A model generated the notes under the pieces. The model made no database searches, was not told the origin of the DNA, and saw nothing but the letters and a program-made list of their open reading frames with translations. The position numbers and the translations under genes were made by a program. 64,000 nt of DNA, taken from positions 1,704 through 65,703 of the forward strand of contig CAYXHP010000022.1 of the NCBI GenBank assembly GCA_964465015.1. Direction: 5' to 3'. This document shows positions 1 to 64,000 of the stretch, in pieces. Position 1 is the stretch's first letter; each line of letters opens with the position of its first letter. This DNA comes from an uncultured Gemmatimonadota bacterium. Lineage in GTDB: Bacteria > Gemmatimonadota > Gemmatimonadetes > Palauibacterales > Palauibacteraceae.

Positions 1-956
1 AGCGCAAGCTCGCCCACAACATCACCTCCCTCGACGAGACGAACCGCGCGTTGACCGAAGCCCGGAACGAGCTGGTCCAGGCCGAGAAGCTGGCCTCGGT
101 CGGCCGCCTGGCGGCGGGCCTGGCGCACGAGATCGGCAACCCGTTGAGCTCCATCATGACGTACGCGGACGTCGGCCGCCGGCGCGGAGTCGAGGGGGAA
201 TGGCTGGACGGCCTGGTGCACGAGGCCCACCGGATCGACCGAATCGTGAGCGGGCTCCTGGATTACTCCCGGCCGAGGAGCGGACCGCCGGCGGTGGTGC
301 AGTCCAACGAGATCGTGCGGGAGACCGTCTCCCTGGTGGGCGTCCAGGGTCGCTTCAAAGACGTCGAGGTCGAGCTCGACCTCGAATCCGAGCTGCCGGA
401 GGTACACATCAACCCGGATCAACTGCAGCAGGTGCTGGTGAACCTCCTCCTCAACGCCGGCGATGCGGTCGAGGTGAGCCGCCTGGAGCGGGGTCAGGAG
501 CGGAGCTGGATACGGGTCTCCACCACTACTACGCGACACGCGGGCTCGCCCGAGGCGGTCACGCGCGTGCGGCGCAAGGACGACCCGGAGGAGGTGGACT
601 ACTCGCACCTGAGACGGTTCCAACAGCAGCCGGCGGAGGTACCGTTGCCGCATTTCGAGGAGGGACAGCGCCTCGTGTCGATCTCGGTCGAGGACGATGG
701 TCCGGGGATTCCGGATCACGAGATCGAGCGGGTGTTCGATCCGTTCTTCACCACCAAGGAGCCGGGTCGCGGGACCGGCCTGGGATTGGCCGTTTCGGCC
801 CACCTCGTCTATCACATGGGGGGCACCATCGAGGCGTCGAATCGCCCCGAGGGCGGCAGCGTGTTCACGATCCTGCTGCCCATAGCGGGAGAGAGGCCGG
901 TCGTGGAAACCGCCGACCGGCCGGCTCCGTCGGGCCGCAGGGAGGAGCTCAAGTGA
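1..956 (+). CDS. prsK: Sensor histidine kinase, C-terminal part; the 5' end lies outside the window. Has HisKA and HATPase_c motifs. By context probably the PEP-CTERM-system kinase PrsK.
   Basis: ORF 51..956 sits in a frame that stays open to the window edge. H-box AGLAHEIGNPL; ATPase G-boxes DDGPGIP and GTGLGLAV. Its stop overlaps the start of the following sigma-54 regulator. Confidence 0.85.
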   Translation, partial: RKLAHNITSLDETNRALTEARNELVQAEKLASVGRLAAGLAHEIGNPLSSIMTYADVGRRRGVEGEWLDGLVHEAHRIDRIVSGLLDYSRPRSGPPAVVQSNEIVRETVSLVGVQGRFKDVEVELDLESELPEVHINPDQLQQVLVNLLLNAGDAVEVSRLERGQERSWIRVSTTTTRHAGSPEAVTRVRRKDDPEEVDYSHLRRFQQQPAEVPLPHFEEGQRLVSISVEDDGPGIPDHEIERVFDPFFTTKEPGRGTGLGLAVSAHLVYHMGGTIEASNRPEGGSVFTILLPIAGERPVVETADRPAPSGRREELK

Positions 957-2320
957 GGGTCCTCATCGTCGACGATGATCCGGGCGTTCGACGCTCGATC
1001 TCCCTCATCCTGGAAGGGGAGGGGTACGAGGTGCTCACGGCCTCGGACGGCCAGGAGGGCCTGGACCTCGCCCTCGAGACCCATCCCGATCTCCTGCTGT
1101 GTGATGTGCGCATGCCTCGCCTCGAAGGCCTGGAGTTCCTGGACGAGTACCGGAAGGCGGGCGGCGAGGGGCTGGTGATCATGATCACCGCCTATGGGAG
1201 TACGGAGCTGGCCATCGAGGCCATGAAGCGGGGCGCCTACGACTACCTGGCCAAGCCGTTCTCGGCCGACGAGGCGCTCCTCGTGCTCAAGAAGGCCGAA
1301 GAGCGCGAGAAGCTGTGGCAGGAGGTGAACCGGCTTCGCGACGCGGTCAGCGTGGAACGCAGGTACGCGGGCATCGTCGCCACCAGCAAGGCGATGGAAG
1401 AGGCGCTCCTCCTGGCGGAGAAGGTGGCGCGACATCCCTCCACCGTCCTCATCACGGGCGAGAGCGGAACGGGCAAGGAGCTGATCGCCCGATTCATCCA
1501 CGACGCTTCCCCCCGCAAGGCGAGTCCGTTCATCCCGGTCAACTGCGGCGCCATCCCGGAGAACCTGCTCGAATCGGAGCTGTTCGGGCACGTGAAGGGT
1601 GCGTTCACGGGCGCGACGGACAACCGGGCCGGTCTGTTCGAGGAAGCGCACGGTGGCACGCTGTTTCTGGACGAGATCGGCGAGCTTCCGCTCAAGCTGC
1701 AAGTGAAGCTCTTGCGGGCGCTGCAGGAGGGCGAGATCCGAAGAGTGGGCTCCTCCACACCCAACCGTGTCGACGTGCGGGTGTTGGCCGCCACGGCACG
1801 GGACCTGGAGACGCTGGTCCGGGAAGGGGAGTTTCGGAGCGAGCTGTACTACCGGATCAACGTGGTGCGCATCCACCTGACGCCGTTGCGGCAGCGACCC
1901 GAGGACATCCCGCCGCTGGTTCGCCACTTCGTGGCACGCTTCAACCGCACGCTCGCGCTGGACATCGACAGCTTCGGCGCCGACGCCATGAAGGTCCTCA
2001 TGGACTACCCGTGGCCCGGCAACATCCGGGAGCTCGAGAACATCGTGGAGCGGGCCATGGTGCTCTCGGAGTCCCGCGAGATCGACGGCGCCACGCTGAC
2101 CGGTCTGCTCCCGGCGCCCGGCGAGAGCCCGATCGATCTCTCGGTGCAGGCTCTGTCGCCGGACGACCTCTCGGTGAAGCGCCACACGGCCCGGCTCGAG
2201 AGGCAGCTCATCGAGCGAGCGCTCGAGATCACCGAAGGGAACCGCACGCGCGCGTCGGAGCTCCTGGACCTGAGCTACCGGGCGGTGCTGTACAAGATTC
2301 GCGAATACGGTCTGGAATGA
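953..2320 (+). CDS. prsR: Sigma-54-dependent response regulator: NtrC family with REC, AAA+ sigma-54 activator and HTH domains. PrsR-like.
   Basis: GTG at 953 overlaps the kinase stop (GTGA). REC motifs VLIVDDDPG ... DVRMP. Walker A GESGTGKE. GAFTGA loop is present (HVKGAFTGA). C-terminal Fis-type HTH. The first ~250 aa of long ORF 200..2320 are Arg/Gly-rich read-through and were rejected. Confidence 0.9.
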   Translation: MRVLIVDDDPGVRRSISLILEGEGYEVLTASDGQEGLDLALETHPDLLLCDVRMPRLEGLEFLDEYRKAGGEGLVIMITAYGSTELAIEAMKRGAYDYLAKPFSADEALLVLKKAEEREKLWQEVNRLRDAVSVERRYAGIVATSKAMEEALLLAEKVARHPSTVLITGESGTGKELIARFIHDASPRKASPFIPVNCGAIPENLLESELFGHVKGAFTGATDNRAGLFEEAHGGTLFLDEIGELPLKLQVKLLRALQEGEIRRVGSSTPNRVDVRVLAATARDLETLVREGEFRSELYYRINVVRIHLTPLRQRPEDIPPLVRHFVARFNRTLALDIDSFGADAMKVLMDYPWPGNIRELENIVERAMVLSESREIDGATLTGLLPAPGESPIDLSVQALSPDDLSVKRHTARLERQLIERALEITEGNRTRASELLDLSYRAVLYKIREYGLE

Positions 2321-2639
2321 GCGACCGGCGGGCCGGGTGGGCCCGCTGTGGCCGTCCCTCCATCTCCACGATACGGGCGTCAGTCTGTGGACCGGGTGCC
2401 ACAGCCGGTCGGATCGGTTTTCGGGTATGGATCCTGCTAACACATTAAAGAGCAATACATTGAGTCCAAATGCGCTCGAAGCACGAAGCGTGCAGGGGTG
2501 GACGGCCGACGTGCACGGAATGCCGCCTGCACGAGGGATTTCGCGCACGCCGGAAAGGGCTCGAATCGACTACGGCGGGAGAGGTGGGGAAACGAGACGC
2601 GCCTCCCCCCGTGACCGCTCGACGAGGTGGAATCGCGAA

Positions 2640-3443
2640 GTGAGTACCCTCATACGGAATCGTTCCCGCTCCCGGGCACCCATCGGGTCTGTCGCCGGGA
2701 GTGTGGCGCTCTCCCTCGTGGCCGTGGCAGTGAGCACCGCCCTCGTGGCGCAGCAGCCCGTGACGCTGCCGGTCGCGACCGACACCACGCAGGGCGGGCA
2801 GATGGTGACCCGGTCGGAGCTGCAGGCCAGGCTCGACTCGCTGCGGTCCGCGGGTGACTCCCAGGCGGCCGCCCGTGTCGAGCAGCGGCTCCAGCGCGGC
2901 GACTTGCAGCCGGGCGACGTCCTCCAGGTGCAGGTGTGGGGCGATTCGTCCTTCAGCGGCAACTACGTGGTGAGCCCGCAGCGGACGATCCAGATCCAGG
3001 GGCTCACGGAGGTCGATCTCCACGGAGTGCTGTACTCGGAGGCGGATTCGGCCGTGGCGAAGGGACTCCAGGAGATCCTGCGCAGCCCGCGGGTGAGGGT
3101 GCAGTCGCTCACGCGGGTCGCGGTCCTGGGGGCCGTGAAGAACCCGGGCTTCTACGACCTGCAGCCCACCTCGTCGGTGGCCGACGCCCTGATGGTGGCG
3201 GGGGGACCGCAGCAGAGCGCCGATGTGAACAACATGCAGCTCGTGCGGAACGGGGAGAACGTGCTGCCAGACAAGGAGCCCGGCCTGACCACGATGACGC
3301 TCGCCGATCTGGGAGTGCAGCGAGGGGACCAGCTCTTGGTGCCTGCGCAGGGCCACGGGCTCAGCCTGCAGGTGATTCTGGGCGGCCTCGGGGCCCTGAT
3401 CGGACTGACATACGGAATCACCCGGCTCATCCGGGGACGCTGA
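2640..3443 (+). CDS. Polysaccharide export protein (Wza/EpsE-like, Poly_export/SLBB).
   Basis: GTG at 2640 opens a signal-peptide-like stretch (VAGSVALSLVAVAVSTALVAQQP). The remainder matches the polysaccharide export family by eye. The upstream part of ORF 2337.. has poor coding character. Start uncertain; ATG 2803 is the alternative. Confidence 0.7.
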   Translation: MSTLIRNRSRSRAPIGSVAGSVALSLVAVAVSTALVAQQPVTLPVATDTTQGGQMVTRSELQARLDSLRSAGDSQAAARVEQRLQRGDLQPGDVLQVQVWGDSSFSGNYVVSPQRTIQIQGLTEVDLHGVLYSEADSAVAKGLQEILRSPRVRVQSLTRVAVLGAVKNPGFYDLQPTSSVADALMVAGGPQQSADVNNMQLVRNGENVLPDKEPGLTTMTLADLGVQRGDQLLVPAQGHGLSLQVILGGLGALIGLTYGITRLIRGR

Positions 3444-3490
3444 CCGACCCGGCCCGGCGAACCCACGTGCTCAGGGAGAGAGGGACGAGC

Positions 3491-4375
3491 GTGTCGAATC
3501 GGTGGATGTGGCTGGAGGGAGAGGGTGGGGAGGCCGCCGAGGCCCTGATGCAGCGACGCATCCGTACGTCCGGAAGGACCACGTCCGCGGACCGGCCCTG
3601 GCCGGTGACGGGTGAGCTGATGAACGAACCGTCGATCCCAGCGAGCCAGTCGGAGGTCGACCTGGCCGATGCCGCGGAGCCGCGATCGGTCCGTGAGCTC
3701 TTGCTCCGGGCCGTGAACCTCGTGGTCGCCCTGGTGGCGCTGATCGTCCTCGCACCCGTCATGCTCCTGATCGCGATCGCGATCAAGGTCGACAGCCGGG
3801 GGCCGATCTTCTATCGGCAGCTTCGGATCGGACTGGACCGACGACGCGCCCCGGACGCCGCCGAGGGCGAGAACAAGCGCACCGCGGATCTGGGCGGACG
3901 GCCGTTCGTGATCTACAAGTTCCGCACGATGCTCGTGGACGCCGAGGCCGATACGGGGCCCGTCTGGACCCGGGGCGCGGACGACCGCGTGACGCGCGTG
4001 GGCCGATTCCTCCGCCATCACCGCCTGGACGAGCTCCCGCAGCTGTGGAACGTCGTCACCGGCGACATGGCCGTGGTGGGACCGCGGCCCGAGCGGCCCG
4101 GCTTCGTGCACGACCTCACGCAAGAGATCGAAGGTTACCCGCTGCGGCAGCGTGTCCGCCCCGGGATCACCGGTCTGGCGCAGGTGAATCGCGAGGCCGA
4201 CCAGTCCATAGACGACGTGCGCCGAAAGCTCCAGTACGACCTGGACTACGTGCGCCGGAGATCGCTGCTCCTGGACCTGTCCGTCATGATCCGCACGCCG
4301 CTCGTGATGATCCGCCGGGACGTGGTCGCATCGGAGGATGGGACCGAGTCCGGCGAGCGACCGGAGTCCCGATGA
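3491..4375 (+). CDS. Sugar transferase (bacterial polyprenyl-phosphate glycosylphosphotransferase, WbaP/EpsB C-terminal type); the priming enzyme.
   Basis: One TM (LLLRAVNLVVALVALIVLAPVMLLIAIAI) followed by the conserved Bac_transf block (PIFYRQ ... DELPQLWNVVTGDMAVVGPRP). GTG 3491 is preceded by the RBS-like GGGAGAGAGGGA. Alternative start ATG 3620. Confidence 0.8.
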   Translation: MSNRWMWLEGEGGEAAEALMQRRIRTSGRTTSADRPWPVTGELMNEPSIPASQSEVDLADAAEPRSVRELLLRAVNLVVALVALIVLAPVMLLIAIAIKVDSRGPIFYRQLRIGLDRRRAPDAAEGENKRTADLGGRPFVIYKFRTMLVDAEADTGPVWTRGADDRVTRVGRFLRHHRLDELPQLWNVVTGDMAVVGPRPERPGFVHDLTQEIEGYPLRQRVRPGITGLAQVNREADQSIDDVRRKLQYDLDYVRRRSLLLDLSVMIRTPLVMIRRDVVASEDGTESGERPESR

Positions 4376-5307
4376 TGACGCCGGCACGGAGCCTCGGGCA
4401 GGAGGCCCGGTCGCGGCCGCTGACGCTGGTGGTCGCGAGCGACCGGGAATGGTTCGTGATGGCGCTGGAAGCCGTGCTCCAGCCGCACGGATTCCGGCTG
4501 GGTCACGTGCGCAGCGCCGAGGAGCTGCTCGATGCGGTGGGCGAGCGACGTCCCGACGCCGTCCTGATCGACGATTCCCTGCCCGGGATGCCGCTTCCCG
4601 AGCTGTGCGGGAAGCTCGGCCGGCGCGGTCTCGCGCCCAGCGTGCCGGTGCTGCTCTACACGGCCTCCATGCTCTCCAACGAGGGCACGCTGGCCGCCGC
4701 GCTCGAGGCCGGCGCGTGGGCCATTCTCCCCGAGCCGATGCGGGCGGCCCGCATGCTCGCCGTCCTGCGGCGGCTCCTGTCGATCGGCCGCAGGATGCGG
4801 GGGCTCACCGAGGCTTCGGCCGAAGCGGGCCGAACCGTACTCTCCCGGGAGGAGTTGGAACGCTTCCTCCCTTTTCTCGAAGCGCTGGCCGAGCGTGAGC
4901 GGGCGGAGCTCAGCCTGGTCATGCTGGGTCCCACGCGGACGCCTGGAGGTGAGGTCGGTCCGGAGGCGGCGGTGGACACCGTGAGCCTGGTCCTGCGCCA
5001 CACGCGGCGCGCGGACCTGTGCGCCGAGCTGGAGGAGGACCAGGTGGCCGTCCTGGCCTACAACACCCCCGCCTCTGGAACCAGCGCGCTCGTGCGGCGT
5101 CTGAATCTGCTCGCCCTGGAGGCCGGGCCGGAAGACGCGGGCCCGAACCGGCTCAGCGCCGGGATCGTGCAGCTGTTCGCGGAGGGTGACCGGAGCGAAG
5201 CCGAGGAGGGCGCGGCACGCCGCCGCGCTCGTCTTTCGGCGGCCGAGCTGGCCCTGCTGGAGGCGCGCGCCGACGGCGGCGGAGTCCGGATGGCCGAGAA
5301 GAGCTGA
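4372..5307 (+). CDS. Response-regulator receiver-domain protein with a C-terminal domain of unknown function (possibly a degenerate GGDEF-like output domain).
   Basis: ATG 4372 overlaps the upstream stop (ATGA). REC-like N-terminus (LVVASD ... DAVLIDDSLPGMP ... LLYTAS). No GGDEF/EAL signature was recognised in the C-terminal ~170 aa. Confidence 0.6.
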   Translation: MMTPARSLGQEARSRPLTLVVASDREWFVMALEAVLQPHGFRLGHVRSAEELLDAVGERRPDAVLIDDSLPGMPLPELCGKLGRRGLAPSVPVLLYTASMLSNEGTLAAALEAGAWAILPEPMRAARMLAVLRRLLSIGRRMRGLTEASAEAGRTVLSREELERFLPFLEALAERERAELSLVMLGPTRTPGGEVGPEAAVDTVSLVLRHTRRADLCAELEEDQVAVLAYNTPASGTSALVRRLNLLALEAGPEDAGPNRLSAGIVQLFAEGDRSEAEEGAARRRARLSAAELALLEARADGGGVRMAEKS

Positions 5308-5810
5308 TGGCCCGGGCGCCGGTCGTCGGTCCCGAGGCGTCCGGGAACGGACACCTGCGGGACCCGGGTCGCACGGTCAGCGCCGTCATGGGGCTGCTGG
5401 GCGTGACCTTCAGCCTGGTCGGTCTGGTGGAGATCGCGCTCCTGTGGTTCCCCCTCAGCATGGGGGATGCCCTGTGGGAGTTCGGGACCTACGGCGGCAG
5501 CCTGGACCGGCTGCCGATGGTGGCGCTGGGGCTGGGGCTGCTGGGTCTGGCGGCCGTGTGGCATCCGGCGCGAAGCGTGGGCGCGGTGCGAGCCGTGGCC
5601 GTGCTGTTCGTGGTGCTGGGCGTCGTCCTGGTGGGTGTGGCGGCGCTCTACATCACGTCGGTGCCGGCCGCGCTCGGCAGAATGTCGGCGCAGGCCGTGC
5701 TCCGCGTGGAGAATGGACTGTTGCAGAGGGCCGTGGAGGCGTTTGCGTATCCGCTCGCCTTCCTGGGCCTCGGTTGGGTGCTGTGGCGGTCGGTGCGCCG
5801 TCCCGCATAG
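5307..5810 (+). CDS. Hypothetical integral membrane protein (about 4 TM).
   Basis: ATG overlaps the upstream stop (TGATG). Four long hydrophobic segments. High GC3. Confidence 0.6.
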   Translation: MARAPVVGPEASGNGHLRDPGRTVSAVMGLLGVTFSLVGLVEIALLWFPLSMGDALWEFGTYGGSLDRLPMVALGLGLLGLAAVWHPARSVGAVRAVAVLFVVLGVVLVGVAALYITSVPAALGRMSAQAVLRVENGLLQRAVEAFAYPLAFLGLGWVLWRSVRRPA

Positions 5811-5816
5811 GGCGGA

Positions 5817-5832
5817 CGGCACGCGAGGTGCA
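5817..5832 (+). promoter_or_regulatory. Candidate sigma-54 (RpoN) -24/-12 promoter in front of the PEP-CTERM protein gene.
   Basis: cGGCACGcgagGTGCA versus consensus TGGCACG-N4-TTGCA, with correct GG-N10-GC spacing. Sits in the 58-bp gap. Predicted TSS near 5843, giving a 26-nt leader with RBS GAGGAGG ahead of ATG 5869. Confidence 0.5.
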
Positions 5833-5868
5833 GGCATGACCCGCGGGTCACCGACCACGAGAGGAGGT

Positions 5869-6645
5869 ATGGTGATGACCAAGAGACGTTGGGCCTTCAT
5901 GATCGCGGCGGCGCTGCTGCTGGTGCCCGCCTACTACTTCTTAGGTCCGATGCTCGGGGCCCGGTCCGGTGCCTCGCACGCCCAGAGCGGACGTGGGCTG
6001 GCCAGCGCCGCGACGGTGCCGGCGGGAGCGTCGGCGGACGCGGGAATCGCCACGGCGGCATCGGGGGACCAGGGCGTCCCCACTGGCACGGCCCTGCGGT
6101 CGTCCGCGTCCCGGCGCTCGAGCGGCCGGTCGGCGGCGTCTCCCGCGCGCACGAAAGCCGCGGCCGGTGACGTGGCCCCCGGGGCCGAGGATGCCGGCTG
6201 CTCGCCGTCCTGGGCGCGCAGCTGTGGTCCGAACGACCGCCTGCTCGACGACACGCTGGCCGCCGCCGGCGCGTCGCTGGGGAGCTCGGATGGGGCTCCG
6301 ATGGCCACGGAGGCGCCGGTCCAGATCTCGCCGGCCGCCAGACGGGGCATGCTCGGCGCCGTGGCCGGCCTCGCCGGCGGTGGGATCGCCCTGGCGCTCA
6401 AGTCGGGCGGCCTGGCGGCCTCGGTGGACAACACGGGCGGAACCGTCGGCAACCCGAGCGGACCGAGCGGACCGAGCGGAAACGATCCGCCGTCGGACCC
6501 GCCGGGCCCGACGACCGCGACGCCGGAACCGCTGACCGGCACGCTGCTCGGACTGGGGCTCATGGGTTGGGCGGCCACGGAGCTGCGCCGCCGGCGTCAC
6601 ACCGGTGAGACCTCGACCGACGCCGGGGCGGACGGCATCAGCTGA
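5869..6645 (+). CDS. PEP-CTERM sorting-domain protein: secreted, low-complexity Ala/Ser/Gly-rich; an exosortase substrate.
   Basis: RBS GAGGAGG then ATG 5869. N-terminal signal/TM (MIAAALLLVPAYY). C-terminus is TPEPLTGTLLGLGLMGWAATELRRRRH, i.e. the PEP motif, a hydrophobic TM helix and an Arg cluster. Confidence 0.85.
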   Translation: MVMTKRRWAFMIAAALLLVPAYYFLGPMLGARSGASHAQSGRGLASAATVPAGASADAGIATAASGDQGVPTGTALRSSASRRSSGRSAASPARTKAAAGDVAPGAEDAGCSPSWARSCGPNDRLLDDTLAAAGASLGSSDGAPMATEAPVQISPAARRGMLGAVAGLAGGGIALALKSGGLAASVDNTGGTVGNPSGPSGPSGNDPPSDPPGPTTATPEPLTGTLLGLGLMGWAATELRRRRHTGETSTDAGADGIS

Positions 6646-6695
6646 CCGTCAAAGCCACGCGCCGTCTCCCCGGAGGGAGGCGCACATCGCTCGCC

Positions 6696-7505
6696 GTGGC
6701 CGCGGCCACGGTGAGCGCCTTCCTCCTCCTGTTCGGCCCCGGACTCGTGGAGCTGGTGGGTGACTGGCTCCGCGATACCGATTACCTGCACGGCTTCCTC
6801 CTCCTGGGCGTCGCGCTCTATCTGGCCTGGAGGGACCGCCGCCGCGCCGCGCCCTCCCCATCGCGCCGGGCGGGCGGTCTCGTCATCGGTGCCGCCGTGC
6901 TCCTCTTCCTCGTGGCCAGCGTCGCCTCGGAGCACTTCACGATGCGCCTGGCCGCGCTGGCGGCCGGTGCGGGCCTCGTCCTCTTCTACGTGGGCCCGGA
7001 GCAGCTTCGGGCGTGGTGGCTCCCCTTCGCACTCATGGTGTTCGCCATCCCGCTCCCGGAGGTCGTGGTGGGGACGGTGACGCTTCCTCTGCAGCTGTTC
7101 GCGTCGCGAAGCGCCGCGGCGCTGCTCCGGTTCCGGCATGTTCCGTCGACGGTCTCGGGCAACATCATCAATTTGCCGGGCCAGCGGCTGTTCGTGGCCC
7201 AGGCGTGCAGCGGCCTTCGGTCCCTGTCGGCCCTCTTCGGGCTCACGCTCCTCATGGGCGGCACCTGGCTCGACCGACCGGCCGACCGCATCGTGCTCCT
7301 GGTCGCCGCGCTCCCGGTGGCGTTGCTCGCGAACGTCTTCCGCATCTTCGTGACCGGCTTCCTGGCGTACTTCGTGGGCACGGGCGCGGTCACGGGCGAG
7401 GCACACGAGTCGGCGGGGCTCCTGGTGTTCGCGGCCGCCCTCGGCGTGCTCGGCCTGCTCGCCTGGATGTTGAAGAGCCGCGAGCGCTCGCGGGTGCGAG
7501 CGTGA
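6696..7505 (+). CDS. xrtA: Exosortase (XrtA/EpsH family transpeptidase).
   Basis: Polytopic membrane protein with the exosortase catalytic blocks: Cys in AQACSGLRS and the Asn-x-x-Arg in LANVFRIF. RBS GGAGGGAGG upstream of GTG 6696. It is followed by EpsI. Confidence 0.85.
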   Translation: MAAATVSAFLLLFGPGLVELVGDWLRDTDYLHGFLLLGVALYLAWRDRRRAAPSPSRRAGGLVIGAAVLLFLVASVASEHFTMRLAALAAGAGLVLFYVGPEQLRAWWLPFALMVFAIPLPEVVVGTVTLPLQLFASRSAAALLRFRHVPSTVSGNIINLPGQRLFVAQACSGLRSLSALFGLTLLMGGTWLDRPADRIVLLVAALPVALLANVFRIFVTGFLAYFVGTGAVTGEAHESAGLLVFAAALGVLGLLAWMLKSRERSRVRA

Positions 7506-8209
7506 GCGAGGTCGAGGGCGTGGGGGCGTCGCGGAGCGGCGCTGGCGGCGGTCGCCTGTGGGTGTCGCTCGTGCCCGCCGTGCTCCTGCTCCTCGGGGCG
7601 GGCGCCCGGACCGCGCTCCATCCCGGCCGCGAGCTGCCCCTCCAGGCCCCGCTCTCAGGCCTCGTGGGGTCCCTGGCGCGCTTCGGACCCTCGAGCGAGG
7701 TGCCTCTCGACCCGGCCAGCCGGAGCGTGCTGGCCGCCGACGACATCCTGTTCCGGAGGTATCGACCCTCGGGCGGAGGCGTCTTCGACGTCTTCGTGGC
7801 CTACTACGGTCGGCAGAAGGCGGGGAGCAGCATCCACTCCCCGCGGAACTGCCTCCCGGGGAGCGGCTGGGAGCCGCTGGAGCACCAGGAGGAGGCGGTG
7901 CATACGACCGTGGCGGATGGGCGGGTCAACCGCTACCTGGTCGAGGATGGCTCCGGCCGCCGCGCCCTCGTCTACTACTGGTACCAGGGGCGCGGGAGAA
8001 TCGTGGCGGACGAATACCGGGTGAAGTGGTACTTGCTTCGAGATGCCGTGCTCGAGCGACGCACGGACGAGGCCCTGATCCGGCTGGTGTTCGCGGTCGC
8101 ACCGGGCGAGACGGCCGACGTGGTGGCCGGGCGCACCCGTTCCTACGTGCAGCGGCTCGCCTCCGCCATGTGGGACTACCTTCCCCCCGCCAACGAGCCG
8201 GGGAGCTGA
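7502..8209 (+). CDS. epsI: EpsI family protein (exosortase-associated).
   Basis: GTG 7502 overlaps the exosortase stop (GTGA). N-terminal TM. Conserved block SIHSPRNCLPGSGW is typical of EpsI. The front half of long ORF 7013.. was rejected. Confidence 0.8.
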   Translation: MSEVEGVGASRSGAGGGRLWVSLVPAVLLLLGAGARTALHPGRELPLQAPLSGLVGSLARFGPSSEVPLDPASRSVLAADDILFRRYRPSGGGVFDVFVAYYGRQKAGSSIHSPRNCLPGSGWEPLEHQEEAVHTTVADGRVNRYLVEDGSGRRALVYYWYQGRGRIVADEYRVKWYLLRDAVLERRTDEALIRLVFAVAPGETADVVAGRTRSYVQRLASAMWDYLPPANEPGS

Positions 8210-8217
8210 CCGGGACG

Positions 8218-8967
8218 GTGCTCCGGGAGCGCCTGAGGAACCTGGCCGCCGTCCCCGTGCGCCGAGTGCGCAGTATCGCCGGGCTCCTGGAGCGCTGGCT
8301 TCACCCGCACCGCCGCCGGAGGGCCTCCGAGAGGGTGCGAGCCCTCTCCCCCCCGTTGCGCGTGGTGTTTCTCTGCCACGGCAACATCTGCCGGAGCCCT
8401 TACGCGGAGGCCGCATTCCGGGCCGCACTTCCGGCTGAGTTACGAGAGGAGATCAGGGTGTGCTCGGCCGGCTTCCACAAGTCGGGGCGCCCGAGCCCGG
8501 AGGAGGCGCGGCTCGAAGCGGCTTCCCGGGGCCTCGACCTGTCGGAGCACCGCTCTCGCCTGCTCGATCGGGAGACGGTCGAGGTCGCCGATCTGCTGGT
8601 CGTCATGGACGCCCGCCAGGCGCGGCGGCTCGAGGTCGGGTTTCTCGCGGCGCTGCGGGAGGCCGCGAGAACCGGCGGGCGGGCCGTCCGAGACCGTGGG
8701 CATGATGAGGTGGAGGTCGAACACGCCGAGGGCGAGGCCTCGGGCTCGGCCGGCGAAGAAGCTCTCTCCGCTGGCCAGGGAACAGCCGTGAGGGCCTCCG
8801 TGGAGACGTTGCCATCGGTGCTCGTGCTCGGTGACCTGGACTCGCAGATTCCGCCGCGGCGTGCCATCCGAGACCCTTATGGGCAGTCTCGCGAGGTGTT
8901 CGCCGACGTATTCGACCGCATCGACCGCTGCATCGGTACTCTCGCGGACCTCCTCCGGGGACCCTGA
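8218..8967 (+). CDS. Low-molecular-weight protein-tyrosine phosphatase (Wzb-like) carrying an internal ~50-aa acidic/Ala-rich insertion.
   Basis: P-loop VVFLCHGNICRSP. C-terminal IRDPYG ... DVFDRIDRCIGTLADLL (the DPY motif). Start ambiguous between GTG 8218 and GTG 8335; the latter leaves 10 aa before the P-loop and has GGAGGG upstream. Confidence 0.75.
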   Translation: MLRERLRNLAAVPVRRVRSIAGLLERWLHPHRRRRASERVRALSPPLRVVFLCHGNICRSPYAEAAFRAALPAELREEIRVCSAGFHKSGRPSPEEARLEAASRGLDLSEHRSRLLDRETVEVADLLVVMDARQARRLEVGFLAALREAARTGGRAVRDRGHDEVEVEHAEGEASGSAGEEALSAGQGTAVRASVETLPSVLVLGDLDSQIPPRRAIRDPYGQSREVFADVFDRIDRCIGTLADLLRGP

Positions 8968-9061
8968 CAGCGTGGTGCACATCGGCTCGCAGGAGGGCCC
9001 GGCCGCTGCGGGGTCGATACGGCTGCCGTGAAGCCGTCATTCCAGTCACCTGGGGGGCACT

Positions 9062-10267
9062 GTGACGCAGGATCGATCGGAGAGACGCGCCGGCCAGACG
9101 CGCAGGAGCCGGCGTCGTGCGCCGAAGCCGCTGACGTTGCTGGCCGTCGTGCTGGGCCTCTCCATTGGAGGGGAAGTCCTGCTGCGGCTCGAACCGCAGC
9201 TCTGTCCCCGTCAGGAGCAGTTGAAGATAGCCGAGACGACCGGGGGCTTCGACGACTTCGTCGACGATCCCTTGCTCGGAGCGCGTGCGCGCGGTGACGT
9301 GGACCAGGTGGAGCACACGCTCGACTACAGCTATCGCGTACGGCTCGATTCACTGGGATTCGCGAATGCCGAGCCGTGGCCCGATTCCGTGGAGGTGGCG
9401 GTCCTCGGCAACTCCCTCCTGTTCGGCCCGGGTGTGGGCCTGGAGGGCCAGTTCACGACTCTCATGGAGCGACAACTCGGTCCGGGGAGCGTTCTCAACC
9501 TGGGCCTGCCGGGCGGCTCGCCCATTCAGGAGCTACGGATCTACTCGAAGTACGCGGCGCCCCGACATCCACGAATCGTCATTGCCACCCTGTGGGTGGC
9601 CAGCGACGTCGACAATGCCGTCCAGTTCAGCCACTGGTTGTCGGAAGGCTCCCCGCCGGGCTTCACGGCCTACAGGATGGACTACCCCACCACCCATGGG
9701 AGCTTCACGTTTCTCCTTAGAGTGCGCGACTTGCTCAGCCGGTCCTATCTTCTCCGGGCCGCCTACTACTACGCCCGTTCGCTGGTCCGACCGGACAGCC
9801 TCACGGGCCGCGTGAGGTTCGAGAACGGTCAGGAGGTCTGGCTGTCCGTCCGGGAGGAGAGGCGGCTCGCCCGGGGGGCTCAGCGGCCGGGGCTGGACGT
9901 CGCGGACTTCATCGCACCTCTGCTCGAGCTACGTGCCCGGGCCGACTCGGCCGGTACCCGATTCGTGGTGGCCCTGCTGCCGAGCAAAGAGGAAGTCTAT
10001 GGCGCGTCGACGGATCCGGACGTCCTGAATACCGTGCGGGAGGTGCGAACGGCTCTCGACGCCGCCGACCTGCCCGTGGTGGACGTGTACCCGCCCTTCC
10101 GTTCCGAGGGCTTGGGCCGGCCGCTCTTCTACCGTCGAGACATCCACTTCAATCAGGACGGCAACGCCCTGGTTGCGCGAACCCTGCTCCGTTGGATCGC
10201 TCGACACGCTCCGTTGGAGACTCCCCGGGATACGAGGACCGCGCGGGAGGCGGGCGCGCCGCGATGA
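9062..10267 (+). CDS. Membrane-anchored SGNH/GDSL-hydrolase-like protein (paralog 1 of 4); a possible polysaccharide O-acyl esterase or transferase.
   Basis: GTG 9062 after a GGGGGG stretch. N-terminal TM (LTLLAVVLGLSIGG). Block I-like VAVLGNSLLFG and a DxxH block DIHFNQDGNALVA. Clearly paralogous to 22622..23911 and more distantly to 30998..32131(-) and 32340..33869(-). Confidence 0.7.
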   Translation: MTQDRSERRAGQTRRSRRRAPKPLTLLAVVLGLSIGGEVLLRLEPQLCPRQEQLKIAETTGGFDDFVDDPLLGARARGDVDQVEHTLDYSYRVRLDSLGFANAEPWPDSVEVAVLGNSLLFGPGVGLEGQFTTLMERQLGPGSVLNLGLPGGSPIQELRIYSKYAAPRHPRIVIATLWVASDVDNAVQFSHWLSEGSPPGFTAYRMDYPTTHGSFTFLLRVRDLLSRSYLLRAAYYYARSLVRPDSLTGRVRFENGQEVWLSVREERRLARGAQRPGLDVADFIAPLLELRARADSAGTRFVVALLPSKEEVYGASTDPDVLNTVREVRTALDAADLPVVDVYPPFRSEGLGRPLFYRRDIHFNQDGNALVARTLLRWIARHAPLETPRDTRTAREAGAPR

Positions 10268-10466
10268 TGGCGCTCCGGGCTCGGTCCGCCACAGGAGTGT
10301 TGCAGTCCGGCCACAACTGGAGAAGGGTACTCTCGCCGTCGCGGTCCCGTTCACACGGTGGGCGGCGCTCGGATGCGCGGGCGGGACGAGGGTATATCCC
10401 CCTGAACGCCAGTGAGTAAGAACCACGCTCGCCGCGCGTGCCGATCTTTACGCGGCCCCCCGTTCA

Positions 10467-10483
10467 ATGGTATGCTTTCTGCT
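10467..10483 (+). promoter_or_regulatory. Weak candidate sigma-54-type promoter (TGGTAT-N5-CTGC) in the AT-richer gap upstream of the GT2 gene.
   Basis: aTGGTATgctttCTGCt with GG-N10-GC spacing, inside the 380-bp lower-GC gap 10268..10649. Deviates from consensus at -24 (TAT instead of CAC). Confidence 0.25.
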
Positions 10484-10649
10484 CCGTTCAGCCGTCCGAG
10501 CCCGGCGGTAGGTCCGTTCGCCGGTACCGCGCACCGACCGTTCTCCGGGAGCCTTCGCATTGCCGCCAAGGACCAAACCCGCAGGTAACCGGGTCGACGT
10601 GCCAGGCGTGTCCCATCCTGCACAGAGCGTGGATGCTTTCCATGGTGGC

Positions 10650-11747
10650 ATGCCACGGACGGGGCGCGGACTCCGACCGTCCGTCTGCATGATCAACTTC
10701 AACGGCGCGGAATACCTGCGGGCATCGCTCGATGCACTGATGGGCATCGAGGCCTTCGTGGCCGAGATCCTCCTGGTCGACAACGCGTCGACCGATGGCA
10801 GTCGCGAGCTCGTGGAGACGCACTATCCGTCCGTGCGGGTCGTGGCGCTCGACGAGAACCGGGGAGCCGCCGCCGCTCGCAACGTCGCGCTGAGTGCTGC
10901 TCGAAGCGACGTGGTGTTGCTCCTGGATAACGATGTGACGCTGGCGGAGGCCGCGTTGGGCCGGCTGCTGGAGGCGCTGGGCGAGGACCCGTCCGTGGTG
11001 GCCGCGATGCCGGCCATCGTCTACGCCGGCGACCGTGAGACGGTTCAGTACGATGGAGCCGATGCCCACTTCCTGGGACAGCAGCTGCTCCACGACGAGG
11101 GCGTCCCCTACGAGACGCTGCCGATGGGCCAGCGCGACCTGGGCTCCGTCGTGAGCGCCTGCCTGGTGGTGCACCGCGGTCGCCTGCAGGAGAGAGCCGG
11201 CGGGGCGGAAGCCCTGGCGACCTTCGACGAAGACTTCTTCATCTACTTCGAGGATCACGATTTCGGCTATCGGATGAGAGCGCTCGGACTCCGGGTCGTG
11301 GCCGTGCCCCTGGCGCGCTGCTTCCACGAAGCGGGGACCCCCGGACTCTCCATCCGGGTCCTCGGATCGTACTCCGCTCTCCGGGTCTTCTGCCACATCA
11401 GGAACCGCTGGCTGTTCATCGCCAAGAACTATTCGCTTCGGACGCTGGCCGTGCTGGCGCCCATGCTGGTCGGCTACGAGGTCCTGCAGTTCGCCGCCTC
11501 GGCCAGGAAGGGGTGGCTCGCCCACTGGGCGCGCGCGGCAGGGTGGATGATTCGTCACCCGCGGCGGCTGGCCGCGAAGAGGAGACAGGTGCAACGGGCG
11601 CGCAGGGTGTCCGATGGTGAGCTGCTGAAGGGCGGCGCGGTACCGCTGAGGCGGGAGGCCATCGACACTCCGCTCGAGAGGGCCGCGAAGCGGCTCCTGG
11701 ATGTCGTGGCGGGGGGATACTGGCGACTGACGCGGGGGCTGCTCTGA
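10650..11747 (+). CDS. Family 2 glycosyltransferase.
   Basis: GT2 N-terminus PSVCMINFNGAEYL. DxD-like LLDNDV. ATG 10650 chosen because the upstream in-frame TTG 10560 region has low GC3 (non-coding character). Confidence 0.8.
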   Translation: MPRTGRGLRPSVCMINFNGAEYLRASLDALMGIEAFVAEILLVDNASTDGSRELVETHYPSVRVVALDENRGAAAARNVALSAARSDVVLLLDNDVTLAEAALGRLLEALGEDPSVVAAMPAIVYAGDRETVQYDGADAHFLGQQLLHDEGVPYETLPMGQRDLGSVVSACLVVHRGRLQERAGGAEALATFDEDFFIYFEDHDFGYRMRALGLRVVAVPLARCFHEAGTPGLSIRVLGSYSALRVFCHIRNRWLFIAKNYSLRTLAVLAPMLVGYEVLQFAASARKGWLAHWARAAGWMIRHPRRLAAKRRQVQRARRVSDGELLKGGAVPLRREAIDTPLERAAKRLLDVVAGGYWRLTRGLL

Positions 11748-11791
11748 GCAGCGGTCGAGGCAGGCGGGCGGGAGGGGCCGCCGGGTCGGAC

Positions 11792-13081
11792 GTGGCCGGT
11801 ACCGACCGTGCGGCGCCGACGGCCCGACGTCGTCTACGGATTGCGATCGTAGCCGCATGCCCCTTTCCGGAGCGGAGGGGAACTCCGGTCCGTATCGAGC
11901 GCATGGCCGAGTCCCTGTCGCGTCGGGGGCACGAGATCCACGTGGTCACGTACCCGTACGGCTCCGGAGAGGTGGCACCGGAGATCCTGGTCCACCGAGC
12001 GTCGCGGACCGGAACGCGATACAGGGCATTGCCGGGCCCTTCGCTGGACAAGCTCACGCTGCTCGACCCGCGGCTCGTGCGTGTCCTGCGGCGGCTTCTC
12101 CACAGCACGCCGATCGACGTCGTGTACGCGCACCACTACGAGGGGCTCCTGGTCGGGGCGGTCGCTCGAGCCGGGGTGGATGTGCCGCTCGTCTACGATG
12201 CGCACACGCTCTTGGCTTTCGAGCTGCCGGAGTACGGTCCGCGACTGCCGGTGCGGCTCAAGGGCGGGGTGGGTCGGGCGCTCGATCGTTGGCTACCGAC
12301 GCGGGCCGACCACGTCATCTCGGTCAGCTCGACGATCCGCGACTGGCTGCTCGAGTCGACGCGACTCGGTCCCGAAGACGTTACGGTCATCTCGAACGGG
12401 GTCTCCGCCGGGCTGTTCCCGGTCCCCGGACCGGACGATGTGCTGGGGGGCGGACGCATCGTGGTCTTCACGGGCAATCTCGCGGCCTACCAGGGCATCG
12501 AGCGTCTCCTGCGGGCCTTCCGGATCGTGGTCGACCAACGCCCCGACGCGCGGCTCCGGATCGTGACCGAGAGCTCCTTCACGGCCTACGAGGACCTCGC
12601 ACGGTCTCTCGGGATCCGCAGCTCGATCGACGTGGTCACGAGCGGCTTCGACGGAGTGCCGGCGCTGCTGGCGTCCGCCGACGTGGCCGTGAATCCGAGG
12701 CTCAACTGCACTGGAATCCCGCTGAAGCTCCTCAACTACATGGCGGCGTCGAAGCCCGTGGTCTCCTTCCGTAGCTCGGCCCCCGGTGTCGAACACGGTC
12801 GAACCGGCTGGCTGGCCGAGGACGGCGATGTCGAGGGGTTCGCCCACGGCATCCTGACGCTCCTGGGCGACCGAGCGAGGGCACGTTCGATGGGAGCGGC
12901 GGCTCGCTCGTTCGTCGAGGCCGAGCACACCTGGTCGAGGATGGCCGAGGCCGCGGAGGAGGTCTTCCTCTCGCTTCTCGATCCTTCGGTCGCCGACGTG
13001 CCCGCCGATGGTCTCTCGGCGTTGGAGATCGGCCGCTCGAGCGACGACATCTCCTCTCCCACCATGCGGAGCGGGACGTGA
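11792..13081 (+). CDS. Family 4 glycosyltransferase (GT-B, Glycos_transf_1).
   Basis: GTG 11792 with RBS GGGAGGGG about 18 nt upstream. N-terminal RIAIVAACPFPERRG and a C-terminal GT4 fold. Its stop overlaps the next GT4 start. Confidence 0.75.
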   Translation: MAGTDRAAPTARRRLRIAIVAACPFPERRGTPVRIERMAESLSRRGHEIHVVTYPYGSGEVAPEILVHRASRTGTRYRALPGPSLDKLTLLDPRLVRVLRRLLHSTPIDVVYAHHYEGLLVGAVARAGVDVPLVYDAHTLLAFELPEYGPRLPVRLKGGVGRALDRWLPTRADHVISVSSTIRDWLLESTRLGPEDVTVISNGVSAGLFPVPGPDDVLGGGRIVVFTGNLAAYQGIERLLRAFRIVVDQRPDARLRIVTESSFTAYEDLARSLGIRSSIDVVTSGFDGVPALLASADVAVNPRLNCTGIPLKLLNYMAASKPVVSFRSSAPGVEHGRTGWLAEDGDVEGFAHGILTLLGDRARARSMGAAARSFVEAEHTWSRMAEAAEEVFLSLLDPSVADVPADGLSALEIGRSSDDISSPTMRSGT

Positions 13082-14337
13082 AGGACCGGAGGCGTCCCTC
13101 GCTCCTGTACGTGGTGCCGGGCCACGTCTTCATGCCGTCGGCCGGACCCACGCGAAACGTGCTGAACCAGGCGCGGGCCATGGCCGCCTGGGCCGACGTG
13201 GCCGTCGCCTTCCGCAGCCTCACCGCGACTCCCGGGCCTACGGATCCGCGCATCGTGGCGATCGACCCTGGATCGGGGTCGACGGGAACGGACGACGCGG
13301 CGACCCGCGGCATGGGCTACCTGGAGTTCGCGGCCTATCTTCGACGCATCCGGCGATTCATGTTCGAGAGACTCGACACGCTGGATGTCGTTCTCGAGAA
13401 GGACTGGATGCTGACCGGCTACGTCGCACGATGGTGTCGGCGCAGGCGCGTGCCGTGCCTGCCGGTCAAGAACTGGGTCGCGGGCGGCGGCCCCTCTTCG
13501 CAGCAGGGTCTCGCCAAACGACTGCGGGCCGCCGTGGCATCGGAGCTCGAGGGCCGGCTCCTTCGGCGCGCCCCCGCGATCGTGGTCGAGACGGAGTTTC
13601 TCAAGTCGGCCGCGGTGTCGCGCTGGAACCTGGAGCCCGGGCGCATCGACGTGATAGGCCTGGGTGTCGACCGTGAGCTGTTCCGGCCGATGGACCGGAC
13701 TCGAGCGCGCGCCGACCTCGAGTTGCCCGCCAGCGGACGAATGCTCCTCTATGCCGGAATTCTCGATCGGACGCACGACCTGAGGCCACTCCTGGAGGCG
13801 CTCTGTCGGGTTCAGGACCGGGAGTTGTGCCTCCACGTGGTCGGAGATGGACCGTGTAGGCAGGAATACGAGGAGCTCGCCTCCGCGGCTCCCGGAGCGG
13901 TCCACTTCCACGGACGCGTCCCGCACGGGGACGTGCCCTTGTACGTGGCCGCATCGGATCTGTGCGTGGCGCCCTACGATACGCGAGCCTTCCCGGGAGG
14001 TGAGGTCGGCTATTCCACGCTGAAGGTCCGGGAGTACCTGAGCGCCGGGCGCCCCGTAGCGACGACGGGGAGCGGGTCCCTCCGCGACCTGGTGCGCGAG
14101 GACGTGACGGGCTTCCTCCTGGACAACGAGCCGGATCGCTGGTACGAGCTGCTCGCGTCGCGACGCACATGGGACCGACTGGCCTCCATGGCGGAGGCGG
14201 CGTCGGCGACCGATCTCCCGAGCTGGGACGATGTCGCACGCCGGTTCCAGCACGTGTGCATGCGGGAGATCTCGTCCTTCGGTGGCCGGTGTTCGTCTCC
14301 CGCCGAAGTGCTCCCCTGCGAGGCCCCGGGAGGCTGA
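13078..14337 (+). CDS. Family 4 glycosyltransferase.
   Basis: GTG 13078 overlaps the upstream stop (GTGA). The whole 419-aa ORF has high GC3. GT4-like C-terminal half (LLYAGILDRTHDLRPLLEAL ... GEVGYSTLKVREYLSAGRPVATT). Confidence 0.75.
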   Translation: MKDRRRPSLLYVVPGHVFMPSAGPTRNVLNQARAMAAWADVAVAFRSLTATPGPTDPRIVAIDPGSGSTGTDDAATRGMGYLEFAAYLRRIRRFMFERLDTLDVVLEKDWMLTGYVARWCRRRRVPCLPVKNWVAGGGPSSQQGLAKRLRAAVASELEGRLLRRAPAIVVETEFLKSAAVSRWNLEPGRIDVIGLGVDRELFRPMDRTRARADLELPASGRMLLYAGILDRTHDLRPLLEALCRVQDRELCLHVVGDGPCRQEYEELASAAPGAVHFHGRVPHGDVPLYVAASDLCVAPYDTRAFPGGEVGYSTLKVREYLSAGRPVATTGSGSLRDLVREDVTGFLLDNEPDRWYELLASRRTWDRLASMAEAASATDLPSWDDVARRFQHVCMREISSFGGRCSSPAEVLPCEAPGG

Positions 14338-14340
14338 TGG

Positions 14341-14799
14341 ATGTCGCTCTATGCCCTGGAAGTCTACGTCCACGTGGTGGCGGCCGTGGTGCTGGTCGGG
14401 TACTCCTCCTTCTGGCTGGTGATGTCCATGGCGCTGCGCCGGGAGGGCGGAGACCTGGACACCGAGGAGACGCTCGCGCTCATCGGCCGGTCGCGATGGC
14501 CGCCCTTCGTCGTCCCGGAGGGGTTGCGCGTTTCGATGGTGGTGCTCGGCTGGATCCTTATTCTGTTCATGGTCGCCAGCGGCGCGTTGCTCCTGCACGT
14601 TCGTGGAGTGGGACCGGCTCAACTGGGCTCCGGCGCCTTCTGGGCCGCCCGCTTCGGGCACGTCCTGGCCGTGAAGCTCGGGCTCCTGGGCCTGTTCGTG
14701 GTGGATCAGATCTGGCTCTCGGTTCGACCCTCTCCGCGGGGGACGCTTCTCGGAGCGGTGCTCGTCGCCCTGATCGCATGCGTATCCGTGCTCCTCTGA
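14341..14799 (+). CDS. Small integral membrane protein (~4 TM), paralog A; function unknown.
   Basis: ATG 14341 just after GGAGG. Hydrophobic profile. Paralogous to the next gene (HVLAVKLGLLGLFVVDQ versus HVLGVKLLLVLFMIGYQ). Confidence 0.65.
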   Translation: MSLYALEVYVHVVAAVVLVGYSSFWLVMSMALRREGGDLDTEETLALIGRSRWPPFVVPEGLRVSMVVLGWILILFMVASGALLLHVRGVGPAQLGSGAFWAARFGHVLAVKLGLLGLFVVDQIWLSVRPSPRGTLLGAVLVALIACVSVLL

Positions 14800-14810
14800 G
14801 AGTCTATAAC

Positions 14811-15236
14811 ATGACGATCTTTCGGCTCGTCCTCATGATTCACCTCCTGGCCGCCTTCATCTGGCTCGGCCACATGTTCTTCTGGTCGCTGTTCTCGGGC
14901 CCGGTGCTCAAGAAGATCGGACCTCCGCCCAAAGGCGAGCGGCTGCGGGAGTTGAGCCTGAGCATGGGAGGGCTGGGGTGGCCGGCTCTCGGTGTGCTCG
15001 TCGTCACCGGCAGCTATCTACTGTCCGTCCGCGGCATCCACCTCGCCGACCTGGTGAGGCCGGGCTTCTGGGCCCAACCCGGAACGCACGTGTTGGGCGT
15101 CAAGCTCCTGCTCGTGCTGTTCATGATCGGCTACCAGGCCGTGATCGGGCACCGCCGCGCTCCGCGGGCCATCTATCTGGACATGGGTGCGGCCCTCCTG
15201 GTGCTGGGCGCCTCCGTCCTGCTCGCGCGAGGTTGA
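14811..15236 (+). CDS. Small integral membrane protein (~4 TM), paralog B.
   Basis: ATG 14811. Internal start of ORF 14169..15236 chosen at the first TM. Tandem paralog of 14341..14799. Confidence 0.65.
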   Translation: MTIFRLVLMIHLLAAFIWLGHMFFWSLFSGPVLKKIGPPPKGERLRELSLSMGGLGWPALGVLVVTGSYLLSVRGIHLADLVRPGFWAQPGTHVLGVKLLLVLFMIGYQAVIGHRRAPRAIYLDMGAALLVLGASVLLARG

Positions 15237-15238
15237 GC

Positions 15239-16816
15239 GTGGTCGCCGCGGGTGCTCCCAGGGTCCTGGTGCTCGGACTCGATTTGGGCGATGGTCGCCT
15301 CCTGCGAGAGTGGGCCGCGCGCGGAGATCTTCCACATCTGGCGGGCTTGCTCGACGAGGGGTCGGCCGGGGAGCTCTCCACCACGGCAGAGCTGCTGCAT
15401 GTCTCGGCGTGGCCGACGCTGTATACGGGGGCGGATCCGGGGGTGCACGGCGTCTACTACACCTTCCAGGCCAGTCCCGGGCTGCAGGGCTACCGGCGAT
15501 TCGGGGCCGACCAGTACGGCGTTCCGACGGTGTGGAGTCTGCTGGGCCGGGGCGGAGTCCGGAGCACGGTCCTGGATGCTCCCTACACGCATCCCGAAGC
15601 GGCTCCGGGCGTCGCACAGATTCTCGACTGGGGGACCTGGGCACGTTACTGGAAGCCCGACTCGGTGCCGCCATCGATGCTTCGGAGGCTGCGTCGGAAG
15701 GTCGGGGACTACCCGCTGGGCCTGGAGGCACACGACCAGGGTCTCGCCGCCCTGGATCCCGATTTGCTCCAGCCACGGTTGCTCGAGAGCGTGGGTGCCA
15801 AGACGGACGCGATCCTGTGGCTCATGGACGCCGAGCCCTGGGACCTCTTCTTCACGGTCTACGGGGAGACGCACCTGGGCGGGCACTACCTGTGGCGACC
15901 GGCCCAGGACCGCGAGAAGGACGATCGTGATCTGCGGCTCCTCGGAGAGCTCTATCGGGCGCTGGACACGGGGATCGGCAGGATTCTCGCGGCCCTCCCC
16001 GAGGAGACGACGGTCTTCCTGGTCAGCGGTGACGCCGTCGCGCCCAACCACTCCGGCTGGCACCTGCTGCCGGACGTGCTGCGGCGTCTCGGCCACCTCG
16101 CGGAGCCCCAGGAGGGCTCGGCATCGGACGAGGACGCCGCTCCGCAGGAGGAAAAGGCCGGCCGCACGAGCCTGGATCCCGTGCGCATGCTTCGGGACCT
16201 CCTGCCGAAGGACTTTCGAAAGTCGCTGGCACGCCGTCTGCCCACCCGGCTCCGGGACACGCTCGCGCGTCGCGTCGACACGGCGAACATTGACTGGAGC
16301 CGGACGAGGGCCTTCACGCTTCCCACGGACCTCGAGGGCTGCATCCGGGTGAATCTGCGGGGGCGGGAGCCTCAGGGAGTGGTGGAGCCCGGCGAATACG
16401 ATGCCCTGTGCGACGAGATCACGGAGGAGCTCCGGGAGCTGGTGAATCCCGCGACCGGGCGGCCTGCGGTCGCCGACGTGGTGCGGTCGCGAGACCGGCT
16501 GGAGGGCCCCCGGTGCGACCGGCTACCGGACCTGGTGGTCCTGTGGTCGATGGAAGCCCCGATCGAGAGCCTGCGCTCTCCCCGCATCGGTGTCGTGTCC
16601 GCTCCGTCCCCCGACGCGAGGCCGGGAACGCACGCACCGCCCGGCTTCCTCCTCGTCCGGGGCCCCGGAGTGCCGCGAGGCGGCCTTCCAGAGGGGGCCC
16701 ACGTGCGGGATCTTGCACCCACGCTCCTGTCCCTGTACGGGGTGGAGAGGCCGGACTACATGAGAGGCTCGAGCCTTCTGGATCGCGCCCTCACGCGAGC
16801 GACAGAGGAGAGGTGA
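15239..16816 (+). CDS. Alkaline-phosphatase-superfamily protein (type I phosphodiesterase / nucleotide pyrophosphatase-like), paralog 1.
   Basis: GTG 15239 three nt after the upstream stop. N-terminal PRVLVLGLDLGDG ... HVSAWPTLYTGADPGVHG and HLGGHY are AlkP-core-like metal-site blocks. About 35% identical to 17892..19502. Confidence 0.7.
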   Translation: MVAAGAPRVLVLGLDLGDGRLLREWAARGDLPHLAGLLDEGSAGELSTTAELLHVSAWPTLYTGADPGVHGVYYTFQASPGLQGYRRFGADQYGVPTVWSLLGRGGVRSTVLDAPYTHPEAAPGVAQILDWGTWARYWKPDSVPPSMLRRLRRKVGDYPLGLEAHDQGLAALDPDLLQPRLLESVGAKTDAILWLMDAEPWDLFFTVYGETHLGGHYLWRPAQDREKDDRDLRLLGELYRALDTGIGRILAALPEETTVFLVSGDAVAPNHSGWHLLPDVLRRLGHLAEPQEGSASDEDAAPQEEKAGRTSLDPVRMLRDLLPKDFRKSLARRLPTRLRDTLARRVDTANIDWSRTRAFTLPTDLEGCIRVNLRGREPQGVVEPGEYDALCDEITEELRELVNPATGRPAVADVVRSRDRLEGPRCDRLPDLVVLWSMEAPIESLRSPRIGVVSAPSPDARPGTHAPPGFLLVRGPGVPRGGLPEGAHVRDLAPTLLSLYGVERPDYMRGSSLLDRALTRATEER

Positions 16817-16817
16817 C

Positions 16818-17888
16818 GTGGCCGTTCGAATCCTGCAGGTAGGTGCCGGAATCCGCGGAAAGCACTGGGCGGGCTTCGTCGACGACCACCCGGACTTCAC
16901 GTGCGTGGGCTTCGTGGACCCGGACGCGGCGGCCCTGGAGGCTTTGCGGGAGCGGTTCCCCGCCGAGGGGAAGGTCTTCCTGCGGGACCTCGATGAGGCG
17001 CTGGCTTCCACGGAGGCGGATGCCGCGCTCATCGTATCGCCGTCGGCCCTCCACGCGGACCACAGCTGCCAGGCCCTGGAGGCCGGACTCACGGTGATGG
17101 TGGAGAAGCCGCTGGCGACCTCGATCGAGGAGGCCGAGCGCGTGCTGGCCACGGCGCGCGGCACCGGCCGCACGGTCATGGTGGCCGAGAACTACCGCTA
17201 TTGGCCCTCCGAGCGCACCGTGCGCCAGCTGGTGGCCGAGGGCAGAATCGGCCGGATCGACTCCGCGACCCTCGTCGACCGCCGACACATGCCCAGCCAC
17301 ACGGAAGGCCCCTGGCTGGCCAGGATCGAGTATCCGCAGCTCCAGGAGATCGCGGTCCACCACTTCGACAGCCTGCGCGCGTTCTTCTCACGGGCGCCGT
17401 CCAGCCTGTCGGCGCATGTGTGGAATCCGGCGTGGAGCGATTACTCGCATGGGGCCGTGAGTCAGGTGCACCTGGATCTGGAGGGTGTGCGGGTCGAGTA
17501 CCTGGGCACGCTCAGCTCGCACCGGTTCAGCTTCGACCTCCGGGTGGAGGGCGAGGGAGGATCGATCTGGACGAACCGCAAGTACGTGGCGTGGCGTCCG
17601 GCCGGGAGTCGGTTCTTCCGGCCCGTCCGCCGGGTGGACGTGCCGCCCGGCGACGAGGCGTCCTACCCGAAGGGAGGGACCACCTCGCTCCTCAACGCGC
17701 TACGGGACGCGGTGGTGGACGGGACGGAGCCCGAGACGAGCGGTAGCGACAACATCTGGAACGTGGCCATGATCGAAGCGGCCAAGCGCTCGGACCGTGA
17801 GGGTCGCACGGTGTCCATCGAAGAAGTGTGGCCCGGGGCGCCCTCGCACGTCGAGGCCGGGCGGACGCCCGCCACGCCCGGGAGCTGA
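16818..17888 (+). CDS. Gfo/Idh/MocA family NAD(P)-dependent oxidoreductase.
   Basis: Rossmann N-terminus MAVRILQVGAGIRG ... EKPLA consensus. RBS GAGGAGAGG precedes GTG 16818. Confidence 0.8.
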   Translation: MAVRILQVGAGIRGKHWAGFVDDHPDFTCVGFVDPDAAALEALRERFPAEGKVFLRDLDEALASTEADAALIVSPSALHADHSCQALEAGLTVMVEKPLATSIEEAERVLATARGTGRTVMVAENYRYWPSERTVRQLVAEGRIGRIDSATLVDRRHMPSHTEGPWLARIEYPQLQEIAVHHFDSLRAFFSRAPSSLSAHVWNPAWSDYSHGAVSQVHLDLEGVRVEYLGTLSSHRFSFDLRVEGEGGSIWTNRKYVAWRPAGSRFFRPVRRVDVPPGDEASYPKGGTTSLLNALRDAVVDGTEPETSGSDNIWNVAMIEAAKRSDREGRTVSIEEVWPGAPSHVEAGRTPATPGS

Positions 17889-17891
17889 GCT

Positions 17892-19502
17892 GTGCCACGT
17901 GTCCTCCTCCTCGGCCTCGATTCGGCCGATGCAGAGCTCGTCGAGCGCTGGTGCGACGCGGGGGATCTTCCGCATCTGTCCGCCCTGCGTCGTGACGGCG
18001 TGTGGGGCCGACTGGGTACGACCGCCGACACCATGCACGTGTCCGCCTGGCCGACCCTCTACACCGGAGCCTCGCCGGGTCAGCACGGCATGTACCACGC
18101 CTACCAGGTCGAGTCCCACGTGCAGGGGGTCCACCGGACGCGCCCCGAGGAGTGTGCCCTCCCGCCATTCTGGAAGTTCCTCGATGACGCGGGTCGGCGG
18201 TGCGTCGTCTTCGACGCCTTCATGGACTACCGCCTGCCGGACTTCGGCGGACGCCAGATCCTGGAGTATGGCACCTGGACCTGGTTCGGAAAACCGTCGT
18301 CCACACCGCGGCGCTTGCGCAAGGAGCTCATCCGGAGCGTCGGTCCCTACCCTGCCCCCGAGCACCTGCACGTCCTGAGCGTTCCGGATCCCCGCGCTTT
18401 CCGAGACCAGCTCGTGGCAGGTGCGGAAGCCAAGGCCAGGGCGACGCGGTGGCTGCTCGGTCGGTCGGACTGGGACATGGCGTTCGTGACCTTCGGTGAG
18501 CCGCACGGCGGGGGACACTACCTATGGCACACGGGTGATTCGGACCACCCGGCCTCGCACGACTACGACATCTCCCCGGCGCCCGAGGCCCTGAGGGACG
18601 TCTACCGGGCGGTGGACGCGGCCATCGGGTCCATCCTGGAGTCCGTGGACGATTCCGTGACGGTCGCCGTGTTCTCGGGTGACGGCATGGGTCCCAATTA
18701 CTCGGCCTGTCATCTCATGCCGGAGTTTCTGCGGCGGAAGGGCTGGCTGGTGGACTCGGGGGGCTCGAACCCGGACGGGGAGCCCTCCGTGGCGGCGAAG
18801 AAGGGCCTCCTGTCCCGCGTGCGGGAGATGATTCCCATGGAGTTCCGGCAGATGGTTTCTCGCTGCATTCCGCGGAGTCTCCACTACAGCATGAGCATGA
18901 AGTGGGTGAACGATGGCATCGACTGGGATCGTTCACGGGTCTTCTGTATCCCGAACGCCAACGAAGGCTACTTTCGACTCAATCTCCGCGCTCGCGAGCC
19001 ACGGGGTATCGTCGAGCAAGGGGCCGAGATGGCCGGGATTCTCGAGGAGCTGTCGGATGAGCTGGGGTCCCTGGTGAATCCGGACAGGGGAGCACGCGCG
19101 GTGGACGCCGTGGTGCGGGCGGACGATCGCTTCCCGGGCAGGGCGCGAGACCGCCTGCCGGACGTGATCGCCTGCTGGGATCCGAGCGCTCGCATTCTGG
19201 ACCGGATCGAGGCCGCGCATTGGGGTCTGGTCGAGGGCCAGGCCGGGTACAGGACCGCCCCCTATTACACGGGCAACCACCGGCCCAATGCCTTCGTCAT
19301 CGCCCGAGGTCCCGGTATCACGCCGGGCGCGCGGCTCCGGGGCCACCACATCCGGGACCTGGCACCGACGATCCTGGCCCTGCTCGGTGTGGATCCACCC
19401 GCGCACTTCGAAGGTCGTGCGGTCGCGGAGATTTGTGGAACGGGCAGCCCCGAAGTCGGTGCCCTGAGCCCGAACGCGAGCGGTCATCCATGTGCGGAGT
19501 AG
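17892..19502 (+). CDS. Alkaline-phosphatase-superfamily protein (type I phosphodiesterase-like), paralog 2.
   Basis: GTG 17892. MPRVLLLGLDSADAE ... HVSAWPTLYTGASPGQHG ... HGGGHY. Paralog of 15239..16816. Confidence 0.7.
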   Translation: MPRVLLLGLDSADAELVERWCDAGDLPHLSALRRDGVWGRLGTTADTMHVSAWPTLYTGASPGQHGMYHAYQVESHVQGVHRTRPEECALPPFWKFLDDAGRRCVVFDAFMDYRLPDFGGRQILEYGTWTWFGKPSSTPRRLRKELIRSVGPYPAPEHLHVLSVPDPRAFRDQLVAGAEAKARATRWLLGRSDWDMAFVTFGEPHGGGHYLWHTGDSDHPASHDYDISPAPEALRDVYRAVDAAIGSILESVDDSVTVAVFSGDGMGPNYSACHLMPEFLRRKGWLVDSGGSNPDGEPSVAAKKGLLSRVREMIPMEFRQMVSRCIPRSLHYSMSMKWVNDGIDWDRSRVFCIPNANEGYFRLNLRAREPRGIVEQGAEMAGILEELSDELGSLVNPDRGARAVDAVVRADDRFPGRARDRLPDVIACWDPSARILDRIEAAHWGLVEGQAGYRTAPYYTGNHRPNAFVIARGPGITPGARLRGHHIRDLAPTILALLGVDPPAHFEGRAVAEICGTGSPEVGALSPNASGHPCAE

Positions 19503-21421
19503 CCGGACTCGCCTGCCTCCGCTCGGACTGCTCCCGGGCCCACGAAGTGGTCGTGGGCGCCCTGTGTGACCGGCAGGCGCATCGAGGGCCCGACGACCAG
19601 GGCGTCGTCGTTCTCGACGACGTGTGCCTGGGATCCCGACGCCTGAGCATCCTCGACGTCTCGGCGGCCGGCCACATGCCGATGTCGGACCCGACCGGCC
19701 GCTGGTGGGTGGTCCACAACGGGGAGATCTACAACTTCCGGGATATCCGGCGCGAGTTGGAAGGCGAGGGCCACGTCTTCGTTTCCGAATCGGATACGGA
19801 GGTGATCCTCCACGCCTTCATGGAATGGGGCACGGACGCCTTCCAGCGCTTCGTCGGGATGTTCGCCACCGCCCTGTACGACCGGAACACCCGGTCCCTG
19901 ACGCTGGTCCGGGACCGATACGGCATCAAGCCGCTCTACTACGTCGAGGTCGGCGGTCATCTCCTGTTCTCGTCGGAGCTGAAGGCCCTGCTGGACCGAA
20001 GTGCCCCGGCGAGGGTGGATCGCCAGAAGCTCACCGAGTGGCTCCTGTACCGGAACGTGGATGCGCTCACGCCCGAGACGCTCGTGGAGGGCGTTCGCTC
20101 CGTCATGCCCGGACAGATCCTCCAGGTCCGGGGCGGGGAGATCATCGAGAGCACCTTCTACCAGCCACTCTCGTTCGTGGACGAGACCGTCTATCGCGAG
20201 CAGAGGACGGCGGGCTCCGCCGAGCTGGTGGAGCGGGTCGAAGGGACCCTCCGGGAAGCGGTCCGCTCACGACTCGTGAGCGATGTCCCGGTGGGCACGC
20301 TGTGCAGTGGCGGCCTCGACTCGAGCCTGGTCACGGCGCTGGCCGCCGAGTTCACGACGCAGATCACGGCGTTCCACGTCTCCGTCGCCGAGGCCCCCAA
20401 CCTCGATGAGCGGAGGTTCGCCGAGCGGCTCACCCGGAATCTGGGCATCGAGCTGGTCTCCCACGACCTCACCGCCGCCTCCTTCCGGGCCACGCTGCCC
20501 CGGGCGGTCTACCATTCGGACCTGCCGCTGACACACCCCAACTCGGTCGCCTATCTACAGATCAGTGAGGTGGCGAGAGCCCACGGAGTGATCGTCCTGC
20601 AGTCCGGGGAAGGGGCCGACGAGCTGTTCGGGGGCTACAGCTGGAGCTACCGCAGGCTCCGGACGCTGCAACGGCTGCGAGGATTGCTGCGCCTGGTGCC
20701 GGGTTCCATGGTGGACCGATTCATCCTGTTGGCCTACTCCATGGCCGGACTCCCGGCCACCACGCACAAGTTCCGTGAGGTCCTGCCTGCGACGGTGGCG
20801 GCGATCGACCGGTTCGCCCGGGAGGACTGGGCGGCCCGGTGCGAGGAAGCCTACGGGTTCGTGGACGACGCCATGGATCGTCGCCTGCTGGGACGGATGC
20901 TCGCCGACCTGAGCGACTTCCTGGCTCCCCTCCTCCGTCGCCTGGACCGGATGACGATGGCGGCCTCGGTGGAGTCCCGCGTGCCCTTCCTGGATCACCG
21001 GCTGGTGCACCAGGCGATCAACCTCCCGCTGTCCTACCGGATCGGGGCCCGGGCCGACAAGTGGCTCCTGAAGAGGGTGGCGGACACGCACCTCCCGCGC
21101 AGCAACGTGTGGCGGAAGAAGATGGGATTCCCGCTCCCGCTCGGCGACTTCATCGGTCCACTCGCCATCCTGGAGGCTTTCACGGATGGGTTCTGCGAGC
21201 GCATCCTCGGCTACGCGCGCAGCGCCCTCGAGGACCGGGTGACGCGTTGGGCAGAAGATCCCTTCGCCTTCTTCGGACTGCTGACCCTGGAGATGTGGGG
21301 CCGGATGTTCGTGATGGGCGAGGAGCTCGGAGAGGTGGAGTTCCGCTTCGGTGTCGAGGCCGGGGCCGGCGACCGAGTCGAGGTCGCGGATACCCGTAGT
21401 CGCGCGGTCGGCACGGGATGA
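19490..21421 (+). CDS. Asparagine synthase (glutamine-hydrolysing) family amidotransferase, of the type associated with exosortase systems.
   Basis: Starts MCGVAG with the catalytic Cys2. Class-II glutamine amidotransferase domain. Synthetase-domain SGGLDSS PP-loop. Overlaps the upstream gene by 13 nt. Confidence 0.85.
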   Translation: MCGVAGLACLRSDCSRAHEVVVGALCDRQAHRGPDDQGVVVLDDVCLGSRRLSILDVSAAGHMPMSDPTGRWWVVHNGEIYNFRDIRRELEGEGHVFVSESDTEVILHAFMEWGTDAFQRFVGMFATALYDRNTRSLTLVRDRYGIKPLYYVEVGGHLLFSSELKALLDRSAPARVDRQKLTEWLLYRNVDALTPETLVEGVRSVMPGQILQVRGGEIIESTFYQPLSFVDETVYREQRTAGSAELVERVEGTLREAVRSRLVSDVPVGTLCSGGLDSSLVTALAAEFTTQITAFHVSVAEAPNLDERRFAERLTRNLGIELVSHDLTAASFRATLPRAVYHSDLPLTHPNSVAYLQISEVARAHGVIVLQSGEGADELFGGYSWSYRRLRTLQRLRGLLRLVPGSMVDRFILLAYSMAGLPATTHKFREVLPATVAAIDRFAREDWAARCEEAYGFVDDAMDRRLLGRMLADLSDFLAPLLRRLDRMTMAASVESRVPFLDHRLVHQAINLPLSYRIGARADKWLLKRVADTHLPRSNVWRKKMGFPLPLGDFIGPLAILEAFTDGFCERILGYARSALEDRVTRWAEDPFAFFGLLTLEMWGRMFVMGEELGEVEFRFGVEAGAGDRVEVADTRSRAVGTG

Positions 21422-21497
21422 GACCGTCTCGGTCGCCGCTCGTGGCCGGAGGGCGTCCGGCCCGCGTGCTCACCGCCCCTCGCCGGAGAGATCCCTG

Positions 21498-22625
21498 ATG
21501 CGGATCGGCATCACCATGCTGAGCCACGATCCGACGTGGGGGGGCATAGGGGTCTACACGAGACAGGTCGTGAGGAACCTGCTCGCGGTCGACCCGGACG
21601 ACGAGTACGTACTGATCTACCCGCAATTCGGGCATTCGCGCGAGCACATGGGTGAGTACGAGGCCGCGCACGAGAACGTCACCGAGGTGGAGACGCGGCG
21701 CTCGCTCCACTGGACGACGTACTGGGACCAGGTCGTCGTGCCGGGGGTCGCCCGGGCCCACGAGGTGGACCTGCTGTTCAATCCGTTCTGGTCCGTGCCG
21801 GTCTTCGCCGATTACAAGACGGTGATGACGGTGCATGGAATCGATTCGCACGTGGTGCCCGAATCGCTGAGCCCGCGCGATCGCTTCGAATGGGCACTCC
21901 ACGCCCGCCTCTGGGTGCACCGCGCCGATGCCGTGATCTCGATCTCCGACATGATGACGCGGGACCTGGTCCGTTTCGATCATCTGCCGGTGGAGCGCAT
22001 TCGGAGGATCTATCATGGCTGCGGCGAGCATTTTAGACCGATCCGGGAGCGCGAGCTCCTCGAGGCGGCGCGTCGGCGATTTCGGTTGCCCGAGCGCTTC
22101 ATCCTCTTCGTCGGACGCCTGTTTCCGCAGAAGAACTTCCAGAACCTCCTGCGTGCCTTCCACGCCATTTCGGATCGGGTCCCGCACGCGCTCGTCGTGG
22201 TCGGCCAGCCGCGCTGGAAGTACGGTGACGACCTGCGGCTGGTACAGGAGTTGGGTCTGAAGCAACGGGTGCACCTCATGGACCACGTGGCGAACGAGGA
22301 CCTGCCCGCGCTCTACAGTCTGGCCGATTGTTTCGCTTTCCCCTCGCTCTACGAGGCGTTCGGTCTCGTGGGAGTGGAAGCCATGGCATGCGGATGTCCG
22401 GTGGCCGCCGCGCGCGCCGGCGCCCTTCCGGAGGTCCTCGGCGATGCGGCCGTGTTCTACGATCCCCAGGACGTGGACGAGATGGCCGAAAGGCTGCTGA
22501 CGGTGCTGTGCGACGAGTCCGAGCGGTCGCGGTGCATCCAGCGTGGTCTGGAGCGAGCCCGGGAGTTCACCTGGCGCCGGACGGCGACCGAGACCCTGCG
22601 GCTCTTTCGGGAGCTGGCCGGATGA
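21498..22625 (+). CDS. Family 4 glycosyltransferase.
   Basis: ATG 21498 after GGAGAG. MRIGITML N-terminus. C-terminal GT4 EX7E-like region (FPSLYEAFGLVGVEAMACGCPV). Confidence 0.8.
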   Translation: MRIGITMLSHDPTWGGIGVYTRQVVRNLLAVDPDDEYVLIYPQFGHSREHMGEYEAAHENVTEVETRRSLHWTTYWDQVVVPGVARAHEVDLLFNPFWSVPVFADYKTVMTVHGIDSHVVPESLSPRDRFEWALHARLWVHRADAVISISDMMTRDLVRFDHLPVERIRRIYHGCGEHFRPIRERELLEAARRRFRLPERFILFVGRLFPQKNFQNLLRAFHAISDRVPHALVVVGQPRWKYGDDLRLVQELGLKQRVHLMDHVANEDLPALYSLADCFAFPSLYEAFGLVGVEAMACGCPVAAARAGALPEVLGDAAVFYDPQDVDEMAERLLTVLCDESERSRCIQRGLERAREFTWRRTATETLRLFRELAG

Positions 22626-23911
22626 AGCGCTCGTTGGGATTCCGGGACTATGTCTGGCTCGGTCTGACCGTGCTCGCGCTCCTCGCAGCGGCCGGAGAGA
22701 TCACTCTCCGCCTGGTACCGAGCCTCAGCCCGATCGCCGACGCGGAAAGCCGCATGCGTCGCCTACGTCCGGACCGAACGCCGATCTCGCGCAGAATCAA
22801 GAGGCAGCTGGTCGCGGCTCCCGCACGGTACAGGGAGGATCCGTACCTGGGCGCTGTACTGGCTCCGTCGGAGCACGACACTTACCGCACCCCGGATTTC
22901 GACTGGTCATGGGGCACTGACAGTCTCGGATTCGTCAACCACGAGCCCTGGCCCGAGCACCCGGACGCCGTGGTGCTGGGCAGCTCCCTGGTGATGGCTC
23001 CAGGCGTCGGAATGGACGGGCGGTTCTCAACGGTCCTGGAGCGCCGTTTCGGTCGCGCCATACTGAACCTGGGGTCCCCGGGGGCCGGTACCGAAATGGA
23101 GGATCGGATCGAGCAGAAGTTCGCCGAGCCGCTACGGCCGCCGCTGGTGATCGATGCCCTCTGGTTGGCGAGCGACATCGACAACACGCTCGAGTTCCAC
23201 GACTGGCTGAAGGAAGAGCCAGGTGAGGCGTTCACCCCGTATCGCATGAGCTACTGGAACTCGCACTCAGCCGCTACGCCGCCTGCCCGGTTGGCGCGCC
23301 TGCTCGACCATTCTGCGCTGTGGAGAGCCGTCCACCTGTCCGTGAAGGCGCTCGCGATCCGACAGCACATCCGGGAGGCGGTACTGCTCCCGCATGGCGA
23401 CACGATCTTCCTGTCGGTCCGGGTGCAGCATCGCCTGGCCCTGGGCCTCGACCGCGGCCCCGAGCCCGACATGAAGGACATCTTCCTGGAGCCGCTCCAG
23501 CGAATGCAGCGGCGGATCGAGGCCAGGGGCGGCCGCTTCCTGGTCGTCCTGCTGCCCAGCAAGGAGGCCATCTACGGGGCGGCGGCGTACCCGGCCGTCA
23601 TGCGAGCTCTCCGGCAGACTCGCCAGGGCCTGGCCCGCAGGGGCATCCAGTACCTGGACCTCACCGATGTATTCCGGGCGGCAGGTCGGGAGCCATCCCC
23701 ATACTATCCGCTGGACATCCACTACACGCGCCTCGGCAACCAGCTCATCGCCGACGCGATCGCCGACTGGATCGTGGCGAACCGGGCATTCGGTGTGCCG
23801 GCCCCGGCCCACGGCAAGTCTGCGCCTCCGTCCACCTCTCAGGCAGGACGGACCACCCGGGGGACCGCGGCTTCCGTCACGCTGAGGAGGCCTCGAACCG
23901 AGGGGCGCTGA
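22622..23911 (+). CDS. Membrane-anchored SGNH-hydrolase-like protein (paralog 2 of 4).
   Basis: ATG 22622 overlaps the upstream stop (ATGA). TM LGLTVLALLAAAG. VVLGSSLVMAPGVG and DIHYTRLGNQLIA blocks. Collinear similarity with 9062..10267. Confidence 0.7.
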   Translation: MKRSLGFRDYVWLGLTVLALLAAAGEITLRLVPSLSPIADAESRMRRLRPDRTPISRRIKRQLVAAPARYREDPYLGAVLAPSEHDTYRTPDFDWSWGTDSLGFVNHEPWPEHPDAVVLGSSLVMAPGVGMDGRFSTVLERRFGRAILNLGSPGAGTEMEDRIEQKFAEPLRPPLVIDALWLASDIDNTLEFHDWLKEEPGEAFTPYRMSYWNSHSAATPPARLARLLDHSALWRAVHLSVKALAIRQHIREAVLLPHGDTIFLSVRVQHRLALGLDRGPEPDMKDIFLEPLQRMQRRIEARGGRFLVVLLPSKEAIYGAAAYPAVMRALRQTRQGLARRGIQYLDLTDVFRAAGREPSPYYPLDIHYTRLGNQLIADAIADWIVANRAFGVPAPAHGKSAPPSTSQAGRTTRGTAASVTLRRPRTEGR

Positions 23912-24005
23912 GGTCGCGGCTCATCTCAACACACGCTATGATGGTATACCCGTGCGAACCGCGCCTGTCGACGGTTCCACCTGTGCAGGAGCGTCGAGGT
24001 CGAGC

Positions 24006-24665
24006 ATGGATAGACGGTTGCGGACGCTCCTCCTCCTGGCGGCATCCGAGAAGTCCTATCTCTCGCGTATGGTGAGGCGCCTCAAACCTCGCGTCATCCC
24101 GGACGCGGACAAGCGACCGGAAGCCCAGGGTGATGGTCGCTATGCCGACCTCGAGAGCGGAGAAGAGGCTCGCTACGCCTTCGTCGCGGGGTACCTGAGC
24201 CAGGTGGGCGGCGATGGTTCTCCCTCGGTGCTCGACGTGGGTTGCGGTCCCGGTATCCTGCAGCCGTACCTGTCGCGGCACGGGTATGCACGCTACCTCG
24301 GGATAGACTTCGCTCCCAACAACATCGCCGTGGCCAGCCGCCGAGCCGACGAGAACACGAGCTTCGAACTGGCCCGGGCCACGGAGTATGAGCCGCTCGA
24401 CACCTTCGATCTCATCGTTTTCAACGAGATGCTGTACTTCCTCGACGATCCCGTCGGCTGCATTCGATCGTACATGCGGCATCTCGAGCCGGGAGGCCTG
24501 GTCGTCACCTCCAATACGATCGATTTCGCGACGCTGGGTCTCGTTCGCGCGCTTCGCACGAGTCTTCCCATCCTGGACGAGACCCTGGTCGTCAACGCGG
24601 CTGGATTCGGCTGGGTGATCCAGGCTGTCGGCGAGCGAAAGGGATCAGTCCTGGAGAGTCGCTGA
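24006..24665 (+). CDS. Class I SAM-dependent methyltransferase.
   Basis: Motif I VLDVGCGPG. Start taken at ATG 24006 (MDRRLRT). Upstream GTG 23952 lies in an AT-richer promoter-like stretch. The 3' end overlaps the convergent flippase gene by 21 nt. Confidence 0.7.
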   Translation: MDRRLRTLLLLAASEKSYLSRMVRRLKPRVIPDADKRPEAQGDGRYADLESGEEARYAFVAGYLSQVGGDGSPSVLDVGCGPGILQPYLSRHGYARYLGIDFAPNNIAVASRRADENTSFELARATEYEPLDTFDLIVFNEMLYFLDDPVGCIRSYMRHLEPGGLVVTSNTIDFATLGLVRALRTSLPILDETLVVNAAGFGWVIQAVGERKGSVLESR

Positions 24666-26243
24666 GCCGCCGGATACGGAGGCAGCCTCCTGCACCGCCC
24701 GGGCGCTCGGAATCACGAGGTCTTGAGCGTCGATTTCGCCCAGCAACCACAGCACTCCGAGATAGGCTGCGGCCAGCCCTGTGAGCTTCACGAGGACGAG
24801 CAGTCCCGACGTGTGCACGAAGATCGCCGGAACGGCCACCACGAGTGATGCGATCGCGACCCTGATCGATGTGCCGAGGGGAACGGGTGGCCCGAACTCG
24901 CGCCACGTCAGCACCGTGATTGTGACTCCGACGCCGAACATTCCGAGCATCAGCGAGAGAGCTGCGCCCATCGGGCCCATCGACGGAATCAGAAGGTAGT
25001 TCGCCAGGCCTACCACCGGCATGAAGGCGAGGAGGACGCCGGCCGTCGCACGCTGCCGGCCGGCAGCCATGAGACCGTAGGCCAGTGAGTCCAGGAGCGC
25101 GAACCATGCATAGGCGATCAGTTGCACGGTCAGGAAGATCCCTCCACTCGCGTAGTCGCTCGAGTAGACGAGGCTCATGAGGGAGGATGCGCTTCCCCCC
25201 AGGATGACCACCGCGGGAGCGCCCAGGATCAGGGAGAAGCGGCCCGCCTCGCGCACGTGCTCGTGTGCCCCTCTGCGGTTTCCCTCGGAGAGAGCCCAGG
25301 CGACAGAGGACAGCACGACGCCTGACTGGACGATGGGGATCACCGTCAGCATCTGGGAGATCTTGAGGGCTGCGACGTAGCGGCCGATGACGGCTGCGTC
25401 CCCGTGCCAGAGACTGCCCAGCGACCAGAGGTCGAGGCTCGTGAGGACGTTCAGACACACCACGAACATGCTGATCTGGCCTCCCAGGGAGACCACCTCG
25501 CGCATCAAGGACCACACCGGTCGAAAACCCTCCGGTGGGTATCGCACGACGAGGTAGAGGAGCGCGGCACAGGATGCCAGCACGTTGACCACGAGCGCGC
25601 GCCCGACCGACATCCCGAGGTAGACCAGCGCGATGGCTCCGAGGCACTTCGTCGCTCCCAGCAGCACCTGACTCGCCGCCAGGGGTCCGAATCGTCGACG
25701 TCCGTTGAGCGCCCCGGTGTATCCGGCGCAGGCAGCCGAGAAGGGAACATCCAGGAGGGCCAGGCGAAACAGGCGAGCGCCATCCGCGATGCCGAAGAGA
25801 TGGCCGAGCCGAGGCGCCAGGTACCACCCGATCGCAAAGACCAGGAGCGACGTCACGAGCAGCACGGCGCGCGCCGATTGCTCCACCTCCCTCGTCTGGG
25901 ACTGGTGATCGGGGATCAGCTTCCCCAGGGCTCCGGGTACGCCGATGAAGCTCAACATCTCCAGCCAGACGAGCACGGACAGCAGGAGGCCGTACACTCC
26001 GAAGGCCGCGGGCGCGAGGGTGCGGGCCAGTATCACGGAGCCCACATAGCTGAGCACCAGGAAGATGGCCCGCCCGACCAGCAGCTGTCGGGTTCCGCGC
26101 TTCTGGGTCAGCTGCGCCTCGTCTGGTGTGGACGAGCCGTCCGCCGCCCCGGTCATGCCGGGACTTTCGTCGGCCACGAGGTCTTTCACCTTCAGCTCCT
26201 GTTCATTCCGGACCGCATCGGCATGAACGCACCCGGCGCGCAT
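24645..26243 (-). CDS. Polysaccharide biosynthesis flippase (Wzx-like, MOP/oligosaccharidyl-lipid flippase family).
   Basis: About 12-14 TM helices. Conserved flippase-like layout. Start could be the internal ATG at 26156 (MTGAADG ...); the first 29 codons have somewhat lower GC3. Confidence 0.75.
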   Translation of the reverse strand: MRAGCVHADAVRNEQELKVKDLVADESPGMTGAADGSSTPDEAQLTQKRGTRQLLVGRAIFLVLSYVGSVILARTLAPAAFGVYGLLLSVLVWLEMLSFIGVPGALGKLIPDHQSQTREVEQSARAVLLVTSLLVFAIGWYLAPRLGHLFGIADGARLFRLALLDVPFSAACAGYTGALNGRRRFGPLAASQVLLGATKCLGAIALVYLGMSVGRALVVNVLASCAALLYLVVRYPPEGFRPVWSLMREVVSLGGQISMFVVCLNVLTSLDLWSLGSLWHGDAAVIGRYVAALKISQMLTVIPIVQSGVVLSSVAWALSEGNRRGAHEHVREAGRFSLILGAPAVVILGGSASSLMSLVYSSDYASGGIFLTVQLIAYAWFALLDSLAYGLMAAGRQRATAGVLLAFMPVVGLANYLLIPSMGPMGAALSLMLGMFGVGVTITVLTWREFGPPVPLGTSIRVAIASLVVAVPAIFVHTSGLLVLVKLTGLAAAYLGVLWLLGEIDAQDLVIPSARAVQEAASVSGGSATLQD

Positions 26244-26363
26244 CCAACGTGGGTGATGGCTCGGGGGTGGCTCCGCGTTTCGTGGTGCGGCGGCCCGCGC
26301 TCTGCCGCGCCCGGAAGGGAGCTAAGTGGGAGAAGGGAGTGACCGCTTCATGAACTCCCGGGG

Positions 26364-27893
26364 TCATTCGGGGCTCTGGTCCAGCCAGTATCGCCACAGA
26401 TCGCAGACGTCGTCGAGGCTCTCGAATACATGACCGTGTCGACTCGGTATCATCTTGAGGAACCAGGAGGCCTTCCCGGCCAGGGATGGATCGCAGAATA
26501 CCAGGACGGAGCCGTCGCCGTGAAGGACCGATCGGATGAGGGACCACAGCAGCCGGGGGGTGGGCCGGTCCGCGAGGGAGATTCGCAGGCGCGGCTCGCG
26601 CACGTCCGAAAGATCGGTGGGGGGCTCGCCAACGGCAACGACGTCCAGTCGGGCGTTCGGAAACAATCTCGCCAGCAGTCGGATCTGTTCGGAGAGATCG
26701 CGGACCCGATGCCCGATCAGAAGAGTGAGACGGCGTAGGCGTGCCCGGCGCTCGAACAGGTTCCTCGCGATCTCATCGACCGGCGCTCGAGGCCTTGCTC
26801 TGAGCAGCACGAGGGGAGCGTGCGGAAGATCCGGTGGACGCTTCAGCTGCCACAGCGTCTCCGTGTAGCCTCCATCGTTGCCGGAGGTCGCACGCGCGTA
26901 GCCCTCGATGATCGGCCGTAGCGTTCCCGGCTCGAACTGGGATGCGTAGATCCTCAGACACTCAAGCTTGTCCTCGAGTACGCGGCCCACCCCGAAGGTG
27001 CGCCGCTCGAGGACAGCGCCCCGGCGGCGGAGCAGCTCCACGACCGCGTTCGCGGTACCGGGATGCTCCTCCGCGTACGGGAGGTCCTCGTACAACATGA
27101 CCTTCCTGGTCGCGAGCTCGCTCCAGTGCTCGGAAGCGAGCTGAAGGCCTGCGTCTCTCGTCAGCCGGTGGTCGAAGTGGTTGCCGAGTCCGAGCGGAAG
27201 CCAGACTTCGTCCGCCGAGGTCTCCAGAATCCACGACCCGAGCCGCTCCGAGATCCGCTCGACTTCCGCGCGAGACGGCGGTGCGTGTCGGTACATGCTC
27301 TGTCGCTTGAGGGTCGCCCGGATATCGCCGGTGAGGTACCGATCCGGGTCGATGTAGCGGATCGTGACATCGGGCTCTTCGAGCGTGTGGTAGCGGGCCT
27401 GCAGGAACCGCGCGGCGAGCATCGACTCCTGCCTTCGAAGAGCGGTGATCCGGTCCACGTCGAAGTCGCCGACCTCCGGGTCCGCCAGATAGAACGTCGC
27501 GTTGGAGCGTGACACCACGGAGAGGACGTGTATGCGCGCGGCACCGCGTCTGAGGAGGAGCGTGCCCCCGGCGCTGAGTGCCACGTCGTCCGGGTGCGGC
27601 TCGATCGCGAGGACGCTCGGACCGGCATCCGGAAGGGTCGGTGGAACCAGCGTCACGACTCCCGCCGCCCACAGTCGGGCGAGTGCCTTCACTCCCGATG
27701 CGCCCGGCAGGAGGGATCGAATGTCGCGGCTACCGTCGAGTGCGGTGAGGACCTCGAGAAGCGCCGGTCCGGCATCGAGCACGGGTCGCCGCGCCTCGAG
27801 AAAGAAGATGGCGTCGCCCCGTACCCTGAAGTGTGGAAGCCTGCACGGGATCCAATCCGGGTGCGCCTCCACGAAGGCGCGCCGTCGGTCCAT
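26364..27893 (-). CDS. PIG-L/LmbE-family N-acetylglucosaminyl deacetylase domain protein with a ~200-aa C-terminal extension of unknown function.
   Basis: PIG-L signature IEPHPDDVALSAGGTLL. Start chosen at Met86 of ORF 26364..28148 (MDRRRAFVEAHPDW) because the first 85 codons are Arg-rich read-through. Confidence 0.65.
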   Translation of the reverse strand: MDRRRAFVEAHPDWIPCRLPHFRVRGDAIFFLEARRPVLDAGPALLEVLTALDGSRDIRSLLPGASGVKALARLWAAGVVTLVPPTLPDAGPSVLAIEPHPDDVALSAGGTLLLRRGAARIHVLSVVSRSNATFYLADPEVGDFDVDRITALRRQESMLAARFLQARYHTLEEPDVTIRYIDPDRYLTGDIRATLKRQSMYRHAPPSRAEVERISERLGSWILETSADEVWLPLGLGNHFDHRLTRDAGLQLASEHWSELATRKVMLYEDLPYAEEHPGTANAVVELLRRRGAVLERRTFGVGRVLEDKLECLRIYASQFEPGTLRPIIEGYARATSGNDGGYTETLWQLKRPPDLPHAPLVLLRARPRAPVDEIARNLFERRARLRRLTLLIGHRVRDLSEQIRLLARLFPNARLDVVAVGEPPTDLSDVREPRLRISLADRPTPRLLWSLIRSVLHGDGSVLVFCDPSLAGKASWFLKMIPSRHGHVFESLDDVCDLWRYWLDQSPE

Positions 27894-28009
27894 TTCGGGC
27901 TCCGACGCGCCGGCTTGCGAGGCACGGGCTCGGGGCTCCCGTTCGACCTCCGGCAGCTCGCGATCGGACGGGTCCGGAGAGATCTCGATCCGTGGCAAGC
28001 GAGTGTTCC

Positions 28010-29620
28010 TCAGTTCGGCCGCCGCTTCAGGTGATCGGCCAGCCTCAGGGCCAGCGCGACGATCGTGAGCGTCGGGTTCTTGTGACTGGCAGACGGGAAG
28101 ACGGAGCTGCCCGCGACGTAGAGGCCGTGCACGCCGTGCACCCGACACTCCGTGTCGACGACCCCCGTCCGCGGACTGACGCTCATTCGCGTCGTGCCCA
28201 TGTGGTGCGACGCGTCCGTGAACATCAACTCCCCGGTTCCCGGGTCCAGCTCCCCGAGACCGGTCCTCTCGAGGCGCTGCTGTAGCACTGCCTGCAGGCG
28301 ACGCGCCGACCTGGCTACCTCACTGGCGATCTTCCAGTTCAGCACGAGCCGGTTCGCCCCGAGGGCATCACGCTCCCGCGAGAGGGTCACCCGGCTCTCC
28401 GGATCCGGCGGTTGCTCGCAGAAGTACACGACGACCCGGTCTCGCGCACTGCGGCCCGCGGTCAGCGCCTTCCGCGCGTGCCAGTACGCCCGGTAGAGGC
28501 CGTGCGGGACGAGCTCGCGGGGAGTGAGCAGGTAGAGAAGACCCGCGATGTCTCCCATGTCGGCGCCACCAATCTCCCATCGCCGTCCCGCGTGCCCCCG
28601 TCTCAGGAGCACCTTCATCGTTCGGATGAAGGACTGATAGCCCTTCTCCGTGTACTCCGAATGCTCCACCTCGAGCGTGGCGTAGTGATCGAGCAGCCCC
28701 TCCGTTCGTTGCACGTGGCGCGACAGCCCCAACCCGAACTGAACGCTGCCCTCGGAGATCGGGCAGCCTTCGAGCAGCGACAATCGCACCCCCTCGCGGA
28801 GACGCACTTTCCCGAACACGGCCCTTGGATGGTCCATGAAGTAGCGTCCCACCACGTCGTAGCGATTCCCGATGCCGCACTCCTGTCCATCACGTGAGAG
28901 CAGGAGGAGCCGTGGATTCTCCAGTCCACCACAAGCCAGCACCACGACCCTGGCCCGCACGCGGAGGTGGTTACGGCCGAGTGTGGCCGCCTCGACCGAC
29001 TCGACCGACGTACCCTCGGGATTGAGATGCACCTTGATGGCGTTGGCGTGGAGCACGAGCCTGGTGGTACGTGAGCTCCGCAGGGCCGACTTGTGCGCCG
29101 CGCCGAAGCGCTTCGGTCTCCTGGCCCACAGAGAGACGGTCGGATCGATCGCTTCGCCCCCGTACAGCGCCCGTTCGCCCGCGCTCAGGGCGTCCTCGTG
29201 GCGTCCCTCTTCGAACTGGTCGAAGGCCGGCAGCCCCAATATCCGCGAGGCCCTGGGGTAGTACGCGAGCAGCTCCGAGTAGGGAATGGGCCACCCGCTG
29301 TCGGGCACCCAGCTTCGCGGCTCCAGGTCTCGAGGCAGGAACCGCATGCTCCTGCCGGCCCAGAGATTACAGCTACCGCCGTAGTAGCGCGCTCGGGACA
29401 TGAAGTTACGACGAATCGGATATCCACGACTGTCGAGGTCGTGGAGGACCTGCGTGGCCTGCTCCGGCTGGAACCCACCTCCTTCCAGTACGCACACCTC
29501 GCGTCCGGAACGTTCGAGCTCGCCGGCGATCGTCAGGCCCGCGGCGCCGGCGCCGACCACGCAAACGTCCGCCGTGAGCTCGACATCCGGCTCGAGGTCG
29601 CGGGCGTCCAGAATGGTCAC
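28010..29620 (-). CDS. GMC-family FAD-dependent oxidoreductase (choline dehydrogenase-like).
   Basis: FAD-binding ADVCVVGAGAAGLTIAGELERSG. C-terminal GMC block GTTRMS ... HGVHGLYVAGSSVFPS. GTG start 29620 overlaps the stop of the upstream GH1 gene (GTGA). The N-terminal 350 aa of the long ORF were rejected. Confidence 0.8.
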   Translation of the reverse strand: MTILDARDLEPDVELTADVCVVGAGAAGLTIAGELERSGREVCVLEGGGFQPEQATQVLHDLDSRGYPIRRNFMSRARYYGGSCNLWAGRSMRFLPRDLEPRSWVPDSGWPIPYSELLAYYPRASRILGLPAFDQFEEGRHEDALSAGERALYGGEAIDPTVSLWARRPKRFGAAHKSALRSSRTTRLVLHANAIKVHLNPEGTSVESVEAATLGRNHLRVRARVVVLACGGLENPRLLLLSRDGQECGIGNRYDVVGRYFMDHPRAVFGKVRLREGVRLSLLEGCPISEGSVQFGLGLSRHVQRTEGLLDHYATLEVEHSEYTEKGYQSFIRTMKVLLRRGHAGRRWEIGGADMGDIAGLLYLLTPRELVPHGLYRAYWHARKALTAGRSARDRVVVYFCEQPPDPESRVTLSRERDALGANRLVLNWKIASEVARSARRLQAVLQQRLERTGLGELDPGTGELMFTDASHHMGTTRMSVSPRTGVVDTECRVHGVHGLYVAGSSVFPSASHKNPTLTIVALALRLADHLKRRPN

Positions 29621-30918
29621 GGGCGCGCGGCTCCTTCCGCGCCGCCCGCATGCCCGCCGCGTCGTGCGGAGCCAGCGGTCGACGGATGGGCCACTCCGAG
29701 CTCCGGACTTCGGCAGATGACGCCGAAGCGATCGACTATGGGACGGGCGGTCCTCCGCTGGGTGGCGAAGTCGACGCCGAAGAGTCCGAATCGCGGCGCA
29801 GTGCCGAGGGTCCACTCGTAGTTGTCCATCAGGGACCAGTAAAAATAGCCGCGTACGTCGACCCCCTCCTCCAGGGCTCGGGCCACGGCCTGTACATGGT
29901 CCACCAGGAACCGGGTTCTCAGCTCCTCGTCCGTCGTTGCGACACCGTTTTCGGTGATCAGAATCGGAACACCGTAGCGGGAGAATCGGTCGAGCGTGGT
30001 GAACAGCCCGTCCGGGTAGATCTCCCAGCCCATATCGCTGCGGGCTCCGCGGTCCGCGTGGTGGTCGGCCGTGCACTCGGTGCCCGCGAACGGTATCACC
30101 CCACGCCCCCGTCCGCTGACGATCGTCCGGGTGTAGTAGTTGATTCCCAGGAAGTCGAAGGACGGCTCGGGGCCCGCTCCCAGCAGACGGAAGAAGGCTC
30201 GGTTGAGGACCGCATCCCTGGTCCACGCCGCCAGCCTGTCCCGCGGGCTCGACGGATCGCATGGCTGGATCAGGGGAGCGCTGTGAGCGAAGCCGACCTT
30301 CGCGCTCGGGTCGGCGGAGCGCACCTTCGAACGGGCCGCCCGATGGGCGCGGGCCAGATGGATCGCCGCCCGAACGGCCCCTCCCCACGCCCTGCCGCGG
30401 CAGGGCGGCCAGTCGCCGACGACGTAGCCGTGTTTGACGTATACCGTAGGCTCGTTGATGGTGACCCAGTACCGGACCTTCCCGGCGAGCCGATCGGCCA
30501 GTCGGTCCACGAAACGCGCGAACAGGCTCACCGTCTCGCCTCGAGCCCACCCTCCTCTCTCCGCCACCCACGAGGGGAGGGTGAAGTGGAAGAGCGTCGG
30601 AACCGGCTCGAGCCCCCGGGCGAGAAGCGAATCGATCACGGCCTCGTAGTGATCGATCGCGTGACGATTCCACGACCCTTCGACGGGCTCAATTCGGCTC
30701 CACTCGATGGAGAAGCGATGAGCATTGTGGCCCGCTGCCAGGGCGAGATCGAAGTCGGAGTCGAAGAGCTCGAAGTGTCGGCACGCCGCACCCGACTTCT
30801 CGGGGAGCCTCCCCGCCTGCTCGTAGGCCCACCAATCGTTCCACCGGTTGGCCCCTTCGACCTGGTGGCTGGACGTGGCTGCCCCCCAGAGGAAGTCCTG
30901 GGGAACGGCGATCCGCAT
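29617..30918 (-). CDS. GH1-family beta-glucosidase.
   Basis: Starts MRIAVPQDFLWGAATSSHQVEGA. NEP acid/base TINEPTV and nucleophile ITENG motifs. Start at Met106 of ORF 29617..31233. Confidence 0.85.
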   Translation of the reverse strand: MRIAVPQDFLWGAATSSHQVEGANRWNDWWAYEQAGRLPEKSGAACRHFELFDSDFDLALAAGHNAHRFSIEWSRIEPVEGSWNRHAIDHYEAVIDSLLARGLEPVPTLFHFTLPSWVAERGGWARGETVSLFARFVDRLADRLAGKVRYWVTINEPTVYVKHGYVVGDWPPCRGRAWGGAVRAAIHLARAHRAARSKVRSADPSAKVGFAHSAPLIQPCDPSSPRDRLAAWTRDAVLNRAFFRLLGAGPEPSFDFLGINYYTRTIVSGRGRGVIPFAGTECTADHHADRGARSDMGWEIYPDGLFTTLDRFSRYGVPILITENGVATTDEELRTRFLVDHVQAVARALEEGVDVRGYFYWSLMDNYEWTLGTAPRFGLFGVDFATQRRTARPIVDRFGVICRSPELGVAHPSTAGSARRGGHAGGAEGAARP

Positions 30919-30997
30919 CGCCGTGCTCCCGAGCGCTGAGTTCAGGGCAGCCGGACAGTCGGCGGCGGGGGAAGGCGAGGTGACGGGCATTCGCACG

Positions 30998-32131
30998 TCA
31001 ATGGGAAAGTCCGCCGAGGCCATATTGCCCGGCGTCACGTTCGATCCGCGCCAGGACGGCGGCGGCAATGACACGGTATCCGGCCGCATCGGGATGACCA
31101 TCGACCTGGAAGAAGAGTCGCTTCTCCTGTCGGGCCTGCTCCTGCATGGGACCCGTGAGATCCAGATAGGGAATGCCCCGGCTGCGTAGTGCCTCGACCA
31201 GCGACGGGAGCAGCGGAGGGACCGTGTCTCCACGGAGCGGGAGGTACACGTCCTCCTTGGTCGGAAACACCAGGACGAGAAACGCCGTGCCGTGACTGGC
31301 TGCGATGGCCTGCGTCTTCTCGATGGATTCCATGACGCTCTGGAAGACGGGCTGATCCGGCTTGGCCAGCCCCACCTGATTCTCCAGGAACGAAGGCGCG
31401 AAGATGAGGCGGGTGTGGTCGGGAAACTCCATGGGTGGCGTGCTTCGGAACCGTCTCCTCAGGGTGCGGAAGGTCTCCGCCACGAACCAGTACACGTACG
31501 ATCGCTCGAGAATGGACTGCAGGAGACTGGGTGATCTTCCGTGACGGAACTTCCAGGTCGCGTAGCGTCCCGGACGGCCGGCGCGGAGCCAGCGATCGAA
31601 CTCCTGTTCGTCCTGCAGGTCGTTGCCCGGGAACAGTCCGAAGAGAAGGAGCTTGGGCTGAAAGGCCGTCCCGTACCGTTCGTAGACTCTCAAGTACTGC
31701 TTGGGCGCGTAGCCGGGCAGGCTCAGGTTGACGAGGCGGATGCCGGGGAGAGCTTCCTCGACGAGCGTCGACCACGTGGAATCGTAGTCCACGCCATAGC
31801 CGAAGCCCTCGGAGTCTCCGATCACGACGATCCCGGCCGAATCCGGCAAGGGGGATGGATTACGGAATCCGAGGGAGTCGGTCGCGTAGTCGAAACGTAC
31901 GTCGCCAGCGACTACCCGGCCGTGGTGATTGGGCGGATACAGGTAGCCAACATACGGGTCCGCTCTCTCGACATCGTCGTTGTCCTTCATCCAGTGGATC
32001 TTCACCCGTGCGGAGGCGGGCAGGTTGTTCGGGAACTCCCGAAGGAAGGCTTCCGTGCAGGCGAGTATGACGAGGACGCTGGCCAGAAGCAGTCCGAGAT
32101 TGACGAGGATGCGTTTCGCGGTCGAGGGCAT
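30998..32131 (-). CDS. Membrane-anchored SGNH-hydrolase-like protein (paralog 3 of 4).
   Basis: Start at internal ATG (MPSTAKRILVNLGLLLASVLVIL, a signal anchor). GDS block VVIGDSEGFGYG. DGHP block QVDGHPDAAGYRVIA. Confidence 0.7.
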   Translation of the reverse strand: MPSTAKRILVNLGLLLASVLVILACTEAFLREFPNNLPASARVKIHWMKDNDDVERADPYVGYLYPPNHHGRVVAGDVRFDYATDSLGFRNPSPLPDSAGIVVIGDSEGFGYGVDYDSTWSTLVEEALPGIRLVNLSLPGYAPKQYLRVYERYGTAFQPKLLLFGLFPGNDLQDEQEFDRWLRAGRPGRYATWKFRHGRSPSLLQSILERSYVYWFVAETFRTLRRRFRSTPPMEFPDHTRLIFAPSFLENQVGLAKPDQPVFQSVMESIEKTQAIAASHGTAFLVLVFPTKEDVYLPLRGDTVPPLLPSLVEALRSRGIPYLDLTGPMQEQARQEKRLFFQVDGHPDAAGYRVIAAAVLARIERDAGQYGLGGLSH

Positions 32132-32339
32132 CTTCCATCTCTGTCCGGGGCCGTGGCGAAGGCCTGAGGCTTCCCCCTGAAGACGGTTGCTCATACGACT
32201 GGGTCCTGCAGGTTGAATGCCGGACCAAAGTGAGGGATGAAGGCGGACGCGGCCATGCCGCGCGAGGAGTCCGGGCCGCGGCATCGGCAGCGTGCTTCTG
32301 AACTCGGGAGGTGCGGGGACGACGGACCTCGGTGCTCCA

Positions 32340-33869
32340 TCAAGCCTTGGGTCGAGGCGAGAGCGGTCGCGTGTCGTCGGCGTGCGACACTCGGTGTGTC
32401 GCCGCATCCCCACGTGCCGACGGGGTCGACGAGACGTGGGGTGCAGTCCGGCCTCCCGGCTCGAGCGGCACGGCGCGCGCGGGTCTCCAGAGACCATCGC
32501 GAGCGATGGCCTGGACCGAGAGGCTGGCGGCCAGGCGCTGTCCCGCATTGCTCCAGTGATCGTTACCGCCTCGGAGATAGAGCGCGGCCGGATCGTGCGA
32601 CCGGAAGGCCGGGAACAGGTTCAGGGTCGGGATGGAGTCCTGCCGGCCTATGGCTTCGACCACTGCCGACAGGTTGGACCTCTGGTAGGCCGGGTAGAGG
32701 GACGAGTCGACCCGGTAGACGTAGCCCGGCACCTCGTCCTCGGCCGTCGGGATGATCAGCAGGAGCATCGGGATCCCGTGGCTCCGAACCACGCTGTCCA
32801 TTCGGGTGATGACCCGATCCATGAGGGTCACCTTGTACCGGGCCGATGGTCCGTCCGGCGCCGCGCTGACGTCGGCATCGTAGCCGTCGGCGAGCAGGTT
32901 CGTGACCACATCGTCGTGTCCGAGGACGTAGTCCCGGTACTCGGCCTCGCGATCTCGCATCCACTCCCGGGTGGTCGTGGCGGAGGCCGGGTTGCCCTCG
33001 ACGGGAACCTCGTCGCCCTCCGGCACGAACCGGCTCGATTCGAGGCGGTCCACGGTGCGCTCGAACAGCTTCAGGACCAGCGGCCCGTGTCGCGCCATCA
33101 GGAACTTGCGGCGAACGGACCCGGCCAGCCTGTAGTGGTTCCGAACCAGCCGGCCCCCGGAGTCCAGTCGGAAGAGCTTGTTCCGGAGGAGGTCGCCGAA
33201 GTCGTTGCCGGTGTAGATGCTGACGATGACGAGGTCGGGCTTGAGCCGCGTCAGATCGCGCTCCATTCGGATGCACTCTTGATCGGGACCGTAGCCGGTC
33301 ACCCCAGCGTTCACGACCTCGACTGGCGTGCGGAAGTAGGCCCCGAGCATGCGCTGGAGCTGGCTCGTGTAGGTGTCGGCCTCAGCGGAGTACTCCGCGG
33401 CGATGAACGAGTCGCCGAACACCACGACCCGTCGTGAGCTGTCTGCCGACCCGCGCAGCTCGGGTCCGCGGAAGCCTTGCCGGTCGATGTGCACGCGGAT
33501 CGTCTGGCCGCCGTTGATCGGCAACCGATGATAGTCCCGGCTGGCCGCCGGTATGTACTCGAACAGGTCGTCCGACCGCAGCCGGAAGAGCGTGGAGAAG
33601 TCGTCGGGGACCGTGAGGCGGAGTCCGATTTCGGCGATCACCAGACCGATCAGGGACGAAGCGGTGAGCAGCAGCAGCCGCGTTCTCCACTTGCTGGACG
33701 CCAGGCCCGCGGCCACGACCACGGCGCCGAAGGCTGCCACCAGGATCTGAGACCATCCGGGACCGGATCGCTGAGGGCTCGATGGGCAGACGGTGACAGC
33801 GACCACGAGGACCAGCATCCCGAAGATGCCGAGGGCTATCCTGGTCGCCGGCCTCCGCTCCTGTTCCAT
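32340..33869 (-). CDS. Membrane-anchored SGNH-hydrolase-like protein (paralog 4 of 4) with a 3-TM N-terminus.
   Basis: Start at internal ATG (MEQERRPATRIALGIFGMLVLVV), with GGAGG 6 nt upstream on the minus strand. GDS block VVVFGDSFIAAEY. GGNDHWSNAG (DxxH). Confidence 0.65.
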   Translation of the reverse strand: MEQERRPATRIALGIFGMLVLVVAVTVCPSSPQRSGPGWSQILVAAFGAVVVAAGLASSKWRTRLLLLTASSLIGLVIAEIGLRLTVPDDFSTLFRLRSDDLFEYIPAASRDYHRLPINGGQTIRVHIDRQGFRGPELRGSADSSRRVVVFGDSFIAAEYSAEADTYTSQLQRMLGAYFRTPVEVVNAGVTGYGPDQECIRMERDLTRLKPDLVIVSIYTGNDFGDLLRNKLFRLDSGGRLVRNHYRLAGSVRRKFLMARHGPLVLKLFERTVDRLESSRFVPEGDEVPVEGNPASATTTREWMRDREAEYRDYVLGHDDVVTNLLADGYDADVSAAPDGPSARYKVTLMDRVITRMDSVVRSHGIPMLLLIIPTAEDEVPGYVYRVDSSLYPAYQRSNLSAVVEAIGRQDSIPTLNLFPAFRSHDPAALYLRGGNDHWSNAGQRLAASLSVQAIARDGLWRPARAVPLEPGGRTAPHVSSTPSARGDAATHRVSHADDTRPLSPRPKA

Positions 33870-34024
33870 GCAGCCTCCGGAAATCTCGGGTTTGCCATCC
33901 TCCGGCCGTGACTTCCCGTGCATGCATGCAGCGTGCGAGTCTCGGTCCAGGCCGGTCCCGATCCGAGAGGGGAGGCGTCGCCGACGGCGCGGCCATCCGC
34001 AGACCCCAAGTGACATAACGAGAA

Positions 34025-34040
34025 GGGCACATTCCGTGCG
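34025..34040 (+). promoter_or_regulatory. Candidate sigma-54 -24/-12 promoter in the divergent intergenic region upstream of the carbamoyltransferase operon.
   Basis: gGGCACattccGTGCg with GG-N10-GC spacing. Sits 300 nt upstream of ATG 34341 in an AT-richer 470-bp gap. A sigma-70-like TTGAAA-N16-TAGATA (34162..34189) is also present. Confidence 0.35.
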
Positions 34041-34340
34041 GCTGTGGCCGGCCCGACTCGGCTGTGCCGGTCGCAGCGGATGGCGGTGTGCGGCTCCGGC
34101 GTCTGTTGCAATGTGCCTACAAGATCGGCAGACCGCCGCGGCGAGCCCCGAACGCAGGACTTTGAAAAGCTATTCATCCCAACTAGATACGCTCATCACC
34201 TGTTGGACGGAGGAATGGCGTACTTATCTTGCACAGCGTGGCTGCCCGAGAAGAACGCGCGGCCGGCCGCCGTGCGAAATCACGCTGATCCGTTCGGCGC
34301 ACGTGTGGCCCCGGCGAGGGTTCAGGAAGGACGTTCATAC

Positions 34341-36308
34341 ATGGCTTCAGACCTTTCGATGCAGACCCGGCATTCCTCCGGGAGCGCCGGCTCGCCCGGC
34401 AGCCCGCGCTACGTTCTGGGCCTGTCGGCCTTCTACCACGACAGCGCCGCGTGCCTGCTCCGGGACGGGGAGATCGTGGCCGCTGCTCAGGAGGAGCGCT
34501 TCACGAGAGAGAAGGGAGACGCCTCGTACCCTTCCCACGCCGTGGAGTATTGCCTGAAGGAAGGCGGCATCTCGGTCGCCGATCTCGAGGTCGTCGCTTT
34601 CTACGACAAGCCGCTCCTGAAGTTCGAGCGAATCCTGGAGACGTATGTGGGCATCGCTCCCAGGGGCTTCCGCTCCTTCCTGAAGGCGGGACCGCTGTGG
34701 ATCAAAGAGAAACTCTTCATCGACCGCGACCTGGCGGACCAGCTGGGCTGGGAGGGCGACATCCTCTACGCCGAGCATCACGAGTCCCACGCGGCCAGCG
34801 CATTCTACCCGTCACCGTTCGACGAAGCCGCGATCGTCACGATGGACGGCGTCGGCGAATGGGCCACTGCGTCCATCGGAGTGGGGCGGGGCAGCGAGAT
34901 CGAGCTCCTGCGGGACCTTCGGTGGCCCGACTCCCTGGGACTGCTCTACTCGGCCTTCACGTACTACACGGGCTTCAAGGTCAACTCGGGCGAATACAAG
35001 GTGATGGGGCTGGCGCCTTACGGCGAGCCCAGGTTCGTCGACCTCATCCTCGGCGAGCTGATGGACTTGCGCGACGACGGCTCCTTCCGGTTGAACCAGG
35101 AGTACTTCGACTACCTGGGCGGACTGACGATGACGAGCCGCAAGTTCGATGAGCTGTTCGGTGGCCCGCCGCGTTCGCCCGAATCGAAGATCACGCAGCG
35201 GGAGATGGACCTGGCCCGATCGGTCCAGGAGGTGTGCGAGGAAGTCATGCTCCGGATGGTACGCACCGCGCACCGTGAGACCGGGCTGTCGAACCTCTGC
35301 CTGGCGGGCGGGGTGGCGCTGAACTGCGTGGGGAACGGCCGCATCCTCCGGGAAGGGCCTTACGAGGAGCTGTGGATCCAGCCGGCCGCCGGCGATGCCG
35401 GAGGCGCGCTGGGCGCGGCGCAGCTCGCGTGGCACCGCCACCTGGGGCAGGAGCGCGCGCCGGCCTCCGTGTACGCGGTGAGTGCCGGCGCGGTCGAAGA
35501 GCGGCAAGTCGCCGAGGCCGGCGGTGGCACCGCGGTGGCGACGCGCCCGCGGGCCCGGGACCGGATGCGAGCCGCCTGCCTGGGCCCCTCCTTCAGCCCT
35601 GAAGAGATCGAGACCTATCTGGCGACGCGCGGCGCACCCGCCCACAAGCTCGATCGCGAGGCGTTGATCGAGCGGACCGCGGAGCTCCTCTCAGACGGCA
35701 ACGTGGTGGGCTGGTTCGCCGGCCGCATGGAGTTCGGGCCACGTGCCCTGGGATCGAGGAGCATCCTGGGCGACCCGCGAAGCCCCGAGATGCAGCGCAC
35801 GATGAACCTCAAGATCAAGTTCAGGGAGAGCTTCCGTCCATTCGCGCCGAGCGTCTTGCTGGAGCGGGTCCAGGACTACTTCGACCTGGATCGTGAGTCT
35901 CCCTACATGCTCCTGGTCGCGCCCGTGCGCGAGGAGCGCAGGTGTCCTCCGGCGGAGGGCGACTCGGAGCTGTGGGGCATCGAGCGACTGAATCGCCCAC
36001 GCTCGGACATCCCCGCCGTGACGCACGTGGACTACTCGGCTCGCGTGCAGACCGTCTCGGCGGAAGACAACCCGGCCTACCACGCTCTCCTGTCCGCCTT
36101 CGAGCGGCGCACGGGATGCGGCTTGCTCGTGAACACATCGTTCAACGTGAGGGGCGAACCGATCGTCTGTTCGCCTCGGGACGCGTATCGCTGCTTCATG
36201 CGGACGCACATGGATTGCCTGGTCCTGTGGCCGTACCTCCTCTTCAAGGAGGAGCAGCCGGAATGGCACGAGGAGGGAGATTGGAGAGAGAAGATACCGC
36301 TCGACTGA
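34341..36308 (+). CDS. Carbamoyltransferase (NodU/CmcH family; probably O-carbamoylation of a sugar).
   Basis: RBS AGGAAGGA then ATG 34341. Carbam_trans_N (VLGLSAFYHDSAACLL ... HHESHAASAF) and C-terminal domain. The first 99 codons of ORF 34044.. have non-coding character. Confidence 0.85.
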   Translation: MASDLSMQTRHSSGSAGSPGSPRYVLGLSAFYHDSAACLLRDGEIVAAAQEERFTREKGDASYPSHAVEYCLKEGGISVADLEVVAFYDKPLLKFERILETYVGIAPRGFRSFLKAGPLWIKEKLFIDRDLADQLGWEGDILYAEHHESHAASAFYPSPFDEAAIVTMDGVGEWATASIGVGRGSEIELLRDLRWPDSLGLLYSAFTYYTGFKVNSGEYKVMGLAPYGEPRFVDLILGELMDLRDDGSFRLNQEYFDYLGGLTMTSRKFDELFGGPPRSPESKITQREMDLARSVQEVCEEVMLRMVRTAHRETGLSNLCLAGGVALNCVGNGRILREGPYEELWIQPAAGDAGGALGAAQLAWHRHLGQERAPASVYAVSAGAVEERQVAEAGGGTAVATRPRARDRMRAACLGPSFSPEEIETYLATRGAPAHKLDREALIERTAELLSDGNVVGWFAGRMEFGPRALGSRSILGDPRSPEMQRTMNLKIKFRESFRPFAPSVLLERVQDYFDLDRESPYMLLVAPVREERRCPPAEGDSELWGIERLNRPRSDIPAVTHVDYSARVQTVSAEDNPAYHALLSAFERRTGCGLLVNTSFNVRGEPIVCSPRDAYRCFMRTHMDCLVLWPYLLFKEEQPEWHEEGDWREKIPLD

Positions 36309-36685
36309 CGCCGACCGAGGGGCGCAAGTTCGGCCTGACGGTCGGTGCCGCCTTCCTGGTCCTGGGAGGCATATCCTACTGGCGCGGCCACCGAATCCCC
36401 GTGTTCGTCCTCGGCGGTCTCGGCCTGCTCCTCGTGCTCGGCGGCCTGGTCGTGCCAGGTCGGCTCGGGCCCGTCGAGCGCGCCTGGATGGGCCTGGCGA
36501 AGGCGATCTCACGGGTCACCACGCCCATCTTCATGGCGGTCGTATACTTCCTGGTCCTCACGCCGGCCGGTGTCATCGTCCGTTGGGTTGGACACGACCC
36601 GCTGCTGCACGAGGCGGAAGAGGGAAGCTACTGGAGGTCGCGCTCCATGTCGGAAGGCAAGAGCGACCTCACGCGACAGTTCTAG
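36263..36685 (+). CDS. SxtJ-like small membrane protein.
   Basis: EGRKFGLTVGAAFLVLGGISYW and two more TM helices, typical of the SxtJ family that co-occurs with carbamoyltransferases. Start uncertain: ATG 36263 overlaps the upstream gene by 46 nt. Confidence 0.55.
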   Translation: MARGGRLEREDTARLTPTEGRKFGLTVGAAFLVLGGISYWRGHRIPVFVLGGLGLLLVLGGLVVPGRLGPVERAWMGLAKAISRVTTPIFMAVVYFLVLTPAGVIVRWVGHDPLLHEAEEGSYWRSRSMSEGKSDLTRQF

Positions 36686-36702
36686 GACGGAGGAGCGTAG
36701 AC

Positions 36703-36861
36703 ATGGCTCGACGTTCGATGGCGGGCGAGATTTGGGACTTCCTGAAGGTTCGCAAGAAGTGGTGGCTCCTGCCCATCATTGTCATGCTCGCGGCGGTGGG
36801 CGCGCTGATCGTGTTCGCGCAGGGCTCGGCGCTGGCGCCGTTCATCTACACGATCTTCTAG
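36703..36861 (+). CDS. DUF5989-like small membrane protein (52 aa).
   Basis: MAGEIWDFLKVRKKWWLLPIIVMLAAVGALIVFAQG is the conserved small protein found after carbamoyltransferase and SxtJ. RBS GGAGCG. Internal Met of ORF 36583..36861. Confidence 0.6.
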   Translation: MARRSMAGEIWDFLKVRKKWWLLPIIVMLAAVGALIVFAQGSALAPFIYTIF

Positions 36862-36864
36862 CTT

Positions 36865-38514
36865 CTAGCGTCCCGCGGCGGGTGTCTCTCCAGGGCCCAT
36901 GGCCCGGGAGGACGCGTCTCCCCCGCGGCCGGTGACGGCGGCCAGGATGGCCTGTGCGCGGGTCCGGGCCGCCGGCGAGGCTGGCCCTCGAACTGCGAGC
37001 TCGGTTCGTCGCTCGAGGAGGTCGGCGATCGTGCATGCCATCTCGCACTCGGCGCCGTAGGCCAGTTGCGCGCCGAACACCGGAGAATCGACCTCGATCC
37101 TCTCCAGGAGCTCCGGCCGGTCGGCGGCGAGGGCCAGGACGTCCCGGAACCTTGCGCCGTGCGTATGGAGAAGGTGGGCGCGACAGTCGGTCGGCAGAAA
37201 GCCGACCTCCTCGTCGGCCTGCCGGGTCAGCTCGCTCCAAGACGAAAGCCGGCCACCCGGCAACGGGGTGTCGGCGGTTCGACACGGCGGGACGCTGTTC
37301 TCCAGGAAGCGAAACACGCGACCGACCGTCTCCTGGGCCACCCACCTCGCCGTGGTGAACTTGACCGGTAAGACCGAAAAGGCGCCCGGTGTGCCGGACG
37401 ACGCGTGGTCGGTGATGCGGTCATGGCGCAGCAGGCGCACCGGCTCGGTGGGTGCGGTGCGCAGCGCCGGCAGTAACCCGTGCTGCACCCCCAGTACCTG
37501 GTCGGATCGGATGCGAAGTCCGGTACCCGGCGCGTTCACTTCCTCCAGGAAGCGCTCCACGTAGAGAGCCGTGTCGAGGACGGCCGAAGGTGCCATCCGG
37601 TAGTGGGCCGTTCCGATGAGAGTTCGGCTTCGCCACGGCGCCACGAAGAGCCGGCGGGCACCCATGTGCACGACGGAGCCGGGGTCGGATGTCCTGCCAG
37701 CCACGGTGAAGGCGACATCGTGAACGGGGTGGTCGACCACCAGGTTGAGGGCCACCGACAGCGTCACATCCGGGCTGGCCCCGTCCAGGCCCCACTGACC
37801 GGCGAGGTGCAGCGCCTGCGCTCCCGTGGCGTTGACGAGCGATCTCGTATGTATGTCGAGCGCGCCGCCGGAGAGCAGGTCCGTACAGCGAACGCGCAGG
37901 CCGTCGCGGCTGGCCGTGATCGCCCGGGCTTCCACGTGGTTGGCGAGCGCGGCGCCGTCCTGCTCCGCCGCGCACACGATGTCGAGCACGAGGCGGGTGG
38001 GACTGTACATCTGGGCGTCGTGGAAGACCACGGCTCCGGTGAGGTCCGGGTCGTCGATCTCCGGGGCCCGTTCCAGGGCTTCCCGCCGTGAGAGAGCGTG
38101 GCCCGGCGGCAGGTGCCGGGCCGGGTCGAGTCCGCGATTCCGGTCCCGGCCCATTAGGTCGATCACGGCGAGGGCCGCACGAAGGAGAGGCCGGCGCGCC
38201 GCGCCCCTTCGATACGTGGGCACCAGGAAGGGGAGCGGTTCCACCAGGTGGGGCGCCACACGCAGCCACATCGAGCGCTCGCGTATGGAGCGTCGCGCGC
38301 CGAGCAGCTCCAACCGCTGGAGATAGCGAAGGCCGCCGTGAATCGTCCGAAAGCACTGCGCCGATGCGCCCGCTCCGAAGTCCGCCCGTTCTACGAGACC
38401 CACCCGGAGACCGCGCTGTGCCGCGTCGCGAGCGACCCACGCTCCGGTCACCCCTCCACCGATCACCAGAAGGTCCAGCAGGTCGTCCGACAGTCCGGTG
38501 AGGTCTCGTATCAT
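36865..38514 (-). CDS. FAD-dependent glycerol-3-phosphate dehydrogenase-like oxidoreductase (GlpD/DAO family).
   Basis: N-terminal LVIGGGVTGAWVARDAAQRGLRVGLVE ... FGAGASAQCFRTIHGGLRYL dinucleotide-binding and GlpD-like blocks. Convergent with the DUF5989 gene. Confidence 0.75.
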   Translation of the reverse strand: MIRDLTGLSDDLLDLLVIGGGVTGAWVARDAAQRGLRVGLVERADFGAGASAQCFRTIHGGLRYLQRLELLGARRSIRERSMWLRVAPHLVEPLPFLVPTYRRGAARRPLLRAALAVIDLMGRDRNRGLDPARHLPPGHALSRREALERAPEIDDPDLTGAVVFHDAQMYSPTRLVLDIVCAAEQDGAALANHVEARAITASRDGLRVRCTDLLSGGALDIHTRSLVNATGAQALHLAGQWGLDGASPDVTLSVALNLVVDHPVHDVAFTVAGRTSDPGSVVHMGARRLFVAPWRSRTLIGTAHYRMAPSAVLDTALYVERFLEEVNAPGTGLRIRSDQVLGVQHGLLPALRTAPTEPVRLLRHDRITDHASSGTPGAFSVLPVKFTTARWVAQETVGRVFRFLENSVPPCRTADTPLPGGRLSSWSELTRQADEEVGFLPTDCRAHLLHTHGARFRDVLALAADRPELLERIEVDSPVFGAQLAYGAECEMACTIADLLERRTELAVRGPASPAARTRAQAILAAVTGRGGDASSRAMGPGETPAAGR

Positions 38515-38827
38515 GTGAACCTCCTGCCGCAGGACCTGAACCAGAGCCGCGATTCGGTCCGCTCAGGGTGGACGCCGGTGGGGAGGTGCTGACGCTTCGA
38601 TGGCCGACACCATTCTAACCCATGGCGAGAGCAGGCACCGGATGGGCCACCCGTGAGATCCGCCTGGCCGATGGGTGCGACACGAGGCTGCCGATGCTCC
38701 CGCCATTCCCCGGAAGGACGGGCCGATGTAGGATGCATGCAACGGTCGGAGACGGCCACAGATGTCCCTGGACTCCACAAACCCCTGGGACCGGGTACGA
38801 TGCGGCGCCGGCCGCGAGGGCCGAGCG

Positions 38828-38843
38828 CGGCACGACCATTGCC
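38828..38843 (+). promoter_or_regulatory. Candidate sigma-54 -24/-12 promoter immediately upstream of the GT2 operon.
   Basis: cGGCACGaccaTTGCc: near-perfect TGGCACG-N4-TTGC with correct spacing, inside the 340-bp divergent gap. The predicted TSS falls only a few nt ahead of ATG 38857 (leaderless-like), which lowers confidence. Confidence 0.4.
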
Positions 38844-38856
38844 CTCGAGAGGTGCC

Positions 38857-39813
38857 ATGACCCGCGCCCCGAGAATCTCCGTCGTCGTGCCTCTCTTCAA
38901 CGAAGAGGCCTCCGCCCCTCACCTGATCGAGGCCGTCCGCGAGGCACTCGTGACCGGTGACGAGTGGGAGCTACTCCTCGTCGACGATGGAAGCCGGGAC
39001 CGAACAGTGGAGGTCGTCCGCGCCGAAGCCCGCAAGGACCCGAGGATCCGCCTGTTGCGCCTGGCGAGGAACTACGGCCAGACGGCCGCCATGCAGGCGG
39101 GGTTCGACCATGCTCGGGGCGACGTCGTGGTGAGCATGGATGGAGATCTGCAGAACGATCCCCGGGACATCCCCCGGCTGGTACGCGAGCTGGAGCGAGG
39201 CTACGACCTCGTAGCCGGCTATCGCGAGCATCGAAAGGACCGACTTCTGTCCCGCAAACTGCCGTCCTGGGTGGCGAATCGCCTGATCCGCTGGGTGACG
39301 GGGGTACCGATCCGTGACAATGGCTGCTCTCTCAAGGCCTACCGCAGAGCGCTCCTGGGGAGGGTCCGCCTCTATTCGGAGATGCACCGATTCATCCCGG
39401 CCGTCTCGGCCGGGATGGCGGGCGCGAGGATCACCGAGGTGCCGGTACGGCATCACGCGCGGCGCTACGGCGAGAGCAAGTACGGGCTCGCGCGCACCTG
39501 GCGCGTTCTCGCCGACCTGGTCACGATCACGATGATCCGCTGGTTCCGGCAGCGGCCGCTGGCGCTGTTCGGATGGGCCGCGGCCGGATCGCTTCTTCTC
39601 TCCTTCTTCCTGGGGATCGGCAGTGTGGTCGCCATGATGCGGTTCGGTTCGACCAAGTCCGTGGCCCTGGTACTTCCCGGCGCCGCGTTTCTGTTCCTCG
39701 GCCAGGCCGTCTATTTTCTCATGCTCGGTCTCATCGGGGAGGAGGTCGTGCGCGTCCACGCCGGGGAGACCGCAGCCACGATCCTCGGCCACCAGATGGG
39801 AGGCGGGTCGTGA
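38857..39813 (+). CDS. Family 2 glycosyltransferase (polyprenyl-phosphate sugar transferase-like, GtrB/ArnC/DPM1 type) with C-terminal TM helices.
   Basis: RBS GAGAGGTG then ATG. ISVVVPLFNE ... LLLVDDGSRD ... VSMDGDLQND (DxD). Two C-terminal TMs. Confidence 0.85.
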   Translation: MTRAPRISVVVPLFNEEASAPHLIEAVREALVTGDEWELLLVDDGSRDRTVEVVRAEARKDPRIRLLRLARNYGQTAAMQAGFDHARGDVVVSMDGDLQNDPRDIPRLVRELERGYDLVAGYREHRKDRLLSRKLPSWVANRLIRWVTGVPIRDNGCSLKAYRRALLGRVRLYSEMHRFIPAVSAGMAGARITEVPVRHHARRYGESKYGLARTWRVLADLVTITMIRWFRQRPLALFGWAAAGSLLLSFFLGIGSVVAMMRFGSTKSVALVLPGAAFLFLGQAVYFLMLGLIGEEVVRVHAGETAATILGHQMGGGS

Positions 39814-39851
39814 TCCCGGGACAGAGTCTACGCCGGCGCGAGGTCCGGGGG

Positions 39852-40835
39852 ATGAGGGAAGAGCCCGCGATGCCCGCTCCAGATTCAGCCGGTCCGACCA
39901 TCTCCGTGTCGGTCATCGTGCCGATCACGGAACGTCCAGCGGAGCTCTGCGCACTCTACCGGGAGTACTCCGCGGTACTGGCCGCCTCGGACCGCGCCTT
40001 CGAGTTCGTGTTCGTGGTCGAGCCGTGGAACCGCGAGCTCACAGCCGGCCTGACGGCACTCCGGAGGGAGGGCCAGCCGATCGAGGTGATCGAGGCCGGG
40101 CAGACCGTCGGAGAGGCGTCTCTCATGAGACTGGGCGCCGAGCACGCCCGAGGGGACATCCTGGTGACGCTTCCCGCCTACTATCGCATCGAGGCCTCGG
40201 CGCTCCCCGGGCTCATCCGCGAGGTCGAGGCGGGCGCGGATCTGGTGGTCGCCCGCCGTTGGCCCCGGCGGGACTCGTGGGTCAACCGGATGCAGACCGC
40301 GGCGTTCCACGCCCTCCTGAGGGGCGTGGGCCGTGGCCGGTTCGACGACGTGGCGTGTGGCGTACGCGCGATGCGACGAGAGGTCGTGGACACCGTACCC
40401 CTGTATGGCGACTTTTACCGCTTCTTTCCGCTCCTCGTCCAGCAGGAGGGATTTCAGGTGCGTCAGGTGGACGCGCCCCAGCACCCGCTCGACCAGCGGA
40501 CGCGGGTGTACGGCCCCGGGGTGTACGTCCGCCGGCTCATCGACCTGCTCGGCGTCTACTTCCTGCTCCGGTTCAGTCACAAGCCGCTGCGCTTCTTCGG
40601 ACTCGTGGGGAGTGTCCTCTCCGGTGTGGGGGGCGGGATCCTCCTGGTCGTGCTGGCGCAGCGACTCGGTGGACAGGGGATCGCCGATCGGCCACTCCTC
40701 CTCCTGGGCGTGCTGCTGTTCACGCTGGGCTTCCAGGCCATCGCGCTCGGGCTCGTGGGTGAGATCATCGTCCACCTGAGCGCGTCCAGCGCCCGGATGT
40801 ACCGACTCCGAGACGAGGAAGACGGCCCGTCGTGA
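39852..40835 (+). CDS. GT2-like protein paralogous to the preceding gene; DxD motifs look degenerate, so possibly non-catalytic.
   Basis: ISVSVIVPITERP ... C-terminal TMs (LVGSVLSGVGGGILLVVL). Collinear with 38857..39813, but the DDGS/DGD positions are replaced. Start candidates are GTG 39810 (GTGA overlap), ATG 39852 and ATG 39870. Confidence 0.6.
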   Translation: MREEPAMPAPDSAGPTISVSVIVPITERPAELCALYREYSAVLAASDRAFEFVFVVEPWNRELTAGLTALRREGQPIEVIEAGQTVGEASLMRLGAEHARGDILVTLPAYYRIEASALPGLIREVEAGADLVVARRWPRRDSWVNRMQTAAFHALLRGVGRGRFDDVACGVRAMRREVVDTVPLYGDFYRFFPLLVQQEGFQVRQVDAPQHPLDQRTRVYGPGVYVRRLIDLLGVYFLLRFSHKPLRFFGLVGSVLSGVGGGILLVVLAQRLGGQGIADRPLLLLGVLLFTLGFQAIALGLVGEIIVHLSASSARMYRLRDEEDGPS

Positions 40836-41746
40836 ACGACGGTGCTTCCCGTTCCGCGCACCGGCGCCACATCTTCACCGTGGACCTGGAGGAGTACTTC
40901 CAGGTGCACGTCTTCGAGGACATCATCCAGCGGGCCGAGTGGGGCGTGTTTCCGAGCCGGGTCGAGCGGGCCACGGACAAGCTTCTCGAGCTCCTGGACG
41001 ATCACGGCGGGCGGGCCACCTTCTTCGTCCTCGGCTGGATCGCCGAGCGTCATCCCAACCTCATCCGGCGCATCGATGCGTTGGGACACGAGATCGCCTC
41101 ACACGGTTGGTGGCATCGGCGGGTGACGGACCTGGGACCCGAGTTGTTTCGAGAGGACGCGGGCGACGCCAAGGCGATCCTGGAGGACATCGTCGGGAAG
41201 CCCGTGGTCGGGTTTCGCGCCCCCAGCTTCTCCCTCGTTCCGGGAACCGAGTGGGTGTTCGATGCTCTCGCCGAGCTGGGCTACCAGTACGACTCCAGCA
41301 TCTTCCCCATCCGGCGCTCGGGTTACGGTTACCCCGGCGCGCCCACCCAGCCGCACATCGTGAGCGGGTCGTCGGGCTCCCTGCTCGAGCTGCCGCTGAC
41401 GACCCTGGGCTGGTCCGTCGCCCGCCTTCCGGCGGCCGGCGGGGCCTACTTCCGGCACCTGCCGTACGGGTGGACCCGCAAGGCGCTCGAGCAGATGCAG
41501 GCGCAGGGCGTCTCCGCCGTGTTCTACATCCACCCGTGGGAGCTGGACCCGCACCAGCCCCGTATCCCGGTCTCGCCCATGGCGCGCATGCGCCACTACC
41601 GCGGCATCGAGCACACGCCCCGGCGCCTGGCGCGGCTCCTGTCCGAGTTCTCCTTCACCTCGGTCGCCGACCACTACGGGCTCCAGGGCACCACCGCCAC
41701 GTCCGCCAACCTGGAGGACCTCCCGAAGGTCGACCGTGTCACCTGA
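40832..41746 (+). CDS. Polysaccharide deacetylase family protein of the XrtA/PEP-CTERM-associated type.
   Basis: GTG 40832 overlaps the upstream stop (GTGA). HIFTVDLEEYFQ ... RATFFVLGWIAERHP ... GHEIASHGWWH, a NodB-like fold with a DUF3473-like C-terminus. Confidence 0.75.
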   Translation: MNDGASRSAHRRHIFTVDLEEYFQVHVFEDIIQRAEWGVFPSRVERATDKLLELLDDHGGRATFFVLGWIAERHPNLIRRIDALGHEIASHGWWHRRVTDLGPELFREDAGDAKAILEDIVGKPVVGFRAPSFSLVPGTEWVFDALAELGYQYDSSIFPIRRSGYGYPGAPTQPHIVSGSSGSLLELPLTTLGWSVARLPAAGGAYFRHLPYGWTRKALEQMQAQGVSAVFYIHPWELDPHQPRIPVSPMARMRHYRGIEHTPRRLARLLSEFSFTSVADHYGLQGTTATSANLEDLPKVDRVT

Positions 41747-42809
41747 GGTCCGCGAGTACTCCGGATCCGCGGGGGAGTGGGATGCTTTCGTGCGAGAGAG
41801 CGCCGCATGGACGCACTTCCACCAGTACGGTTGGAAGCGCATCATCGAGCACGTGTTCGGGCACGAGTGCCTCTACCTGTGCGTGCGAGGCGATGAAGGT
41901 GAGGGAGCTCGAGGGGCGGGCCAGGAAGCGCCGGGAGGGGGAGGCGGGCTCCGTGGCATCCTACCGCTTGTCCGGGTGCGGAGCCCCGTGTTCGGGCACT
42001 ACCTGGTGTCGATGCCGTTCCTGAACTACGGCGGTCCGCTGGGGGACGCTGAGGCCGTACGGGCCCTGGCGGAGGCCGCCCTCGCGCGGTCTCGGGCCGA
42101 CGGCGCCGACCTTCTGGAGCTCCGGAGCCGCACGGAGCTTCCGGTGGATCTCCCGGTCTCACATCGCAAGGTCACGGTGCTGCTGGACCTGCCGGAGGAC
42201 GACGCGGAGATCCTGTGGGACGCGCTCAAGTCGAAGGTGCGGAGCCAGGTGCGCCGCCCTCGCAAGGAGGGCGTCACCATACGGTTCGGCGCCGACCAGG
42301 TGGAGCCCTTCCACCAGGTGTTCGCCGAGCACATGCGGGACCTGGGAACGCCGGCGCAGGGTCTCGAGCTCTTCCGCGCCATCGCCCGGGAGTTCCCGGA
42401 CTCGGCCGTGTTCGGATGCGCTTACCTGGACGGCCGGCCGGTGGCGTGCGGCTGCGGCTTCGAGTGGAACGGCGAGTTCGAGATCACGTGGGCCTCGGCG
42501 CTCCGCGAGTACAGCAGGATCGCCCCGAACATGCTCCTGTACTGGTCGTTCATGGAGCGCGCCATCGAGCGCGGGCTCGGGCTGTTCAACTTCGGGCGCT
42601 GCACGCCGGGGAGCGGTACGCACCGCTTCAAGCAGCAGTGGGGCACCCGGGACGAGACGCTGTGGTGGTACCAGGATGGACGCGGGGAGACCGAAGCGAC
42701 CCCCTCGCCGGACGAGGGGCTGTACGCGTGGGGCGTCAAGGTCTGGCAGCGGCTCCCGGTTCCGGTCGCCACGGCGCTCGGGCCGCGGATCGTGAAGTAC
42801 ATTCCCTAG
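41736..42809 (+). CDS. FemAB-like/GNAT acyltransferase (exosortase-system-associated type).
   Basis: GTG 41736 overlaps the upstream gene by 11 nt. C-terminal LLYWSFMERAIERGLGLFNFGRCTPGSGTHRFKQQWG is characteristic of the FemAB/CelD-like acetyltransferase family. Confidence 0.7.
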   Translation: MSPEVREYSGSAGEWDAFVRESAAWTHFHQYGWKRIIEHVFGHECLYLCVRGDEGEGARGAGQEAPGGGGGLRGILPLVRVRSPVFGHYLVSMPFLNYGGPLGDAEAVRALAEAALARSRADGADLLELRSRTELPVDLPVSHRKVTVLLDLPEDDAEILWDALKSKVRSQVRRPRKEGVTIRFGADQVEPFHQVFAEHMRDLGTPAQGLELFRAIAREFPDSAVFGCAYLDGRPVACGCGFEWNGEFEITWASALREYSRIAPNMLLYWSFMERAIERGLGLFNFGRCTPGSGTHRFKQQWGTRDETLWWYQDGRGETEATPSPDEGLYAWGVKVWQRLPVPVATALGPRIVKYIP

Positions 42810-42861
42810 CGCCGCAGATGCGTCCGCCGGCCGCCCCCCCTCCGGTCCCGACCCGCCGCTG

Positions 42862-44145
42862 ATGTCCTTTCGGCGGCAGCTCCCGGTCCGCTCTCCCGTG
42901 ACAGGGCGGGGGCTACTGGCGGGACTCGCCGGACTGGGAGGGGGAGCCGCCGCTGCGGTGCAGGCGGCCGAGGAAGCCGTCCGCACGCGCTGGAGCCCGG
43001 ACGCGCTGGCTCTCGTGGACAGCGGCACCTCGGCGCTCGCTCTCGCCCTCCGCGGAGCGGCCACCCTCCGGGAGGCGGCCGGCGTTCCCGAGCCCCTGGT
43101 CGCGCTCCCCGCCTACGGTTGCTACGACCTGGCCACCGCGGCGCTGGCCGCCGGGGTACGCGCCGTACTCTACGACGTGGATCCCGGCACGCTCGCCCCC
43201 GTCGTGGCGAGCCTCGAGGCGGCGCTCGAGCGAGAGCCCGCGGCCGTGGTCCTCGCCTACCTGTACGGTTATCCCATCGACGTGGCCGGCCTCGGCGAGC
43301 GGATCCGCTCGGCCGGCGCTCTGGTGGTGGAGGACGCGGCGCAGGGGTCCGGCCTCCGGATCGGGGACCGGCCGGCCGGGACGCTCGGGGACCTCGCGGT
43401 CCTGAGCTTCGGGAGGGGGAAGGGCATCGCCGCGGGGGGAGGCGGAGCGGTCCTGGCCCGGGGGGAGAGGGCCGTCGGGGCGCTGGAGGCCTCCGGCGCC
43501 GCGCGCGTCCACCCTCCTGCACGCGGCTGGGGCGCCGCCGCATCGTTCGCCGCCCAGTGGACGCTCGCGCGGCCGGCCGCCTACGGTATCCCCGCCTCGC
43601 TGCCGTTCCTGGGCCTCGGCGAGACACGCTTCCACCAGCCGTGGTCGCCCGGTCCGATCACCGGCTTCTCGGCCGCCGTCATCCCGGTGGCGCTGGAGCT
43701 CGAGGCGGCCGAAGTGCGGGGCCGGCGGGCGCGGGCGGAGCGGCTGCTGGAGTGGATGGAGGGCCGGGTTCGGTCGCGAGGGCGGCATCCGGAAGGGTTC
43801 GGGGCTCCGCGTTCCGCCATTTCCGCGGAGCCCGGGTACCTCCGGCTCCCGGTGCTGGTCTCCCCGGCCCTCCGCCTCCGGTTCGACTCGGACGCCGCCC
43901 GCCGGCTGGGGGTCATGCCGGGCTACCCCGAGTCCCTGGACCGCCTGAACGGCTTCGGCGAGCGGTGCCTGGTCGTTCGCGGCGGGTGCCCGGGCGCCCG
44001 CCGACTGGCGGCGGAGCTGTTCACGCTGCCCACGCATGGGAAGGTGAGCGCGCGGGACGAGGCGGCGCTCGTAGCGTGGCTCGAGGCGGCCGGCCCCGGA
44101 CCCGCGAGTTCCGGGGACGACGATTCGGGCGAGGTCGGCACGTGA
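42862..44145 (+). CDS. DegT/DnrJ/EryC1/StrS-family PLP-dependent aminotransferase.
   Basis: ALVDSGTSALALALRG ... VLYDVDPGTL ... VVEDAAQGSG ... SFGRGKGIAAGGGGAV (the Lys in FGRGK is the PLP site). The N-terminal ~35 aa are low-complexity, so the start is uncertain. Confidence 0.65.
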   Translation: MSFRRQLPVRSPVTGRGLLAGLAGLGGGAAAAVQAAEEAVRTRWSPDALALVDSGTSALALALRGAATLREAAGVPEPLVALPAYGCYDLATAALAAGVRAVLYDVDPGTLAPVVASLEAALEREPAAVVLAYLYGYPIDVAGLGERIRSAGALVVEDAAQGSGLRIGDRPAGTLGDLAVLSFGRGKGIAAGGGGAVLARGERAVGALEASGAARVHPPARGWGAAASFAAQWTLARPAAYGIPASLPFLGLGETRFHQPWSPGPITGFSAAVIPVALELEAAEVRGRRARAERLLEWMEGRVRSRGRHPEGFGAPRSAISAEPGYLRLPVLVSPALRLRFDSDAARRLGVMPGYPESLDRLNGFGERCLVVRGGCPGARRLAAELFTLPTHGKVSARDEAALVAWLEAAGPGPASSGDDDSGEVGT

Positions 44146-45368
44146 GGCCGCGGCGGGCTCTGGTGACATGCGGGGAGCAGCGCTCCTCCCTCGCCGCGGT
44201 GCGGTCGCTCGGACGGGCCGGCCATGAGGTTCATGTGGTCTCGGAGCTCGGGCGCTCGCTGGCCGGCGCGTCGCGGTTCGCGAGGGAGGACGTGCGCGTC
44301 CCCTCGCCGCTCTCCGAGCCCGCCGCCTATGCCGACGCGGTGGGCAGGGCGATCGAGCGAGCACGGATCGACGTCCTCCTCCCCATGACCGATCCCGCGC
44401 TACTCGCCCTCCTCCCCGAGCGCGGCCGCTGGCCGGACACCGCCGTGCCGTTCCCGGACGCCGAGATCTACCGGCGGGTGTCGGACAAGGGCGCGCTCCT
44501 GGAGCGAGCCGCCTCCCTGGGACTGGCCGTTCCCGACGAGGTCCGGATCGACCGGCCCGAGACGGCGGCCGAGGTCGCGGGGGAGGCCGCCGCGGGCGCG
44601 CTCTCTTTCCCGGTTGTGCTCAAGCCGTCCCGGTCCGTGGTCGGGGGAGCGGGGCAGACGCGCCGGAAGACCGGCGTGGCCTATGCCCTCGACGCCGATG
44701 ACCTGCGGCGCCGCCTGTCCGAGCTGCCCTCCGAGGCGTTTCCGGTCCTCCTGCAGCGCCACGTGTCGGGGCCCGGTGTGGGCGTCTTCCTCCTCCTGTG
44801 GGACGGGGAGCTCCGGGCCGCGTTCGCGCACCGCCGGATCCGCGAGAAGCCTCCCTCCGGGGGCGTGAGCGTCTACCGCGAGAGCATCGCGCTCGAGGCG
44901 GACCTCCTGGCCCGGTCCAGAGAGCTCCTGGAGTCCTTCGAGTGGTGCGGCGTGGCCATGGTCGAGTACAAGCTCGACCGGGAGTCGGGGACGCCGTACG
45001 TGATGGAGGTGAACGGGCGCTTCTGGGGCTCGCTCCAACTGGCCATCGACGCCGGAGTCGACTTCCCGGCGCGTCTGGTGGAGCTGGCCTGCGGAGAGGC
45101 GCCGCCGCGCGGCGAGGGAGTCCATCCGACCTACCGATTGGGCGTGCGGAGCCGGTGGTGGTGGGGCGAGGTGGACCATTTCCTGGCGCGCGTCCGGGGC
45201 GGGAGGCGAGAGGACGCCCCACCGCTCGACGTGCAGCTGGGTGGCCGGGGCAGGGCGCTGGTCGACCTCCTCACGCCCTGGCACCGGGGCGACCGCTGGG
45301 AGGTCCTGCGGGCGAGCGACCTTCGTCCCTTCCTCCGGGAGACGTCCGACTGGGTTCGGGGAAGGTGA
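44142..45368 (+). CDS. ATP-grasp domain protein.
   Basis: GTG 44142 overlaps the upstream stop (GTGA). PVVLKPSRSVVGGAG ... VLLQRHVSGPGVGVFLL ... MVEYKLD ... VMEVNGRFWGS, a typical ATP-grasp fold. The first 340 codons of ORF 43119.. were rejected. Confidence 0.75.
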   Translation: MRPRRALVTCGEQRSSLAAVRSLGRAGHEVHVVSELGRSLAGASRFAREDVRVPSPLSEPAAYADAVGRAIERARIDVLLPMTDPALLALLPERGRWPDTAVPFPDAEIYRRVSDKGALLERAASLGLAVPDEVRIDRPETAAEVAGEAAAGALSFPVVLKPSRSVVGGAGQTRRKTGVAYALDADDLRRRLSELPSEAFPVLLQRHVSGPGVGVFLLLWDGELRAAFAHRRIREKPPSGGVSVYRESIALEADLLARSRELLESFEWCGVAMVEYKLDRESGTPYVMEVNGRFWGSLQLAIDAGVDFPARLVELACGEAPPRGEGVHPTYRLGVRSRWWWGEVDHFLARVRGGRREDAPPLDVQLGGRGRALVDLLTPWHRGDRWEVLRASDLRPFLRETSDWVRGR

Positions 45369-45615
45369 GCGAGCCGCGCCGTCAGGACGACCTCGGGCCG
45401 GTCTCGCCGGGTCCGGTTCCCGGCCGGCCGCCCCGCGCGCGTCCGGACCCCCGACCTGTCGCGCGAGTCCTACATGTGAGAAGGGCGGCGTCCCCGGAGC
45501 GCAGCTCGTTCTGTACAGGTAACACACGATATCGCAACACCTTGTATGCTGCGCACATTCGTCGTTTCGCGGCGTACCCATCTTGCACTCCCACGCGGAA
45601 CATGAGGCGAGGTCC

Positions 45616-46731
45616 ATGACCGGGCCGCCCCGGACCATCGCCCTCCTGCTCGAGTCCGACGGCCCCGGCGGCGCCGAGCAGATGCTGCTGGACCTGGCCA
45701 TCGAGCTCCGGGGGCGGGGATACGACGTGTGCCCGGTCGGGCCCGATGTCGGCTATGGCTGGCTGCCGGAGCGGCTGCGGGAGGCGGGCTTCGAGCCCGA
45801 GTTCTTCCACCTTCGCCGGCCGGTGGATCCGGCCTGCGCGCTGGGCCTGGCGCGGATCCTTCGCGGGCGGGGCGTGGATGTGCTCCACAGTCACGAGTTC
45901 ACGATGGGGGTCTACGGTGCGGCGGCCGGGGCGCTGATCGGCCGGCCTCAGATTCTCACGATGCACGGGGGGACACGGTGGGCGGGGGCCCGGCGCCGCA
46001 GGATCGCGCTCCGCTGGGCCGCGCGCCGCAGTAGCCGACTCGTGGCGGTCTCGGAGTCGACCGCTCGCTTCCTGGAGGAGCATCTGGATCTCCCGGAGGG
46101 TGCGGTGCTGACCGTCGTGAACGGCGTGCCCGAGCGTAAAGGCTCGGCCGAGCCCGTGCGCCGGGAGCTGCACCTGGGCGAGGACGAGCGACTGGTCCTG
46201 TCGGTCGGCAACCTCTATCCGGTGAAGGGCCACGACGTGCTGGTGCGGGCCGCGGCCGAGCTGGCTCGCCGACGCCCGGAGCTCCGGTGGCGGGTGGCCG
46301 TGGCTGGACGCGGGGAGGAGGAGGACGAGCTGCAGAGCCTGGCGGCGGAGCTCGGCATCGCCGGGCGGCTCGAGCTGCTGGGCTACCGCGCCGACGTGGC
46401 CGATCTTCTGGCCGCCGCCGACGTGTTCGTGCTCCCGTCCCGCTCCGAGGGGCTGCCGTTGGCGCTTCTCGAGGCGATGTTCGCCGGGCTGCCGATCGTG
46501 GCCTCGAACGTGGGTGGGATCCCGGAGGTGGTGGAGGACGGAGAGGAGGCGCTCCTGGTGCCGGTCGAGGATGCCGGCGCCCTGGCGGGAGCGCTGGAGC
46601 GACTGCTGACGGACGTCGAGCTGGCCCGTGACCTGTCGGACCGCGCCCGGCGTCGGGCCCGGAAGGACTACAGCGTCTCGGCCATGGCCGGCCGGTACGT
46701 ACAGTTGTATCGGGAGGCCGTGGCAGGATAG
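45616..46731 (+). CDS. Family 4 glycosyltransferase.
   Basis: RBS GAGGCGAGG then ATG 45616 (MTGPPRTIALLLESDGPGG). C-terminal GT4 block VLPSRSEGLPLALLEAMFAGLPIVASNVGGIPEVV. A 250-bp AT-richer gap lies upstream. Confidence 0.8.
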   Translation: MTGPPRTIALLLESDGPGGAEQMLLDLAIELRGRGYDVCPVGPDVGYGWLPERLREAGFEPEFFHLRRPVDPACALGLARILRGRGVDVLHSHEFTMGVYGAAAGALIGRPQILTMHGGTRWAGARRRRIALRWAARRSSRLVAVSESTARFLEEHLDLPEGAVLTVVNGVPERKGSAEPVRRELHLGEDERLVLSVGNLYPVKGHDVLVRAAAELARRRPELRWRVAVAGRGEEEDELQSLAAELGIAGRLELLGYRADVADLLAAADVFVLPSRSEGLPLALLEAMFAGLPIVASNVGGIPEVVEDGEEALLVPVEDAGALAGALERLLTDVELARDLSDRARRRARKDYSVSAMAGRYVQLYREAVAG

Positions 46732-46789
46732 AGGGGGCGCCGGCGGCGCCCTCGCGACACGAATGCCACCCGCCGCGCAGGGAGGCGAC

Positions 46790-48634
46790 ATGCCTGGCAT
46801 CTATGGTGTGATGGACCGGTCCAACATGGGCGCCGAGCGGCTGTCGGCGCTCGGAAGCCGAATGGCCGCGGCCCTCCGGACCCAGCCATGGCTCCTCACC
46901 GAGCAGTGGTGCGCCCCGGGCCTGTGCGCAGGACGTGTGCACCTGGGGATCCTCCATTCCGCTCCGCAACCGATCGCCGCGCCCGGAGCCAGCCTCCGTG
47001 CGTGGTTCGACGGCCTCGTGTATCCGGAAGACGAGAAGCGCGGCCGCGCGCCGACCGGCCAGGAGGTGGACGCCTGGCTCCGGGGTGGGGAGACGGCGTT
47101 CGCCGGCGTGGACGGCGAGTACGCCCTGGCGCTGTGGGAGAAGGCGGAGGGGCGCCTCACGCTGGTCACGGACCGACTGGGCTACCGGCCGCTGTACGTG
47201 GCTCAGACCCGGAGCTGGTTCGCGTACGCCTCGGAGGTCAAGGCGATCCTGGCCATCATGGACCGGACGCCTCCCCTCGACCGAGTGGCCCTGCGCCAGT
47301 TCCTGGCCTTCCAGCGAATCTGGGGTCGGCGCACCTGGTGGGAGGGGATCGAGCTCCTCCCCCCGGCGGCCCTCCTGCGAGTGGACCATTCCGGGCGGAG
47401 GGAGCGAAGGTACTGGAGCTTCGACGACATTCGCCGGGAGCCGCGCCCCATCGAGGAGGTGATCCCCGAATTCGTGCGGCTGTGGTCCCGCTCGATCGCG
47501 CGCCGGCGCGGTCGCGGCCCCATGCCTCACCTCCTGAGCGGAGGCCTCGACTCCCGCCTGGTCATGGCGGAGCTCCGGCGCCAGGGGCAGCCGCTCACCG
47601 CCTTCACGTTCGGCGAGCCCGGATGCGCCGACATGAGGATCGCCGCCCGCGCGGCGCGGGTCGCGGGGGTCGAGCACCGCCGGCTGCCGTTCGACGAGGT
47701 GAGCTGGTGGCACGGCCGGGCCACGGGGATCTGGCAGACCGATGGTCACGCCAGCGCCGTCGACCTGCACGCCGTGCGCGCGGCCGACGCTCTCCGCATG
47801 GGCTGCCGGCAGACCATAAAGCACGGTGTCGGAAACAACCTGCCGGGCGGGCTTCTGCCGCTGAAGTACGATCTGGGCGGCTGGCCTTCCACGGGCGAGT
47901 ACGAGGCCCGGATCCGATTCCACGACAATCCCTTCATCTGCGAAGAGGAGGCGGTCGAAGCGAGCGGCCCCGACATCGAGCCCGTGATCGATGGGCCGAG
48001 CCCGGTGGCGGTCGCCCTGCTGGCCAGCGCCCGGCGCAAGACGCTACCCGGCTGCTACGCCCTCATGGCCCACTGTGAGGTGCTGATCCCGGGGATCGAC
48101 CTGGAGATCCTCCGCCTCCTGGTCGGCGGCCTCACGGACGAGCAGCGACACCACGGAGGCTTCTACAGGCCCTTCCTCACCTCGCGGTATCCCGAGTACT
48201 TTCGGGACATTCCCTGGCAGCAGACCGGTCGGGGGCTGGACGAGAGCTGGCCGGTCGAGCAGGCGCGGGAGTGGGTGCGACGCATCGGCCGCAAGCTAGG
48301 GCGACCCGTGGGCAGGCCCGCCTACTTCGCGGACTACGACCGGCTCGTGGCCAGCTCGGCGCCGCTGCGCTGGCTGAGGGGCCAGGAGCTGCTCACCGAC
48401 CACTACATGGACGGTGCGGCGAGCCGATACCTGGAGAACGTGCCCGGTGAGAAGGGCTGGAGCAGGCACGCTCTCACGCTCCTCACGATCGAGACCTACC
48501 TTCGGCAGGTGGAGGGGAGACCGACGGCGGCCGCAGAGCGGCCAGCCGGGCGCGAGCTCCCGGTCCCGGCGGAGCGGCGCCCGACGCGAGGCGTGGCGGT
48601 GTCGCGGGCGGCAAGTGCCGAGGCGAGAGCGTGA
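46790..48634 (+). CDS. Asparagine-synthase-family protein lacking the N-terminal catalytic Cys (second exosortase-associated amidotransferase homolog).
   Basis: RBS AGGGAGG then ATG 46790. Starts MPGIYG rather than MCG. Synthetase-domain PP-loop LSGGLDSRLV. Collinear with the AsnB fold. Confidence 0.75.
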   Translation: MPGIYGVMDRSNMGAERLSALGSRMAAALRTQPWLLTEQWCAPGLCAGRVHLGILHSAPQPIAAPGASLRAWFDGLVYPEDEKRGRAPTGQEVDAWLRGGETAFAGVDGEYALALWEKAEGRLTLVTDRLGYRPLYVAQTRSWFAYASEVKAILAIMDRTPPLDRVALRQFLAFQRIWGRRTWWEGIELLPPAALLRVDHSGRRERRYWSFDDIRREPRPIEEVIPEFVRLWSRSIARRRGRGPMPHLLSGGLDSRLVMAELRRQGQPLTAFTFGEPGCADMRIAARAARVAGVEHRRLPFDEVSWWHGRATGIWQTDGHASAVDLHAVRAADALRMGCRQTIKHGVGNNLPGGLLPLKYDLGGWPSTGEYEARIRFHDNPFICEEEAVEASGPDIEPVIDGPSPVAVALLASARRKTLPGCYALMAHCEVLIPGIDLEILRLLVGGLTDEQRHHGGFYRPFLTSRYPEYFRDIPWQQTGRGLDESWPVEQAREWVRRIGRKLGRPVGRPAYFADYDRLVASSAPLRWLRGQELLTDHYMDGAASRYLENVPGEKGWSRHALTLLTIETYLRQVEGRPTAAAERPAGRELPVPAERRPTRGVAVSRAASAEARA

Positions 48635-49731
48635 AGGAGGTCGCGAAGCGACTGATGGTCCGCTCGGCGAGCCTGCCCGGCCTGGGGAGCTCGCTTCGAT
48701 CGCTGCTCCGGGGCCGGGCCACGGTGTTCATGCTCCATCGGTTCCGGGTGCCGGGACTCGGGGTTGCCGGCCACGATCCCCGGCATCTGCGGTCCACCCT
48801 CGCCTTGCTGCGAAGAGAGGGGTACGAGCTTCTACCGCTCGAGGAGCTATTCCGGCGGTTGATCGCCGACGATGAGAGGCTCGCCGGTGCGGTGGCCTTC
48901 ACGCTGGACGACGGGTACGCCGAGCAGGCGAGCGTCGCCGGGGCCATCTTCGCGGAGTTCGATTGTCCGTCCACGACCTTCCTCACCTCCGGCTTCCTAG
49001 ACCGGCAGGTGTGGATGTGGTGGGATCAGATCGATTTCGTCGTGCAGGGGGCACTCGAGGAGCGCATCCCGGTCCTGATGCGGACGGTGCCCGATCTTCC
49101 GCCACCGGAGGGCGGTTGGACACGATACGCGGCTCGGGAGGCCCTGACGGCATGGTGCAAGACGCTCCCGGACGACGAAATGCGATCGACCGTGCGAGAG
49201 GTAGCTGCGGTCGCCGCCGTGGACCTTCCTGAGGAGGCACCGACCCGATATGCGCCAATGACGTGGGCCGAGGCGCGCCGGTGGGAGACTCGCGGCATGA
49301 CCTTCGGACCGCATACCGTGACGCACCCGATCCTGTCCCGTACCGTGGACCGGCAGTCGGCATGGGAGCTGGACCAGTCCTGGCGGAGATTGATGGAGGA
49401 GCTCGAGAAGCCCGTGCCGATCTTCTGCTATCCGAATGGGCAGGCGGATGACTTCGGCGAGCGCGAGATCGAGACCCTGCGATCCCTGGAGCTTCTGGGA
49501 GCGGTCTCGGGACGGAGCGGGTACGCCGCCAGCCGGACGCGGTCTTCGCGCGAGCGGTGGAACTTCGAAGTGCCGCGCTTTTCGTGGCCCGAGTCGACCA
49601 CCGACATGCTCCAGTACGTGACCGGCATCGAGCGGTTGAAGGAACTCATCCGAGGAGAGGACAGGCATGCGGCGACGGGCGTGGAGCGGTCGACGGCGGA
49701 TGATTTCTGGCTCGGCGCCGGGAGGGCTTGA
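48631..49731 (+). CDS. Polysaccharide deacetylase (NodB/CE4 family).
   Basis: GTG 48631 overlaps the upstream stop (GTGA). NodB motif 1 AFTLDDGY ... FGPHTVTHPIL (motif with His). Confidence 0.75.
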   Translation: MKEVAKRLMVRSASLPGLGSSLRSLLRGRATVFMLHRFRVPGLGVAGHDPRHLRSTLALLRREGYELLPLEELFRRLIADDERLAGAVAFTLDDGYAEQASVAGAIFAEFDCPSTTFLTSGFLDRQVWMWWDQIDFVVQGALEERIPVLMRTVPDLPPPEGGWTRYAAREALTAWCKTLPDDEMRSTVREVAAVAAVDLPEEAPTRYAPMTWAEARRWETRGMTFGPHTVTHPILSRTVDRQSAWELDQSWRRLMEELEKPVPIFCYPNGQADDFGEREIETLRSLELLGAVSGRSGYAASRTRSSRERWNFEVPRFSWPESTTDMLQYVTGIERLKELIRGEDRHAATGVERSTADDFWLGAGRA

Positions 49732-49734
49732 GTC

Positions 49735-50358
49735 GTGAGCCTCCTCGGATCGCTCCGCAGGAGGTTCGAGGAGGCGCGCACGCGTCGGCGCTGGGACCAG
49801 CTCCGCGCTCTCGGCATGAAGATCGGCGCCGACGTGTACCTTCCGGCCTCCACGCACATCGACGCCAGTCACTGCCATCTGATCAGCATCGGCGACCATT
49901 GCGGCTTCGGCCCCGAGTGCCTGATCCTGGCCCATGACGCCCAGATGGACGAGTTCCTGGATGCGGCGCGCATCGGCCACGTAACGATCCACCCCTCCTG
50001 CCACATCGGGGCCCGCACGGTCATCCTCGCGGGCGTCGAGATCGGGCCTAGGACGCTGGTCGGAGCCAACTCCGTCGTCACCTCCACGCTCCCGCCCGAG
50101 ACCGTCTGCGCGGGGAATCCGGCCCGGGTGCTGTGCTCGCTGGACGAGTACCTGGAGCGCCACCGCCGGGCTATCCAGTCCGGTCCCAGGTTCGAGTACG
50201 AGCTCTACGACATCCGGGCGCTGACCCCCGAGCGCCGGCGGGAGCTCGTGGAAGCGTGTGCCCGGGGCGACACCTACATGGTGGGAGGACGCTCCGCCGA
50301 GCTCCGCGGCGAAGGTGGGTCGCTACGCACGGCGTCGGAGGGTGAGTCGGCGCCGTAG
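49735..50358 (+). CDS. Left-handed beta-helix (hexapeptide-repeat) acetyltransferase.
   Basis: GTG 49735. Hexapeptide repeats IGDHCGFGPECLILAHD ... IGARTVILAGVEIGPRTLVGANSVV. Confidence 0.75.
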   Translation: MSLLGSLRRRFEEARTRRRWDQLRALGMKIGADVYLPASTHIDASHCHLISIGDHCGFGPECLILAHDAQMDEFLDAARIGHVTIHPSCHIGARTVILAGVEIGPRTLVGANSVVTSTLPPETVCAGNPARVLCSLDEYLERHRRAIQSGPRFEYELYDIRALTPERRRELVEACARGDTYMVGGRSAELRGEGGSLRTASEGESAP

Positions 50359-50514
50359 TCCCCGGAGTCGCGTCCTGAAACAATTTGTCAACATGCGAAG
50401 CCATTGCATGGGACGGGTTTCCGTGCAGAAGTGGAACTCGTTGCCGTAAAACGAGATGGTGCGAGGCATGGTGCTCGCATAAAAGGAAAAGCGCGCGGGT
50501 AGATAGCGCACGTC

Positions 50515-50612
50515 CACCGAACAAGTGAGGCAAACCCGGCGAAAGCCGGGGACGCAAAGTCACGGGGCTGTAGCGGCGAGGTCGCCGCCACGTCGGCCGG
50601 GCTGCCGGTGGG
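50515..50612 (+). promoter_or_regulatory. c-di-GMP-I (GEMM) riboswitch-like element, copy 1, in the leader of a Big_2 lipoprotein gene.
   Basis: AGGCAAACC-CGGC-GAAA-GCCG-GGGACGCAAAGUCACGGGGCU ... matches the GEMM core (GGCAAACC, a GNRA-capped hairpin, GGGACGCAAAGYC). Closing P1 is CCACCG ... CGGUGG. A second hairpin GCGGCGAGGUCGCCGC. Located in a 390-bp non-coding, lower-GC gap. Confidence 0.65.
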
Positions 50613-50809
50613 TCGTCGAGGTCCGGAGCCAAAGCTCCGGCTTCAGGCCGGGATGAGACGGCGAGCGACCGGTGGACGAGATGAAGGCGGGAGCCCCGGT
50701 GGGGCACCGCGCGATCGTTCACCGAGAACTCGGAGACTCACCCGTGAGCACCTACTCGCTTGCCCCCGTCGACGGCGGGGCGTCCACGAGCTCCCGGATC
50801 CACCCCGGT

Positions 50810-51445
50810 GTGGCGCGAGCCACTGCCGGCATCCTCCTCGCCGGAGTCGCGCTCGTTCTCGGAGCCTGTGCCAACAATCCCGCAGCCCCCGCGGACACGT
50901 CCACGAGCGGTGCGGCCACCGTCGTGTCCGTCCAGCTCAGCCCCTCCCCACTGAGCCTCATGGCGTCCCAATCGACCGGCTTGAGCGCGATGGCCAAGGA
51001 CGCGTATGGCAATCCCGTCACGGTGCAGCTGACGTGGAGCAGCTCGGACTCCAGTGTAGCCACCGTGGACAATGAGGGCACCGTGACCGGCATCACGGCC
51101 GGCGACGTCACCATCCAGGCCGCGGTCGGCGGGGTGACCGGGTCGGCCGATGTGACGGTCCAAGCCGACACCACGGGCGGCTCCTCCTCCCAGGCTCCGG
51201 TCGCAAGTGTCGCCGTGTCACCGTCGGCGGACACGCTCGCGGCGGGCGATTCCGTCAACCTCACCGCCACCCCCACAGACGCCTCGGGCAACACCGTCTA
51301 TGGCGTGCCCATCGGCTGGTCCAGCTCGGACACGGCCGTCGCGACGGTCAGCGGAGGTGAGGTCCATGCCCTGAAGGCGGGAAGCGTCACGATCTCGGCC
51401 GTGGCCGACAGCGTAACCGGGACGGCGACGATTCTCGTCCACTAG
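50810..51445 (+). CDS. Secreted lipoprotein with two bacterial Ig-like (Big_2) domains.
   Basis: Lipoprotein signal VARATAGILLAGVALVLGAC (lipobox LGAC) followed by two Big_2 repeats (VQLSPSPLSL ... GTVTGITAGDVTIQA; VAVSPSADTL ... ALKAGSVTISAV). The start is uncertain: ATG 50672 and GTG 50744 are in frame upstream. Confidence 0.65.
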   Translation: MARATAGILLAGVALVLGACANNPAAPADTSTSGAATVVSVQLSPSPLSLMASQSTGLSAMAKDAYGNPVTVQLTWSSSDSSVATVDNEGTVTGITAGDVTIQAAVGGVTGSADVTVQADTTGGSSSQAPVASVAVSPSADTLAAGDSVNLTATPTDASGNTVYGVPIGWSSSDTAVATVSGGEVHALKAGSVTISAVADSVTGTATILVH

Positions 51446-51461
51446 CATTCCATCCGGGGAC

Positions 51462-51488
51462 GGCGGAGCGCGTCTTCCGCGCGCTCCG
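51462..51488 (+). terminator. Rho-independent-type terminator hairpin after the first Big_2 gene.
   Basis: Perfect 11-bp inverted repeat GGCGGAGCGCG-tcttc-CGCGCTCCGCC, 17 nt after the stop codon. There is no U-tract, as is common in high-GC genomes. Confidence 0.5.
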
Positions 51489-51725
51489 CCGCCTCCATTC
51501 CTGCCAACGCCACCCCTCTCCACTTCCCCCGGTCCTCTCCTCCGTCTCCTTCTCTCGACGCCCCCGGGAGCGGTTGAAACCCACCCCTGAAAGATCTTCC
51601 CACCCGGACACTGATTGCAGCATCTGACAGGTCAGAGGCGATTCTAAGTCCTTGACCAACAACACTGTTAGTCAAGGTATGCATCTCGCCTGTGGGTTCG
51701 CCGGACGCGCGAGCATTCGCGTCTG

Positions 51726-51815
51726 TCCGCCGAAAAAGGCAAACCCGGGCGAAAGCCGGGGACGCAAAGCCACGGGGCTACAGCGGTCCAACCGCCATGC
51801 CAGCCGGGCTGCCGA
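51726..51815 (+). promoter_or_regulatory. c-di-GMP-I (GEMM) riboswitch-like element, copy 2, in the leader of the second Big_2 lipoprotein gene.
   Basis: AAAAAGGCAAACCCGGGCGAAAGCCGGGGACGCAAAGCCACGGGGCU ... is nearly identical to the copy-1 core. The downstream blocks GGUCCGGAGCCA and CUUCAGGCCCGG are also shared with copy 1. Confidence 0.65.
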
Positions 51816-52147
51816 GCGGTCGCTGTGGTCCGGAGCCACCGCGCATGTGCTTCAGGCCCGGTTGAGCCGCCGCGTGATCGGATGAAGAGAGTGTGGGCTC
51901 GCTATTGAGCCCGCGAGTCCTATCCCCCGACTCCGGAGCCTGACTCGTGTTCGACGCCCAAGGCGCATCGTGCGCCCACTCCCGAGCTGCATTCGACGCT
52001 GATTCGAATCATTCCCCAGGTCTTGACCGATCCTTCAGGAGCACCCTGCCCGAATCGTGCGAACGTCGCACGGCGGGACCTTCGCCACACGTCGGTGTAC
52101 GCTCTCGGATCCGTAGATGGTTATCGCTACGGCATCTGGGAGGATCG

Positions 52148-54016
52148 ATGGTCGCCTGCTACGTGGCTCTGACGCTCACGGCGTGCGCCAACAATCCAGC
52201 GGCGCCGGGCAGTACCTCATCGCCCGGTCCACTGGTCGAGGTGGCGTCGGTCGATCTCCACCCTGCCTCGATGAGTCTCGAGAGCGGCCAGTCGACCCTT
52301 CTGCAGGCCAGCGTGAAGGACAAGAACGGCAACAACGTCACTGTCAAAGTGGCGTGGTCCACGAGTGACGCGAGCGTCGCCACCGTGGATTCCACCGGCA
52401 CCGTTCGAGCCACCGGCTCGGGCAAGGCCACGATCAAGGCGAGCTCGCACGGGAAAGGTTCTCACACCCGTGTCAAGGTCAGCAGTCCGCCAGTGAGCGG
52501 GAGTCCGACGGACACGTCGTCGACCTCCTCGAGCGGATCGGCTGGAACGGTGGCCACCATCACGCTGACTCCGAGGCTGGACACCCTGGCTGTCTCCGAG
52601 ACGGTCAACCTGACCATGGTCCCGCGGGACGCCAGCGGTCACATCTTGACCGGCATCTCGGTGAGCTGGTCGAGCAGCAACACGTCGGTGGCGACCGTGG
52701 ACGGCGGCCTGGTCACCGCCAAGGGGGCGGGGTCGGCCACGATCACCGCGTATTCGGGCGGGGTCTCGGGCACGTCCTCGATCGTGGTGACTGGTGACGC
52801 CTCGTCGTCGGGTTCCCAGTCCACGGCGTCGGTAGCCATGGTCCAGGTCACGCCGGGCTCGGTCACTCTGGATCCAGGCCAGACCATCGATCTCACGGCC
52901 ACGCCCCTGGACGCATCCGGGAACGTCGTATACGGGGTCGGCGTCACCTGGTCGACCACCAACGCCTCGGTCGCGACGGTGAGCGGCGGCAAGGTGACGG
53001 CCGTGAACGCCGGTTCGGCCAAGATCGTGGCTTTGGCTGGCGGGATGTCCGGTTCGGCGAGCGTGACCGTGAACGATCCCCCGGTCTCGGCGGCACCGAC
53101 GCCCTCCGGAGACGCTTTGCTGAATGGGTGCACGGTCAGCGAGTCGAACAACACACCATCTTGCTCAACGCCTTCGGGCTGGACGCTCATCGCGAAGGAG
53201 GGCTTCGGCGGCGGCAGTGTCCATCAAGGCGAGATCGACACGGGCCAGTACGGGCCCGCCATCGACTGCGGCTTCAGCCACACCGGAAGCTGCTCGCTCC
53301 GGCAGGACATTTCTGGCGACGGCGGCTCCTACCGAAACTGGCACATCAAGAAGGGCACGATCGGATCGCGACACGAGATCTACGTCTCCTACTGGGAATA
53401 CCTGACGACGGGTGCCACCGAGCAGGTGAACTTCTTCATGGTTCTCGCCGACAACCAGGGTAGCCATACGGCCAACTCGCCCTACGAGTACGTCCTGCAG
53501 GATCGCTGGGGCGATGTGTCGACGAGTGCCAACTCGACCACTTGCAAGAACGGCGTGGGTCCGTACAACAACTACAAGTGCCAGAGCGGCCACCTGGTCG
53601 TCGAATCGGTGTGCGCCCCCTGCACCAACAACATCGCCCGGTCCTACTACGGCAACTGGCGTGACATGGCCGTCGGCAAGTGGGTTCACTTCGAGTGGCA
53701 CTACAAGGCCAACACTCAGAACGGTGCCGGCGGGAACGCGGACGGAGAGATCCAGCTCTTCGTAAACGGCGTCTCCGAGCTGCACAAGACGGGCGTCGTC
53801 ATCAACGGCCCCAACGACATGACCGGCATGTACGTACAGGTGGGCGGTTACTACATGGCCCGCTGGTGGACGAACTCCGCCGGCAACACCTGCTCGGCCG
53901 TGGATGCCGCGGGTGCGGTCTATCACTTCGGGCAGTTCACGCAGTTCAACCCGCCCTGCCCGCAGCCGTCGAGCTTCAAGCGTTACATGGACGACATCAT
54001 CGTCCTGGCGAGGTGA
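52148..54016 (+). CDS. Secreted lipoprotein with three Big_2 domains and a ~300-aa Cys-rich C-terminal domain of unknown function (possible carbohydrate-active or binding jelly-roll domain).
   Basis: RBS GGGAGGA then ATG 52148. Signal MVACYVALTLTAC. Three Big_2 repeats. The C-terminal region has about 14 Cys (GCTVSESNNTPSCS, CKNGVGPYNNYKCQSGHLVVESVCAPC, PPCPQP). The upstream 67 codons of ORF 51947.. have low GC3. Confidence 0.75.
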   Translation: MVACYVALTLTACANNPAAPGSTSSPGPLVEVASVDLHPASMSLESGQSTLLQASVKDKNGNNVTVKVAWSTSDASVATVDSTGTVRATGSGKATIKASSHGKGSHTRVKVSSPPVSGSPTDTSSTSSSGSAGTVATITLTPRLDTLAVSETVNLTMVPRDASGHILTGISVSWSSSNTSVATVDGGLVTAKGAGSATITAYSGGVSGTSSIVVTGDASSSGSQSTASVAMVQVTPGSVTLDPGQTIDLTATPLDASGNVVYGVGVTWSTTNASVATVSGGKVTAVNAGSAKIVALAGGMSGSASVTVNDPPVSAAPTPSGDALLNGCTVSESNNTPSCSTPSGWTLIAKEGFGGGSVHQGEIDTGQYGPAIDCGFSHTGSCSLRQDISGDGGSYRNWHIKKGTIGSRHEIYVSYWEYLTTGATEQVNFFMVLADNQGSHTANSPYEYVLQDRWGDVSTSANSTTCKNGVGPYNNYKCQSGHLVVESVCAPCTNNIARSYYGNWRDMAVGKWVHFEWHYKANTQNGAGGNADGEIQLFVNGVSELHKTGVVINGPNDMTGMYVQVGGYYMARWWTNSAGNTCSAVDAAGAVYHFGQFTQFNPPCPQPSSFKRYMDDIIVLAR

Positions 54017-54939
54017 GCCGAGTCATCGCACGAGGCGGAGCAACAGGGACGTGCTCAAGCGCAGATGGGTCGAATGCCCGTTCCCCTTCGGGCCTCTTCG
54101 GCACCTCGGGATGAGAGTCGGTGAGGGAGGCATGCGGCGCGGAAGGAATCGGGCACCCGGCCGCACGGTTGCGGTGCCCGCCTTCCGCGCCTCCCCGCCA
54201 CGGAGGCGCGGGGGGGGCTGTGAGCTTCCCCCGATCCCTGGGCCCCGACGGGATGGTTCGGAAGAGTATGGCGCGATGCCGAGCTGTCCGGGCAAGGGAT
54301 GGGCGGGCGTTCTCGCGGTTGATGGCATGGCCGGAGAGCTCGAGCTCAGGATCGTAACTACCCTCACGGCCGCGGCCGACTCTCCGTCCGGAGCCGTTCT
54401 TCGGACCGTGCGGCTCGTGTCCCATGCAGTCCACGAACCGTTTCCAGTCGGAGCCGCGGGCTCTGCCCGATCGGGTCGACCGGCAGGCCACCCTCGTGCG
54501 CTGCCCACCTGCCATGAAGCCTTCCAACCACACTCGACCGGGGAACGGGACCGACGCGATGCTTGCGAGGCCGAATCTGTCCTCTCCCAGCCGGTCCTGT
54601 AGCGACTCCAACATCATGAAGTCACGGAACGCCCAGGCGTAGGCCGGGGGTGCACGGCTGCGGATCCCCGCTGGCACGGTGCAGCCGGGCTCGGCCGGCC
54701 ACCGCTCGTCGCTGCGATGAGAAGAGCGCCGCGCTTGCGCTTCACCCCCCGTCGAGGCGCTCTCTGATCCACCGACGAACGGCGGAGTTCCGCATTCTCG
54801 ACGAGTCATCGGCCGCCGCGTACCTTCTGTCGAGGTCTACGGCCCTCCCGATCTCACGAGATTCGCGACCGTGGCTTGCGATGGGGGCCGATCTGGTGTC
54901 TGAGACATTCGCTCGACCGGTTTCACACCGCGGGGTTCT

Positions 54940-56166
54940 GTGAGTCGTCCTGAAATTCTCTTTCTGTCCCACTGCTTGCCCTATCCTCCAGCCAGTGGGG
55001 TCACCAATCGTACGTATCACATCCTCGAGCAACTGGGTCGGGAATTCGAGGTGTCCGTGGTGGCCTTCTCACGGAGAGAGCACCAGAAGTCATCCGAGGC
55101 CATACGCAAGGCCGCTCAAGGACTTCGGGGCATCGTCCACGAGGTCTACCCGCCGGCGCCGCTGCCCTCGGAGCGGTCGGTACTCCGGCGAGCGTTCGCT
55201 CATGTCCGCAGCGTGGCGTCGGGCAAGCCGTACACGGTGTTCGAGTATCGAAGTGCGACCTTCAGCCGCGGCCTGGCGGAGGCCATGGCGTCGCGCCGCC
55301 CGGATCTGGTCCACCTCGACAGCCTCGATCTCGCCGGCTTCATCGGACTCCTGCCCGATGCTCCGATCGCGTGCACTCACCACAGTGTGGAATCCGAGCT
55401 CCTTCGCTTGCGGGCCGAACACATTCGTCCGCGGCTCCTCGGCTCATACCTGAAGTTCCAGGCCGAGCTCATTGAGGATTCCGAACGAGAATTCTGTCCG
55501 CTCATGGCGACCAACATCATGATGTCGGATACGGATGCGCGTAGGCTCGAGTCGCTGGTCCCGGGTTCACGGACCGATGTGGTGCCGAATGGCGTGGATA
55601 CGACCGCGCTGAGCCCTCCCGGCGAGCCCCGGGACACGGACCGGATCGTCTTTCTCGGTCCGACCTACGTGTATCCCAACTTCGACGCCCTGTCCTTCTT
55701 CCTGAAACAGGTCTGGCCCCTCGTCCGATCGGCGGATAGAAAGCTGAGGTTCGAGATCGTCGGCAAGGTATCCACGAGGCACAGGGAGAGGTTCGAGGCG
55801 GAGAACGTCACGTGCCTGGGACACGTCGATGACTTGAAGGCGACCGTCGGGCGCGCCCTCTGTTCGGTCGTTCCAATTCGAATTGGGGGGGGGACCCGCC
55901 TCAAGATACTCGACTCGTGGGCGCTCGGAACGCCGGTGGTCTCCACATCGATCGGCTGTGAAGGTCTCGAAACCAGGGATGGCCGGAACATCTTGATCCG
56001 AGACGATCCCCGGGAGTTCGCGGCTGCGATCCTGGAGTTACGAAGGAACGCCGACCTGCGTGACACGCTGGGCGACGCCGGCCGACAGACGGCCGAGTCG
56101 GCCTATGCCTGGAGCGTGGTCGGAGACAGGATTCGGGGCATCTACCGGAGGCTCATCGACGCCTGA
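54940..56166 (+). CDS. Family 4 glycosyltransferase of the PEP-CTERM/exosortase-associated sugar transferase type.
   Basis: GTG 54940 (MSRPEILFLSHCLPYPPASGVTNR). The C-terminal GT4 fold was recognised by eye. Notably lower GC and GC3 (about 60%) than the rest of the locus. Confidence 0.75.
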   Translation: MSRPEILFLSHCLPYPPASGVTNRTYHILEQLGREFEVSVVAFSRREHQKSSEAIRKAAQGLRGIVHEVYPPAPLPSERSVLRRAFAHVRSVASGKPYTVFEYRSATFSRGLAEAMASRRPDLVHLDSLDLAGFIGLLPDAPIACTHHSVESELLRLRAEHIRPRLLGSYLKFQAELIEDSEREFCPLMATNIMMSDTDARRLESLVPGSRTDVVPNGVDTTALSPPGEPRDTDRIVFLGPTYVYPNFDALSFFLKQVWPLVRSADRKLRFEIVGKVSTRHRERFEAENVTCLGHVDDLKATVGRALCSVVPIRIGGGTRLKILDSWALGTPVVSTSIGCEGLETRDGRNILIRDDPREFAAAILELRRNADLRDTLGDAGRQTAESAYAWSVVGDRIRGIYRRLIDA

Positions 56167-58232
56167 TCGGGGGCGAGCTCCCGGGAATCACGGGAGGCGG
56201 AGAGCTCCCGGGCTACGACTTCGCTCAGCGACCGATCGTATTCTCTGGCCGCGAAGACTCTGGCCGCGTTGACGGCCGGCTTTCCGGGGCGCAAGAGCTT
56301 CTGAGCCAGGACGGCGATCCAGGAGAGCGGAACGAGGACCGGGGGTGGTAGCCACACCACCGTCAGGTCGGGGTTCGATGCGCGGAGCCTGGCGATCAGG
56401 TCGCGTTTCGTGAGCGCTTCCGGCGACAGAAGGTTGATGACGTCGGGAGCATCATCGAAGCGCACCGCGAACTCGGCAATCGCACGCGCGGCGAAATCGA
56501 GGTCCACGAGGTCCAGGGTATCGCCGGGCGAGCCCACGGCCACGAAGATGTTTCCGACCCGCTTGCCGAGCCGTCCGGGCGGCTCGAAGTCGTCCATGTC
56601 CACGATCGCCCCTGGACGTACCACCTTCACGTGGACTCCGAGCTCGTTCCCGAGGTCGACCGCCAGGCGCTCGGACTCGAGCTTCCCCCACACGTAGGGT
56701 CCCGAGCCCCGGCTGTCGGGCTCGAGGGGAGTGGACTCGCTGGCCGCCGCACCTCCGCTCGGACGAGCGACGACGGCGAGGCTGCTGACGTGTACGAGCC
56801 GCTTCACGCCCGCCTCCGCCATGGAGCGCACGACGTGCTCGGTCGCGTCCAGGGAGAGGCGCTGATGCTCCTCCCAACCCCCCGAGGTCGCGGCGGCACA
56901 ATGCACCAGGCAATGGACACCCTCGAGCAGGTCCGGCGGGAGCCCGTCGGCCAGATCGGCCGTCACGTACTCGACACCCGGAACACGATCCCACGGGGCC
57001 GGCAGCCGACGGGACAGTACGCGCACCGGAAAGCCTCGCTCGGTCAGCCGTTCCACCACGGAGGCTCCGAGAAAGCCCGTGCCGCCGGTCACCAGCACCC
57101 GTCGATCGCCTGTGGAGGGAAGGCTCGAAGGCGCTTCCTCTGGTGAGGACACGGCCGGCGTCTCGTCCCGACCCGCTTTCTCCAGCCGTTCGCGGACGAT
57201 GGAGCAGACCCGCACGGTGTCGATGATGCTCTCAGCCGTGAGGGGTGGCTCCCGATGTCCCAGGATCGAGGCATAGAACGCGTCGAAGATCTCCGCGAGG
57301 CCCGGGTAACTGCGCTTTCTCTGAAGCACCCGACCGGCCAGGGAGACCGTCGTGCCCAGGACCATCTGCTTCGAGACGCGGTAGGGGTCGAGTAGCTTGT
57401 CGATACCCGATGAGCCCGGCCCGATGCGCCGCTGTACCGTGCTGCGCACGAAGTCGGCATGGACGCGGCCGTTGGTTCCCACGACATCCAGGTAGCTCTC
57501 GACGGGGCGAGCGCCCAGGGAGACGGTGAGTGTCCCGGTCAACTGTCCACGGCCGACGAGGGCGTGCACCGTCCCACCCGGACGTACGTCGACCGACAAC
57601 ACCTCGCTTTCGCCCTGGGGCTGCAATCGCTCCAGGAAGTCGAGCAGGAGGTACACGGGGTGCGGGAGTATGTCCAGCAGCTGGAGGTCCGCCCGCAGCG
57701 GCGGCCGTCCCCCGGCTCTGGAGTCGGTCGGGCGAAAGGAGAAATAGCTCTCGACATGCACGGGCGTGCCGAGGGCCGACAGGAGCTCCCGCGTCTCGAT
57801 CGACGGAGCCTCGAACAGGAGCTGGTGACCCGCACACAGCCCTAGGCCCCTCGCGGCGGCCGACGCCGTCAGCTCCCGTGCGGCCCGGGCGCTTTCGGCG
57901 AACGGCTTCTCCACGTAGACGTGGCAGCCGGCTTCGAGGGCCTTTCGCGTGAGATCTTCGTGCGTGGACGGAGGTGTCACGATGTGAACGATGTCGGCGG
58001 CGGTATCTTCGAGGAGCTCGTCCAGGCTGGAGGCTCCCCGGGCTCCCGTGCAGAGCTTCAGCGCTTCCTCGAGAGAAGCCTCCGAAGGATCGGCGATCCC
58101 GACCACCGTAGTGGGCGCTTCCGTCCGCTGAATGGCCGTGGCGTGATGGCGGGCCATCTCGCCTGCTCCGGCGATCGCGACGCGCAGGGTCCCCGCGTTC
58201 GGGCTAGTGGGCCCGAGGGAAGGCTCAGACAT
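56142..58232 (-). CDS. Bifunctional fusion: an N-terminal Gfo/Idh/MocA oxidoreductase domain plus a C-terminal NAD-dependent epimerase/dehydratase (extended SDR) domain.
   Basis: N-terminal LRVAIAGAGEMARHH ... EKPFA. C-terminal VLVTGGTGFLGASVVERL and YVWGKLESE (YxxxK). RBS GGAGGAAG upstream. The 3' end overlaps the convergent GT4 gene by 25 nt. Confidence 0.8.
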   Translation of the reverse strand: MSEPSLGPTSPNAGTLRVAIAGAGEMARHHATAIQRTEAPTTVVGIADPSEASLEEALKLCTGARGASSLDELLEDTAADIVHIVTPPSTHEDLTRKALEAGCHVYVEKPFAESARAARELTASAAARGLGLCAGHQLLFEAPSIETRELLSALGTPVHVESYFSFRPTDSRAGGRPPLRADLQLLDILPHPVYLLLDFLERLQPQGESEVLSVDVRPGGTVHALVGRGQLTGTLTVSLGARPVESYLDVVGTNGRVHADFVRSTVQRRIGPGSSGIDKLLDPYRVSKQMVLGTTVSLAGRVLQRKRSYPGLAEIFDAFYASILGHREPPLTAESIIDTVRVCSIVRERLEKAGRDETPAVSSPEEAPSSLPSTGDRRVLVTGGTGFLGASVVERLTERGFPVRVLSRRLPAPWDRVPGVEYVTADLADGLPPDLLEGVHCLVHCAAATSGGWEEHQRLSLDATEHVVRSMAEAGVKRLVHVSSLAVVARPSGGAAASESTPLEPDSRGSGPYVWGKLESERLAVDLGNELGVHVKVVRPGAIVDMDDFEPPGRLGKRVGNIFVAVGSPGDTLDLVDLDFAARAIAEFAVRFDDAPDVINLLSPEALTKRDLIARLRASNPDLTVVWLPPPVLVPLSWIAVLAQKLLRPGKPAVNAARVFAAREYDRSLSEVVARELSASRDSRELAPDQASMSLR

Positions 58233-58669
58233 GCGGGCTTCCTCCGGGCCACGGGGGGCGAAGCGGCGGGGCCTCGAGGCTGTGGCGCGAACGCAACAGA
58301 CAGGAGAAGCGCCGACCCTGCCGGCGAGGACCGAAGCCGCCGCGCATCACCCGTCCTGGGGTCCGGGCGGCGTCTGGCTCGCGTCGCCCGCTGCATGCGC
58401 TCCGCGGCGCGAACCGGGCCCCCATCTTGCGCATCATGGGAGGCTGGCATCTACATTTCGCGACAGCTACCGCCGATGGTGGCGCGCCACGATCCATAAT
58501 CGAGCAGGTCATGCAGAGATCTTCCGCCAGTGGATACGAGATAGGTGCCGTTGCGGCCCCGGGCGGCCTGTCGCCAGCCTCCGGCCGTCACGGTGCTCGG
58601 GGCCGCCTAGGAGCAAGAGCCGCGCCGCAGGAGAATCTGGCGTTTCCGCGCGAGCCGGTACGGATCCTG

Positions 58670-59986
58670 ATGTTCTCGCTCGTCTTCATCACCATCAGTC
58701 GGATACACCAGTTTCTGCCGATTGGCGCGCTACACCCTGCCATGGTGCTCGTGTTCCTGGCGGCCCTCTATACGCTCATGAACCCGAGCTCGTTGAACCG
58801 ATCGGCCATGAAGAGCTGGTCGGCCAAGATCATGATAGCGCTCGGCTTGATGGCCTGCCTGTCGGTGCCGTTCGGCATCTCGATCGGAGGTGCCGGGAGC
58901 TTCGTCCTGTTCGAGTACTCCAAGGTGATCATTCTGGGTCTCCTGGTGCTCCTGGCCATGCGTGACGCCCGGGACCTGGCGTTTCTGACATGGGGCTACG
59001 TCGTCGCGTGCGGGATGCTGGCCGTCCTGGCGGTTCTGTTCATCGGCATTTCCAAGCACCAGGGTCTGGCGGGCTACGATGCCAACGATGTCAGCCTCGT
59101 GGTGCTGGTCGGGCTGCCGCTGAGCCTGATGATGTTCCAGGCGTCGACCGGCACACGGAAGCTCATCAGCCTCGCGGTCGTGATCGGGATCGCGGCCACA
59201 CTGGCCATGTCCCGCTCTCGCGGCGGATTCGTGGGTCTGGTCGTAGTGGGTGCCACGCTGCTCGTCGTCCTGAAGCGCGTACCTCTCTGGAAGCGCATCG
59301 CCTTCGTGGTGGTTCTCGGTGGTGGGCTGGTACTGACGGCGCCGGGAAATTACTGGGAGACCATGCAGACCATGCTGCATCCCACACAGGACTACAACTG
59401 GTCATCCAGCTATGGGCGGAAGGAGGTGTACAGCCGGGGGCTGGGCTACATGGCTTCCCATCCGTTCACCGGTCTCGGAGCCGGCAACTTCGGACGCGCC
59501 GAGGGGACCCTCTCGAACGTCGTATCGAAGTACAACGACACACAGCGAGGCCAGATCAAGTGGTCGGCCGCCCACAACTCGTTCATTCAGGCCGGAGCGG
59601 AAATGGGATATCCCGGCCTGATCCTCTTCTGCATCCTGGTCTTCGGTGGTCTGTGGCGCACCATACGCCTGAGACGACGGTTGCCGCCGAGCTGGGCTGA
59701 GGGCGACGCGGAGGAGCGGTTTCTGTACTATGCGGCCCTCTACCTGCCGGTGTCCTTCGTCGCTTTCGCTTCGGCGGGCTTCTTCCTGTCTTTCGCCTAC
59801 CGGGATCCGATCTATCTTCTCGCCGCGTTCGTGGGCGGTCTCTACATCTCGGTGGATGCCCGCGTGCGAAAGATCCGTGCGGCTCAGGCCGAGCGGGTGC
59901 GACTGGCCCCGGGGAGGCGGCGCGACTCCCGTGGGCGCGCCCAGCGGGTCACGCGTGGACGCGGAAACGTGCGGCGCCGAGGCTGA
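58670..59986 (+). CDS. O-antigen ligase/Wzy-like polymerase-family membrane protein.
   Basis: About 10-12 TMs with a large periplasmic loop carrying the Wzy_C-like block (LAMSRSRGGFVGLVVVG). Start chosen at ATG 58670; the first 81 codons of ORF 58427.. have non-coding GC3. Start is uncertain. Confidence 0.65.
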   Translation: MFSLVFITISRIHQFLPIGALHPAMVLVFLAALYTLMNPSSLNRSAMKSWSAKIMIALGLMACLSVPFGISIGGAGSFVLFEYSKVIILGLLVLLAMRDARDLAFLTWGYVVACGMLAVLAVLFIGISKHQGLAGYDANDVSLVVLVGLPLSLMMFQASTGTRKLISLAVVIGIAATLAMSRSRGGFVGLVVVGATLLVVLKRVPLWKRIAFVVVLGGGLVLTAPGNYWETMQTMLHPTQDYNWSSSYGRKEVYSRGLGYMASHPFTGLGAGNFGRAEGTLSNVVSKYNDTQRGQIKWSAAHNSFIQAGAEMGYPGLILFCILVFGGLWRTIRLRRRLPPSWAEGDAEERFLYYAALYLPVSFVAFASAGFFLSFAYRDPIYLLAAFVGGLYISVDARVRKIRAAQAERVRLAPGRRRDSRGRAQRVTRGRGNVRRRG

Positions 59987-60926
59987 GCTCGGATCGGGCG
60001 CGACCATCGGTTCCTCGCGCTCCTACCTGAAGCGGGCCGCGGAGCGGCTCCTCCTGCTCGGCCCGGCGTGGGTGGCTCGCGCCCGGCGCCGCGGTCACTC
60101 CCTCATCCTGGCCTACCACGACGTCGTGCCCGACGGTGCTCCGATCGCGGGAGAGGCGTCGCTCCACGTGCCTCGTCGTCGGTTCGCGGAGCACCTGGAC
60201 GTGATCTCGCGCCGTGCGGACGTGGTGTCGCTGCGCGACCTGTTCGAGAGGACGGCCCAGGGCCGTCGCCCACGCGTCGCCATCACGTTCGACGACGCCT
60301 ACCGAGGCACGGTGACGGCCGGGATCGAAGAGCTGGTCTCGCGCGGACTGCCCGCCACCGTCTTCGTCGTGCCCGGCCGTCTGGGAGGACGGGGATTCTG
60401 GTGGGATCTCCTCGCCGATCCCTCGACGGGCGAGCTCCCCCCCGGGGCACGTGACGAGGCTCTGGGCCCGCAGGCGGGTCGCCAGGAGGAGGTCCTCGCC
60501 TGGGCCGGGACGGTGGGGCTGCCGGTCTTCCCCGGGCTACCGCCCCACGCGCTGTCCGCCAGCGAGGCCGAGCTCGAGCGTGCCGCCGGCGAGCCGGGCA
60601 TCACGGTCGGCTCACACACCTGGAGCCACCCCAACCTCGCGCGCCTCTCGGACGCGGAGTGCGCGGAGGAGATCGAGCGCTCCGTGGCCTGGCTGGAGGC
60701 ACGCTTCTCTTCGTTCATACCGTGGATCTCGTATCCGTACGGCTACGAGTCCCCTGCGGCGTGCCGGGCGGCCAGGGAGGCCGGCTGCGAGGGAGGCCTG
60801 CTCATCACCGGCGGCTGGCTGGCGACCGGCGAGCTCGACCGGTATCGGCTTCCGCGGCTCAACGTCCCCGCCGGTCTCTCGTCCGAGGGACTCGAGCTCA
60901 GGCTCTCCGGCCTCCTGAACGGTTGA
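59955..60926 (+). CDS. Polysaccharide deacetylase (NodB/CE4 family), third copy.
   Basis: GTG 59955, internal to ORF 59730... LILAYHDV ... VAITFDDAYRG ... GSHTWSHPNL (NodB motifs). Overlaps the upstream gene by 32 nt and the convergent downstream gene by 29 nt. Confidence 0.7.
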   Translation: MDAETCGAEAELGSGATIGSSRSYLKRAAERLLLLGPAWVARARRRGHSLILAYHDVVPDGAPIAGEASLHVPRRRFAEHLDVISRRADVVSLRDLFERTAQGRRPRVAITFDDAYRGTVTAGIEELVSRGLPATVFVVPGRLGGRGFWWDLLADPSTGELPPGARDEALGPQAGRQEEVLAWAGTVGLPVFPGLPPHALSASEAELERAAGEPGITVGSHTWSHPNLARLSDAECAEEIERSVAWLEARFSSFIPWISYPYGYESPAACRAAREAGCEGGLLITGGWLATGELDRYRLPRLNVPAGLSSEGLELRLSGLLNG

Positions 60927-62385
60927 TCGCCGCCTCCAGCGCGTCCAAGAGCTTCTCGGCCTGGGCCCGCCGGCTGAGCTGCGGGAGCCCCCGGGCCAGG
61001 GGCGCGGGCCTCTCCCCGCTCCGGAAGGCCAGGTAGCGCTTCTTCACCGCCGCCTCGATCGCCTCGACGTCCCCCGGATCGACCAGGTCCGCGCCCGAGT
61101 CCCGCAGCAGGCGTCCCGTCGCCGTGTCCGGGCTCTCCATGGCCAGCAGCCAGGCCGGGAAGCACAGGTACTCGAATACCTTGGACGGGATCGACAGGTC
61201 GCTGTCCTGGGGCAGGTTCACGAGCACCGCGGATCCGGCCAGGTGGCGCGTGAGCCGGTCCCGGGTCATGAAGGCGCGCGTAGTGAGGAAGGCGGGATCC
61301 AGACCGGCCTCGTCGGCGATCCGCTCGAGCGGGACGCCTCCGAAGCGCTCCACGTGCCCGATGAACTCCAGCCCGAGCTCGGCGGGCTCGAGCCGCAGCT
61401 CCTGCACCAGGCGGCCGGCGGCGCGGAACAGGGCCGTGGGGTCGCGGTCCAGGTACAGAGTTCCCGCGAACGTGATGAGGAACCGGTCGCGGGGGCCACA
61501 GTCGCGGATGGACACCTCGTCGAAGCCGTTCATGACGGCCAGGATGCGACCCGCGGCCTCGGGATGCGCCTCCCGCAGGGCCTCGGCCGCGGGCACCGTA
61601 TTGCACGCGACCACGGTCGCCTCGGCGACAGCGCGGCCTTCGTGCCGACGCGCCAGCGCGTACCACAACGGGCTGGCCAGGTGCTCGGGAAGGCGGGGCT
61701 GCAGGCTCCAGGGGTCGCGCATGTCCATCACGAAGGGCAGACGCCGGCTGCGGGCCAGGCGGCGTCCGACTTCGTGGACCATGTGAGGCGGGCCGCAGGT
61801 GAGCACCGTCGCGTAGCTCGTGCGCCGGCAGAGCGCCCGTCCCAGCTTCGTCGCTCGCCGGGCCCAGGCACCTTCGCGGGCGTAGGCGGAGGCCGCGAAG
61901 TACGCCCTGCGCAGCCAGGCCGGGTCCAGGGGGTGCCATCCGAGCACGTCCCTTCCCAGGGAGTGCCCGTCGCCGCCCGCCTCAGCGCTGGCTTCGGACG
62001 GGGCGGGTCCCTCCGGAGCCGGAATCTCGGTTCCGCCGGATGGCCGGAGGCCTCGCAGCCCGGCCACGGCCGCGCTCGCCATCTCCTCCGCCCGCTCGCG
62101 AAGGAGCGGGGGGTCGGGGATGGCGAAGATCCGCGTGCCGGAAGGAAGGTCTCCGAGCCGCGCGGGATCGGAGCGAGCGAGCCCGGCGGGGTCCAGAGCC
62201 AGCACGTCCAGCCGGTAGCCGCGCTCGGCGGCGAACGCGGCCAGCTTCTGCCATCGTAGGGCGCCGGCGGCCTCGCTCGGCGGGAAGTGATAGCTCACCA
62301 GGAGCAGGGGCCGGGCGCCCTCGGGCGCCGGCCCCGCGTCGAACCAGGGGACGATCCCTCTGTCTCCACCCGCGTCGGAGCTCAC
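60898..62385 (-). CDS. Family 4 glycosyltransferase.
   Basis: N-terminal PLLLVSYHFPPSEAAGALR (Glyco_trans_4-like). The C-terminal GT4 fold was recognised by eye. High GC3 over the whole ORF. Confidence 0.7.
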   Translation of the reverse strand: MSSDAGGDRGIVPWFDAGPAPEGARPLLLVSYHFPPSEAAGALRWQKLAAFAAERGYRLDVLALDPAGLARSDPARLGDLPSGTRIFAIPDPPLLRERAEEMASAAVAGLRGLRPSGGTEIPAPEGPAPSEASAEAGGDGHSLGRDVLGWHPLDPAWLRRAYFAASAYAREGAWARRATKLGRALCRRTSYATVLTCGPPHMVHEVGRRLARSRRLPFVMDMRDPWSLQPRLPEHLASPLWYALARRHEGRAVAEATVVACNTVPAAEALREAHPEAAGRILAVMNGFDEVSIRDCGPRDRFLITFAGTLYLDRDPTALFRAAGRLVQELRLEPAELGLEFIGHVERFGGVPLERIADEAGLDPAFLTTRAFMTRDRLTRHLAGSAVLVNLPQDSDLSIPSKVFEYLCFPAWLLAMESPDTATGRLLRDSGADLVDPGDVEAIEAAVKKRYLAFRSGERPAPLARGLPQLSRRAQAEKLLDALEAAINRSGGRRA

Positions 62386-63677
62386 GCGGATGTCCCGGCC
62401 TCGACTGCCTCCCGCAGGAGGAGGGAGAGATCGGCCTCGGCGAGCCTCGCCTCCAGCCGCGAAGCCTCCTCTTCACCGAGGTCTCCGGCCATGGTCCTCG
62501 CAATTCGCAACACCAGAGCGTCCCAGTCGTGCGCCCTCGCCACCCGCCTTCGGGCCTCGCGGCGCTCGTGAGCGTTCTCGGCCGGTGAGAGCGCCGCCTC
62601 GATGGCGCGACTCCACCCCTCGGGACCCTCGGCCAGCGTCACGACCTGGTCGAACTCGCGCAGCGTGCGGATGGGCGTCCCGACGACCGGTCGACCGGTG
62701 GCCAGGTACTCGTGCAGCTTCAGGGGGTAGATGCACTCCGTGTAGGGATTCACGTCGTAGGGCATCAGGCAGACGTCGAAGTGCTGGGGATAGGCCGAGA
62801 GCGCCTCGGGCGGCTTGGCGCCGAGAAAGTGGATGTTTCCGAGTTCCTCCAGGAGAGAGAGCGGCGCTTCGAGCTCGGGGTGGGGCGCATGGCCCCCCAC
62901 CAGCACGAAGTGCCACTCGGGATGACCCCGGGCCAGTGCCACCACGAGATCCCAGTCGAGTTGCTTCTTGAGCCAACCCGCGTACCCGATGCGAGGGTGG
63001 GGCACCCGGGCCAGGTCCTCCGGCTCGGGCACCGGCGTGGAGAACGCAGCGAAGTCCACCCCGTTCGGGACCAGCGACGTGCGAGGGTTGACGCCCCCTT
63101 TCTTCTCCATCAGGGCCGGAGAGTGGATGAACACCCGGTCCGCCTCCTCCAGCAGCCGCCGCTCGGGGGGTGGGATCGGCCGCTCCTCCGCCACGAACGT
63201 GTACTCGTCGTCGATGTGATAGCAGACGAGGTCCGTCTCGACCTCGGCCAGGGCCGGCTCGAACCCGGGCCGCCACAGGTAGAGAATCCGCTCCCGGCAG
63301 CCGCGCCGGTCCAGTATCCGGGTCCCGGATCGGAGCCGCGCTCGGTACGCTCGCTCGGCCAGACCGCGCGGGCGGTGAAAGTGGGGCAAACGGAAGTCGC
63401 TCCGGTGCACCACCAACCCGGGCTCGGGGCGCGCATCGCGCGGCGACCAGCGTCCCGGGTGAGCCAGGAGGTCCCGCCAGTGGGGCGGCGGGTCCATCCA
63501 CACCACCTGGAAGTAGCCGGCCAGGCGGCGGAGCACCTGGTGGCGCGGCATCCACGGGTCGGTCCACCGGTCGGGGACCAGCGCCAGTACTCCCACGTCG
63601 GGGAGGAGCGGGCGCCCCGTCTCGACGGCTCGGGCGGCACGCGCGCGCCGACTCACCCTCGGCTCGGAAGCGCTCAC
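62382..63677 (-). CDS. Family 4 glycosyltransferase.
   Basis: GT4 C-terminal block HFLGAKPPEALSAYPQHFDVCLMPYD ... EYLATGRPVVGT. Start chosen at GTG 63677 (alternative 63656) because the first 67 codons of ORF ..63878 are Arg-rich read-through. Its stop overlaps the start of the downstream gene. Confidence 0.65.
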   Translation of the reverse strand: MSASEPRVSRRARAARAVETGRPLLPDVGVLALVPDRWTDPWMPRHQVLRRLAGYFQVVWMDPPPHWRDLLAHPGRWSPRDARPEPGLVVHRSDFRLPHFHRPRGLAERAYRARLRSGTRILDRRGCRERILYLWRPGFEPALAEVETDLVCYHIDDEYTFVAEERPIPPPERRLLEEADRVFIHSPALMEKKGGVNPRTSLVPNGVDFAAFSTPVPEPEDLARVPHPRIGYAGWLKKQLDWDLVVALARGHPEWHFVLVGGHAPHPELEAPLSLLEELGNIHFLGAKPPEALSAYPQHFDVCLMPYDVNPYTECIYPLKLHEYLATGRPVVGTPIRTLREFDQVVTLAEGPEGWSRAIEAALSPAENAHERREARRRVARAHDWDALVLRIARTMAGDLGEEEASRLEARLAEADLSLLLREAVEAGTSA

Positions 63678-64000
63678 ACGCGGCCCTCCCGGGTCTCGGC
63701 CGGGCTCTCTCCCCGGCTCGCGTCGTCGCCGCCCGCCAGGCCTGTCGTCCACCGTTGGCGCATCCGCCCCCAGGTCACGGCCGCATCCATGGCTCGCTCG
63801 AACGCTCCCGCCCGGTCGCCGCGCACCCAGCGCGCTACCGCCACGGACACGCTTCCCAGTCCCTCGCGCACCATCCACGCGGGAATCCGGGCGGGAGGAC
63901 CGGAACCGGTCGCGCCGCCGGCGGCCGTGTACTCGAGCGACCGTCCGAAACGCACGCCGCGGCTGAGTAGCCAGCCCAGGCCGAGCTGCTCGGCCCGGAT

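Follow-up and report, generated by a model that had tools for sequence, protein, structure and literature searches.

A probable Big_2 lipoprotein, riboswitch-preceded and encoded in an exosortase-type polysaccharide cluster, carries a predicted jelly-roll domain of an unnamed, possibly glycan-cleaving family

Across several phyla, polysaccharide clusters repeatedly contain a jelly-roll protein of an unnamed family next to the same three neighbours, a glycosyltransferase, a Wzy-like protein and a deacetylase, an association that is new. The member studied here is encoded in a 64,000-nucleotide stretch of DNA from an uncultured Gemmatimonadota bacterium, referred to below as the window, by a gene located at 52148..54016 (+ strand, stop codon included). 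The gene lies downstream of a c-di-GMP-I aptamer, and its product combines a lipobox, three Ig-like repeats and a C-terminal β-jelly-roll. Our preferred reading, to which we assign a probability of roughly 0.4, is that the protein represents an EPS-directed, glycan-cleaving module with expression tied to c-di-GMP.

According to the ORF list and its translation, the gene encodes a protein of 622 residues, and the identical protein is present in a public collection (P0001). Its ATG at 52148 has the motif GGGAGGA on the 5' side, at 52138-52144. An alternative start on the same strand, GTG 51947, would yield a product of 689 residues; it has a GGAG-N8 motif that, as revealed by aligning both leaders, is common to the leader of a paralogous gene. 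Weighing the two starts, the conserved SD-GTG favours the 689-residue product, whereas the GC3 of 0.57 over 51947-52147, compared to 0.86 in the gene body, amounts to no coding signal and speaks against it. The residue range 380-689, given for the C-terminal domain in a preliminary description of this DNA, belongs to the longer GTG-51947 frame and conflicts with the start coordinate of 52148 that the same description used. Reading from the ATG, a short signal peptide (52148..52186, + strand) ends in the lipobox L-T-A-C at Cys13, which is of the form [LVI][ASTVI][GAS]C and closes a hydrophobic segment, in agreement with the earlier lipoprotein call. This start leaves just 12 residues before the lipobox cysteine, none of them basic (MVACYVALTLTAC), and a positively charged n-region (RSRIRRWLSLRH) is present only with the GTG 51947 start, in the stretch without coding GC3. 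Clear lipoprotein signals are found in the paralogue and in the relatives P0002, P0003 and P0004. Judged from its sequence, the product is probably an exported, lipid-anchored protein. The signal peptide is followed by three Big_2 Ig-like repeats (52232..53080, + strand), as had been described: Pfam PF02368 matched three stretches (101.7 bits, cut-off 22.8), and the approximate repeat spans, estimated from the paralogue alignment, are 52232-52480, 52550-52795 and 52832-53080. A Pfam match to HL_N-beta, the hyaluronate lyase N-terminal domain, at residues 177-203 falls inside a Big_2 repeat and was treated as Ig-like cross-matching that provides no evidence for a lyase.

The C-terminal 299 residues (324-622; 53117..54013, + strand) constitute a predicted β-jelly-roll domain with five putative disulfides, as delineated from homologue clusters, AlphaFold and Foldseek results, residue conservation and cysteine co-variation. 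We use domain numbering below, with H55, S91 and E193 corresponding to H378, S414 and E516 of the full-length protein. The Trp/Tyr-rich stretches noted previously are reflected in 9 Trp and 17 Tyr. The domain has 10 cysteines (full-length positions 328, 339, 374, 382, 466, 478, 489, 492, 582 and 604) instead of the approximately 14 that had been reported, a number that applies to the whole 689-residue GTG-51947 frame. Their paired arrangement, also proposed earlier, exceeds chance: across 93 homologues, cysteines co-occur at positions 5/16, 51/59 and 259/281 (Fisher p = 5e-19, 4e-14 and 4e-9, respectively), and 83% of the domains contain an even number. Such co-variation and parity suggest that the domain resides outside the cytoplasm, in an oxidising environment. 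In keeping with its annotation as a domain of unknown function, the domain gave no meaningful family match in Pfam (at E <= 10), NCBIfam or a phmmer search against the PDB, and the GH16 motif E-x-D-x(1,2)-E on one strand is absent from its sequence. Polysacc_lyase (PF14099, PL13/PL20-type), the family suggested as a check in the preliminary description, did not match the window protein even at E <= 10 and gave weak matches for 10 of 64 relatives, the best at 1.1e-4; PF21294 matched 2 of the 64. When the family profile was compared with PDB sequences, the sole match was CBM40 (E = 0.007). PF26918, which is listed for P0001, was rejected as the jelly-roll domain, being absent from the listings of other family members.

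Whereas a word-indexed homologue search with the domain returned no match, and its profile version 7 proteins only, an exhaustive search recovered 138 homologue cluster representatives. Homology between the window protein and P0002 is clear, with an E-value of 1e-49 over the full length. Of 93 relatives, 81 have the domain at their C-terminus, and the relatives include proteins with signal or lipoprotein peptides and, as partner domains, TIG, PKD, dockerin, CBM11 and T9SS tails. The family signature reads [ED]31, H55, Y89-x-S91, N103-x-[ED]105, W189-x-Q191-x-E193, C259...C281 and R289-Y-x-D292-D293. Among the 93 aligned sequences, which share 25-40% identity, S91, E193 and D292 are invariant and H55, Y89, W189 and Q191 are conserved in at least 90%, while no lysine is conserved in 80% or more. 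The window protein keeps H55, Y89, S91, W189, E193, both cysteines (259 and 281), R289, Y290, D292 and D293. At four signature positions, out of about 13, it has a different residue (G31, Q103, N105 and H191), such that it could be an inactive or re-purposed member. The unit formed by positions 31, 103 and 105 is probably a metal site, lost in this variant with His at 191. In full-length numbering, the conserved exposed residues are H378, Y412, S414, W512, H514 (Gln in the family), E516, R612, D615 and D616. Strand periodicity in the sequence, read with the predicted secondary structure, places Y89/S91/W93 and W189/Q191/E193 on faces opposite the hydrophobic ones; the family-wide conserved residues occupy solvent-facing strand faces.

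Structure prediction bore out the jelly-roll that had been anticipated. AlphaFold modelled the target domain as a β-jelly-roll with a pLDDT of 83.7 and a pTM of 0.87, and a typical family member likewise as a jelly-roll with a pLDDT of 89.0. In Foldseek searches, the best PDB matches of the target model were PL36 Aly36B (5.5e-8), PL20 glucuronan lyase (2e-7) and PL14, and the typical member gave the same ranking, with PL20 at 7e-9. The fold can be superposed on the PL20 structure 2ZZJ with an E-value of 2.1e-7 (TMt 0.59) for the target and 7.4e-9 (TMt 0.63) for the typical member; the TM-scores, 0.5-0.63, are moderate. The function-unknown Cip1/X122 domains were among the best PDB matches of both models, GH16 structures ranked below the lyases, and legume lectins, Emp47p, CBM40 and toxin binding domains were also matched. 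Other proteins with this fold include lectins, GH16 enzymes, toxin binding domains and the Cip1/X122 domains. No confident non-carbohydrate fold emerged, and likeness to carbohydrate-active enzymes was seen at the fold level. Of the EPS lyase or hydrolase reading put forward earlier, the lyase-like fold and the EPS cluster setting are retained, whereas membership in PF14099 is not.

The riboswitch reported upstream of the ORF was recovered on the same strand at 51728..51816, where the c-di-GMP-I (GEMM-I) model RF01051 was matched in full (model positions 1-87) with 78.2 bits, its gathering score being 35. The ORF, Big_2 repeats, lipoprotein call and riboswitch of the preliminary description stand, with the cysteine count and residue range as the parts to be corrected. 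A second c-di-GMP-I aptamer (50519..50609, + strand; Rfam, 67.6 bits, gathering score 35) precedes the paralogous gene (50672..51445, + strand). This gene encodes a lipoprotein with two Pfam Big_2 repeats and no jelly-roll domain, is 47% identical to the N-terminal half of the target, and probably has its true start at 50744 or 50810. Both aptamers read GGCAAACCCG in the Rfam alignment and contain the ligand-contact core GGCAAA. Both have G at the position that we take to be the equivalent of Vc2 G20, where cGAMP-sensing variants have A. Between the aptamer and the ATG lies a 331-nt leader (51817..52147, + strand), which is homologous to the leader of the paralogue over about 140 nt past the aptamer. 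It comprises a C-rich, G-poor stretch evident from base composition (about 51897-52057, + strand), the conserved GGAG-N8-GTG identified by leader alignment (51935-51949, + strand) and a hairpin (52090-52150, + strand; -28.5 kcal/mol, z = -3.55) that buries the SD GGGAGGA together with the ATG. No U-tract terminator was found in the target leader. A conserved association between riboswitch and jelly-roll was also considered and rejected, as none of 44 related loci scanned, a set separate from the three P0017 loci (L045-L047), contained an Rfam match.

The target gene is located mid-way in an EPS cluster that spans about 60 kb of the window. NCBIfam markers in the window include TIGR03019 (274.3 against a cut-off of 260.35), TIGR03006 (335.5 against 276.2) and the exosortase TIGR02602 (152.9 against 105.55), and a PrsR-like regulator is present as well; the cluster is of the exosortase (XrtA/PEP-CTERM) type. 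Among the window ORFs scanned, none encoded a recognizable UDP-sugar 6-dehydrogenase, an enzyme whose presence would have signalled uronic acids in the polymer. Downstream of the target, an stp1-like GT4 glycosyltransferase is encoded at 54940..56166 (+ strand; NCBIfam TIGR03087, 177 bits, below cut-off). Its orthologues (E 1e-51 to 1e-72) occur near the jelly-roll homologue in L002, L005, L020, L021, L026, L027, L035 and L037, and orthologues of further window neighbours, namely Wzy, the deacetylase and a GFO/epimerase protein, likewise recur in related loci. Of the 17 related loci that reach 7 kb or more, 11 contain EPS genes, and the three P0017 loci share the gene order GT4 - Wzy_C - deacetylase - GT4 - jelly-roll. 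Related loci without EPS genes are L001, L012, L013, L024, L028 and L044. The family is a recurrent part of Wzy-type EPS cassettes in several phyla.

In the mechanism we favour, the three-Big_2 stalk would carry the disulfide-stabilised β-jelly-roll at its end, and the concave sheet of the modelled fold would bind the cluster's own polysaccharide outside the cytoplasm. Contacts may be made by an exposed patch on two predicted strands, comprising Y89, S91 and W93 as well as W189, Q/H191 and E193, with additional contributions from H55 and R289. By analogy with the EPS-operon glycanases AlgL, PslG, ExoK and PelA, the domain would then cleave or trim the chain. The nearest folds would favour β-elimination, with hydrolysis as the other option. 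The aptamer in the 5' leader should tie expression of the target to c-di-GMP levels, and the second aptamer should do likewise for the Big_2 paralogue; our guess is that the switch is ON with c-di-GMP, alongside matrix production. A more far-reaching proposal, which we put forward as doubtful, is that the family represents a new CAZy PL or GH family, acting as the dedicated extracytoplasmic processor of Wzy/stp1-type exosortase-associated EPS. In this lineage, the variant without the 31/103/105 unit and with His at 191 would have come under a c-di-GMP riboswitch, such that c-di-GMP would set trimming or release of the polymer directly at the RNA level.

Several observations weigh against glycan cleavage. 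By sequence, the target belongs to none of the PL or GH families, its fold similarity is moderate, with lectins, CBM40 and toxin binding domains matched as well, and no riboswitch accompanies the family in the 44 loci scanned. A close rival is that the protein binds EPS as a non-catalytic matrix tether, made at high c-di-GMP, with a lectin-like jelly-roll displayed on the lipid-anchored Big_2 stalk to hold EPS at the cell surface; CdrA and Bap1/RbmC are comparable EPS-binding matrix proteins. We give this possibility appreciable weight, as the ConA-like fold is common to lectins and CBMs, CBM40 was the only sequence-profile match in the PDB, Foldseek also retrieved legume lectins and Emp47p, and the target deviates from the family signature at four of about 13 positions. 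Moreover, the close folds Cip1 and X122 have no detectable activity (PMC3764139, PMC10916295). The stalk appears to be important in its own right, given that the riboswitch-preceded paralogue has Big_2 repeats and no end domain. Biosynthetic genes of the related clusters are orthologous, so that conservation of a binding site could simply stem from a common ligand. However, invariance of S91 and E193, together with conservation of the His, Tyr and Gln positions across phyla at 25-40% identity, fits a catalytic site better than a lectin site; enzymes rank top among the structural neighbours, and weak PF14099 and PL14 profile matches occur in relatives.

The domain could alternatively belong to a secreted lyase or hydrolase that acts on foreign polysaccharides, be it nutrients or competitors' matrices, and is unrelated to the polymer of the cluster. 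The dockerin, CBM11, PKD or T9SS sorting domains of some relatives are typical of degradative enzymes, and the six loci without EPS genes fit this explanation. We nevertheless consider it unlikely: many distant loci have orthologues of the same GT4, Wzy and deacetylase genes next to the jelly-roll gene, the target sits within some 60 kb of EPS genes, and c-di-GMP control should suit matrix roles better than foraging. A non-glycan substrate appears highly improbable. A Gln/Glu dyad on a ConA-like sandwich characterizes G1 peptidases, and conservation of Q191 and E193, and also of S91 and H55, would be compatible with an eqolisin-like jelly-roll peptidase or a Ser-His-acid hydrolase. Yet no peptidase was among the best 50 Foldseek matches of either model, the target has His instead of Q191, and the genomic context is wholly one of glycan biosynthesis.

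In many soil and water bacteria, flocculation and biofilm formation are driven by exosortase/PEP-CTERM-associated EPS, whose chemistry and extracytoplasmic maturation are, to our knowledge, poorly characterized. A conserved, predicted exported jelly-roll protein encoded with Wzy-like, deacetylase and stp1-like glycosyltransferase genes is a candidate for a missing processing or anchoring step. Should it prove catalytic, a new family of lyases or hydrolases would be established, and with it a tool for dissecting such polymers. GEMM-I, Big_2, the lipobox and the ConA-like jelly-roll are already-known kinds, and the function of the target is a prediction. With its tandem riboswitch and lipoprotein units, the window should provide a further example of surface proteins controlled by c-di-GMP at the RNA level in an exosortase-type locus.

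Glycanases encoded inside EPS operons are well established, including AlgL, PslG, PelA, PgaB, BcsZ and ExoK, and PelA and PgaB pair a deacetylase with a hydrolase. The target resembles them as a presumably exported, glycan-directed protein among biosynthetic genes, and the frequent proximity of the jelly-roll gene to a polysaccharide deacetylase echoes the PelA/PgaB pairing. Their folds are unrelated to that of the target except for ExoK, a GH16 jelly-roll; the target lacks the GH16 E-x-D-x-x-E motif, and its activity is predicted by analogy. Regarding fold, the closest likeness is to the PL20 endo-β-1,4-glucuronan lyase of T. reesei (2ZZJ), also a β-jelly-roll and the best or second-best Foldseek match (TM 0.59-0.63). 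The family has a conserved acidic E31 near the N-terminus and the invariant D292 on the C-terminal strand, and in the corresponding regions Cip1 and 2ZZJ bind structural Ca2+ (PMC3764139). The target domain is about 12% identical to 2ZZJ, exceeds it by 50-60 residues, contains Cys-rich inserts and has Gly in place of the N-terminal acidic residue (G31). PL36 Aly36B (6KCW), PL14 vAL-1 (3A0N) and AkAly30 (5GMT), top-ranked in Foldseek, share the jelly-roll with a concave cleft sheet, and AkAly30 has a disulfide near its active-site loop (PMC8618178). The catalytic residue of Aly36B is a lysine, K143 (PMC8618178), whereas the family conserves no Lys, indicating that the Lys-based PL36 chemistry is not conserved. 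Unlike the jelly-roll family, the PL36/PL14 enzymes are degradative and encoded outside biosynthesis clusters.

Cip1 (3ZYP) and X122 TtX122A/B (8Q28/8Q2A) fall into the same fold cluster as the target domain and combine a conserved inner-face patch with a Ca2+ site; despite lyase-like features, no activity could be demonstrated for either (PMC3764139, PMC10916295). X122 conserves Arg118, His100 and His213, the jelly-roll family instead Y-x-S and W-x-Q-x-E, and Cip1/X122 occur in the context of cellulose or redox proteins, whereas the jelly-roll family belongs to EPS biosynthesis cassettes. With respect to regulation, the nearest parallel is the exosortase EPS cluster of Methylophaga nitratireducenticrescens GP59, in which genes for secreted proteins are preceded by c-di-GMP riboswitches (PMC12530212). 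In both cases the EPS/exosortase locus has several c-di-GMP-I riboswitches close together, and the gene behind every one of them encodes an exported or presumably exported protein. The GP59 products are PEP-CTERM proteins, whereas those of the window are Big_2 lipoproteins without a PEP-CTERM tail, one of them equipped with the jelly-roll.

In the target protein, encoded on the + strand by an ORF ending at 54016, Pfam detected three Big_2 repeats (101.7 bits), as the preliminary description had proposed from reading the sequence, together with weaker Ig-type cross-hits (Big_1 and HL_N-beta) inside the same repeats. For the C-terminal domain (residues 324-622; 53117-54013, + strand), no Pfam match was obtained even at E <= 10 and no NCBIfam match was found, PDB sequences gave no meaningful match, and a word-indexed homologue search with this domain returned none. 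An exhaustive phmmer search recovered 138 cluster representatives at E <= 1e-3, and 65 at E <= 1e-10. Judged by these sequence matches, the C-terminal domain is a member of a real, unnamed family. The family domain is ~280 aa long and is C-terminal in 81 of the 93 full-coverage homologues. A signal peptide or lipoprotein peptide usually precedes it; TIG, PKD, He_PIG or Big_2 repeats are frequent partners, and a dockerin, CBM11 or a T9SS tail is an occasional one. The precomputed Pfam domains of family members include none over the jelly-roll region. The target domain is Trp/Tyr-rich as described earlier (9 Trp, 17 Tyr), and the ~14 cysteines reported for it are reduced to 10 upon counting. Their paired, probably disulfide-forming arrangement was borne out: the Cys pairs 5/16, 51/59 and 259/281 (domain numbering, position 1 being residue 324) are gained or lost jointly (Fisher p = 5e-19, 4e-14 and 4e-9, respectively) and 83% of family domains contain an even number of cysteines, which supports disulfides and an extracytoplasmic location. 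The domain start (53117-53131, and the N-termini of the family) carries a conserved L-L-[ST]-G-C, a lipobox look-alike whose Cys is the first half of the co-varying Cys5-Cys16 pair; where it follows a signal peptide in relatives, it could mislead lipoprotein predictors.

AlphaFold2, supplied with the family alignment, returned an all-beta model of the target domain (pLDDT 83.7, pTM 0.87) that was poorly predicted in the Cys-rich insert 144-156 only. This jelly-roll model found its best PDB matches among polysaccharide lyases: Foldseek ranked the PL36 alginate lyase Aly36B first (5.5e-8) and the PL20 glucuronan lyase 2ZZJ second (2.1e-7), followed by PL14 lyases, X122 domains and Cip1, and, lower in the list, botulinum-toxin binding domains, GH16 enzymes, a PL28 ulvan lyase and CBM40. 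Independent modelling of P0017, a typical family member, gave the same order (pLDDT 89; 2ZZJ at 7.4e-9, TMt 0.63). The models thus place the family in the ConA-like jelly-roll group, nearest to the PL20/PL36/PL14/Cip1 cluster. TM-scores of 0.5-0.63 at ~12% identity indicate that the fold is shared but the family is not. The earlier suggestion of PF14099 did not hold for the target domain, which has no match to this profile; weak matches occur in 10 of 64 relatives, and PF21294 is weakly matched in 2 of the 64. No conserved Lys of the PL36 kind was found in the family alignment, and the GH16 motif was not found in the domain. With PF14099, PL20, PL36 and GH16 it has the fold alone in common, membership of these families not being established. 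The ConA-like jelly-roll is used by hydrolases, lyases and lectins alike, and Cip1 and X122 possess lyase-like clefts with no demonstrable activity (PMC10916295, PMC3764139).

In the 93-sequence alignment, S91, E193 and D292 are invariant, H55, G57, Y89, W189, Q191, N199, C259, C281, R289 and D293 are 80-98% conserved, and E or D is present at position 31 in 95% of sequences and at position 105 in 91%. We judged the facing of these residues by strand periodicity. In strand 87-96, E87, Y89, S91, W93 and Y95 alternate with I88, V90, Y92 and L96, and in strand 189-197, hydrophobic positions lie between W189, Q191 and E193, indicating that the conserved polar and aromatic residues point away from the core. 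Such facing would be expected of a sugar-binding cleft or active site on the concave sheet (PMC8618178). Cip1 and 2ZZJ each have a structural Ca2+ whose ligands come from an N-terminal Glu/Asp, a loop and, on the C-terminal strand, a conserved Asp (PMC3764139); by analogy, we infer that [ED]31 and the invariant D292 of the family fit this site. The target itself departs from the family: where the family has E, N, E and Q, it carries G31, Q103, N105 and H191, respectively. Positions 31, 103 and 105 (codons 53207-53209, 53423-53425 and 53429-53431, + strand) are lost jointly in the target, in its relative P0004 and in the nearest relative from metagenomes (L012:6001-6906). This joint loss suggests that the three belong to one structural unit, probably a metal site given up by a subclade. 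H191 was confirmed by a metagenome contig (L011:3-557, JGI Ga0307419_10048544) that covers domain residues 115-299 at 99% identity, followed by the same GT4 gene; there has thus been independent sampling of the organism or of a very close relative.

The window constitutes a long EPS locus with the hallmarks of exosortase/PEP-CTERM systems (200-2317, 6696-7502 and 40832-42806): a PrsR-like sigma-54 response regulator, an exosortase (TIGR02602), an XrtA-system deacetylase (TIGR03006) and a FemAB-like protein (TIGR03019), the latter three all above cut-off. It also encodes two AsnB-type amidotransferases, many GT4/GT2 enzymes, a Wzy-like protein and further deacetylases. More telling than this gene content is the synteny of relatives. 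Among the 17 related loci that span 7 kb or more, 11 carry EPS genes, and many of these loci hold specific orthologues of the window's stp1-like GT4, Wzy-like protein, deacetylase and GFO/epimerase. The stp1-like GT4, directly 3' of the target, has orthologues in eight loci (E 1e-51 to 1e-72), and in three further loci, the ones with P0017, the genes run GT4 - Wzy_C - deacetylase - GT4 - jelly-roll. The sources of the related loci include Acidobacteriota, Fibrobacteria and a deltaproteobacterium, among others. In the P0017 loci (L045:8165-9307; also L046 and L047), the next called gene lies ~650 nt downstream of the jelly-roll gene and has faint or weak matches to GH88, Pec_lyase, SQHop_cyclase_C and Ulvan_lyase_N; its product may be a second glycan-processing protein of the same cassette. 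In the window, a 923-nt gap (54017-54939) separates the target stop from the next gene; no frame is coding-like (GC3 0.65-0.72), the one ORF scanned in this region (53997-54809, - strand) has no Pfam match, and the gap might represent the remains of a gene or an extended regulatory region.

Upstream of the target, on the same strand, lies the riboswitch that the preliminary description had named, a c-di-GMP-I aptamer (51728-51816, 78.2 bits). A second aptamer (50519-50609, +, 67.6 bits) precedes the paralogue (50672-51445, +), a lipoprotein of 257 aa that has two Big_2 repeats, lacks the C-terminal domain and is 47% identical to the target's N-terminal half. The two are the sole Rfam matches within the window, and both were classed as RF01051 members, as the target's repeats were as Big_2. 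Position and strand of the aptamer support a putative riboswitch control of the target gene; an Rfam scan of 44 related loci found a riboswitch in none. Given the paired aptamers and related lipoproteins, the locus represents a riboswitch-plus-Big_2-lipoprotein unit duplicated in tandem, with the extra C-terminal domain present only in the downstream copy, the target. The two leaders can be aligned for ~140 nt beyond the aptamers. No U-tract terminator was found in the target leader. A C-rich, G-poor stretch spans 51897-52057, and a similar bias with CT-rich runs (C 39%, G 23%) is seen in the intergenic region between the paralogue and the target's aptamer (51446-51727); such composition is rut-like and could hint at Rho-dependent termination. 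A stable hairpin at 52090-52150 (-28.5 kcal/mol, z = -3.55), in which the SD GGGAGGA and the ATG at 52148 are paired, may act in translational control or be no more than mRNA structure.

The longest form of the target ORF runs from GTG 51947 to 54016 (689 aa, +) and the shorter from ATG 52148, preceded by GGGAGGA (622 aa); a public protein, P0001, is identical to the latter. Region 51947-52147 does not look coding, because its GC3 is 0.57 in every frame vs 0.86 in the gene body. From ATG 52148, the signal peptide consists only of MVACYVALTLTAC, without a basic residue. Both leaders share GGAG-N8-GTG (51935-51949 in the target, 50732-50746 in the paralogue), each in frame with the downstream ORF, and a leader translation event between GTG 51947 and ATG 52148 is possible. 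If the lipobox L-T-A-C (Cys13 of the 622-aa form) is used, the mature protein is the same from either start.

The robust conclusion from these data is an exported, probably lipid-anchored protein with an EPS-directed jelly-roll module. This module belongs to a family that is a conserved accessory of Wzy-type EPS cassettes, and in the window's lineage its gene sits behind a c-di-GMP-I aptamer. As to activity, glycan cleavage or trimming is the most likely prediction, to which we assign a probability of roughly 0.4. It is favoured by polar residues that stay invariant across deep divergence, by nearest folds that are lyases, with weak PF14099 matches, and by precedent, since EPS operons are well known for encoding a glycanase of their own. 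Nearly as likely, the target is a non-catalytic EPS tether, an explanation that applies especially to this substituted family member and agrees with there being a paralogue that has the stalk alone. A role in foraging on foreign glycans appears doubtful, and a non-glycan chemistry of the domain very improbable.

Secreted-protein genes that lie behind riboswitches within exosortase EPS clusters were noted earlier in Methylophaga GP59 (PMC12530212). New in the present analysis are the identification of the jelly-roll family, the signature conserved in it and the synteny that links it to EPS cassettes, as well as the target's divergence from the family and the position of its gene after a c-di-GMP riboswitch.
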